Virus record (IMG/VR): IMGVR_UViG_3300002220_000467
From: a virus
DNA length: 31,768 nt
Strand: one strand, 5' to 3'
The notes below the pieces were generated by a model. That model was not told where the DNA came from and made no database searches. It worked only from the letters and a program-made list of their open reading frames with translations. The translations under genes were made by a program, and so were the position numbers. Positions within the stretch are counted from its first letter, which is position 1. Every line of letters starts with the position of its first letter. This document shows positions 1 to 31,768 of the stretch, piece by piece.

Positions 1-1983
1 GAATCCCGGAAATTCCGAGCCCTGATGATCAATTACTTTGGAGCTAGGAACCGGCTAGGGAAGCTGGATTTTGAGACAGCGCAACGTCTCAGTCGCAACA
101 CCATCCTGAGAGAACGAGTGACTATCCCCAGGTGGCGGCAAAATATACCCTTGGTGCCGGGTGTTGGACTGGCTGGTGATGTGGTATTCAGGCTGGCTCA
201 ACAAACACCAGCCATGGTTTGTGATGGTGACATTGGCGCGGCCAAAGAGCTTTTCAGAGATATGCTGAAGCTACGCCGGTATTCGTCATTGCTTCTTACC
301 ACCATCCTGGGGGCTCCGGTCTTTGCCCGGTGGTTCAAGAACGATCGGATCGGGATCGCCCTATGGGGCAAGACTGGCAGCAACAAAACCACTATCGCTC
401 AATTGTTCACGGCCATATATGGCCTTGGATACCTGGATGATCGGACCCTTCTGAAGCATGGCAAGCTTGGAGGCACCCAGGTTGGGGCTATGGAAGCTCT
501 GTTGAACGCCGGGATTTTGCCGCGCATATTGGATAATGTCAAAGCCACGGATGCGAAGGACGCTTTGGCCTATATAGCCATCATCCAGGCCATTATGGAG
601 GGAGGAGAAAAGCTCCGGGGTAAAAGGGAAGGGGGCCTTCGGACAACAAACGAGTTCCTAGTCACCCCCATAGTGACAGGGGAGATCAAAGTATCTGAGG
701 CAAGCACATCAGCCAGGATACTCAATTTGACCTGGGAAAAAAGCCAGGATATGGCCAATCTAACGAGTATCCAATCGAGGGTAAAATATCTGCCAGTGAT
801 TGGTTATCATTGGCTCAGATACCTTGCAGCTAATACCCATGATCTGAGGCAGGGTTTTGAACAGAAGAGATCGGAGATGGCAACCAGTTATGCTGCCAAA
901 GGCTATGTCAATCCAGGCAGGCTGGCTAACATCTACTGCTTGCTCAGAGGTATATGGACCTTGATTGAGAACGGGCCTTTTGGTGAAGAGGCTAAAGAAT
1001 TTCATGATGAATTCCTAAATGCCCTTAATGAGGCAATAGAGGCCCAAGGGCTAGAGGTGACATCAGAGACCGAGCTAGCTAGATTTCTAAACGCTGTGCG
1101 GAATTTACGGGCTTCTAGGCCCGATTTGTTCATAATCGGGGGGTTGCCAAACAGCTCGGATCGGATTATAGGCAGGGAGAACGAACTCGGGCTATTTCTT
1201 CTGCCAGAAGAGACTTTGGGGCTGCTGAAGCAGATGGGCGTGTTCACCCAGGTTCCCTCGGAGAACAGCATCACCAAGGCTCTGAAGGAGGAGGGATATC
1301 TCAGAGAGATCAAAGACCGTCGTAGGCTTAACATCACCAAGATCAATGGTATCAAGGTCTCCGGTTGGTGGCTGAAACCGGATTGGGATGATGATCTTCC
1401 TGAAGTAGATGAAGCGTCCCACAAACCTCGTGGGACGGAGCCCTCCCCATGGGAACCAAAATCGATATCATTAGGCGGCAGTCCCACAAAACCCACATTT
1501 TCAGAGAAAAGCAAAACTTATAGGGGGGTGGGGGGAGGAAACGAGGAAAAAACATATGATAGAAATGTGTGGGACAGTGGGTCTAATAGAATAGAATATA
1601 GTAATAATACATCTATAGATACTGATTATAATAGTACCACTACCTGTCCCGCTTCGGTCTCATTAGTCCCAACGGAAGAAAAATCGATATCAATCGAGCC
1701 TACAGAAGATAACGATGAGGCTAAAGGTAGCGATTTATCGCAATCTATTAAAATGAAAATATGGGAAAACGTAGGTTATGCTCTGAAGAAGTGCCCGAGG
1801 AAGGACAAAGAGAGCAATAGGACAGGCATAATTCTTGATGACGTTATCAGCGCAGGGCTGGACGCCCGGAGAGCAGAAGAGCTTCTGAGAGCGACTGGAT
1901 GGGAAAGCAGCGAGGCGGAAGCCAGCGGCTTGAAGATCTGGTGGGCACCTGAGAAGGTTCTCCGGGCTTATGGATTGGCTTAG
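1..1983 (+). CDS. DUF927-like / primase-associated replicative helicase, 5'-truncated at the window edge
   Basis: Frame is open from base 1 (ESRKFRAL precedes the Met at 25). Walker A-like GKTGSNKTT, Walker B-like RILDNVK, GEKLRGKREGGLR and PIVTGE motifs typical of DUF927/Cch-type AAA+ helicases. A disordered linker and a small C-terminal domain follow. Confidence 0.65.
   Translation, partial: ESRKFRALMINYFGARNRLGKLDFETAQRLSRNTILRERVTIPRWRQNIPLVPGVGLAGDVVFRLAQQTPAMVCDGDIGAAKELFRDMLKLRRYSSLLLTTILGAPVFARWFKNDRIGIALWGKTGSNKTTIAQLFTAIYGLGYLDDRTLLKHGKLGGTQVGAMEALLNAGILPRILDNVKATDAKDALAYIAIIQAIMEGGEKLRGKREGGLRTTNEFLVTPIVTGEIKVSEASTSARILNLTWEKSQDMANLTSIQSRVKYLPVIGYHWLRYLAANTHDLRQGFEQKRSEMATSYAAKGYVNPGRLANIYCLLRGIWTLIENGPFGEEAKEFHDEFLNALNEAIEAQGLEVTSETELARFLNAVRNLRASRPDLFIIGGLPNSSDRIIGRENELGLFLLPEETLGLLKQMGVFTQVPSENSITKALKEEGYLREIKDRRRLNITKINGIKVSGWWLKPDWDDDLPEVDEASHKPRGTEPSPWEPKSISLGGSPTKPTFSEKSKTYRGVGGGNEEKTYDRNVWDSGSNRIEYSNNTSIDTDYNSTTTCPASVSLVPTEEKSISIEPTEDNDEAKGSDLSQSIKMKIWENVGYALKKCPRKDKESNRTGIILDDVISAGLDARRAEELLRATGWESSEAEASGLKIWWAPEKVLRAYGLA
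1415..1692. repeat. GTCCCAC iteron-like array with AT-rich core (candidate replication origin)
   Basis: GTCCCAC at 1416 and 1481, its inverse GTGGGAC at 1430 and 1569, degenerate copies at 1634, 1645 and 1666. 13-bp direct repeat AAAATCGATATCA at 1458 and 1680. AT-rich tract at about 1583-1633. Confidence 0.6.
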
Positions 1984-2044
1984 ATGGAGGTGAACGAAAA
2001 AGTATCCTCCGGCCCGACTGGAGGATTAAGGAAGTGAAAGAGAA

Positions 2045-2536
2045 ATGGCAGATGCATTTGTGTCAATGCTGGAAGAGATGGAAGCCGAAAGCAAGAAAGG
2101 CGGGGCCTTCTTCAAGATGGAACCGACTGACGAGAAGCGGATCGTGATTCTAACCGATCCGGAGAAAGGCATCAGCAACTTCGATAGACCAGGTGCGGAT
2201 GGGATGATCACCACGCCAGACGGCAAGAAGAGACCGCCTAGAACCATATTCAGGATGAAGGTGATGGTGGAAGGCACCAAGGATGAGCTGATTTGGGAGT
2301 TTGGTCACAGATCGATTATGCAACAGCTGGTCGCTATAGCCAAGCAGAATCGCCTGCAAACCTTCCGGGGTGCTCATCTCCTGGTCAAGACCTCGGGGAC
2401 GGATAACAAGAACCGGGCTTGGTTCTTGATGATGACCAGCCCACCGCAGGCTGCACCTGCGCAAGCACCTTCTCCGGCTTCGGTGCTGCCAGAGGGACAG
2501 AACTGGCTGGAATCTCAGAGGGTGGGGGCTCTGTAA
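2045..2536 (+). CDS. Putative single-stranded DNA-binding protein (OB-fold-like)
   Basis: 163 aa with FFKM...RIVIL beta-rich N-terminus and Pro/Ala-rich flexible tail; lies directly after the helicase; purine-rich RBS upstream. Confidence 0.4.
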   Translation: MADAFVSMLEEMEAESKKGGAFFKMEPTDEKRIVILTDPEKGISNFDRPGADGMITTPDGKKRPPRTIFRMKVMVEGTKDELIWEFGHRSIMQQLVAIAKQNRLQTFRGAHLLVKTSGTDNKNRAWFLMMTSPPQAAPAQAPSPASVLPEGQNWLESQRVGAL

Positions 2537-2593
2537 GGCCCCTCACCTTCTCTGAGCTACCTAATCCCAAAATAAGGAGGTCTAAACAAGGGA

Positions 2594-2815
2594 ATGGTGC
2601 GGAACGTTCGAAGTGGCAGGAAATGCAAAGTCAGGATTCCTGGTCATAAGAAGGGTGAACCGCGTGTTAAGGTGAGCAGAGAGGACTATCCAAAGCTGGT
2701 TGCTATGGCCGATGCAGGACATTTTTATTCGGAAATAGCTAAAGAATTCGGGATATGCAGGGATACAGCAGCAAGGATAATCAGGACGTGGAGGCGTGAA
2801 AACGGCATCATGTAA
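2594..2815 (+). CDS. Helix-turn-helix DNA-binding protein
   Basis: YSEIAKEFGICRDTAARII is a classic HTH pattern. Confidence 0.7.
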   Translation: MVRNVRSGRKCKVRIPGHKKGEPRVKVSREDYPKLVAMADAGHFYSEIAKEFGICRDTAARIIRTWRRENGIM

Positions 2816-3146
2816 AGCTAAAGGCCGCCGCCTTCAGAACACGGTGGCCGCTATGATCAGGGAGAAGTTCAGTCTTCCTGAGGAGGATGTACGACCAGTT
2901 CCAATGAGTAGCGAGGGAGCGGATATCCAGCTCTCTAAAAGAGCTAGACTGATATTTCCCTTTGCGGTGGAGTGCAAGAATCAAGAACGTTTGAACATAT
3001 GGGAAGCGATCAAGCAAGCCAAGAAGCATGGTGATAATACTTGCTTGACCCCGCTGGTAGTATTCACACGCAATAGGGAAGACGTCTATGTATCGCTACC
3101 ACTGGAAGATTTTATGGATCTTTTGGTAATATGCGCGGCAGATTGA
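2796..3146 (+). CDS. Holliday junction resolvase, PD-(D/E)XK (Hjc-like) family
   Basis: KAKGRRLQ (catalytic E-equivalent helix), GADI, and AVECKNQE motifs; GTG start. Confidence 0.8.
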   Translation: MKTASCKAKGRRLQNTVAAMIREKFSLPEEDVRPVPMSSEGADIQLSKRARLIFPFAVECKNQERLNIWEAIKQAKKHGDNTCLTPLVVFTRNREDVYVSLPLEDFMDLLVICAAD

Positions 3147-3370
3147 GATATACCGCCTTGGAAGTGTTGAAATTGCTCCCGGAAAAGCCCTTTCTGGCAT
3201 CAGAACTGGAAACTCCTGTTCCAGGAGCTACTCTCCGGTATCTGATGGAAAAGGGTTGTATTGCTCCGGTGGGTCGGGGCGGCATTAAAAAGCGATATTG
3301 GATTTGGAGGTTAACAGATATCGGTAAATGGCATAAGAGGCGAGGAGCATGGCGAGCACAAAATTGTTGA
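3131..3370 (+). CDS. Small hypothetical protein, possible winged-helix
   Basis: 79 aa overlapping its neighbours; LRYLMEKGCIAPV..YWIWRLTDIG resembles a wHTH wing. Confidence 0.5.
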   Translation: MRGRLRYTALEVLKLLPEKPFLASELETPVPGATLRYLMEKGCIAPVGRGGIKKRYWIWRLTDIGKWHKRRGAWRAQNC

Positions 3371-3567
3371 TGGATACGCTGAAGTACATGCCAGTGGGTA
3401 GAACCATTACAGTGCCTGAACTGGAATATAGAACAGGTCGATACGGCTCTAATCTGAGACGGGTTCTTGATGACCTTTTGGAGCTGAAGATTATCAAGAA
3501 GATAAACATAGATGAGACAGGCAAAAAAGGCAGTCGTCTCCGGGTGGCCTATATCCGTCAAATATAA
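3349..3567 (+). CDS. Small winged-helix-like DNA-binding protein
   Basis: ITVPELEYRTG...LRRVLDDLLELKII pattern; sits in a translationally coupled operon. Confidence 0.55.
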   Translation: MASTKLLMDTLKYMPVGRTITVPELEYRTGRYGSNLRRVLDDLLELKIIKKINIDETGKKGSRLRVAYIRQI

Positions 3568-3584
3568 TGGATCAAATACAGACC

Positions 3585-3610
3585 AAAAGGTGTTTAATAG
3601 TATAATATAA
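3585..3610 (+). promoter_or_regulatory. Probable promoter (BRE/TATA-like)
   Basis: AT-rich intergenic gap containing CAAAAGG followed by TTTAATA and TATAAT, about 25-35 bp before the ATG at 3626. Confidence 0.45.
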
Positions 3611-3625
3611 TTGTGGGTATGAAGG

Positions 3626-3979
3626 ATGGCCGGGTTGGATAAAAGTCTCGCAAAGCTTAGTCCGACGAGGTTTGTCCTGGCGTCTGAGCAAGCATCCGAA
3701 AAGGATGAACTCGCAGACCAGATGCCAGGGGTATCGACCTATCCGGGCACGCCAACCAGAGGGGGTTGGGTGCCCGTTCTTCTAAAAGCTCAATCGCATA
3801 GCAGACCTATAGTTATTGATTGGATCTGTCCTATGTGCAAGAGGCTTACAGGGCATTCTCGGGTATGTCCAAAGTGCGGGCTAAGTATCAAGGAAACGCC
3901 ACGTAGAAAAATGCGACCGATACCAAGATCCTTGAAGATTGATCGTTATCGTAAGTGGGCGAATGAAATCTTTGGTTAA
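3626..3979 (+). CDS. Zn-ribbon hypothetical protein
   Basis: CPMC...CPKC; basic C-terminus. Confidence 0.6.
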   Translation: MAGLDKSLAKLSPTRFVLASEQASEKDELADQMPGVSTYPGTPTRGGWVPVLLKAQSHSRPIVIDWICPMCKRLTGHSRVCPKCGLSIKETPRRKMRPIPRSLKIDRYRKWANEIFG

Positions 3980-3984
3980 GGAGC

Positions 3985-4167
3985 ATGCTATTCAAAGGGT
4001 ATCCACCGGAGAGGAGGGCGGATACAGAACCGCCCATTCTGGCCGGGCCTGCTCGCCCTCCGATCGATGATTGGCATGCTCCTTTGCCGAATCTTTACCT
4101 TATGCTTGCTGAAGAGCAAGGCTGTATAGAAGTCGAAAATGGAAAATTTCGACGATCGATCCCATGA
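3985..4167 (+). CDS. Small hypothetical protein (60 aa)
   Basis: GGAG RBS immediately upstream; fills the gap before a terminator hairpin. Confidence 0.5.
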   Translation: MLFKGYPPERRADTEPPILAGPARPPIDDWHAPLPNLYLMLAEEQGCIEVENGKFRRSIP

Positions 4168-4169
4168 TC

Positions 4170-4192
4170 GGGGTGGGGAAACCTGCCCCTTT
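4170..4192 (+). terminator. GAAA-tetraloop hairpin followed by T-rich tract
   Basis: GGGGTGGG-GAAA-CCTGCCCC: 8 bp including two G-U pairs, then TTT and a T-rich region. Confidence 0.5.
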
Positions 4193-4227
4193 CACGATTA
4201 TCTATTTTTATTCTTAACCCTTAAAAG

Positions 4228-5643
4228 GTGATTATTATATCAGTCGGTGAAGCTTTTCGGAACCATTACAGGGATGAGGAGCCTAGCGAACAGGTTGATC
4301 TCCAGGGGCAACCTCTCTATAAGGCCCTGGCGGATGCGATACCTGTATATTGTGCACATGAAAAAATTATAGATATAATAGAGGCTATCCCTAATCCCAG
4401 GAACCCTAATCAGCACCCTGATTCCCAAATAGAGCTGCTGGCTAGGATAATCAAAGCCCAGGGCTGGAGGAATCCCATAGTTATCAGCAAGCTCTCTGGG
4501 TTCATCACCAAGGGCCATGGCCGCCTCCTGGCTGCTCAGAAGCTGGGAGTTAAGCAAATACCAGTCGATTACCAGGACTATGCCAATCCTGCGGCAGAAT
4601 GGGCCGATATCATAGCAGATAACAAGATAGCAGAGCTGGCTACACCAGATAACAAGCTCATCAAGGAGATCCTGGATGAGATCAGGGGCGATATTGACCT
4701 GGACCTTACTGGCTATGCAGGCGTCCAGATGGACCAGCTCCTTAAGGACATTAAGAAGCATGATGATAAATTCAGACCTGGTGAGACCAATAGCCGCCCC
4801 AAGATCGATTTCATAGAGGACGAGAAGAGGGCCCTGGAGGTGCCTGCTGAGGATGCCCATCTATTCGAGGGTAAGAAGAATGTGGTGGTCATATTCTCGG
4901 GCGGCATAGATAGCACCTTTTCATTGTTTTGGGCCAAACAGAACTTCGGTGATCGCAGGGTGATAGGGATCTTCTCAGACCCTGGCGTAGAGCTGCCAGG
5001 TGCGGCTTTGCATGCTTATCAGGTCTGCATGTACCTGGAGGTTGAGTTCGTCCTGGTCAAGCCCAAGAGCGATATGTTCATTGAGATGGTTAAGAGAGGG
5101 GGATGGCCTAGCACCATATTCCCGTGGTGCCAGAGCGATTTCGTTTATGGTCCTATCAATGACTGGATTCTAGCCAACCTGGAAGCGCATGAGACCGTAG
5201 TCATGGATGGCAGCTCTGGTGATCAGGTCACCAGGCTATCCAAGAAAACCAAGACCTCCAAGAGCACCGAGAAAAGGATGCATGAGTACGCATATTATCA
5301 TCCTCGCTATGACGTCTCAAGGGAAGCATCCGAGAAGATCCTGAAGCATGCCGGTGTACCATTCTGGTGGGGCTATGAGATGGGCGCTAAGAGAACCGCC
5401 TGCTGGATGTGCCCTGGCATGAAAGGAGAGCAGGCTTTGTTCATCCAGGAGCGTTTCCCAGGGCTGGCTGATTATGTCCGCAAGATGGAGAAGTACATGG
5501 GAAAGCCCCTAGAGCAGATGAATGACAAGAGCTTTGATATGAAGGTCGAGATCGGAAAGAGACAGGCGGCCCGACGCGCCAAAGGCGAAGCACTGGAGGC
5601 AGAGGAAGATTATAAGATAGTGGCTGACGCGCAGGATAGCTAA
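4228..5643 (+). CDS. ParB-like N-terminal domain fused to PP-loop / PAPS-reductase-family domain
   Basis: N-terminus PNPRNPNQHP..QGWRNPIVIS..GHGRLLAA..ADN is ParB/Srx-like. C-terminus has SGGIDS (4897-4914), DPGVELP, WPSTIFPWCQ and RTACWMCP (CxxC at 5401-5412). Start codon uncertain. Confidence 0.8.
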   Translation: MIIISVGEAFRNHYRDEEPSEQVDLQGQPLYKALADAIPVYCAHEKIIDIIEAIPNPRNPNQHPDSQIELLARIIKAQGWRNPIVISKLSGFITKGHGRLLAAQKLGVKQIPVDYQDYANPAAEWADIIADNKIAELATPDNKLIKEILDEIRGDIDLDLTGYAGVQMDQLLKDIKKHDDKFRPGETNSRPKIDFIEDEKRALEVPAEDAHLFEGKKNVVVIFSGGIDSTFSLFWAKQNFGDRRVIGIFSDPGVELPGAALHAYQVCMYLEVEFVLVKPKSDMFIEMVKRGGWPSTIFPWCQSDFVYGPINDWILANLEAHETVVMDGSSGDQVTRLSKKTKTSKSTEKRMHEYAYYHPRYDVSREASEKILKHAGVPFWWGYEMGAKRTACWMCPGMKGEQALFIQERFPGLADYVRKMEKYMGKPLEQMNDKSFDMKVEIGKRQAARRAKGEALEAEEDYKIVADAQDS

Positions 5644-5660
5644 GCCCAATCGCTAAGTTA

Positions 5661-6440
5661 ATGAAGAAAGGAATTACATTTTGGGTTATGCCTAAAAGAG
5701 AATTTTATCCCAGAGAACGTCTATTAAAAAAGGAGATGTTATTTGGTTACGATCCAGAGAGCGCTAATTCTACTCTGTTTGAAGCTCGATCAATGGATGA
5801 AGTGGCGTTCCTTTATTATCAATGGGATTATTATGCCGTTGGCTATTATTATGCCGCTGATCTAATCGTCAATAATGCTTTAGATGCAACTCTTAGAGGT
5901 GAGGATCGGCAGCGTATAAATGTTGAAAAATATCATATTCTTATTGATAGAATCGATATTGTAGTTTTTCCCGTCATTTTCCTTTACAGGCAGTATCTAG
6001 AGACTAGGTTAAAAACAATGATAATTAAAGACAATATAATAAACAAACTAGAATCTGGGGAAGCTATTGATATAAATCTGTTATTAAGTAAAAAGGATAC
6101 TAATCATAAACTTGATGTTTTATGGAAAAAATGCAAAGAAATAATAAAAAAGAATTATAACGAACAGGGCATTGATACTAATGATGAAATAGAATTGAAT
6201 GTTATGGAGGAGTACATAGAGGAATACAAAAATTTAGATGGAAGTTCATATACTTTTAGATATCCTGTGAATACGAATGGTGAACTTCATCATCTTGATA
6301 TTCCCCAAATTAATCTCAAAAAACTAAGCGAAATTATGAAGAATATTTTCGACTATCTTGAATTTTATAAAGATTGCCAAAATGGTTCTATAGATTACTA
6401 CATGTATGATCGTATAGATTACTACATGTATGATCGGTAA
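5661..6440 (+). CDS. AT-rich HEPN-like protein (probable accessory gene / moron)
   Basis: GYYYAAD..FPVIFLYRQYLETRLK..HKLDVLW..DGSSYTFRYP follows the HEPN ExxLK / HxL / RYP pattern; visibly much lower GC than its flanks. Confidence 0.55.
   Translation: MKKGITFWVMPKREFYPRERLLKKEMLFGYDPESANSTLFEARSMDEVAFLYYQWDYYAVGYYYAADLIVNNALDATLRGEDRQRINVEKYHILIDRIDIVVFPVIFLYRQYLETRLKTMIIKDNIINKLESGEAIDINLLLSKKDTNHKLDVLWKKCKEIIKKNYNEQGIDTNDEIELNVMEEYIEEYKNLDGSSYTFRYPVNTNGELHHLDIPQINLKKLSEIMKNIFDYLEFYKDCQNGSIDYYMYDRIDYYMYDR
6389..6436 (+). repeat. Perfect 24-bp tandem duplication
   Basis: TATAGATTACTACATGTATGATCG occurs twice (6389-6412, 6413-6436), giving IDYYMYDR twice. Confidence 0.95.
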
Positions 6441-6442
6441 CA

Positions 6443-6461
6443 GAGGCGGTTATTCCGCCTC
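6443..6461. terminator. Hairpin between convergent genes, probable bidirectional terminator
   Basis: GAGGCGG-TTATT-CCGCCTC, a perfect 7-bp stem; the minus-strand stop codon lies in the loop. Confidence 0.55.
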
Positions 6462-6839
6462 CTTCTTTGCAGTCTTCTTACCACGCGAGAGAGGTCTTGC
6501 ACCGGATACAAGAGAGGCTAACCCATCTCTCAGGGCTTCCGCTACTTGCTCTTTCACTATATCGGCTAGGGAATCGGCTATAATCTCTTTGATTTGCCCT
6601 TCAATACGCTTATTCCACTTATCCTCGAACTTGACCACGAAGGCCCTGCCATTCCAATGGGATATTGTATCTTCAACGAGCCCAGGCAGATCCTCCTTAA
6701 GCTTCTCTTGCATATACTCGACCGCTCGGGATTCCATATACTGATCCAATACATCCCGGCAGACCGAGCACACGGAAGGTTCGCCTTTGACGGCATTTGC
6801 GGGCAATACGTGTTTGCCACAGAATATACAGGAGGGCAT
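6450..6839 (-). CDS. Zn-finger + helical hypothetical protein
   Basis: CIFC...CSVC; helical middle; basic tail; GGAGGTG RBS upstream. Confidence 0.7.
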   Translation of the reverse strand: MPSCIFCGKHVLPANAVKGEPSVCSVCRDVLDQYMESRAVEYMQEKLKEDLPGLVEDTISHWNGRAFVVKFEDKWNKRIEGQIKEIIADSLADIVKEQVAEALRDGLASLVSGARPLSRGKKTAKKEAE

Positions 6840-6959
6840 TTACTGCACCTCCTTGGGTAGCCATCGGCGCTGTCTCTCTAGTACGATCTTCACCAGGGCT
6901 TTGTAAGCTGGACTGTCTCTGTCCAGGGGCTTGGAGCACTTCTTCGCTTTGCGAGACAT
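6840..6959 (-). CDS. Small basic protein, 39 aa (not in ORF track)
   Basis: Translated by hand: MSRKAKKCSKPLDRDSPAYKALVKIVLERQRRWLPKEVQ. GGAGG RBS 8 nt upstream; TAAATG coupling on both sides. Confidence 0.65.
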   Translation of the reverse strand: MSRKAKKCSKPLDRDSPAYKALVKIVLERQRRWLPKEVQ

Positions 6960-7130
6960 TTAAGCTACCTCCACGCAATCCATAAGCACTATCTCAACTA
7001 CAGTTTGCTCGGCCTCTGCCAGATCTCCGACAACCATAAGCTCGGCCATTCTCTCGGTCTCTGCCGGAGCGGATTCCATAAACACGCCTCTTTCCAGGGT
7101 AGTAACCTCGAACTTCCACAGATATTGCAT
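6960..7130 (-). CDS. Small acidic protein, 56 aa (not in ORF track)
   Basis: Translated by hand: MQYLWKFEVTTLERGVFMESAPAETERMAELMVVGDLAEAEQTVVEIVLMDCVEVA. Its stop abuts the next ATG. Confidence 0.6.
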   Translation of the reverse strand: MQYLWKFEVTTLERGVFMESAPAETERMAELMVVGDLAEAEQTVVEIVLMDCVEVA

Positions 7131-7228
7131 TTTACTTCACATCCCAGAGCGGCTTACACGCCGCCCCTAGTACCTTATAGGCCCGTTTGCGACGTTTTAC
7201 TATCGGTCTACTGATAGCGAAAAATAGT

Positions 7229-7675
7229 CTATAAGCCTTTAACGTATAATCCGGCTTTCCTTAATGCGCGGGAGGCTATACCATTGGAGGGATCACACGC
7301 GGGGCTTTGCTTGAGCATAAAGGCACGCTCGGCACCGAATACCTCGGCCATCCATACGGCCCACTTAGCGCCTTCTAGGTACGCCTCTGTCAAGTTCCGG
7401 CCCCTATACTCCCCCTTGCCCGTCCCTCGCTCAACTACGTGCGGTACATCGCCCTCCCAGGTCACGGCGCAAGGGCACCGGGGCACTGGTAGCCCTCCTA
7501 GCTGTTCAGGGCAGATAGGGACAAGCTCATACTTCTCTTTGAGTTCCTGTACGGTCTTCTCTTTGTAGAGCCGATGGCCCATTTTATGCGTTTGACCGTG
7601 ATATCTGCAGGGCACCCCACAGGCGCATAACGAGATGAGCGCTTTGGGTTTATGTTCCACCAATCTAGTTTGCAT
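7229..7675 (-). CDS. tudS: DUF523 family protein (TudS-like thiouracil desulfidase, 4Fe-4S)
   Basis: ISLCACGVPCRYHG, ICPEQLGGLPVPR, YLEGA, and LKQSPAC match the DUF523 signature SxC..CRYDG / CPE..GGLPxPR / LKxxSPSC; GGAG RBS. Confidence 0.8.
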   Translation of the reverse strand: MQTRLVEHKPKALISLCACGVPCRYHGQTHKMGHRLYKEKTVQELKEKYELVPICPEQLGGLPVPRCPCAVTWEGDVPHVVERGTGKGEYRGRNLTEAYLEGAKWAVWMAEVFGAERAFMLKQSPACDPSNGIASRALRKAGLYVKGL

Positions 7676-7682
7676 GTTATTC

Positions 7683-7734
7683 TCCGGGCATAATAAGCCG
7701 CCCGGATATACCTACTCACGCTTATCTTATAAAA
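7683..7734. promoter_or_regulatory. Divergent promoter region between DUF523 and terS
   Basis: TTATAAAA at 7727-7734 (TTTTATAA on the minus strand); inverted repeat TCCGGGC/GCCCGGA at 7683-7706. Confidence 0.45.
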
Positions 7735-7751
7735 CGCACGCTGTGATGTAA

Positions 7752-8147
7752 ATGGCTAGAAAGAAGGCGGTTTTGGATTATGTTATGATAGAGAAACTTG
7801 CTAGTTTGGGGTGCACTGAATATGAGATCGCATATGCGATAGGATATACTCCTCAGCATTTCTCGACTATAAAGAAGAAAGATCAGCTCCTCCGGGAAGC
7901 GATAGACCGGGGTTCAAACACCATCAAGGTAGCCATTCGCCGGGCTCAATTAAAGGTGGCACTGCCTGAAGGCGATTACAACGGCAATGTGTCCATGCTG
8001 ATCTGGCTTGGTAAGCAATACCTGCGACAGAGTGACCACTTAAAACTTTCTGGAGATGAAGAAGAACCCCTGGTAGTGAACACCCTAGCGGACTTTGTGA
8101 AAAATGCCGCGGCCAAAAAAGAAAAGTCTGGATCTTCTGGCACCTGA
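7752..8147 (+). CDS. terS: Terminase small subunit
   Basis: N-terminal HTH (LASLGCTEYEIAYAIG) and GNVSMLIWLGKQYLRQSD motif; immediately upstream of terL. Confidence 0.8.
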   Translation: MARKKAVLDYVMIEKLASLGCTEYEIAYAIGYTPQHFSTIKKKDQLLREAIDRGSNTIKVAIRRAQLKVALPEGDYNGNVSMLIWLGKQYLRQSDHLKLSGDEEEPLVVNTLADFVKNAAAKKEKSGSSGT

Positions 8148-9594
8148 ATTAATGCAAAGCGACCCTGTTATGGTCGCTACTGACATATTTGGGTCTAAGC
8201 TCTGGAAGGACCAGGGAACCATCATGGAGTATGTCCGGGATCACCCCAGGGTGGCCTGGAGGTCTTGTCACGGCATCGGTAAGACTTATGTCGTTGCCAG
8301 GTTGGTTCTCTGGTTTTTGTTTTCCTTCCCATATTCCATCGTAATCACCACCGCACCAACCTGGAGGCAGGTTGAAAAGCTGGTTTGGAAGGAGATTCGG
8401 GCCTGTTATTCCAGGTCTAAGATACCTTTGGGCGGCAATTTGGCACCAAAGGCCACCGAACTCTCGCTGGTGGGGGATGAATGGGTCGCTATGGGCCTCT
8501 CCACCAATGATCCGGATAGGTTCCAGGGATATCACGCCGAATATCTCTTGGTGGTGGTTGATGAAGCGGCGGGCGTGCAGGAGGACATATTCGAGGCCGT
8601 CGAGGGCGTGTTGACCTCGGCCCATTGTAGGTTGGTTCTGATTGGCAACCCAACTAACATCGGTGGGCAATTTTACCGGGCTTTCCGAGAAGCTAATTGG
8701 GTAACAGGCCATACTAGTGCCTGGGATACTCCCAATTTCACCGAGCTGGGAATAACCAGGGAGGACATAGAGAATGACACCTGGGAGGCCAAGGTTCCCA
8801 GGAAGGTGAGTGGGGATTATGATTGGCCTGCCCCATACTTGATTACTCCAGCCTGGGTATCGGACAAGTTCAAGCGCTGGAAGCCCAACCATCCGGCATA
8901 TTCTGCCAGGGTGGAGGGGGAATTCCCGGAGCAGGGCGAATACAACGTTATTCCGTTGGCCTGGATCGAGGCGGCAATAGCAGCATGGCCGGATACTGAG
9001 CCAACGAATGATAGAATCATCATCGGGGTGGATGTAGCTCGGGGCGGGATGGACCTGTCGGCCATCGCTATACGCCGCGGGAATAAGCTCCTCTTCATCG
9101 AGACTTTCGCCGGTTTGGATGGGCCGGAGTTGGCAGGAGAGGTGGCCGTTAGATACAGGAAGCTCAATGCAGACCTGGTGAATGTCGATATTATTGGCGT
9201 TGGATCTTCCGTTTATGATTCTCTGAAATCCTATGGAGATATCGAGGTTCAGGGCGTTAATGTGGCGGTGGCTTCAGACGTTAAGGATGAGAAAGGAAAT
9301 CGAGTTTATCAGAACCTGAGATCAGAGCTATGGTGGACACTCCGAGAAGCCATAGATCCTAAAAATCCCGAGCCTTTGACCCTGCCAGATGACGATAACC
9401 TGCTGGCAGATCTGGCTGCTCCTCAGTACAGTTTTCGAAAGGGTTGGATTCAGATCGAAGCAAAGGAAGACACCAAGAAGAGGCTAGGCCGAAGCCCCGA
9501 TTCCGGGGACGCTCTGATGCTAACATTTGCGCCAGTAGAAGAAATGTCTCCGGTGGGCTGGGGAACTTCCAGATTAACAGGTAAGAGAAGATGA
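8104..9594 (+). CDS. terL: Terminase large subunit
   Basis: Walker A SCHGIGKT, TAPT..Q, Walker B VVVDEAAG, coupling motif GNPT, RNase H-like IGVDVA..D, C-terminal RSPDSGDAL. Confidence 0.95.
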   Translation: MPRPKKKSLDLLAPELMQSDPVMVATDIFGSKLWKDQGTIMEYVRDHPRVAWRSCHGIGKTYVVARLVLWFLFSFPYSIVITTAPTWRQVEKLVWKEIRACYSRSKIPLGGNLAPKATELSLVGDEWVAMGLSTNDPDRFQGYHAEYLLVVVDEAAGVQEDIFEAVEGVLTSAHCRLVLIGNPTNIGGQFYRAFREANWVTGHTSAWDTPNFTELGITREDIENDTWEAKVPRKVSGDYDWPAPYLITPAWVSDKFKRWKPNHPAYSARVEGEFPEQGEYNVIPLAWIEAAIAAWPDTEPTNDRIIIGVDVARGGMDLSAIAIRRGNKLLFIETFAGLDGPELAGEVAVRYRKLNADLVNVDIIGVGSSVYDSLKSYGDIEVQGVNVAVASDVKDEKGNRVYQNLRSELWWTLREAIDPKNPEPLTLPDDDNLLADLAAPQYSFRKGWIQIEAKEDTKKRLGRSPDSGDALMLTFAPVEEMSPVGWGTSRLTGKRR

Positions 9595-9713
9595 TGGAGC
9601 AACGAATCGCTACGGAGCTATGCCTGATCAGGCTATTGCTTGAACGTTTCTTGGAATCTACAGATCCGGTAGAGTATGCAAGGTACGCAGTACAGAAGCA
9701 AAAATTCTCATAG
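9591..9713 (+). CDS. Small hypothetical protein, 40 aa (not in ORF track)
   Basis: ATGA overlap with the terL stop; MMEQRIATELCLIRLLLERFLESTDPVEYARYAVQKQKFS. Confidence 0.45.
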   Translation: MMEQRIATELCLIRLLLERFLESTDPVEYARYAVQKQKFS

Positions 9714-9723
9714 AGTGGATTGG

Positions 9724-11076
9724 ATGAAATTCTTGGAACGGCTTTTCCCTAAGAAGCAAGCAGCAGCACCCATCATGTCAGGCTCTCCGGTGATGCGTCA
9801 GAGGTTTTCGCTTGGCTATGTGGACCGGAGCGTTGTTGTCTCTCCGGAACGCATTGCTGCCAACCGTTCTATCCCGGTGGTGCTGGAATCCCTATCAGGT
9901 CTATCAAGGCTTTGTTTCACCGGATTTGATCACGTCCTAAAGCCTCTCGATCCATCCGATGACACCCAGGAGGCCAATATCAAGAAGGCCCTGCAGCAGA
10001 TCCATATCCAGGAGAAGAGAATAGGAAGAATCGGGAAATCCCGACGCAACGGAACCCTAGGGCTGGTCCGGGCCACCGCACTGGATGGCTGGAGCTTCAG
10101 GCAGGCGGTAGCCGAATACTCCACCATCCAGGAGGGCAACTGGCAGAATTTTGCTGAAATCCAGCTGCTGCCTGCTCAGAGCTTCGGAACCGCTCCGGGC
10201 AACTTGCCTTATAGCTCTTGCATCGCGGACAAAATTCTGCCTGGTATTGTATATGATATCAACCAAGACATTACTCGATTCTTCCAGGCGGGGGATAACG
10301 CCCTGCCACGGGAGCTAGATCCTGACAATATTATATATATCGAGGACATGACGATCCCGGACGACCTGAGCTTCATGAAAGTCTTGAATCCAACCATTGA
10401 GGCTTGGAAAGAGGTTAGGCGTTATGGCATGCTGGCTGAGCACCGGGTAGGCGTGCCTGATGAAGTAGCCTCGATCAATGCCAAAGACGTTGTGGCTATG
10501 ATCGAGGCCAAAATCCCGGTTAAAATGCAGGATCTGATTGACCATTGCGACGACCTGGCAGAAAGGCAGTCTCATGAAAGCAAGAAAGTCGCTCTGGCAG
10601 GAACCAAGATCGAATATCCCAAGATCGACATGCCGCTTAACCCTTGGGATGCTGATCAGTACCTCAAGGAAGAAATCTGTGATTTCTTTTTTAAGAGGAA
10701 TGTGATAAAGCGGGTTGAGCAGGCGGTCAGTTCTTCAGACTCCGGCGCCAAGGCCCTCATTGATATCCACGTATCCAGCGAGAGAGAGCTTTGGGGCAAA
10801 CCCTTTGAGAGCTTGTGGAATACCTGGCTGGAATGGAACGGTTTTGAGCTGGTGGATGAGTTTGCCTGGTGGGATTGGTCTCCGGAAGACCAGGATAAGC
10901 AGCATAAGAGGAACCTGGAGAACTTCCGATCCCATGCTATGACCATCCAGACCTTCTGCGAACTGGAAGGACTGCCTATTCCGAACGATGAGGAACTGCA
11001 AGAAATCGCTGCTCAGCACGCCCTGCTTTTTGGAGGCAAAGACAACTTCCTGAGCCGTTCCAACATGACGGTGTAA
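9724..11076 (+). CDS. Portal protein
   Basis: About 450 aa in the canonical position between terL and head morphogenesis. Start moved to the ATG at 9724 (in frame with the track ORF at 9676), which follows the small upstream ORF. Confidence 0.75.
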   Translation: MKFLERLFPKKQAAAPIMSGSPVMRQRFSLGYVDRSVVVSPERIAANRSIPVVLESLSGLSRLCFTGFDHVLKPLDPSDDTQEANIKKALQQIHIQEKRIGRIGKSRRNGTLGLVRATALDGWSFRQAVAEYSTIQEGNWQNFAEIQLLPAQSFGTAPGNLPYSSCIADKILPGIVYDINQDITRFFQAGDNALPRELDPDNIIYIEDMTIPDDLSFMKVLNPTIEAWKEVRRYGMLAEHRVGVPDEVASINAKDVVAMIEAKIPVKMQDLIDHCDDLAERQSHESKKVALAGTKIEYPKIDMPLNPWDADQYLKEEICDFFFKRNVIKRVEQAVSSSDSGAKALIDIHVSSERELWGKPFESLWNTWLEWNGFELVDEFAWWDWSPEDQDKQHKRNLENFRSHAMTIQTFCELEGLPIPNDEELQEIAAQHALLFGGKDNFLSRSNMTV

Positions 11077-11080
11077 GCTC

Positions 11081-12856
11081 ATGGATCATATTAAGGCGCT
11101 ACGTAGTTCGGAAGACTCCAGGATCAGAGAGCTGGAAGCCAGGTTCTTGGACTCAGTAAAGAACACGATCCAGAGCACCGACTGGAGCGACGTAGAACGG
11201 CGACTAATGGCCGGAAACGCGCCGGATATGGTGGTAGGTGCCCTATCATGGGGCAATTACGATCCTTCGGACTTGCTGGAGGGCGGATTTTGGGCAGCCT
11301 CGGGCATAGCGGCTGAGTACCTGGCTGAGGTCATCACCACCAGCACCGAAGTTAGCTTTGTGCTCACCGATCCCAACGCTCTGAAATGGATTGAACAGTA
11401 CGCGGCTGATGAGATCGTTGCCATTACCGATAGCCAGAGGGAAGCGGTGAAAGAGATCGTACTGGCTGGTTATCGGGATGGGATCACATATCAGAAGCAG
11501 GCCCGGATGATCAAGCAGATCATAGGGCTAGATCCGAGACGGGCGATAGCAGTAACGAACCTGGAGAATAGGCTGAGGAAGAAAGGCAAGTTCTCCGAGG
11601 ACCAGATAGCCAAGAAGGCTGACAAGTACGCCAAACGCCTTTTGAACCAGAGGGCTCGGACGATAGCCATCCAGGAAGCCGTGACGGCTGCTGCTCAGGG
11701 ATTCTATGAGACTACCAAAGGTGCGGTAGGCCGGGGCATCTTAGATCCTCAGAAATACGCTGGCTATAGGATAGTGACCGGGGACGAACGGTTGTGTCCC
11801 CAATGCTCTGCATTAGCGGGTGAGACTCGGGAACTACCTGATGGAGTTTACCCTTCAACCGGGTCACATACTCCCAAAGTTCACGTTTTGTGTCGTTGTG
11901 TTGAAGGAATCCAGGAAACAGGAGCAGGAAAGGGGGTGCAAGGAATAGGAACGAAGCAGACTAAACGGGCCTCTGGCATGGGGCGCGCTACTATCATTTT
12001 CGACTGCCAGAAGGTCAAGAGAAAAGACGGGATTCTATACATCCCCACTGTTCCGCTGATCGAAGGAGTTTATGAACAGTGGGGTTTGCGAGTTCTTCGG
12101 GATTATAAAGAATTCTCACCGTACAGCCACTGGCTGCACGGCCTGCCCGTCGTTGTGAACCACGAAGATGTCACGCCGGAGGCCCGGAGGGTAGGACAGC
12201 TATTTGATATCGTAAACAAGCCAGAAGGTAGGAAAACCACTGCCACAACCCGATTCTTTGAGATCGATCTCACTCAGAGAGAGCTAGAAGCTCTTCTTTC
12301 CGGCGAACCTCATGACGGCTCTCTCAGATGGGAATGCTACCTGGTCGATGAGCCGGGCACTTGGACAGATCCCAGGACCGGGGAGGTCAAGGAGTATGAT
12401 GTGAAGGAAGTCGGGCCTTACGTCTTCCATGAGTACTCATTTGTGAAACAAGGCGTAGTCAGCACCAAAGACGGTGCCGGTTTCAACATGCAGTGTAAGG
12501 ACTGCAATTCATTGTCATATGCTCCAGGAGGAGGAGCTACTATGGAGATAGAGGAAATCCAGACAGCGATTAATGAGGCCATTGAGCCTTTGATAAACAG
12601 AATCGATGCCCTGGAGCAGAAGAACGCCGCTCTGGAGGGCGAACAGACGAGCATCCAGGCCGCTCTGGAAGCCAGGATCGAGGCCGAACAGAAGGAGCGG
12701 TTCCTGTCCAAGCTCAAGCCTGCATTCTTGGAACAGGGGGATGAACTCTGGCAGGAGTGCAAACAGACGGGGTACCTCGATTTTGAGGCTAACCATCCTG
12801 AGATGATCGCTTCCTTCCAGTCTCGGGGGCGGAAAGGAACAAGAGATTCAATATGA
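11081..12856 (+). CDS. Fusion: Mu gpF/SPP1 gp7-like head morphogenesis domain + DUF2213-like prohead protease + C-terminal scaffold
   Basis: RARTIAIQE..A, DERLCPQC and HVLCRC (gpF); LPVVVNHE..VG, GSL..EPG.W..EYD..H..FV..G (DUF2213-type protease); coiled-coil C-terminus IEPLINRIDALEQKNAALEGE. Confidence 0.75.
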   Translation: MDHIKALRSSEDSRIRELEARFLDSVKNTIQSTDWSDVERRLMAGNAPDMVVGALSWGNYDPSDLLEGGFWAASGIAAEYLAEVITTSTEVSFVLTDPNALKWIEQYAADEIVAITDSQREAVKEIVLAGYRDGITYQKQARMIKQIIGLDPRRAIAVTNLENRLRKKGKFSEDQIAKKADKYAKRLLNQRARTIAIQEAVTAAAQGFYETTKGAVGRGILDPQKYAGYRIVTGDERLCPQCSALAGETRELPDGVYPSTGSHTPKVHVLCRCVEGIQETGAGKGVQGIGTKQTKRASGMGRATIIFDCQKVKRKDGILYIPTVPLIEGVYEQWGLRVLRDYKEFSPYSHWLHGLPVVVNHEDVTPEARRVGQLFDIVNKPEGRKTTATTRFFEIDLTQRELEALLSGEPHDGSLRWECYLVDEPGTWTDPRTGEVKEYDVKEVGPYVFHEYSFVKQGVVSTKDGAGFNMQCKDCNSLSYAPGGGATMEIEEIQTAINEAIEPLINRIDALEQKNAALEGEQTSIQAALEARIEAEQKERFLSKLKPAFLEQGDELWQECKQTGYLDFEANHPEMIASFQSRGRKGTRDSI

Positions 12857-12869
12857 GGAGGAGATAGAG

Positions 12870-13556
12870 ATGGTTCTGAGAAAAGTGACCACGCCCAAGA
12901 CCGGGCCGCTCAGTTCTATCCCTGCAGCTGGCAAGATAGCCTTTGGTGCTGCGATTATCAACAATGGAACGGATCAGGCCGTATATGCCTCTGCAGCTGA
13001 CACGGATGAGATTCTAGGGTTCGCAGTACAGCCAGCCAATAACGTGGTCCTGAGAAGCGACGGATTCTATCAGCAGTACGATGATGTACCTTACGCCAAC
13101 AGCGGGGAGATCAATGCCCTGGTGATCGCACTCGGTGCCACAAATATCATCAAGGGCGACTTCCTTGAAGTGGCCGCTTTGGGTGGTGCGGGTGGTTCTG
13201 GTGCCTGGGGGGTACTGGCTGAGGCTGGCAACCTGGCAGGAGCTACCAAGACTATAACGTCCGTTGCTCAGGCCGCAGAGAGCGTTACCCTGGCGGCTTC
13301 CATGGCAACTCCCGCGGCTGGCGTAGCAATCGGCGATGCTCAGATCACAATGGCTGCTGGTGCTATCGCAACCATGGGACTGGTCGAAGGTGATTATGTT
13401 ATGCTCAGGGACGCAGATGGCGACACCCAGCTCAATAGGGTCAAGTCTCTGACATCGACTGTGATCACCTTGCAGGAACCTTCCACAGTAGCTCTGACTG
13501 TGGCAGATAACGATCTGGTGCACCGGGTTGCTCAGATCAAAGTTAAGATTCTCTGA
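12870..13556 (+). CDS. Capsid decoration/cement protein
   Basis: Ala/Gly/Val-rich beta protein between scaffold and MCP (lambda D position); strong GAGGAG RBS. Confidence 0.6.
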   Translation: MVLRKVTTPKTGPLSSIPAAGKIAFGAAIINNGTDQAVYASAADTDEILGFAVQPANNVVLRSDGFYQQYDDVPYANSGEINALVIALGATNIIKGDFLEVAALGGAGGSGAWGVLAEAGNLAGATKTITSVAQAAESVTLAASMATPAAGVAIGDAQITMAAGAIATMGLVEGDYVMLRDADGDTQLNRVKSLTSTVITLQEPSTVALTVADNDLVHRVAQIKVKIL

Positions 13557-13568
13557 GGTGTTTTATTC

Positions 13569-14504
13569 ATGGTAGGGGAGTTAAATTGGGGTGCAGGTCT
13601 CCCTATGGAGATCATTACCAACATGAGGAAGTCCATTGAGGAATTCCAGAATGTGAACATCGACGGCTACATAGCCAGGAACGCTCTATACGTCCGGACT
13701 CTGAACAATCCAAACATCCGCCGGGATGTGGTCCGGAGGGTGGATATGGCCGCCGCTCCAGATGGCATATCTCGGGCTCAGATCTCTGCTGGAGGCACCA
13801 TCCCGGATGAGATCACGACCGGCGCTAAGGAAGACATCCATCCTATCTGGTGGATCGCCGATGCCGTCATAATGAATGAAGCGGAGATCAGCATTGATCC
13901 AACCAGATGGGATCTGGATGTCAGAGTGGCTATGCTGGAATGCCAGAGAAGAGAGAATTATACGGCCATCAATGGAGATGCCAATCACAACATCACTGGC
14001 ATTGTCGGAGCTGCTCAGGCCAATCCCAGGGGTAGCATAGTGGCCTCTGGTGCCTCGGGTAACCAGGAGAATAATTCTGGAGCCTGGGATGGCTCAGAAC
14101 AAGACGGAAAGATGGACCCCTATGAGGATCTGAGGCTGGCAACCGGCATGGTCAATCCCGAGTTCCCGAGATCCTCGCTCAACCTTCTGGGTCGGCCCGA
14201 ATCTCTGAACTACCTCTGGTCCAAGAACGAGTTCAGAGAGACGTATGTCTCTGAGATCGCGGGATTATTTGGCCGGGCCGATGGGTCCACCGACTTTCTC
14301 ATTCCCTGCGACTATATGCCCGCCAATACGGTTTACGTAGTAGCAAAGCACATGAACGCCGGTGAGATTGTAATCGCCCAAGATTACGATGTGGACGCGG
14401 ACTATCCCAGACAGAAGGGCAAGAACCGCTACGCTGAGATCGGCGGCTGGGTTGGTTTTGAGATCCACGATCCATCTGGTTTTGTGCAGGTAGCCATCAA
14501 CTGA
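13569..14504 (+). CDS. Major capsid protein (HK97 fold, no delta domain)
   Basis: 311 aa; E..AINGDA..NITGI motif typical of HK97-fold/encapsulin-like capsids; position in the head module. Confidence 0.8.
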   Translation: MVGELNWGAGLPMEIITNMRKSIEEFQNVNIDGYIARNALYVRTLNNPNIRRDVVRRVDMAAAPDGISRAQISAGGTIPDEITTGAKEDIHPIWWIADAVIMNEAEISIDPTRWDLDVRVAMLECQRRENYTAINGDANHNITGIVGAAQANPRGSIVASGASGNQENNSGAWDGSEQDGKMDPYEDLRLATGMVNPEFPRSSLNLLGRPESLNYLWSKNEFRETYVSEIAGLFGRADGSTDFLIPCDYMPANTVYVVAKHMNAGEIVIAQDYDVDADYPRQKGKNRYAEIGGWVGFEIHDPSGFVQVAIN

Positions 14505-14513
14505 GGGGCGACC

Positions 14514-14846
14514 ATGGGAATGAATCCAAGAGGGTTTTTGAGGACATGGTCACGGCTAGATGGTGGCAATGTCCGAAAAAATTCCATAACTAAGGATAAG
14601 CTGGCGGGCGGCTTCCTCAAAACCACGCTGGCGGATGGTACGGCGGCTGAAACCGACGTGACCGTTACTGGCATGGCCGTGGGCGATGAGCTGGTAGCGG
14701 TCTTGTCCCTGTCCACCAAGGCCGATATCAAGACCTTGGAGAACCGGACTTCGGAATATACCGTCGGTGCAGGAAAGCTGGTGAAGGCGGCGGGCACTGA
14801 TGAGACAAACAACCAGCTTATCATCATATATCTGGATCTGACATGA
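14514..14846 (+). CDS. Minor head/decoration protein
   Basis: 110 aa, small beta-rich, directly after the MCP. Confidence 0.45.
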   Translation: MGMNPRGFLRTWSRLDGGNVRKNSITKDKLAGGFLKTTLADGTAAETDVTVTGMAVGDELVAVLSLSTKADIKTLENRTSEYTVGAGKLVKAAGTDETNNQLIIIYLDLT

Positions 14847-14908
14847 ATTCGTCCGATCTGATATAATTTCTAGAATAATACCTCGGGCTGCCAGTGAGGC
14901 GATTTTTC

Positions 14909-15535
14909 GTGATCATATTTAAGGGATCAGTGGGCGATGAGATTATCCTGAATACCGGGCACGACCTGGAAGATGCCACCAAGATCGAGATGCGTGTGAT
15001 AACACCATCCGGCTCTAATGAGGTATGGGATGCTGTGGCTCATACAACTCCTGAGCACATTGTCCATACAATCCAGGAAGGGGAGATGGTTGATGAGGGC
15101 ATCTATATTGTCCGGGCCTATGTCGAATGGGAAGAGCTTCATTCGTACTTAGGCAAGCCGGTTCTGGTTCATTGTCTAGATATCTCATACGTCGTTCCTA
15201 TCAATGAAGTGCGCCGAACGATCCAGGATAAAAACCCTGACCGGCCACTACTGAGCGATGAAGAGATTTATGATTCCTTAGCAGCTTCCGGAGGCGATAC
15301 CCTTGCCGCTTCCCTGGCTTGTGCCGAAGCCCTGGTTGCCAGGGGAGCACATAAGGTCTCCAAGAAGATAGGAGATCGACAGATCAACTATTCTGACCTG
15401 CTGGGGCATTATCAAGCCCTGGTCGAAGTCCTGCAAGCCAAGATACAGCAACGAGATTTCAGCCATGGAACTTACCGGGGCGGTAAAGTCGAAGACAAAT
15501 ATCCTATCAATTTTTTATATTCAGATGCAAATTAA
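14909..15535 (+). CDS. BppU-N/Ig-like domain fused to head-tail adaptor
   Basis: N-half DL..A..I.M.V.TPSG..W.A....I.HT...G.Y; C-half EVRRTIQD..LSDEEI..KIGDRQINYS (gp15/gp6-like adaptor). GTG at 14909 follows a GAGGCGA RBS; the track start is 14894. Confidence 0.6.
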   Translation: MIIFKGSVGDEIILNTGHDLEDATKIEMRVITPSGSNEVWDAVAHTTPEHIVHTIQEGEMVDEGIYIVRAYVEWEELHSYLGKPVLVHCLDISYVVPINEVRRTIQDKNPDRPLLSDEEIYDSLAASGGDTLAASLACAEALVARGAHKVSKKIGDRQINYSDLLGHYQALVEVLQAKIQQRDFSHGTYRGGKVEDKYPINFLYSDAN

Positions 15536-15547
15536 AAAGGTGAGGCT

Positions 15548-15904
15548 ATGGGAGATATCGACTGGCTTGAATGCGTTCCTTTTGAGGGTCCGGAATCGCA
15601 GTGGCCCACGGGCATGGCCCATCTGCCACCTGGCATTAGCGTGCTGGACTTGCTGAAGGAAGGCAGCGTGAAAAGGACCAGGTCCGGTGGGATTCTCAAA
15701 CTGGAGATAGACGAGGAGGTCTATGAAGCCCTGGTGGAGACTTATGGTCCAAAGCAGATTTTGATCGCCACCGCCGGTGGTGGCCGGATCACTCGGGAGG
15801 AGTGGTATAGACAGTTCAGCAAATCGGATGGCCTGAGGCTGGCTATCATCCGAGAACTGAACAAGGGTGAAGAGGAAACCAAATCCTTCGAGATCGGAAA
15901 ATGA
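15548..15904 (+). CDS. Hypothetical protein
   Basis: 118 aa; AGGTGAGG RBS. Confidence 0.65.
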   Translation: MGDIDWLECVPFEGPESQWPTGMAHLPPGISVLDLLKEGSVKRTRSGGILKLEIDEEVYEALVETYGPKQILIATAGGGRITREEWYRQFSKSDGLRLAIIRELNKGEEETKSFEIGK

Positions 15905-15926
15905 AAAATTTTAGGAGGCAAACGAA

Positions 15927-16286
15927 ATGGTAGATGAGAGAATCAACACGGATGTGAAATTTGTGTCCACCGTTATTGTCGGTGGATATGAATCGTTTGT
16001 TGAGAAGAACGCCAGGATGATGGGCTACCTCAAGGGCGAGATCGAGGAGCTTCAGACGATGATCAATAAGCTCCAGTCCACCGACATCCAGGCCGGATAC
16101 CTGCCAGACGACGACCACGATATCATCAAGTCCCTGGATGAAATCGTGGAGGAAGTCGATAAGAACCTGGCCGTCCTCGGAAGTGCCATAAAGGGCCTGA
16201 GCGACAGCGCAAAGGTCACGCTGGAAGTGGCTGGATACATGAGGTTATCCAAGGACCAGGCTGCCACCAAGACCTATCCGGAGTAA
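15927..16286 (+). CDS. Coiled-coil hypothetical protein
   Basis: 119 aa; AGGAGG RBS; heptad pattern. Confidence 0.65.
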   Translation: MVDERINTDVKFVSTVIVGGYESFVEKNARMMGYLKGEIEELQTMINKLQSTDIQAGYLPDDDHDIIKSLDEIVEEVDKNLAVLGSAIKGLSDSAKVTLEVAGYMRLSKDQAATKTYPE

Positions 16287-16426
16287 GCTACCCCTCCCCT
16301 GAAGGAGAGGGGCTTTCAGCAGCCCTGAGTAGATCTGTTTCAGAATCAGAGATCTACCCCGGACACTTTTTTATTATAGAAAAGCAGGCAGAAGACCCAT
16401 CTCCTTTAGGGGAGGGGATGAATGCC
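16283..16426 (-). mobile_element. Non-autonomous IS200/IS605-family remnant (PATE/MITE-like, about 144 bp, no tnpA/tnpB)
   Basis: On the minus strand it begins GGCATTCATCCCCTCCCCTAAAGGAGATGGG and ends AAGCCCCTCTCCTTCAGGGGAGGGGTAGCTTAC. Both are the imperfect subterminal hairpins characteristic of IS200/IS605 ends. Internal stem GTAGATCT/AGATCTAC (16329-16357). Boundary at the 16426 end is approximate. Confidence 0.7.
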
Positions 16427-16468
16427 CGCTACGGGATAGATGAGATCGATAATAAGAGGTGAAACGCA

Positions 16469-16666
16469 ATGAGTTTGAAAGGTTGGAGAACATACATCGC
16501 TGCAGCGCTGGTGTTCGTCACCGGCCTGTTAGAGTTCGTCGATGAGGTTGCAGCGGCTGATTATATAGGGGGGTATATCGGCCTGGAAGGATCTATCATC
16601 CTGATGGCATGCGGTGCCGTTTTCGGTATTCTCCGGAAGCTGACCGATACTCCGGCTAAGATATGA
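16469..16666 (+). CDS. Holin-like small membrane protein
   Basis: 65 aa; LKGWRTYI start, two hydrophobic helices, basic C-terminus; GAGGTGA RBS. Confidence 0.6.
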   Translation: MSLKGWRTYIAAALVFVTGLLEFVDEVAAADYIGGYIGLEGSIILMACGAVFGILRKLTDTPAKI

Positions 16667-16688
16667 GTCCATTCCAGGTGATCTGTCA

Positions 16689-16970
16689 GTGGATCTTCAT
16701 GCCAGGGTATGTGTGCTTGAATCCGATTCCAAGCGCCATGAAGAAGACATCAACCAACTTTACGGGAAGGTATCATCGCTGGAGGTTTGTGCCTCCAGCC
16801 TTCCCGATATCAAGGAATCGTTGAAAGGCATCCAGCAAGAGATCAAGACGCTCAGTGTATTTGTTCACAGTTCCAAAGGAAAAAGTATAGCATACCTTAC
16901 AGTTCGTGAGTGGGCAATCCTGGCTATAGCTGCAATAGGATTATTACTCAATAATATAATGTTTAAGTGA
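16689..16970 (+). CDS. XhlA-like coiled-coil + C-terminal TM protein
   Basis: RV..LE..coiled coil followed by WAILAIAAIGLLL TM segment; adjacent to the holin-like gene. Confidence 0.55.
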   Translation: MDLHARVCVLESDSKRHEEDINQLYGKVSSLEVCASSLPDIKESLKGIQQEIKTLSVFVHSSKGKSIAYLTVREWAILAIAAIGLLLNNIMFK

Positions 16971-16971
16971 T

Positions 16972-17292
16972 ATGACTTTGATCGATGACTTCAAGGACGA
17001 GATGGCCCAAACCGTGACCATCTATCCCTATCAATCCAATAATGGTTGGGGGGACCAATACGGGGATGGGACTTCTTATCCATGCGCTGTATGCCATCGC
17101 AAAATAGAAGTTAAGAGAAAGGGCGGCGATAGCTTCGTGTCTTCCATGCAGATACATCTCGATAAATCTGTTGTAGTATCTGCCAGGGATAAAGTGGTGT
17201 TCGATGGAGAAATCCTTGAGGTTCTGGACGTTAGCACGGAATACGATATAGAAGAGCCTTCAGAGATCTATGCCAGGGTGATTTATGCCTAA
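16972..17292 (+). CDS. Head-closure (stopper) protein
   Basis: QTVTIYP...WG.QYG..YPC..LD..VSARDKVVFDG..EV, SPP1 gp16-like pattern; 106 aa. Confidence 0.7.
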   Translation: MTLIDDFKDEMAQTVTIYPYQSNNGWGDQYGDGTSYPCAVCHRKIEVKRKGGDSFVSSMQIHLDKSVVVSARDKVVFDGEILEVLDVSTEYDIEEPSEIYARVIYA

Positions 17293-17626
17293 AGTGGTTT
17301 GGCGGGCGGATGCTATTCTCAGGCAGGTTGAGGAGAACGCCTTAAACGGAGCTGAAGAATGGGCGCGGGCTGACGTCCTGCCCCTATCCCAGGAGAATTG
17401 TCCGGTCGATACGGGGACTATGAGGGGGACTGGGTCAGTCGTCCGAGAAGGCAAGACTATAGAGATTGGATTCGGCGGACCGTCTGCGCCCTATACAGTC
17501 AGACAGCACGAAGATCTGACCCTGAATCACCCGACAGGCCAAGCAAAATGGCTTGAAAACGCTTTCAATTGGCAGTTGCCTATGCTGCCTGAAAGAGTGG
17601 GGGATCGTTTGAGGAAGGTTTTGTAA
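17285..17626 (+). CDS. HK97 gp10-like neck protein
   Basis: CPVDTGTMRGT, APYTVRQHE and KWLE motifs. Confidence 0.75.
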   Translation: MPKVVWRADAILRQVEENALNGAEEWARADVLPLSQENCPVDTGTMRGTGSVVREGKTIEIGFGGPSAPYTVRQHEDLTLNHPTGQAKWLENAFNWQLPMLPERVGDRLRKVL

Positions 17627-17994
17627 TGGCCGATATCGTCACCGAGATGATGAATTCGCTAGTATCCAATAAATTCGTTACGGCTTCGGGGATAGATCTC
17701 TTTGCCATGCACATCCGGCCCGAGCCTGACGCTCAGCTGATAGTGATCCCAGCAGGCGGGCGGCTTCCTATCCTATCGGTAGATAGTGCCACAGATCAGC
17801 CGGGGGTTCAGGTTTACGTGATAAACTCCGATCTTTCGGCTGCATGGTCGAAAGCCAACAATATCCATAACCATTACAATAATCTGAAAGGAGTAATCCG
17901 ACAGGCTATTTGGGCCGCCCGTTCTTCTCCTATCTATCTGGGGGAGCTGGATGATGGGCGACACAAGATAGTAGTCGAGTTTCAAGTAATTTAG
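17626..17994 (+). CDS. Tail terminator / tail completion protein
   Basis: 122 aa; QPGVQVYV..A.SKA..IH..P.YLG..D.GRH pattern; position before the tube genes. Confidence 0.7.
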   Translation: MADIVTEMMNSLVSNKFVTASGIDLFAMHIRPEPDAQLIVIPAGGRLPILSVDSATDQPGVQVYVINSDLSAAWSKANNIHNHYNNLKGVIRQAIWAARSSPIYLGELDDGRHKIVVEFQVI

Positions 17995-18044
17995 GGCGGG
18001 CAGACATTGACAGTCCTTGATGAGCGGATAGAAGATTAGTATCT

Positions 18045-18094
18045 ATACATTTTTATTAAATATTTTCTGATACTGCAACCTTTTACTCGGAGGT
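18045..18094 (+). promoter_or_regulatory. AT-rich TATA-like promoter and GGAGGT RBS for the tail operon
   Basis: TTTTTATTAAATA at about 18050-18062; GGAGGT at 18089-18094. Confidence 0.4.
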
Positions 18095-18099
18095 ATGAA

Positions 18100-18525
18100 A
18101 TGACTAACGCAATCAGCGGAATGAAAGGCACCCTCTGGATTTCAGAGACATCGGAGGGGAATTATGTAAAGCTGGCTGAACTTTCCGAACTGAGACTCAA
18201 ATTGTCCGGAGATCCTATTGATACATCTAATGTGGATGATGATGGATGGGGATCGGAGATAGCCGGGAAGCGCGGATGGGAAATTAGCGCCAAGAACAAC
18301 CTGATCATAACAGATCAAGCATACAGTATCATCATAGATGCCATAATCTCAGGCGATAGCATTTATGTCAAGGCCCTGTCCCAAGGCACTCCCACCACAA
18401 ACCCCAAGGGATTCCAAGGCAAAGCGACAGTGCAAAGCTCGGATCTGCTATTGGCCAGCACGACTTCGCAGCAGACGGCGGATTGGGTAATCAAGGGTAG
18501 CGGGGCTATGAGCAAAATAGACTGA
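18100..18525 (+). CDS. Tail tube protein 1 (minimal)
   Basis: 141 aa; IDTSNVDDDGWGSEIAGKRGWEIS and terminal IKGSGAM match siphovirus tube (TTP) motifs. Confidence 0.8.
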   Translation: MTNAISGMKGTLWISETSEGNYVKLAELSELRLKLSGDPIDTSNVDDDGWGSEIAGKRGWEISAKNNLIITDQAYSIIIDAIISGDSIYVKALSQGTPTTNPKGFQGKATVQSSDLLLASTTSQQTADWVIKGSGAMSKID

Positions 18526-18533
18526 GGTGAACC

Positions 18534-19454
18534 ATGACCAATGCGGTGAGCGGCCTTTCAGCTGCTCTTTTTCGTGATGAGACCGCGGACTATATCGTAA
18601 CTCCGGCGCTTGGTTCTGCCAGGGATATTTGTTTTGTGAGCAAGGGCGGAACCAAGGTTGAGATCGTGGTGGGCTCAACCACCGCTCCTCTCTCGCTAGA
18701 TGTATCAGGCACAAAACTAACCATCGCCAGTGCTAATGAAGATGGTGAACCAACGAGCACCGCGGTGGATATAGTCCTCGCTGTTAATGAACATCCACAG
18801 GCATCAGCTCTATTCACAGCCAGGTTGCCGCCGGGCTCTAAGGGAGACGGTATAACCGGAGCCCTGGCAGAAATGACCACTGCTGATGGCATAGCTTTCA
18901 CTAGCCTGACTCTGGACGACTTGGATGACCATCGGAAGTATCAAGCACCGATTGGCTTGCGCTATTGGGATGACACCAAGCCGCTGGTGGTGAAATCTGA
19001 TGGTATGGCCGTAACTTCAGGTTTTAAGGTGAGCTTCCTTCGGGGCATGGTGGTTTTTGACAGCTCGATGGAAGGACATACAATATCCGTCGCAGGAACC
19101 CGAAGAAGCGAGCTAGCTTTCCAGAAGATCCTCGGTGTCTTTGATGGCAAGCTGAGGATAATAGGTACGGATATTGATTCTAGCTCGGTGGATGATGACG
19201 GTTGGGGAAGCACAACCCAAGGCATCAGGCGTTTCGAAATAACTTCGGGATTCTATTACTATGACGGGAAACTTCCCATCGAAGCTCTGACCACGAAATA
19301 TATCTGGAAATTTTATGCTGTGCTATCCAACCAAACCCCGTTTGCTATTGGGAAGGGCATTGTGCAGAATATGGACAATCTGCTAGTCAGCATGACCGAC
19401 GTACAGAAAACTAGCATAACTGTGCGCGGTGTTGGCGAACTGTATATAGAGTGA
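18534..19454 (+). CDS. Tail tube protein 2 (paralog with inserted accessory domains)
   Basis: Same start MTNA(V)SG, motif IDSSSVDDDGWGS, terminal VRGVGEL; about 180-aa insertion. Confidence 0.7.
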   Translation: MTNAVSGLSAALFRDETADYIVTPALGSARDICFVSKGGTKVEIVVGSTTAPLSLDVSGTKLTIASANEDGEPTSTAVDIVLAVNEHPQASALFTARLPPGSKGDGITGALAEMTTADGIAFTSLTLDDLDDHRKYQAPIGLRYWDDTKPLVVKSDGMAVTSGFKVSFLRGMVVFDSSMEGHTISVAGTRRSELAFQKILGVFDGKLRIIGTDIDSSSVDDDGWGSTTQGIRRFEITSGFYYYDGKLPIEALTTKYIWKFYAVLSNQTPFAIGKGIVQNMDNLLVSMTDVQKTSITVRGVGELYIE

Positions 19455-19460
19455 TAACGC

Positions 19461-19970
19461 ATGGAAGATATTAATAATATTATGATAGGGGATAAGGAGA
19501 TAAAGTGGACCTTCGGAGCTATGCGAACCTTCGAAGCTCGGGCAAGATCTATACTGAAGAAGATGGATATTCGGCTTGATAATTATTCGACTGGTGCCAT
19601 TCTCACAAAGTACCTCAAAGTCTCCGAGATCCTTGAGGCTGCTGTGGCTGCTTCGACCGGCCTGAGCGGGGTGGAAGGCAAGAAAGGCGAACCGTCCGAA
19701 GCCAGCCAGGCTGTTGATCAATACCTCGATGAAGGAGGGGCACTGGAAGAACTCCAAAAGGCCGTATATATGGCTTATTTAGAGAAGAACGACCCTTCTT
19801 TTATCTCCATCTGGTTGGAAAACATCGCCCGGAACGAGGAAGCCATGAAGATCAACCAGATGAAGGAGGAGGCAAAGCTAGAAGTAGCCAGGCTGGAGCT
19901 GGAAGCAGATCAGCAGAAGATCAAGGAACTGAAGCTTTCTGGCAAACAGTCCATCGCATCGGGTACATAG
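19461..19970 (+). CDS. Tail assembly chaperone (gpG-like)
   Basis: Between tube and tape measure; IKWTFGAM..FE start typical of TACs. Confidence 0.75.
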   Translation: MEDINNIMIGDKEIKWTFGAMRTFEARARSILKKMDIRLDNYSTGAILTKYLKVSEILEAAVAASTGLSGVEGKKGEPSEASQAVDQYLDEGGALEELQKAVYMAYLEKNDPSFISIWLENIARNEEAMKINQMKEEAKLEVARLELEADQQKIKELKLSGKQSIASGT

Positions 19971-20221
19971 ATCTGGGGCTCCTCCCCGATCAACTCTATT
20001 CTCTTTCTGTTAATGAACTCATAGCACTTTATTCGCATCATATAGAACAAAGAGCATGGGAACGCGAGAAATCGGCGTTTACCGGCTATTGCGCTGGAGC
20101 GGCGATCGCTTTAGCTTTCAATGGAAACCTCGGAAAGTTCTCTGATTTCTTTAGCACATCCAAGCAAAATAACGACAGTCCCTCTGAGGACTATATCGAA
20201 CGTTACAATTCATGGAGCTGA
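19931..20221 (+). CDS. gpT-like -1-frame extension of the tail assembly chaperone (not in ORF track)
   Basis: The -1 frame is open 19733-20221 with no ATG. It reads EAFWQTVHRIGYIDLGLLPDQLYSLSVNELIALY...ERYNSWS*, matching the gpT LGL.P.Q.Y.L...EL pattern, and stops 3 nt before the TMP ATG. Start coordinate is nominal because the shift site is unknown. Confidence 0.7.
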   Translation, partial: EAFWQTVHRIGYIDLGLLPDQLYSLSVNELIALYSHHIEQRAWEREKSAFTGYCAGAAIALAFNGNLGKFSDFFSTSKQNNDSPSEDYIERYNSWS

Positions 20222-20224
20222 GAA

Positions 20225-22831
20225 ATGACTGTTGAAGTTGGACGAGTCACAGCCGTAATAGACGGCGATATATCAGCTCTGACTGCCGCATTGAACCGTG
20301 CTAAAACTCAGGCAACGGATGCCGTATCTGGAATTGAGAAGGGCATTAAAGGGCAAATCGGCTCCGGTGTATCCGGAGTGGTCGATTGGGCCGGGCTCGG
20401 GAAACAAACTGCCACTGACTATGTATCTGGCATAACTGCCGGTCTCGGGCCACTAGGGACCGCTCTGGAAGGGGCAGCAACCGCGTTGGGGCCTACGGGC
20501 ATGGTTGCTACTGCTGCCATAGCTGGCAGCGCTGTGATCGCCAAAGCTGCCTGGGATGCTTCCTCAGCCTGGGAAGCAGGGATGGCCCAAATCAGCAAAA
20601 CCACCGGGATTGAAAAGGGCACAAGCGATTTCTCACAACTCAATGCAGAGCTTAAGGATCTCTATTCCACGATGCCAACGACGGCATCGGAGATCCAAAA
20701 TGTAGCCAAAGCAGCGGGCAGCCTGGGTATAGAAAAAGACTCCATCGCCGGGTTCACCCAGGTTGCTTTGGAGATGGGCTCAGCTTTCGATATTCCTGCA
20801 GAAGAAGCTGCGGTTGCTGTCGGAAAAGTCCAGGGACAGCTTAAAAGCCTGGATGGTTTGGATTCGGCTCAGTTCGCCCGAAATTTCGGCTCTGCTGTCG
20901 ATTATATAGGCAACAATTTTAACGCCACAGAAAAGGACGTTCTGGACTTCTCAACCCGAGTGTCCGGTTCTCTTTCAGCCCTGGGAAGTTCTGCCTATGA
21001 GATCGCTGGATGGGGTGGAATGCTCTCCAGCGTGTTCCCATCAGCAGAACGAGCCGCTGGAAGCTTTGACGCTCTTCTGAACCAGCTCACTACCAACACC
21101 GAAAGCCAGGCCATAGCCGCTGAACTCCTCAGTACTAATACCGAGGATTTCATGCGGGCTATGACTACCGATCCCACCGATACTCTGCTCAGGATAGGCT
21201 CCGCACTGGAAGCCCTGCCATCAGAAAAGCTGATGGAAACGACCAAAACCTTGGGCGGAACGTATGGCATGGACACGCTCACCAAAATGGTAGGCCATAC
21301 GGAGGAGTGGAGAGAAGCCATCGAGGGCGCGGTCGAAGCGGGCGAAAAGGGCACATCTATCGGTGAATCCTTCGCCGCTGGATCGGATAATGCCAAAGCC
21401 GCCATCCAAGAGCTGAAAAACTCCGTCGAGACCATCCTGATTGACATAGGCGAACCGGCTCTGGATGCCTTTACGCCCGTTATCCAAGGGCTTGCCGACG
21501 GTCTGAATGACATTAGAACCATAGGTGAGAACCTATGGGAACCGCTCACAACAGTTCTCACTCCGATGACCACCTCGGTCTCATTGATCGCAGATGGCAT
21601 AGGAACAATGGCCGGCATCCAACTGGATGGCCTGGTCCTGGCATCACAATCAATTAATTCTGCCTTTGAGACTGGTTCGGCCTATGTGGAAGCTTTCCGG
21701 GAAGAGTTCGGTGAGATTGTTACAAACACCACCGCCTTCAAGACTGTAAGCGACCGTGTGGATGGAATCACATTGGCCGTCTCCGACCTGAAGGACGAGG
21801 CTTTGGAAGTATTCGATACGGTGGTGGCCGGTTTCGCCGAAGCTATTCCCACGGCCATATCAGGTACAGCCAGCGCCATAGGCGGATTGCTGGATGAAGC
21901 TGGTCTAGGCGGGGTGACCGATGCCGTGGGCGGTATTGTCAGCTTCTTCCAGGAGGTTGATAAAAACGCGGCTGAAAAGCTCGGGAAAGATGCCGGTAAG
22001 AAGATCGCAGACGGGATCAAGGATTCTGATCTTCCCAGGGCACCGGGCGAAGCCTTGAGCAGCCAGGAAGCCAGAGCGGCGGTCGAAGAAGCGGCTAGGG
22101 ATTTGGGTGATATAGTCTCCGATCCTATTTACTGGAAAGACCTACCCATATCACAGTCAATAGATGCGATCACAGGCAGGGTCTATGACCAGCGGGGGGC
22201 AAAATGGAAGGGCAGCCGCGGTGAGATTGTTGGCACCGTGAGCGTCGGTGGCGTGGGAATAGCTGCCGAAATGGAAGTGACAAACAAATCCTCCGATGTC
22301 GTACTAAAAACCGAGAGCGGTCAGGAGATAGATCGTCGGGGCATATACGGCGGTGAGTTTAACGGCGATCCACAGGCCGCGATCATGGACATGGTTCGGG
22401 CACATCCGGAAGTTTTCGGTGGACTCACTGAATTAGAGCAGGCTGAGTTTGCAGGGGATGTGGTAAAGGCAGAATCTCTGAAGATCCAAGCCGGTGTGGT
22501 GGATGTCGGAATAACCACCGAAGCCAGGTTGAAAGAGCTTTCATCACTGGACCTGGATACTCTCCGGGCCAATATCACTGAGATAGAAGCCGAAATAGCA
22601 GGGTTAGCAGAGGGTCTGAAAGAGATCGATTCGACCTTTGAGGAGATGTCTATTGAGCCAGTCAATATGACAGTAGCTCTCCAGACAGACCAGGCCCGAG
22701 CCGATTGGGATCTTTTAGTGAGAGATATCGAGGGACTGGTCGTGAGGATGCCCGTCGTATTGGATGTCCAAGTTTATGCCGATGACATCAGAGCGATTAT
22801 CGCAGACGAATTGAGGGCGATGGTGGCATGA
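20225..22831 (+). CDS. Tape measure protein
   Basis: 868 aa, Ala/Gly-rich helical; TP901-type core (AQISKTTG, EIQNVAKAAGSLGI, MGSAFDIPAEEAA). About 125-130 nm tail by the ~0.15 nm/residue rule. Confidence 0.9.
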   Translation: MTVEVGRVTAVIDGDISALTAALNRAKTQATDAVSGIEKGIKGQIGSGVSGVVDWAGLGKQTATDYVSGITAGLGPLGTALEGAATALGPTGMVATAAIAGSAVIAKAAWDASSAWEAGMAQISKTTGIEKGTSDFSQLNAELKDLYSTMPTTASEIQNVAKAAGSLGIEKDSIAGFTQVALEMGSAFDIPAEEAAVAVGKVQGQLKSLDGLDSAQFARNFGSAVDYIGNNFNATEKDVLDFSTRVSGSLSALGSSAYEIAGWGGMLSSVFPSAERAAGSFDALLNQLTTNTESQAIAAELLSTNTEDFMRAMTTDPTDTLLRIGSALEALPSEKLMETTKTLGGTYGMDTLTKMVGHTEEWREAIEGAVEAGEKGTSIGESFAAGSDNAKAAIQELKNSVETILIDIGEPALDAFTPVIQGLADGLNDIRTIGENLWEPLTTVLTPMTTSVSLIADGIGTMAGIQLDGLVLASQSINSAFETGSAYVEAFREEFGEIVTNTTAFKTVSDRVDGITLAVSDLKDEALEVFDTVVAGFAEAIPTAISGTASAIGGLLDEAGLGGVTDAVGGIVSFFQEVDKNAAEKLGKDAGKKIADGIKDSDLPRAPGEALSSQEARAAVEEAARDLGDIVSDPIYWKDLPISQSIDAITGRVYDQRGAKWKGSRGEIVGTVSVGGVGIAAEMEVTNKSSDVVLKTESGQEIDRRGIYGGEFNGDPQAAIMDMVRAHPEVFGGLTELEQAEFAGDVVKAESLKIQAGVVDVGITTEARLKELSSLDLDTLRANITEIEAEIAGLAEGLKEIDSTFEEMSIEPVNMTVALQTDQARADWDLLVRDIEGLVVRMPVVLDVQVYADDIRAIIADELRAMVA

Positions 22832-23286
22832 TTCATGATTGGGATTCTCATTACTGGATGGCAAAACTGCCATCCGGTAAATGGATCAGCGCTGCTAACC
22901 ACAGCAGCTTTGAACCGATTTTCCAGACTGCTACCAAGATCAGGATAGAACCTCTATCTTCTCTATCTGCTCAGGCGGTGCTTGAAGCAGAAGTTCCAGA
23001 CGGTTATACTGCATTTCTCCGCACAGATCGAGTCGAAATAGTGATGAAAGGCCCAGATGCGGATAATACGCCTAAACTGATCTATGTGATGGCATTAGAA
23101 CGAGGATATTGGCCCGATCCTGGCAGAGTGGCACTTTCAACCGTGCCCTTGCGGGATGGCTTCCGGGCTGAACTTCAGATCTTTCCAGACGGTCATGGAG
23201 AAGTGGATTTCAGTTCTTCTGGTTATTTTATTAGCGAGGTAAAGAACACGATCAAATACGATTTATATAGATTTATAAAGGTGTGA
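22828..23286 (+). CDS. Hypothetical protein
   Basis: 152 aa; ATGA overlap with TMP. Confidence 0.65.
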   Translation: MIHDWDSHYWMAKLPSGKWISAANHSSFEPIFQTATKIRIEPLSSLSAQAVLEAEVPDGYTAFLRTDRVEIVMKGPDADNTPKLIYVMALERGYWPDPGRVALSTVPLRDGFRAELQIFPDGHGEVDFSSSGYFISEVKNTIKYDLYRFIKV

Positions 23287-23288
23287 AA

Positions 23289-23897
23289 ATGTCAGTTCAT
23301 ATCAGGCGATACTATGGTTCCGGGCCGTCCGAGGTCGATATCTCAGGCGGGGCGAATCCAATAGGATTGAAACTGAAAACATATGACGGGGACTCGACTG
23401 AGACCTATCTGTTCAATGCCACGCATCCAGTGCCAAAACCTACGATTGGCAATAAACACAGCTTTACGGCCACAATAGCGCTCTATAGCGATGTGTTAGG
23501 CAGCGAAATATACAGCGATCCCAAAATCTATTCTGGTGGTGTTCCGTCCGTACCTGAACCTAATCCTCAAGGCTATGTTCCATGGACCGGGGCTCAGATA
23601 TTCATTGCTGACGATACCGATGATACATATGTGCGGGCAACGGGCGTGACCGATGACAGCGGAACTGAGATGGTCGCTCAGGGATTGACTTCATCCAAGA
23701 CCGATCTTCTGGCCACCTACAACGCTGCGAATATGAAAAACATTGGCCTGGTTGGTGGAGCGAGTTCTATTGGCCCACTGTCATCCGCACAAAGAATATC
23801 CAAATTCGTGCGGCTCCAGGGCACCCTGGGGACTAATTGTTCAGCAGGTTCCACCGTGCCCGCTACAATCTACATGAGGTATTCTGTCACTAGCTAA
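23289..23897 (+). CDS. Putative virion structural protein
   Basis: Beta-rich Gly/Thr/Ser protein in the tail module; ATG at 23289 preferred over GTG at 23283. Confidence 0.55.
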   Translation: MSVHIRRYYGSGPSEVDISGGANPIGLKLKTYDGDSTETYLFNATHPVPKPTIGNKHSFTATIALYSDVLGSEIYSDPKIYSGGVPSVPEPNPQGYVPWTGAQIFIADDTDDTYVRATGVTDDSGTEMVAQGLTSSKTDLLATYNAANMKNIGLVGGASSIGPLSSAQRISKFVRLQGTLGTNCSAGSTVPATIYMRYSVTS

Positions 23898-23916
23898 GGA
23901 AACTAGCTGAGGAACC

Positions 23917-25605
23917 ATGATAATTGGCAAGAGTCGGATAGGTATTGGTCGCTTGGGTATAGCTAGCACCGGCGCTGAAGAGCTGGCAGCCCTGGCAAAC
24001 ATAACCATTCTGGATAGGAGAAGCCTATGGATGCAGGCCAATATGAACATAGTTGGTGTTCATATGCTCTACACTCACGCTAATATGGACATCGATCCAT
24101 ACAACCACAGGCAGATCCTGGCAAACATGTCCATTATTGGCAGGATACCTATCCAGACTCTTGCCAACATGAGCATATCAGACAGAGAAGTACGAAGCGT
24201 CTCCACAAACCTGTCCATTATAGCCGTTCGATATCATCAGACTTTGGCAGCCATGTCCATCCTCGGGTATGCGACCAAATCCACTCTTGCCGGTATGACC
24301 ATTTCGGGCGATGTCGATCACAGCATATTCTCCAATATCAATATAGCAGAATATGGAGAATTATTTGCCGATGCATCCATCAGCATATCAGACAGCTTGG
24401 ATATATATACATCAACTAACATAAATATATCCGATCTGAGGGCTTGTACGATGCCTGCGAGCATGACGATTTTGGACAAGCATTACTGGGCTATCGGCCC
24501 GGAGGGTGCGGTCTTGGACTTGTCCGGTAAAGTGGCCGATCCTAAGCCGGATGGTTTTGGGATCGAGACAGCCAGGTTGGGGTTGCCAGAAGGCCGAAGG
24601 GTGAGCATCAAGGACAAAGGCATCAAGGGAGGCGAATACATGTTCCATGTCTATTTCAATAATGACACTGAGCGTTTAGCCTTCCAGCGGATCGTGAATA
24701 ATGATGCAGAGAACTATGTGCTCCATATAGGCCGATCTGACAGGTTCTATTATGTGAAAAAGATAGCTACGAACCCAGAGAAGATTAAGACTGCCAGGGG
24801 ACCGGTGCAGAGGGTAACCTGCTGGATGGAAGATCCCTGCATGTATGATTCATGGGATCAGGGGCTGTTATTTGGTGTTAGTGCTCTGCCCTGGGAAGAT
24901 GCCTACAAATACAATCATGGTACGGCACCGGCACCGATTTTGTTCAAGATCGGTGGGTTCCACTCCGGAGGGTTGCAGCTCACCCATCCCAGTATCAAAG
25001 CCCTGAACGGATCAGAGGAGAGCAATCTATATATCGGTCCCGGTTTGCTTTCCAATGAATACGTAGAACTCACGTTGGACGGCTGGCATAAACGATATCT
25101 TAGACATACTTATGCCGATGATTACAGTACCAACAACTATTGGCAATACGACGTTATCCAGGAAGGTTGTGTTCTTGCGAATGGGCAAGTGAGCGTACCG
25201 GCTGGCAGATGGTTCTATTACAAATTCCAGGGGCACCCCCTAAAAGATGATATAGAACTGATAGCCACAATCTCAAAGTCCGGATCGCCTCAGATCCAGT
25301 TCTCAATAGATGGAGCAAACTGGCAGACAGCTGTCGATGCCGAAGAAATTGAAAACGGCACAAAAAAGTATTACCTTACGGGCACTGAAAAGCTCCAGAC
25401 AGTCTATGTGCGGTTCTATTCTCCCTCTGGATCGAGCATGACTATCCAGGATGTTGCTTTCGCGTTCGACCGAGACATCAGCAGCCAGTATGATCAACTT
25501 CCGGTTTGCCCGACCCAAGAATACCGGAAGCTAAGAATAGAGGGCTCGGGATCGTCTAGAGCGAAAATCCAGACCTCTTTTAGATCCAGGTGGCACGCTC
25601 AATGA
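23917..25605 (+). CDS. Distal-tail (Dit)-like protein with N-terminal 14-aa repeat array
   Basis: IGKSRIGIGRLG leader, 12 repeats of 14 aa, then Dit-like region with EDPCMY and terminal FRSRW. Confidence 0.55.
   Translation: MIIGKSRIGIGRLGIASTGAEELAALANITILDRRSLWMQANMNIVGVHMLYTHANMDIDPYNHRQILANMSIIGRIPIQTLANMSISDREVRSVSTNLSIIAVRYHQTLAAMSILGYATKSTLAGMTISGDVDHSIFSNINIAEYGELFADASISISDSLDIYTSTNINISDLRACTMPASMTILDKHYWAIGPEGAVLDLSGKVADPKPDGFGIETARLGLPEGRRVSIKDKGIKGGEYMFHVYFNNDTERLAFQRIVNNDAENYVLHIGRSDRFYYVKKIATNPEKIKTARGPVQRVTCWMEDPCMYDSWDQGLLFGVSALPWEDAYKYNHGTAPAPILFKIGGFHSGGLQLTHPSIKALNGSEESNLYIGPGLLSNEYVELTLDGWHKRYLRHTYADDYSTNNYWQYDVIQEGCVLANGQVSVPAGRWFYYKFQGHPLKDDIELIATISKSGSPQIQFSIDGANWQTAVDAEEIENGTKKYYLTGTEKLQTVYVRFYSPSGSSMTIQDVAFAFDRDISSQYDQLPVCPTQEYRKLRIEGSGSSRAKIQTSFRSRWHAQ
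23989..24492 (+). repeat. Twelve tandem 14-residue protein repeats (xxANMSIxxxxxxx)
   Basis: ALANITILDRRSLW / MQANMNIVGVHMLY / THANMDIDPYNHRQ / ILANMSIIGRIPIQ / TLANMSISDREVRS ... MPASMTILDKHYWA, with no gaps. Confidence 0.9.
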
Positions 25606-27827
25606 AAGACCTCGATATCATCATCACCAATCCAGACGGCGGGAAAGTCTACCCTACCTTGGCAGACCTGCCGATTTATGATGAATTCATGGATCGCCCC
25701 AGAAGGATGGTTGCCAAAATAGAGAAAGGCTCTGCGGTCCATCCCAGGGGGACGGTAAAGGTAGTTCGGCGCGGCAAGACCATTCTTTTAGGGCACATCA
25801 AGAAGTTCGATCAGAGCAAGCCAGAATATGATACTCTGACCTTGGATTCAGCAGAGGCTCTATTGGAGGACCGGATAGGGGCTTTCTATAGGTATCCAGC
25901 AGGGACCACCTTGAATGCTATGCTTTCGGAAAAACTCGGGGGAAGCGTTGTGGGCCTGCTTGCTATGGCAAATAGCCTGGTTCCCAAGGGATCTTTCATC
26001 CACCACTCAGGAGCTGTCTATCGGTGGGCTGGAAGAGGGACTTCATCTCATCTCGGGGCTATCAGCCAGCTCTTCCAGGGTACAACATTGCTAACCAAAG
26101 TCTCGGACATCCCGACATCCCCAGGAACATGGTATCAATCCTCAAACGATCTGTATCTTTGGACGACTGACAACAGGAGCCCGGATTATCATCTCATACT
26201 CATCCCGAGCTTCAAGGACACTATGCTGAGGTTGGGTGCCCTGGAGAACGGCAACCAAACCTTCCAGGTATGTTTTGAGGTGGGGGAGACTGAACTTCTC
26301 CCAACGATCAAGTCTCTGATATTGGCCGGGGGGTTGGAGTATCAACCCAGATACGGGAAAGACGAGCTTGTGTATATTGATGGAAAAACCGTGCTCGGGA
26401 AAGGGAGTGATAATTCGCCGACAGCAACGTATATCGATGGCAAGAATGCTGAGATATCCACCGACACCATCGACGGCCTGGGTGAAATCCAGGCATTGAT
26501 AGGGCAAGGAGCAGGTAGCGGCATGACCAGACAGGCTGCTACAGCTATGGGACAGGCCACGGCTCCTGGCGTGTGGAGAGAAGCAGTCTATCAAGCACCG
26601 GGCTTATATGGAGACATGCTGCGAACGGCCACAGAAAAAGCCTTCCAGGATTATGCTGATCCAACAATATACAATATTCAGACTCTGGATCAGGATTGGG
26701 CTCAGTCCGTGGGCAATTATGTTGAGATCCGCCGGGATCGACATATGCCAGTCGTCCGAAGGATCAAGCACATCCAGATGAAACCGGATGGCGCTATGTT
26801 CATGGAGGTGGGCCAAAGGCTTAGGACTATCAAAGAACTTCTCAGGGCTGGAGATGAAATCCAGCGAACACTCTCCAGCTTCTATGGTATCCACAGCAAA
26901 AACGCTTGGACCTGGCAGATCAGCCCACAGAATGTTGATAGCAGCACGCCTCTAGTAGTCGAATTTGATTTGCGCAGCTCCGAGGAGAACGGAGAGATAG
27001 ATCCTAATTTTCCTTTCCAGGTGCTTCTGGATGTGAGGTTAGATTGGTTCAAGTCTTCAGTGAAATCTGCCACCGTAACGGGCGCGGGCCATGGTAATGT
27101 AGGATCGCACGGCGGCTATGGCGGAAGGTCCACCAGCTCAAAGCCAATGACTGCTCACGGCGTTCCGGCTCAGGATGTTACCGGGGTTTATGAGGGGCTG
27201 GCTGATATCTATGGCTATAGCGGATGGGGGCCATATTCTCAAAGCAGCATTGGGGCTTGGGGACACTATCATAACATGTACTTTTTCGCCTATGGTGTAG
27301 CATATGTATCCCAATTCGGCTATGCTGATGTCGTTGTGACAATCAATGACGGCACTGACTCTGCTTCAACCTATTTTGGCCCTACTTCAAGATTCCCAAG
27401 TGTTTGTGTAGGTTCCCATAAGCACACCCTGCCTTATCATTATACGAATGAAGCCGGATCGCAGTCACATGAGACAGCATGGGAAGGTGCCCAAACACGC
27501 GCCGGTTCTCCTCAGCATCTGGATCAGATCCTAGATGAGATCGGCGATAAAATCAATTTCGCGGTGAACTGCCTCTCTACCGGATCGGCTGCCTTGCTGG
27601 TTCTGAGCGTGAAATGCAACAGCAAACATGTGCCTGGTTCACCTTTCGCAGGCTCGGGCGGGCTATACATAGGGGATTCGCTGGATAATATAGACATATC
27701 CGAGCTGGTTTCGGTAGGATCAAGGAACACCCTAACTTTTGAAGTATCTGAATACATGGGCCAAGGTCCGGTGAAATGCTCCATATCTGGTAATGTGTCA
27801 GTCAGTGCCATAATATCTGCTTTCTGA
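25602..27827 (+). CDS. Baseplate hub / Tal-like tail-tip protein
   Basis: About 740 aa after the Dit-like gene (ATGA overlap at 25602); LIGQGAG..R and V.G.YV.I..D..RI..I motifs of Tal/hub proteins; His-rich C-terminal region. Confidence 0.6.
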   Translation: MKDLDIIITNPDGGKVYPTLADLPIYDEFMDRPRRMVAKIEKGSAVHPRGTVKVVRRGKTILLGHIKKFDQSKPEYDTLTLDSAEALLEDRIGAFYRYPAGTTLNAMLSEKLGGSVVGLLAMANSLVPKGSFIHHSGAVYRWAGRGTSSHLGAISQLFQGTTLLTKVSDIPTSPGTWYQSSNDLYLWTTDNRSPDYHLILIPSFKDTMLRLGALENGNQTFQVCFEVGETELLPTIKSLILAGGLEYQPRYGKDELVYIDGKTVLGKGSDNSPTATYIDGKNAEISTDTIDGLGEIQALIGQGAGSGMTRQAATAMGQATAPGVWREAVYQAPGLYGDMLRTATEKAFQDYADPTIYNIQTLDQDWAQSVGNYVEIRRDRHMPVVRRIKHIQMKPDGAMFMEVGQRLRTIKELLRAGDEIQRTLSSFYGIHSKNAWTWQISPQNVDSSTPLVVEFDLRSSEENGEIDPNFPFQVLLDVRLDWFKSSVKSATVTGAGHGNVGSHGGYGGRSTSSKPMTAHGVPAQDVTGVYEGLADIYGYSGWGPYSQSSIGAWGHYHNMYFFAYGVAYVSQFGYADVVVTINDGTDSASTYFGPTSRFPSVCVGSHKHTLPYHYTNEAGSQSHETAWEGAQTRAGSPQHLDQILDEIGDKINFAVNCLSTGSAALLVLSVKCNSKHVPGSPFAGSGGLYIGDSLDNIDISELVSVGSRNTLTFEVSEYMGQGPVKCSISGNVSVSAIISAF

Positions 27828-27868
27828 TATGCATTTTTAGCGAATAAAAATTATGTTAAGGTGATGAT

Positions 27869-28390
27869 ATGGATTTTGGGCTGAACACTAAATATGTGCC
27901 CGAGGTAGATGAGGTGCCTATCAATCCTTACCGCCTCAGGGAGATTATCCAGGAGATTGCAGAGTACAACCTGGCTTGCAGGCTTTATGAGAAATATGAT
28001 AGCACAGGCGGAGAGATACCTGCTAAATACCGCGGGAGAAATCGGTATTGGGTGACGACTTCGGAGGGGCACCATGAGATCCATGGAGATTATCCTCTGA
28101 TATCGGTTTATGATCTAGATCCAGAATCGCCCGAGGGAAGACTCTTAATTTGCCGTTACCGGCCCGAGCGACCGGCGATGAAGACTAATTCAGGAAAAGA
28201 GCTTCCGGCTGTGCCTCTCCAGACCCTAGCCCAAGCTGAAAAGCAGATCAAGGCAGCCCAATTGGAGGCGGAACGGCAGGAGAGGATGAGAAAGAAAGAT
28301 CCTCGATTGGCGAACGATATCAAAATCAAAATTCCCACTCTAATGGCTCCATTGGCTGCCAGGAGGCGAATAGATGAGCGTCAGGGATAG
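27869..28390 (+). CDS. Hypothetical protein
   Basis: 173 aa; AAGGTGA RBS after an AT-rich gap. Confidence 0.6.
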   Translation: MDFGLNTKYVPEVDEVPINPYRLREIIQEIAEYNLACRLYEKYDSTGGEIPAKYRGRNRYWVTTSEGHHEIHGDYPLISVYDLDPESPEGRLLICRYRPERPAMKTNSGKELPAVPLQTLAQAEKQIKAAQLEAERQERMRKKDPRLANDIKIKIPTLMAPLAARRRIDERQG

Positions 28391-28637
28391 ACTGGTTGAC
28401 TGGCTATTCCCAGGGCTCAGAGAGACTGTGGATCAGCATACTTTCATGCTGGAAGCCAATTTTGATATTCACTGCCTTGATCTTCCAGCGGGGGCTGTGA
28501 TCTGGGAGGAGGCCATGGCTAACTGCGAAGCTCTTCATGAGGATCTGCTGGCCGGGAAGGTCGATCGAAGAGGGCGGGCCATGAGTCTAATTGAAGTTCT
28601 TAAGAGAAAAAATATTATAAAACTCAGGGAGATGTAA
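28374..28637 (+). CDS. Hypothetical protein
   Basis: 87 aa; its stop abuts the ATG of the fibre gene. Confidence 0.55.
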   Translation: MSVRDRLVDWLFPGLRETVDQHTFMLEANFDIHCLDLPAGAVIWEEAMANCEALHEDLLAGKVDRRGRAMSLIEVLKRKNIIKLREM

Positions 28638-31082
28638 ATGCCTTCGATGAAAACTGATGTGCTTAGGGATCATGTATTTCGTTATCCTCATCTTGCTAGC
28701 TTGTTGGGAGCCCACGCTGGCAGCCATGTGATACCTGACAAGCCGCCAGCGATCACCGAAAGAGCAGCAGGCGCTAATATGAGCATTGATGTAGGGCCGT
28801 TCAGCTATGTCTTAAATGGGATCGTCGGAGCGAAAACGAGCACAACCAATGTCCCAATAGCTGCTTCGGACTCCAACCCTAGAATCGATTTGCTCTATTT
28901 AGCACCAGACGGTAATCTAGCCATTCTGAAAGGCGCTGCCAGCGCAAAGAAGCCCATGATGGAGGATATTTGGCAGAAATGGGAAGAGCCCTATCCGGCT
29001 GATTTCAGCACCAATGACGGGCTGCTTCTGGCTGAGATCATGGTCCCAGCCAATGCAGCCAGCATCCGAAATGAACATATCCGGAACATTGTGGTACCTG
29101 CTATTCCTGCAGATTTCAACATTATACATTCGGTTGAGATCTTTCAGAGAGGCACTGAGATCATAGCCAGGAAAGCGGACGGCACCATTCTTGAAAGCGG
29201 TATAGCGGGTGTTGATGATACCGACGTATTCGATGCCGCTGCTGCTGGATGCCCGAATAATGGAAGCATAGGCATAGGTCCAGGAACCTACATCCTGGAA
29301 GCTAACAAGCTCTTCTATCTATCAAATAATAGTACGACCAACCCATTTTACTATGCCTTTGGCCCGGCAATGGAAGGAAAGAATTGCCATGTGTACGGGT
29401 CTGGTCCTGGTGTAACCATCCTGAAAATGGCCAATAACCAGCACTATTCCGGCCACCTGGCAGTTCTGATTCTGAATCGAACTACCGGCGATATGAATAA
29501 TGGATTTACGTCCTTCACTCTGGCGAATCTGACGTTGGATGGGAATCGAGCTAATCAGGAGATAGTCTCAGCAATAGATGGGCCGGGCCTATACCTCTCT
29601 GGAAGCGTTCGAACCAACGAGAAAATATTGAATGTGGAGATGATAGATTCCTTTGGCTATGGGGCTTATCTTGGTAATAATGGTAGCGGGCCAACGAAAG
29701 GAGTTATAATTTCTGGAATATATGCGAAGAATTGCTATAAATCTGCAATATGCTTGGATACTACGGCTGATGTTTCCATATCTAATTCTGTCATCTACGA
29801 TGGCAGCATAGGATTGGAGGTATTGGGTAACACTGATTACGCTACTCGCGAATATGATAATATTTCCATCACCGGAGTAACCTGCAAACGCGCTGGAATC
29901 ACTATCTGGTGCATCAATGGATGCGTCGTTTCCGGTTGCACCATGGACATAACTGGAGCTATCGTCCATTCCTACGGACTACAGGTACATTGCAGTCGAA
30001 ACATCGATATCGTGGGGTGCAGGTTCACTGCAAATAAGACCTCACAGTATGTGACCTACATCGATGGCGGCGGGTATATACAAGATGGAAGCTATGATCA
30101 GGTCAAATTCAGAGATTGCACCTTCGATGCTTTCCAGGCTCTGAAAGTGTTTGGCTCCGCGGTAGTCGAGGCATATAACTGTACGTTTCATGCATATACC
30201 TACTCTTACCTGAACGAGCAGCAACAGGAAGTGAGGGTTCCGGGTGCGTGCGTATATCTGAAAGAGTTTGAAGAGACAATAACTGCTGAATTGAAATTTA
30301 CAGGCTGCGAATTTGTGGCCGATGCTTATGACACATATATATTTTATATACCGCCACATTCCACAGTAATCTCTGAGAAATGCAGCGCCCCAAAAGTCGG
30401 GGCAATGTCGATCGGCGGTGGTCTATTTACATATGATTGCACCGGACCGGGCCTGGTAGCATATAACAGCAGATGGGTTGCACAATGGGGCGTGTTCTAC
30501 TCCACTCCTGCCAGCTCTTCCAGCATAACCATGCTATATAACATGGTAAATGCAATACCGATAGGCACGCCAATAAAATACCTGACCAGTGCAGGCGGAC
30601 CATATTTTGGGATTGTCACAGCTATAACGTCTAATCTGCTAACCATCGCAGGCCCGCCGCTGTCAGGAACTATCTATATGATATGGACTGGGCCACCCGA
30701 AATGGTCTGCCAGGTGGATTATCTTATTCCAGGGGCCTATGCCACAGAAGCAAAGACCAACCTGATTCAAACATTCCAAAAATCTTTCTCTCCCTGGCAT
30801 GGGCCGCCTGCATACCTGGTGAGGATCAGCCACCGAGCGCTGGCTGCTGATAGCGGCACTGCTCCGAAAGTGACCGCTTCCATCGAGGGCAACATAGTCG
30901 GAACCGACAATTCCAACACCGGACTGCCAGTTGCCACAAGTTGGACACATACCACCACCGGCATAAATGCCAGCAATTACAGGATAGACCTGAATGATGC
31001 CATTGAGCTGAGAACCACACAAGGCGGAAGTGGCGATTCTACATTTCTCACAGTATCTCTAATATTTGTGTCGGAGAGATGA
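28638..31082 (+). CDS. Tail fibre/spike with parallel beta-helix (pectate-lyase-like) domain
   Basis: N-terminal anchor PRIDLLY..KG..LAEIMVPA; GPGTY, GSGPGVTILK, NLTLDGNRANQ and repeated I.N/G.C.F coils; C-terminal beta domain. Confidence 0.8.
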   Translation: MPSMKTDVLRDHVFRYPHLASLLGAHAGSHVIPDKPPAITERAAGANMSIDVGPFSYVLNGIVGAKTSTTNVPIAASDSNPRIDLLYLAPDGNLAILKGAASAKKPMMEDIWQKWEEPYPADFSTNDGLLLAEIMVPANAASIRNEHIRNIVVPAIPADFNIIHSVEIFQRGTEIIARKADGTILESGIAGVDDTDVFDAAAAGCPNNGSIGIGPGTYILEANKLFYLSNNSTTNPFYYAFGPAMEGKNCHVYGSGPGVTILKMANNQHYSGHLAVLILNRTTGDMNNGFTSFTLANLTLDGNRANQEIVSAIDGPGLYLSGSVRTNEKILNVEMIDSFGYGAYLGNNGSGPTKGVIISGIYAKNCYKSAICLDTTADVSISNSVIYDGSIGLEVLGNTDYATREYDNISITGVTCKRAGITIWCINGCVVSGCTMDITGAIVHSYGLQVHCSRNIDIVGCRFTANKTSQYVTYIDGGGYIQDGSYDQVKFRDCTFDAFQALKVFGSAVVEAYNCTFHAYTYSYLNEQQQEVRVPGACVYLKEFEETITAELKFTGCEFVADAYDTYIFYIPPHSTVISEKCSAPKVGAMSIGGGLFTYDCTGPGLVAYNSRWVAQWGVFYSTPASSSSITMLYNMVNAIPIGTPIKYLTSAGGPYFGIVTAITSNLLTIAGPPLSGTIYMIWTGPPEMVCQVDYLIPGAYATEAKTNLIQTFQKSFSPWHGPPAYLVRISHRALAADSGTAPKVTASIEGNIVGTDNSNTGLPVATSWTHTTTGINASNYRIDLNDAIELRTTQGGSGDSTFLTVSLIFVSER

Positions 31083-31645
31083 GTATGCGAATATTAAGGC
31101 GAATACCTCTAATAGCAATGAGTTATCAGGCGGTCTATCCCCCAGCATATAGCAGTACTTACGTTAAGGCCACTACAAACACTTTTGAAATGGAGCCTCA
31201 TAAAGCTTTAGATCCAAGCCAATCGCCATCTGGAGACGCATATCCTTACTGCTGGATGAGCAATGTTGGAAATCCAACGAGCCAACGATTTCATGTGGAT
31301 TTGGGTTCTGCAAAGGTAATTGGAAAGATAGTCTATTGCAACTATCACAATGCTGGATACAATACAACACGCGGAGTAAACGGTTTTACTCTTCAGGGCT
31401 CTAACAACTCCAGTAGCTTTTCAAATCTCACATACGCAACAGATACCGGGTGGACGACTATCGATAAGTCTCCAGCTTCGATGACACAACATACCCAGAC
31501 TTATGACGGTGCTCTATTCTATGAGATAATAGTGACATCACCATCAACACCATATCGTTATTACGCTCTAAAATGCGCAAATAATCATGGTGACACCAGC
31601 TATATGGGAATACGTAGGTTAATATTCTACGAGTTAACATATTAG
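31079..31645 (+). CDS. Discoidin/F5-8 type C-like (galactose-binding-like) protein
   Basis: W.S..QRFHVDLGSAKVI..FTLQGSN..W..YRYYAL pattern; true start may be the internal Met of MSYQ. Confidence 0.65.
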   Translation: MSMRILRRIPLIAMSYQAVYPPAYSSTYVKATTNTFEMEPHKALDPSQSPSGDAYPYCWMSNVGNPTSQRFHVDLGSAKVIGKIVYCNYHNAGYNTTRGVNGFTLQGSNNSSSFSNLTYATDTGWTTIDKSPASMTQHTQTYDGALFYEIIVTSPSTPYRYYALKCANNHGDTSYMGIRRLIFYELTY

Positions 31646-31756
31646 CTAGTACACCTTTTTTTGTATTTTTATTTCTGCAGAAGGTTCTTTGGGATTCAAG
31701 CCTATATACGTCTCAGCTAATCCTCTCAAAGCCTTGTATCCTTTTTCTGTGATCAT
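31646..31756 (-). CDS. Small protein, 36 aa (not in ORF track)
   Basis: GAGGTGA RBS 4 nt before ATG; MITEKGYKALRGLAETYIGLNPKEPSAEIKIQKKVY; convergent with the tail operon. Confidence 0.5.
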   Translation of the reverse strand: MITEKGYKALRGLAETYIGLNPKEPSAEIKIQKKVY

Positions 31757-31768
31757 GTAATCACCTCT

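Follow-up and report, generated by a model that had tools for sequence, protein, structure and literature searches.

In the DNA phosphorothioation systems Dnd, Ssp and BREX type 4, a sulfur-mobilizing gene is linked to a PAPS-reductase-like gene (PMC12914056, PMC12839542). DndC is a PP-loop enzyme with a three-cysteine [4Fe-4S] cluster, and an additional cysteine dyad has been described as unique to it (PMC10853773). BrxP and BrxC together were shown to make phosphorothioate (PMC12914056). A stand-alone PAPS-reductase-like gene of phages has been reported to contribute to escape from Dnd (Piel et al. 2022, as cited in PMC13551039); the text that cites this report mentions neither a ParB fusion nor a TudS partner where it deals with the phage PAPS reductase.

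The substrates of TudS and RudS are 4-thio-UMP and tRNA s4U, and RudS is also known from a phage (PMC10611767, PMC11417400). Fusions of the ParB fold to methyltransferases are enriched in phages, and the main text of the survey that describes them nowhere mentions PAPS or phosphoadenosine (PMC12704722). A phage thymine dioxygenase requires a ParB-like activator on dsDNA (PMC13229309). Virome studies routinely class the "PAPS reductases" of phages among the genes of sulfur metabolism (PMC8879888, PMC12323421).

We analyzed a window of 31,768 nucleotides from a virus of methane-producing archaea (IMG/VR record IMGVR_UViG_3300002220_000467), in which a ParB/Srx domain and a PP-loop domain are fused in one protein. 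The main new result is that this ParB-PP-loop gene has a conserved TudS-like partner. The features of the locus, with the basis of each in brackets, are as follows.

4228..5643, + strand: gene of the ParB/Srx-PP-loop fusion protein, 471 aa, GTG start (open frame and full-length homologues by protein search)
4360..4782, + strand: ParB/Srx (ParB-CTPase fold) N-domain, residues about 45-185 (PHROG, family profile, identity to ParB-methyltransferase fusions)
4513..4524, + strand: box II-like GHGR, residues 96-99 (alignment to Noc/Spo0J; R99 corresponds to the second Arg of ParB GERR)
4840..5592, + strand: PP-loop ATP-pyrophosphatase domain of the PAPS-reductase fold, residues 205-455 (structure model and HMM matches)
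4897..4914, + strand: PP-loop motif SGGIDS, residues 224-229 (read directly; S-G-G-x-D-S invariant across the family)
5128..5130, + strand: Cys301 (WCQ), first of three invariant cysteines (invariant in 26/26 relatives and all loci)
5209..5226, + strand: GSSGDQ block, residues 328-333 (G328 invariant, Q333 nearly so)
5401..5412, + strand: Cys392-x-x-Cys395 (CWMC) in an R-T-A-C-W-x-C-P block (block invariant or nearly so)
5661..7228, no strand: insertion separating the two partner genes (AT-rich ORF and small ORFs on both strands)
7229..7675, - strand: TudS/DUF523-like [4Fe-4S] desulfidase gene, 148 aa, conserved partner (PF04463, TudS profile, conserved residues, adjacency)

Motifs of the ParB-PP-loop protein

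The same two-domain architecture was present in 105 of the 150 best 50%-identity representatives of the protein, and the AF2 model of the whole product had a pLDDT of 83. The preliminary description of this DNA had reported SGGIDS, a single cysteine in WCQ, GSSGDQ and a terminal CxxC, and each was found in its place. The family consensus at the GSSGDQ block is GSRxDQ, the Arg of which is lost in this protein and its closest relative. The 471-aa protein contains five cysteines in total (42, 267, 301, 392 and 395), and over its whole length there was neither a CC dipeptide nor a cysteine C-terminal of the CxxC. C301, C392 and C395 were invariant in all ParB-PP-loop loci examined, where the search patterns included C392, C395 and the SGG motif and left C301 outside. 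C267 is a cysteine in 23 of the 26 relatives and Ala in at least three of the others. The earlier label of a 3-Cys enzyme holds for the invariant set of this protein and does not extend to 12 of the 26 relatives, which carry an extra cysteine four residues past the CxxC.

The order of the cysteines, one site followed by CxxC, is like that of APS reductase. Unlike APS/PAPS reductases, the protein has an intact ATP-type SGGxDS, a single cysteine in place of CC and no cysteine past the CxxC. The catalytic cysteine of CysH lies in an ECGLH-type motif C-terminal of the cluster region. The invariant cysteines number three, and three are described as holding the cluster of DndC; unlike DndC, the family has no cysteine dyad, as no further cysteine pair is conserved. 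Since DndC itself is described as a three-cysteine [4Fe-4S] enzyme, the pattern does not point away from phosphorothioation.

Fold and profile matches of the PP-loop domain

The model of the PP-loop domain had a pLDDT of 93.5 and superposed on APS reductase 2goy with Z 16.8 and an rmsd of 3.2 over 192 residues. The closest solved folds were APS reductase (2goy, 7lhr) and the PAPS reductase CysH (1sur, 6vpu), at Z 15.6-16.8 over about 180-190 residues and with 13-14% identity. The tRNA thiolases TtuA, NcsA and TtcA scored Z 13.5-15.1, with NcsA at 15.1, and GMP synthase, TilS, QueC and NAD synthetase were matched at Z 11-15. As the APS/PAPS reductases are closest and the tRNA thiolases lie within 2 Z units of them, the structure does not pick the substrate. 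PDB entry 21fy, "PptA", aligned over the entire domain (E 7e-4), an ESM Atlas feature search returned only "PAPS reductase domain" clusters, and the source annotations name the relatives "PAPS reductase".

PF01507 did not match the protein at E<=1 and matched 24 of its 26 relatives (best 1.8e-15). In PADLOC, the protein matched BrxP in its PP-loop part only (E 7.4e-10) and SspD over profile positions 3-176 of 277 (E 1.5e-8); among the relatives, SspD was matched by 25/26 (best 4e-17), BrxP by 24/26 (4e-19) and DndC by 11/26. The NCBIfam models PRK08557 and PRK13795 matched the protein at about 1e-9. No match at E<=1 was obtained with the NCBIfam CysH model, and PRK02090 was found in 5/26 relatives (best 1.1e-4). 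TIGR03183 (DndC) did not match the protein and matched 3/26 relatives (best 2e-7). PF01171 (ATP_bind_3) was absent from all 26 members, the protein having only one CxxC, and Pfam scans of the protein and its relatives gave no match to DUF4007 or DUF3440. By these HMM scores, on which the classification of the domain among DndC, SspD, BrxP and CysH rests, the nearest named relatives are SspD, BrxP and DndC, all of DNA phosphorothioation, together with archaeal PUA-fused homologues. A word-based protein search with the PP-loop region recovered family members only and no named outgroups.

In common with DndC, SspD and BrxP, the protein has a PP-loop ATP-pyrophosphatase domain (PF01507 superfamily) and a neighbor that is putatively sulfur-mobilizing. 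It differs from them in HMM scores far below family level, in having a TudS-like Fe-S protein as partner and in being viral and encoded beside terminase. Like BrxP (PMC12914056), the enzyme is fused to a DNA-handling domain; unlike BrxP, it has no DUF4007 and its gene is not surrounded by a brxPCZL cluster. It differs from SspD in that the profile match is partial and no SspB/SspC-like neighbor is conserved. With TtuA, NcsA and TtcA it shares the PP-loop fold and the idea of a three-cysteine cluster with sulfide on a free iron, and the comparison with TtuA-type enzymes made earlier comes down to fold and cysteine count; unlike them, it has no PF01171 and no zinc-finger CxxC pairs, and in sequence it resembles them in the PP-loop region only. 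The PP-loop domain was also found fused to an ATP-dependent DNA ligase domain in two polyvalent phage proteins, and one stand-alone relative lies beside a radical SAM gene and further genes of DNA hypermodification, and has no TudS gene in its vicinity.

The ParB/Srx N-domain

The N-domain matched PHROG 620 (E 5e-34) and PHROG 498 (E 7e-38), and the family profile matched the Noc and Spo0J structures at E about 1e-9. Together with the fold model, these matches confirmed that a ParB-like domain is joined to a PAPS-reductase-family domain, as had been proposed. PF02195 scored 18.3 bits on the protein against a cut-off of 26.3 and matched 17/26 relatives; SerK, SbnI and Srx were weak matches. Canonical features of partition ParB were not found: TIGR00180 reached 19.5 bits (cut-off 58.45), there was no HTH and no C-terminal dimerization domain, the match stopping near residue 190 where the PP-loop domain follows, and parA was absent among the conserved neighbors in a clustering over 42 groups.

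The N-domain was 55-67% identical to the ParB parts of many ParB-N6/N4 methyltransferase (PF01555) fusions. The phage fusions of this kind occupy the same genome position, upstream of the packaging genes. They have the same ParB N-domain, and differ in that the catalytic domain here is PP-loop/Fe-S. In the box II-like motif, G96, H97 and R99 were nearly invariant, with R99 replaced by Thr in the Methanoculleus-virus group and by Thr or Val in a few clades. NTP binding by the ParB-CTPase fold needs the box II arginine (PMC12704722), and most relatives have this arginine as R99.

The TudS-like partner gene and its neighborhood

The product of 7229-7675 matched PF04463 at E 1e-18 (68.1 bits, cut-off 34.7), and the profile of the TudS-like family matched TudS 6z92 at E 3e-29. 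Its C17, C55, C127, E57, S124, R24 and Y25 correspond to C10, C43, C104, E45, S101, R17 and Y18 of TudS, of which the cysteines hold the cluster, Glu and Ser are catalytic, R17 binds phosphate and Y18 stacks on the base (PMC10611767). C17, C55, C127, E57 and S124 were invariant in a 21-row alignment (A3), and S15 and C17 were nearly invariant in one of 25 rows (A2). Thus, as in TudS (6z92-6z96), the three cluster cysteines, Glu45, Ser101, Arg17 and Tyr18 are kept; unlike TudS, the viral gene is tied to a PP-loop gene, and unlike RudS it lacks DUF1722. In the viral subfamily, the sequence C-R-Y/W-H-G replaces the V-R-Y-D-G of TudS, which places an extra Cys and His beside the substrate-binding residues; as one search pattern for TudS-like genes contained this C/H signature, its tracking of the PP-loop linkage is uninformative.

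Among 58 informative dereplicated virus and provirus groups, the TudS-like gene adjoined the ParB-PP-loop gene in 47, lying at the 3' end of the latter in 46 of these. Counted in reverse, the PP-loop gene was present at 50 of the 56 viral TudS-like loci with room for it. The pairing thus recurs in dozens of unrelated viruses. The gap was at most 269 bp in 44/47 groups and is 1585 bp in the present virus. The two genes were convergent (tail-to-tail) in 34/47 groups, which indicates that they do not form one transcript. Complex prediction with residues 30-460 of the enzyme and the TudS-like protein gave an ipSAE of 0.00 in both runs; controls were not folded, so this value speaks neither for nor against binding. 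The pairing was described in none of the papers retrieved by a non-exhaustive literature search on DUF523 in connection with phages, ParB or PAPS reductase. In the preliminary description, the gene at 7229-7675 had not been linked to the ParB-PP-loop gene.

The ParB-PP-loop gene lies between the replication and packaging modules, upstream of terS/terL; the "packaging-linked" modification suggested earlier rests on this position only. Neighbor clustering over 42 groups gave the TudS-like and terminase genes as the only conserved neighbors. In these groups there was no conserved neighbor of DndD, SspC, BrxC, DndE/SspB or cysteine desulfurase type, no brx neighbor, and no amidotransferase or other donor gene. 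DndD (TIGR03185) gave only sub-threshold matches in five host genomes, which are MAGs, so its absence is not established. The carriers are viruses or proviruses of anaerobes, including methanogens and Akkermansia, a setting that suits oxygen-labile Fe-S enzymes.

A possible route of sulfur into viral DNA

The explanation that we tentatively prefer is that the ParB-PP-loop and TudS-like genes form a compact two-protein module, which may insert sulfur into the virus's own DNA. Its most likely product would be phosphorothioate-like; that phosphorothioate specifically is made is a narrower claim within this one, and a less probable one. We infer all of the chemistry of the module, as follows. The ParB domain would bring the enzyme to dsDNA, perhaps opening or nicking it, by analogy with the ParB-like proteins of phages that serve methyltransferase fusions and the thymine dioxygenase. 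The PP-loop domain would use ATP to adenylate an oxygen of DNA, for which our choice is the backbone phosphate, as proposed for DndC, SspD and BrxP. AMP would then be displaced by a hydrosulfide bound to the free iron of the three-cysteine [4Fe-4S] cluster, with sulfur left in the DNA. The TudS-like protein would replace the cysteine desulfurase (DndA/SspA) and mobilize sulfide from 4-thiouridine nucleotides or free sulfide, and the NTP-binding fold of ParB may replace the DndD/SspC/BrxC NTPase. The purpose of such a module would likely be to mark virion DNA against host restriction.

Several features appear to support the insertion of sulfur into DNA: the exact PP-loop with the three invariant cysteines, the phosphorothioation enzymes as nearest HMM families, and a ParB domain common to phage DNA methyltransferase fusions. 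It is also supported by the conserved TudS-like neighbor, which mirrors the gene linkage seen in Dnd, Ssp and BREX type 4. The ligase fusions of the PP-loop domain would fit a nick-and-reseal route. We also count in its support the report of Dnd evasion by Piel et al. (2022), as it is cited; by description, that gene and the present one are alike in being phage-borne and PAPS-reductase-like, with a counter-defense role proposed. The claim in the preliminary description that the enzyme thiolates a nucleic acid in an ATP-dependent manner was clearly strengthened by the kinship with SspD, BrxP and DndC, by the ParB-methyltransferase fusions and by the TudS neighbor, and it is still a step that we infer.

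Other features count against the insertion of sulfur into DNA. The known phosphorothioation systems need an NTPase of the DndD/SspC/BrxC type and a DNA-recognition or nicking subunit, none of which is conserved nearby. The cysteine dyad of DndC is absent and R99 of ParB box II is not universal. The partner keeps the thiopyrimidine-binding and hydrolysis residues of TudS, which fits thio-base chemistry better than a mere sulfide carrier. The partner genes are convergent in most of the groups in which they adjoin, and the fold, close to both reductases and thiolases, does not single out a substrate.

Alternative explanations

The main rival, which we consider unlikely, is that the same pair acts on a base, the PP-loop/[4Fe-4S] domain adenylating and thiolating a pyrimidine carbonyl in DNA, so that a base of the 4-thio- or 2-thio-thymine or -uracil type would result. 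As the matching desulfidase, the TudS-like protein would then clear thiolated nucleotides from the pool, erase the mark, or use the thiocarbonyl as a leaving group in a further substitution. The retention of C10/C43/C104, E45, S101, R17 and Y18 by the viral partner favors this, as does the fact that TtuA and NcsA, PP-loop enzymes with three-cysteine clusters, thiolate bases, NcsA also being a close fold match. The usual convergent arrangement suggests separate timing, as for a writer and an eraser. Archaeal sisters are PUA-fused, which makes base chemistry plausible within the clade; a PUA domain usually binds RNA. HMM similarity, on the other side, is to the phosphorothioation enzymes and not to TtuA, TtcA or ThiI, PF01171 is lacking, and a writer with an eraser would be wasteful without temporal control. 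We know of no report of a natural thio-base in DNA. In one study, stand-alone TudS showed no activity on a polymer, tRNA (PMC10611767). In the specific form of a thiolated pyrimidine that is written into DNA as a mark, with a dedicated TudS-type enzyme to erase or convert it, this seems to us slightly less probable still. The Cys and His beside the TudS pocket might permit a nucleophile other than water and thus lead to a further hypermodified base.

A non-DNA substrate is quite improbable. In this case the pair would remodel thiolated host tRNA or the nucleotide pool, with ParB/Srx as an NTP-binding or regulatory module, in keeping with the action of TudS and RudS on 4-thio-UMP and tRNA s4U, the known phage RudS (PMC10611767, PMC11417400), the small-molecule kinases SerK and SbnI and also Srx among ParB/Srx folds, weak matches here, and the PUA-fused archaeal sister group. 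However, ParB domains of this type occur fused to DNA methyltransferases, the substrate of the named relatives is DNA, the gene lies between the replication and packaging modules, and the work of a thiolase would be undone by a desulfidase acting on the same RNA. We give equally little credence to an ATP-dependent DNA chemistry other than sulfur, such as amidation or another nucleophile exchange, with the cysteines as ligands of a structural or redox cluster and another Fe-S role for the TudS-like protein. PP-loop enzymes perform many adenylation exchanges, as the fold matches to GMP synthase, TilS, QueC and NAD synthetase illustrate, and the stand-alone relative stands beside radical SAM and hypermodification genes with no TudS near; yet the sole known chemistry of the partner's family is sulfur removal at an open-iron cluster, and no amidotransferase or other donor gene is conserved. 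In the E. coli prophage pair IbrA/IbrB, described as gene-expression co-activators, one protein is PAPS-reductase-like and carries DUF3440, and the other is ParB-like. The pairing of the same two domain types would make the present protein a regulator and not a DNA modifier, which is very improbable: the PP-loop and three cysteines are invariant across very divergent viruses, which argues for catalysis, DUF3440 was not matched, and the TudS link has no place in a purely regulatory model. A true APS/PAPS reductase, serving sulfate assimilation as an auxiliary metabolic gene, has almost nothing to recommend it beyond the best structural matches, which are APS and PAPS reductases at Z 15.3-16.8, the annotation of relatives and the treatment of such genes as metabolic in virome papers (PMC8879888, PMC12323421). 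With no cysteine past the CxxC, the catalytic cysteine of the ECGLH type is missing; there is no CC pair, the SGGxDS is of the ATP type, and the CysH model found no match, with only 5/26 relatives matched at the 1e-4 level. These points bear out the earlier judgment that the enzyme is not a PAPS/APS reductase. The ParB fusion and TudS linkage also argue against it, as do hosts that are methanogens and other anaerobes living in sulfide.

Implications and further observations at the locus

The ParB-PP-loop family fails the tests for a reductase and looks DNA-modifying, and counts of sulfur-metabolism genes would therefore need revision. If sulfur is inserted as phosphorothioate, this would be the smallest such system known, consisting of two proteins and dispensing with both a cysteine desulfurase and a DndD/SspC/BrxC ATPase. 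It would then be relevant to viral evasion of restriction that senses phosphorothioate or requires it. If a thio-base is the product, it would be a new kind of DNA chemistry and the first natural thio-nucleobase in any DNA; if an eraser goes with it, the two would be the first viral writer and eraser to rely on open-iron [4Fe-4S] chemistry. With either product, nucleotide salvage would no longer be the sole biological role of the TudS family. The cultured Methanoculleus virus Blf4 carries both genes, as gp05 and gp06, which makes direct testing possible.

The AT-rich ORF within the insertion of the present virus encodes 259 aa (5661-6440) and has a GC content of 0.31. One contig from run X15 joins 5639 to 6439 and thus lacks this ORF. 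RNA-library contigs span the whole locus in four runs, and they are uninformative on transcription, strand and level. A 12-kb fragment, G001, belongs to the same virus.

Domains and conserved residues of the ParB-PP-loop protein

Features of the ParB-PP-loop gene and its product (residue numbers refer to the protein)
4228-5643, + strand: ParB-PP-loop ORF, GTG start, 471 open codons
Residues ~45-190, +: ParB/Srx domain (PHROG 620, PHROG 498, family profile against structures)
Residues ~205-455, +: PP-loop domain (domain model, PF01507 matches of relatives)
Residues 224-229, +: SGGIDS motif (translated sequence)
nt 5128, +: WCQ, whose only cysteine is Cys 301 (translated sequence)
Residues 328-333, +: GSSGDQ block (translated sequence)
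Residues 392-395, +: CWMC, a CxxC motif (translated sequence)

The N-terminal domain matched PHROG 620 (E 5e-34) and the ParB part of PHROG 498, labelled 'DNA methyltransferase' (E 7e-38). The family profile matched the N-domains of Noc and Spo0J (E ~1e-9) and aligned GHGR of the fusion with GERR of ParB box II. The HTH and the dimerisation domain are both absent. Protein searches revealed hundreds of proteins (55-67% identity) with only the ParB part in common, which carried an N6/N4 DNA methyltransferase (PF01555) in place of the PP-loop domain. Fusions of a ParB-fold domain to methyltransferases are enriched in phages (PMC12704722), and a phage thymine dioxygenase acting on dsDNA depends on a ParB-like protein (PMC13229309).

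PF01507 matched 24 of 26 relatives in the Pfam scan, whereas the window protein was unmatched at E<=1. The model of the PP-loop domain (pLDDT 93.5) resembled APS reductase 2goy (Z 16.8), M. tuberculosis APS reductase (Z 16.4), PAPS reductases (Z 15.6-15.9), the tRNA thiolase NcsA (Z 15.1), and TilS (Z 14.8). The predicted fold is settled; it does not identify the substrate. Approximately 30 clusters of full-length fusions (34-88% identity) were found by protein search, and when the PP-loop domain alone was used for an exhaustive profile search, 150 representatives were retrieved at E<=1e-30, 105 of which had the ParB N-domain. The nearest ESM Atlas cluster had 218 members, 87% of them viral.

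Translation of 4228-5643 placed SGGIDS, WCQ, GSSGDQ, and CxxC where the preliminary description had quoted them. Of its five cysteines (42, 267, 301, 392, and 395), no two are adjacent as a CC pair, and the sequence beyond CxxC contains no cysteine. S224, G225, G226, D228, S229, E255, H262, C301, R389, and C392 were invariant in the 26-sequence alignment of the family, and C395 was near-invariant. The same pattern was seen across 69 loci, for which the SGG and CxxC blocks belonged to the search patterns but C301 did not. The GSSGDQ and three-cysteine readings hold for the window protein but not for the family as a whole, in which the block has the consensus GSRxDQ and 12 of the 26 relatives have an extra cysteine at position 399. 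Position 267 was Cys in 23 of 26 sequences, and at least three others had Ala; such variation would be typical of a buried residue, not a metal ligand.

Relation to APS/PAPS reductases and phosphorothioation enzymes

A catalytic cysteine located downstream of the cluster region is essential to both APS and PAPS reductases, and a CC + CxxC cluster to the former. In contrast, the fusion lacks both the downstream cysteine and the CC, and its loop is of the ATP type, SGGxDS. No CysH model matched the window protein in the NCBIfam scan, and only 5 of 26 relatives matched one, at 1e-4. These results support the earlier proposal that the enzyme does not reduce PAPS.

Among PADLOC models, SspD matched 25 of 26 relatives (best 4e-17), BrxP 24 (best 4e-19), and DndC 11; the archaeal 'hypothetical' NCBIfam models PRK08557, PRK13795, and PRK08576, whose proteins fuse a PAPS_reduct domain to PUA or ferredoxin, matched 25-26 (down to 4e-22), with all of these scores below family level. 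Unlike Dnd, Ssp, and BREX type 4 loci, the ParB-PP-loop loci lack the defining neighbour genes of those systems, and the fusion lacks the cysteine dyad of DndC. Judged from sequence, the family is a separate clade within the same superfamily. Phosphorothioate production has been shown for BrxP with BrxC (PMC12914056), and DndC has been described as a PP-loop enzyme with a three-Cys [4Fe-4S] cluster (PMC10853773).

Linkage to a TudS-like gene

Partner gene
7229-7675, - strand: TudS-like gene, 148 aa (Pfam 2-thiouracil desulfurase, TudS/DUF523)

The partner scored 68 bits against a Pfam cut-off of 34.7 and retains the three cluster cysteines, Glu45, Ser101, Arg17, and Tyr18 (TudS numbering). In TudS, Arg17 binds phosphate and Tyr18 stacks on the base, and the one chemistry known for the family is sulfide handling, at the open iron of a cluster bound by three cysteines (PMC10611767). 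The partner reads C-R-Y/W-H-G where TudS reads V-R-Y-D-G: residues 23 and 26, directly beside the nucleotide-binding Arg and Tyr, are Cys and His in the virus-linked subfamily and Val and Asp in crystallised TudS. These substitutions may mean that the substrate, or the nucleophile, is not that of TudS.

In the forward set (49 IMG/VR loci and 18 genome loci, both from the PP-loop family search, plus Methanoculleus virus L4768), a TudS-like gene adjoined the PP-loop gene in 57 of 69 loci. The reverse test started from TudS-like patterns; among the viral loci so retrieved that had enough flank, the PP-loop gene was next door in 50 of 56. Dereplication at 90% identity reduced 128 loci to 68 groups: 47 had both genes, 6 had the PP-loop gene alone, and 5 had the TudS-like gene alone, with room for a partner in all of these single-gene groups. 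Of the 47 two-gene groups, 46 had the partner 3' of the PP-loop gene (34 convergent, 12 co-directional), usually at a distance between a few-base overlap and ~100 bp. Clustering of neighbours across loci revealed no further conserved neighbour except terminase.

In the window, the pair is separated by 1585 bp. An AT-rich 259-aa ORF (5661-6440; GC 0.31 against ~0.50 in the flanks) lies between the genes and matched nothing in Pfam or PHROG. In one RNA-library contig, 5639 and 6439 are separated by just three letters of other sequence, indicating a natural variant without this ORF, which looks like a recently inserted moron. Small (-) ORFs follow the TudS-like gene within 6450-7130 (56 aa at 6960-7130; 129 aa at 6450-6839, with a 36% identical relative at the same place in another locus, L002) and may form one leftward operon with it.

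PP-loop relatives also occurred in other contexts. Two giant phage proteins, P0235 (L128:3207-7796) and P0261 (L129:5001-9056), combine the PP-loop domain with an ATP-dependent DNA ligase domain, one of them additionally with D12 adenine methyltransferase and XkdF protease domains. P0191 (L130:1630-2355; 241 aa), a stand-alone phage relative, is encoded upstream of terminase, with a radical SAM gene on one side and a PF20691 (TAGT) gene on the other; on a second contig, a gene of this type adjoins type IV CRISPR-Cas genes (Csf3). No TudS-like gene was found near the P0235 and P0261 loci or at the P0191 loci.

Proposed function of the pair

Sulfur chemistry on DNA is suggested by three independent lines of evidence: phages fuse this kind of ParB domain to DNA methyltransferases, phosphorothioation enzymes are the closest named relatives, and the sole conserved partner comes from TudS, a sulfide-handling family. 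We consider it slightly short of an even chance that the two genes form a compact system inserting sulfur into DNA, a proposal whose every chemical step we infer. Our preferred product, in itself a rather doubtful choice, would be phosphorothioate, on the basis of the homology of the PP-loop domain to phosphorothioation enzymes. A PP-loop gene is linked to a sulfur-mobilising gene in Dnd, Ssp, and BREX-4 alike (PMC12914056, PMC12839542), and the choice also rests on the TudS-like protein, which would fill that slot. The ligase fusions of the two polyvalent phage proteins, a further basis for phosphorothioate, are consistent with a putative nick-and-reseal route of insertion. The main rival, that the pair makes a thiolated pyrimidine base in DNA, seems unlikely, at around one chance in five; in its favour are the convergent orientation of the genes and a TudS-like protein whose residues for nucleotide binding and hydrolysis are intact.

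Host, habitat, and annotation

The large terminase of the window shared 58.6% identity with its counterpart in a virus assigned to Methanosarcinales, a likely host group. The closest isolates with the fusion are the cultured Methanoculleus viruses Blf4 and L4768, in which the TudS-like gene directly follows the fusion gene (2532-2942 and 1242-2486, respectively, in L001, NC_074642.1). The annotations there, 'DNA modification methylase' for the fusion gene and 'hypothetical protein' for the TudS-like gene, look wrong or empty. Other carriers were proviruses in Akkermansia, Verrucomicrobiales, Planctomycetota, Bacillota, and Desulfobacterales MAGs. Positions 4228-7675 of the window occurred word-for-word in metagenomes of at least six studies (hydrocarbon, biogas, digester, sludge, and aquatic), and 95% of the words of this stretch were present in an RNA-seq run whose label names a single organism; therefore, the virus is probably widespread, as a provirus of an anaerobe that is in culture. 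The carrier settings are all anoxic, conditions well matched to oxygen-labile Fe-S enzymes.

Databases contain many entries for the fusion, mostly under the name PAPS reductase or methylase, and virome papers count such genes under sulfur metabolism (PMC8879888, PMC12323421). A literature search of incomplete coverage found no paper tying DUF523/TudS to PAPS-reductase-like or ParB proteins, and the TudS and PP-loop pairing likewise goes unmentioned in recent surveys covering phosphorothioation machinery, BREX, and the ParB fold.

ARAGORN called a 96-nt tRNA-Ile (GAT) at 29266-29361 (-), within a long (+) ORF (28638-31082); its length, which is unusual, and its location hint at a false call or a gene with an intron.

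Follow-up and report, generated by a model that had tools for sequence, protein, structure and literature searches.

A ParB-PP-loop fusion enzyme and a TudS-like iron-sulfur protein form a two-gene module beside the packaging genes of tailed viruses

Two genes of the viral contig analysed here (IMG/VR record IMGVR_UViG_3300002220_000467, 31,768 nucleotides, the whole of which is called the window below) occur as a pair, passed on jointly, in nearly all related viruses. Gene A (4228..5643, plus strand) encodes a protein of 471 aa in which a ParB-like N-domain is fused to a PP-loop ATP-pyrophosphatase domain of PAPS-reductase fold, while gene B (7229..7675, minus strand) encodes a TudS/DUF523-like [4Fe-4S] protein of 148 aa. 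In tailed viruses, the two genes constitute an obligate module, located next to the packaging genes. This pair is a previously undescribed module, and no description of the A-B pairing was found in the literature searched. The module probably puts sulfur onto nucleic acid; this function, like the whole chemical reading given below, we infer from the sequences of the two proteins and from their comparison with characterised enzymes.

The initial annotation had taken 4228-5643 for a putative sulfur-inserting PP-loop enzyme; the domain composition, the SGGxDS motif and three conserved cysteines bear out the PP-loop part. All of its open reading frames were present at the same coordinates in the ORF list of the window, and independent assemblies call an identical 471-aa gene A. 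The N-domain (4360..4797, plus strand, approximately residues 45-190) belongs to the ParB/Srx domains and carries their G-x-x-R nucleotide-binding motif, as judged by PHROG and PDB profile searches (5e-34 against phrog_620 and 4e-11 against Noc/Spo0J/ParB, respectively); it also matches the N-part of MTase_II in PADLOC (3e-22), and its Pfam score for PF02195 (18.3) lies below the cut-off of 26.3. Within its G-H-x-R motif, G96 is invariant and H97 nearly invariant in the alignment of relatives. The PP-loop domain (4810..5592, plus strand) contains SGGIDS at residues 224-229, C301 and C392-x-x-C395; in the 20-sequence alignments A3 and A5 the SGGxDS motif is intact and exactly three cysteines (C301, C392 and C395) are invariant. 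This domain matches phrog_424 (2e-27, PHROG), BrxP (7e-10) and SspD (1.5e-8, both in PADLOC). The Pfam model PF01507 gave no match to the window protein at E<=0.01, and homologues of A at 36-40% identity reach 32-55 bits with the same model (cut-off 22.5). The AF2 model of A (pLDDT 80) has the fold of the PAPS/APS reductase family in Foldseek, with 1sur, 6vpu, 2goy and 2o8v as best matches (E 4e-8 to 6e-7; TM, target, 0.6-0.66); PAPS/APS reductases are its closest structural neighbours, followed by TtuA and LarE. No C-terminal catalytic Cys of the E-C-G-L-H type, used in sulfonucleotide reduction, is conserved after the C-x-x-C in 20 relatives of A. In an exhaustive profile search, 143 clusters reached E<=1e-30, and almost all of them share the architecture of A. 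The homologue of Methanoculleus virus Blf4, annotated as a 'DNA modification methylase', is a mis-annotated PP-loop enzyme, and its annotation is hereby corrected. In other viruses, a PAPS-reductase-like domain is found fused to an RNA-binding PUA domain.

The reading of 7229-7675 as a TudS-type protein was likewise borne out. B matches PF04463 with 68.1 bits (cut-off 34.7, E 1e-18, Pfam), and a profile of 20 relatives of B matches TudS 6Z92 at 1e-27. In the alignment, Cys10, Cys43, Cys104, Glu45, Ser101 and Arg17 of TudS correspond to C17, C55, C127, E57, S124 and R24 of B, which makes B a clear homologue of TudS and RudS with the predicted cluster ligands kept. C17 and C55 show no variation, C127 is kept in 19/20 relatives and 119/120 database relatives, and one B protein (L045) carries Gly in place of the third cluster Cys; E57, S124 and R24 are invariant in relatives. 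At the position of TudS Ser103, by contrast, the window B has Ala, with Ser in 92/120 relatives. A second difference concerns the substrate pocket. TudS and the DUF523 proteins not linked to A have V-R-[YW]-[DN]-G, and the V-R-Y-D-G pocket motif of characterised TudS is absent from B; instead, C-R-[YW]-H-G is found in 109/120 of the best B matches, the window B having C-R-Y-H-G. The A-linked B proteins form a branch apart from the other sampled DUF523 proteins (support 96/83). Because of these subfamily-specific Cys and His residues at the substrate pocket, B would not be a generic TudS.

The initial annotation had proposed that A and B are parts of one system and had named co-occurrence across related viruses as a check. 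We find that the two genes do not vary independently. B adjoins A in 24/25 IMG/VR contigs, in 19/19 MAG contigs and in 3/3 ENA/Logan contigs (precomputed Pfam calls, PF01507 next to PF04463), and the pair is also present in the cultured Methanoculleus virus Blf4. Overall, the adjacency of A and B extends to about 50 relatives with identities as low as 26-30%, from both archaeal and bacterial viruses; the carriers include viruses of methanogens, Akkermansia (proviruses among them), Planctomycetota and others. At approximately 70 control loci matching the ParB domain only, no B was found, and look-ups begun from B-like proteins returned A in 4/5 cases. The distances of A and B are strongly correlated (Mantel r = 0.88), none of 2000 permutations being as high. 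The pair stands beside unrelated terminase families (Terminase_6N, GpA and Terminase_3) and unrelated portal families (SPP1, Phage_portal_2 and Portal_Mu), so that different virus backbones, together with the distinct DUF523 branch of B, speak for one system. One contig carrying A (L048) shows no B in its available 10.4 kb, and no A-B fusion protein was found in searches that included the exhaustive A profile search. As for the arrangement, B lies 3′ of A in 36/37 distinct pairs, 24 of these within about 66 nt or overlapping; 18/37 pairs are convergent, and in co-directional pairs the two genes overlap or abut.

The module lies directly upstream of terS, as first described, with terS at 7752-8147 (plus strand, phrog_309 3e-7) and then terL at 8104-9594 (plus strand, phrog_2 3e-49, PF03237). 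Packaging genes flank it in the window and in most relatives. B and terS diverge from a 76-nt intergenic region (7676..7751) which, read from its position, presumably holds B's own promoter. When the neighbours within 5 kb were clustered at 22 loci, the only recurrent ones besides A and B were terminase and portal genes and extra ParB genes; neither a cysteine desulfurase nor a ThiS-like carrier nor DndD/E recurred near the pair.

The genes between A and B in the window are strain-variable inserts outside the conserved module. The 259-aa gene (5661..6440, plus strand) is AT-rich (GC 0.40, compared with about 0.50 in the flanks), occurs among relatives only in the closest twins of the window, and is lacking in one variant of the strain, where a contig of run X1 joins 5639 to 6439. 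A link to a HEPN-like RNase had been suggested for it, but this link is not supported: the protein has no family match in Pfam, PHROG, NCBIfam or PADLOC and no HEPN match in Pfam even at E<=10, its single-sequence AF2 model (pLDDT 34) is too low for fold use, and the only HEPN lead is a language-model match of rank 25 (score 0.90) to a cluster with a HEPN share of 32%. Three small genes, of 56 aa (6960-7130), 39 aa (6840-6959) and 129 aa with a Cys-rich N-end (6450-6839), were also reported between A and B; their existence is confirmed by their translations and by agreement of independent gene callers, their membership of the module is not. They form a stop-start-coupled, variable cassette downstream of B (6450..7130), for which weak homologues of the 56-aa (45%) and 129-aa (36%) genes only were found, and in L011 only. 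Their strand requires correction: they lie on the minus strand and run in the same direction as B.

The reading that we tentatively prefer, and which we place somewhat short of probable, makes A a sulfur inserter of the DndC/TtuA kind that acts on DNA, with B as its dedicated sulfur partner. A would be the catalyst, brought to DNA by a ParB-like domain of the same type as in phage DNA methylase fusions. With ATP, its PP-loop domain would adenylate a target oxygen, either a backbone phosphate (cf. DndC/SspD) or a base carbonyl (cf. TtuA), and its three-Cys [4Fe-4S] cluster would present the sulfur that replaces the adenylated oxygen. B, as a TudS-type three-Cys [4Fe-4S] protein, would be the sulfur handler dedicated to A: it may bind a thio-nucleotide, for example 4-thio-UMP from host tRNA turnover, take off its sulfur to form a [4Fe-5S] intermediate and hand this sulfur on, the subfamily-specific Cys beside the phosphate-binding Arg possibly carrying the sulfur in the hand-over. 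Such an intermediate is formed by TudS (PMC10611767). B would then stand in place of the cysteine desulfurase (DndA, SspA) of the cellular PAPS-reductase-like DNA sulfur inserters, and virion DNA would thereby become sulfur-modified and resistant to host restriction. The fuller version, a self-contained two-protein Fe-S machine in which the ParB-PP-loop enzyme and the specialised TudS-like protein install on virion DNA either phosphorothioate without Dnd/Ssp or a thio-base new to DNA, with sulfur drawn from the thio-nucleotides of degraded host tRNA and not from cysteine, we regard as doubtful.

The nearest known counterparts are Dnd/Ssp (DndA/DndC, SspA/SspD) and BREX type 4 (cysteine desulfurase plus BrxP), which combine a PAPS-reductase-family PP-loop enzyme bearing a three-Cys [4Fe-4S] site, predicted in A, with a sulfur-handling partner (PMC10853773, PMC12839542). 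DndC itself is a PP-loop enzyme with a three-Cys [4Fe-4S] cluster that obtains its sulfur from DndA (PMC10853773), and Dnd also has a ParB-superfamily component, DndB, comparable to the ParB-like domain of A (PMC10853773, PMC12839542). In PADLOC, A matches both BrxP and SspD, whereas the DndC model gave no match at E<=0.01; the extra Cys dyad of DndC is absent from A, in which only three cysteines are invariant. The pair further differs from Dnd/Ssp in having no nearby cysteine desulfurase, DndD/E or SspB/C (DndA or IscS, DndD and DndE did not recur among the neighbours within 5 kb at 22 loci), in the fusion of ParB to the enzyme, in the TudS-like Fe-S partner and in being viral and of two genes only. 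TtuA, NcsA, TtuI and [4Fe-4S] LarE share with A the PP-loop adenylation domain and have a three-Cys cluster whose free iron carries sulfur, as is predicted for A, but they are single polypeptides acting on tRNA or cofactor targets, whereas the A-B pair has a second three-Cys cluster protein and a ParB-like targeting domain. Unlike RudS, B has no DUF1722 domain, and an obligate tie to a PP-loop enzyme has been reported neither for TudS nor for RudS (PMC10611767, PMC11417400). The ParB-DNA methyltransferase fusions of phages (PF02195 + PF01555) have a ParB domain with 53-61% identity to the N-domain of A, and A also shares with them a genomic position near the terminase; the catalytic domain of A, however, is PP-loop/Fe-S and not a SAM methyltransferase. 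IbrA/IbrB of E. coli, a prophage-associated pair, are PAPS-reductase-like and ParB-like, respectively, and A combines the same two superfamilies, although as a fusion and not as two separate proteins. The NCBIfam IbrA model did not match A, and IbrA/IbrB are not known to have a DUF523 partner.

Several observations weigh against a sulfur inserter with a dedicated donor. A has three cysteines of its own and might need no donor; methanogens can use free sulfide. Since ParB/Srx folds bind free nucleotides too, DNA is not proven as the target of A. The occurrence of A without B in L048, the Gly at the third cluster position of the L045 protein and the failure to find a fusion protein also count against it, as does the convergence of half of the pairs, because of which A and B must often not be co-transcribed, an unusual arrangement for the subunits of one machine. 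Finally, the hydrolytic Glu/Ser residues expected of a sulfide-releasing desulfidase are retained in B, which fits an eraser as well as a donor. A writer and eraser, or an enzyme and its safeguard, was the first option of the initial annotation: A would thiolate viral DNA or nucleotides, and B would be a true desulfidase acting on pool thio-nucleotides or on off-target products, which would confine thiolation to the intended molecules. Apart from the Ser103 position, the TudS catalytic residues are kept in B, and so is the phosphate-binding Arg that contacts the nucleotide (PMC10611767), and elsewhere DUF523 is fused to salvage and clean-up enzymes (purine nucleoside phosphorylase, NUDIX, deaminase and MGMT). 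The frequent convergence would moreover imply separate control, as is the case for restriction-modification and other antagonistic pairs. However, the Cys and His at the pocket of B set it apart from a generic TudS, and the overlapping or abutting genes of the co-directional pairs resemble translational coupling; on balance, we consider a writer and eraser unlikely.

An action on RNA appears improbable. The module would in that case rewrite host tRNA thiolation or salvage pyrimidines from tRNA as part of host takeover, in line with the known substrates of TudS and RudS (s4U nucleotides and tRNA s4U8), with the activity of a phage RudS (PMC10611767, PMC11417400) and with the PUA fusions of other viruses. 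The 53-61% identity of the A N-domain to that of phage DNA methylases, the position beside packaging genes at nearly all loci and the lack in B of the DUF1722 domain, which RudS needs for tRNA, argue against it. We give an equally small chance to a module without sulfur transfer, in which A would adenylate its target for another substitution, e.g., amidation, and B would serve only as an Fe-S redox or cluster partner. The closest non-viral relatives of the A PP-loop domain (P0386 and P0389; NCBIfam PRK13795-type matches) have a fused 4Fe-4S dicluster ferredoxin domain, which suggests that this domain needs an Fe-S partner; yet a plain ferredoxin role would not demand the TudS Glu, Ser and Arg in B, and wherever three-Cys PP-loop enzymes folded like PAPS reductase, TtuA or LarE have been studied, they insert sulfur. 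As for chance adjacency, a worry raised at the outset, two unrelated auxiliary genes meeting in a terminase-side hot spot might account for the opposite strands of A and B in the window and for the inserts of 1.6-3.5 kb in the A-B gap (window, L002 and L136), but it is refuted by the co-occurrence in about 50 relatives, the lack of B at the ParB-only loci and the rarity of DUF523-like matches, which occur in only 15/50,697 GenBank phage records.

If the pair modifies DNA as in the reading we prefer, no earlier pathway for sulfur modification of DNA would have been encoded by a virus, and it would be the first such pathway in which a TudS-type cluster protein replaces the cysteine desulfurase. 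It would link the turnover of tRNA thio-nucleotides to DNA modification and give a function to the C-R-[YW]-H-G branch of DUF523. Methanoculleus virus Blf4, which is in culture, carries the pair, as do Akkermansia proviruses, so the proposal can be tested directly. Such a pathway would also matter for viral escape from restriction, defences that sense phosphorothioate among them.

With gene A (4228–5643, plus strand; 471 aa, a ParB-like N-domain fused to a PP-loop domain) as the query, a full A-type protein was found in 25 IMG/VR contigs at 29–100% identity, and gene B (7229–7675, minus strand; 148 aa, TudS/DUF523-like) adjoins it in 24 of them. The sole exception is L048, in which no B was found in the 10.4 kb examined. 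B was absent from ~70 loci retrieved through the ParB domain only, and it was present at 19/19 A loci in a one-genome-per-species collection. The titles of the metagenome-assembled genomes (MAGs) with the pair name Methanosarcinales, Akkermansia, Verrucomicrobiales, Planctomycetota, Bacillota, Eubacteriales and Desulfobacterales. In ENA/Logan contigs, where gene calls are independent and the Pfam assignments precomputed, PF01507 adjoins PF04463. The pair also occurs directly upstream of terL in the cultured Methanoculleus virus Blf4, whose host is Methanoculleus bourgensis E02.3. Its QXM18622.1 (MZ171369; L111:1242–2486) shows 40% identity to A and a PF01507 match at 4e-14, and QXM18623 matches PF04463. 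QXM18622.1 is annotated as a "DNA modification methylase", yet no methyltransferase domain was found in it; the annotation is probably an error that arose through the ParB domain that the protein has in common with phage methylases. When B-like proteins served as the starting point, A was recovered in 4 of 5 look-ups, and DUF523-like matches are rare (15 of 50,697 phage records).

Among 37 distinct pairs, B lies 3′ of A in 36. The two genes point the same way in 18 pairs, towards each other in 18 and away from each other in 1; in 24 they overlap or are separated by ~66 nt or less. The distance matrices of A and B are correlated (Mantel r 0.88), a value as high being reached in 0 of 2000 permutations. 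A and B are thus an obligate pair, moving and evolving as a unit. The initial annotation had proposed that they form one system, to be checked by co-occurrence, and had left room for chance adjacency: the co-occurrence counts and the correlated distances exclude chance and support the single system, kept adjacent across viruses. Apart from A and B, the only genes that recur in the neighbourhood are those for terminases and portals, which belong to differing families, and extra ParB or ParB-methylase genes. Such extra ParB-domain genes often adjoin the pair (L108:3591–5957, L036:3759–5018, L043:9610–10797, L099:1287–2558) and may indicate a larger DNA-modification cluster; at L108, the genes upstream of A encode a formyltransferase, an ABC-ATPase/GNAT-like protein and a ParB that stands alone. 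No A–B fusion was found among the top 150 relatives of the A PP-loop domain, among DUF523 proteins of 260–2000 aa, or by hhalign of A5, the alignment of A relatives, against the 591-aa protein P0393.

In this tailed virus, the stretch described here makes up the left portion of the late region. Its primase/helicase gene (25–1983) is followed by small genes, gene A and a 259-aa gene (5661–6440, plus strand); four minus-strand genes, namely ORFs of 129 aa (6450–6839), 39 aa (6840–6959) and 56 aa (6960–7130) and gene B, precede terS (7752–8147), terL (8104–9594) and a portal-sized ORF (9676–11076). GC skew is negative over 6–8 kb only, in agreement with the minus-strand genes there. B and terS diverge from a 76-nt spacer (7676–7751), in which inspection by eye shows an inverted repeat of 6 bp, CCGGGC ... 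GCCCGG, as well as TATA-like, A/T-rich stretches in both directions. The sole DNA-level match to the window in the GenBank phage collection is a Methanosarcinales virus. Since identical copies of the B protein occur in >500 contig blocks, including 39–52 kb viral contigs, a 126-kb MAG contig and a 2.8-Mb contig, and the stretch is present in sludge and digester runs, the virus is widespread and probably exists as a provirus too. The stretch was also present in six runs recorded as RNA.

The genes between A and B are inserts and not parts of the module; the A–B space has accepted inserts in the window as well as in L002 and L136. The 259-aa gene, which had been called HEPN-like and given a possible part in the system, is AT-rich and confined to the closest twins of the window. 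A contig from run X1 represents a natural variant of the virus without exactly this gene: position 5639 is followed by three other letters and then by 6439. Searches with the 259-aa protein gave no match in Pfam, PHROG, NCBIfam or PADLOC; a weak language-model match to a partly-HEPN cluster is the sole pointer to HEPN, and the single-sequence AF2 model (pLDDT 34) is too poor to judge the fold. Among the small minus-strand ORFs, weak homologues were seen for those of 56 aa and 129 aa only, in one close relative.

The N-terminal third of A is a ParB/Srx-like domain (phrog_620, 5e-34; PDB Noc/Spo0J/ParB, 4e-11), 53–61% identical in database searches to that of phage N6/N4 DNA methylases (PF01555 fusions); A has this putative targeting domain in common with DNA methylases. 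The rest of A matches PP-loop models (phrog_424, 2e-27; BrxP, 7e-10; SspD, 1.5e-8; archaeal PRK13795-type models, ~1e-9), and the PF01507 cut-off missed by the window protein is passed by homologues of 36–40% identity. In an AF2 model built from 20 relatives (pLDDT 80), the nearest structures are PAPS/APS reductases, followed by TtuA, LarE and other PP-loop enzymes. In an alignment of 20 relatives, the most distant at 29% identity, the SGGxDS ATP loop, C301, C392-x-x-C395 and a few Gly, Pro, Trp and Arg residues are invariant, which marks A as a PP-loop enzyme that has an intact ATP loop and a site of three cysteines. Assignment of A to QueC, NAD synthase or LarE was dismissed, the matches spanning just the PP-loop motif. 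An exhaustive profile search at E<=1e-30 found A-type PP-loop domains in 143 clusters, of which nearly all show the ParB architecture; the family is thus a real one, though of small size.

Two very long predicted proteins, P0353 (1529 aa) and P0375 (1351 aa), join an A-type PP-loop domain to an ATP-dependent DNA ligase domain, and P0353 further includes a head protease and a Dam-type methylase. Both probably stem from the merging of gene calls in recoded genomes, yet they place a DNA ligase beside A in two separate cases. At L110 (Logan contig ERR13998785_16881, 86.9 kb) a TGA (6838–6840) occupies the invariant Trp of C-W-x-C in the A homologue, which is whole under table 4 (386 residues read). 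In this viral contig TGA probably stands for Trp, the gene having been split by standard gene calling; the B gene there carries a one-base frameshift after C-R-Y-H.

Gene B has a PF04463 match at 1e-18, and TudS (6Z92) is matched at 1e-27 by a profile built from relatives. C17, C55, C127, E57, S124 and R24 of B, all invariant or nearly so, are the counterparts of the TudS cluster ligands Cys10/43/104, of Glu45 and Ser101, and of Arg17, which binds the phosphate (PMC10611767). At the pocket motif, TudS and those DUF523 proteins that are unlinked to A have V-R-[YW]-[DN]-G; B and its relatives have C-R-[YW]-H-G, seen in 109 of the top 120 database matches, 118 of which have the His. Judged by these residues, the active site of B appears to be TudS-like, with a Cys and a His that are specific to the subfamily. 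Maximum-likelihood analysis places 43 other DUF523 domains, mostly fused forms with few canonical stand-alone TudS, in one clade (support 96/83), and all 34 A-linked B proteins fall outside it. Two non-linked rows group with the latter: a near-copy of a linked B (3 kb of flank read) and a long-branch 591-aa protein. This protein, P0393 (L141:5001–6776), joins its B-like C-terminal domain to a 460-aa N-part of no known kind, and a Pnkp-type gene for RNA repair, with kinase, phosphatase and ligase domains, lies ~2 kb upstream of it. At L013 (5540–5998) no ATG, GTG or TTG precedes the conserved N-terminus in the B frame, and the first such codon falls 27 codons into the B-aligned region, and at L045 (4728–5123) Gly replaces the third cluster cysteine (S-P-S-G-D); an unusual start, sequencing error or real decay could explain each of the two.

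PAPS-reductase-like cellular DNA sulfur inserters (DndC, SspD, BrxP) are always paired with a sulfur-mobilising enzyme (PMC10853773, PMC12839542, PMC7188994). Because such inserters work with this enzyme and B is the only constant partner in the viral module, B may be the sulfur partner of A. The reading we prefer, at a little under an even chance, is that A would adenylate and sulfurate DNA, while B would supply or relay sulfur to A via [4Fe-5S] chemistry, the sulfur possibly coming from 4-thio-UMP freed from host tRNA. The proposal of the initial annotation, that A and B act in opposite directions as writer and eraser, is unlikely by comparison; it draws on the hydrolytic residues kept in B, on DUF523 domains fused elsewhere to nucleotide clean-up enzymes, and on the convergent half of the pairs, which implies separate control of A and B. 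Weaker than both are an RNA target for the module, which we find improbable, and, just as doubtful, a role of B in Fe-S redox without sulfur transfer, for which speaks the ferredoxin domain carried by the nearest non-viral relatives of the A PP-loop domain.

Whichever its chemistry, the pair departs from the systems it resembles. DndC (PMC10853773) has, like A, a PP-loop and a three-cysteine site, but its Cys dyad was not found in the alignment of 20 A relatives, nor was the conserved C-terminal Cys of CysH-type reductases; the [4Fe-4S] thiolases are PP-loop enzymes with a three-cysteine site, as in A. Dnd and Ssp receive sulfur from partner enzymes, whereas no recurrent Dnd/Ssp partner, cysteine desulfurase or ThiS-like gene was found within 5 kb of the viral pair in 22 loci. 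In the literature we found no paper joining DUF523 with PAPS reductase, or with a PP-loop enzyme in phages, a mention in an older survey being possible; comparative papers on TudS/RudS and Dnd/BREX do not mention the pair, and the Blf4 paper has no word on DNA modification. Judged by domain and motif comparison, A and B would represent a new form of PP-loop/Fe-S nucleic-acid sulfur modification, belonging to neither Dnd, Ssp nor canonical TudS.
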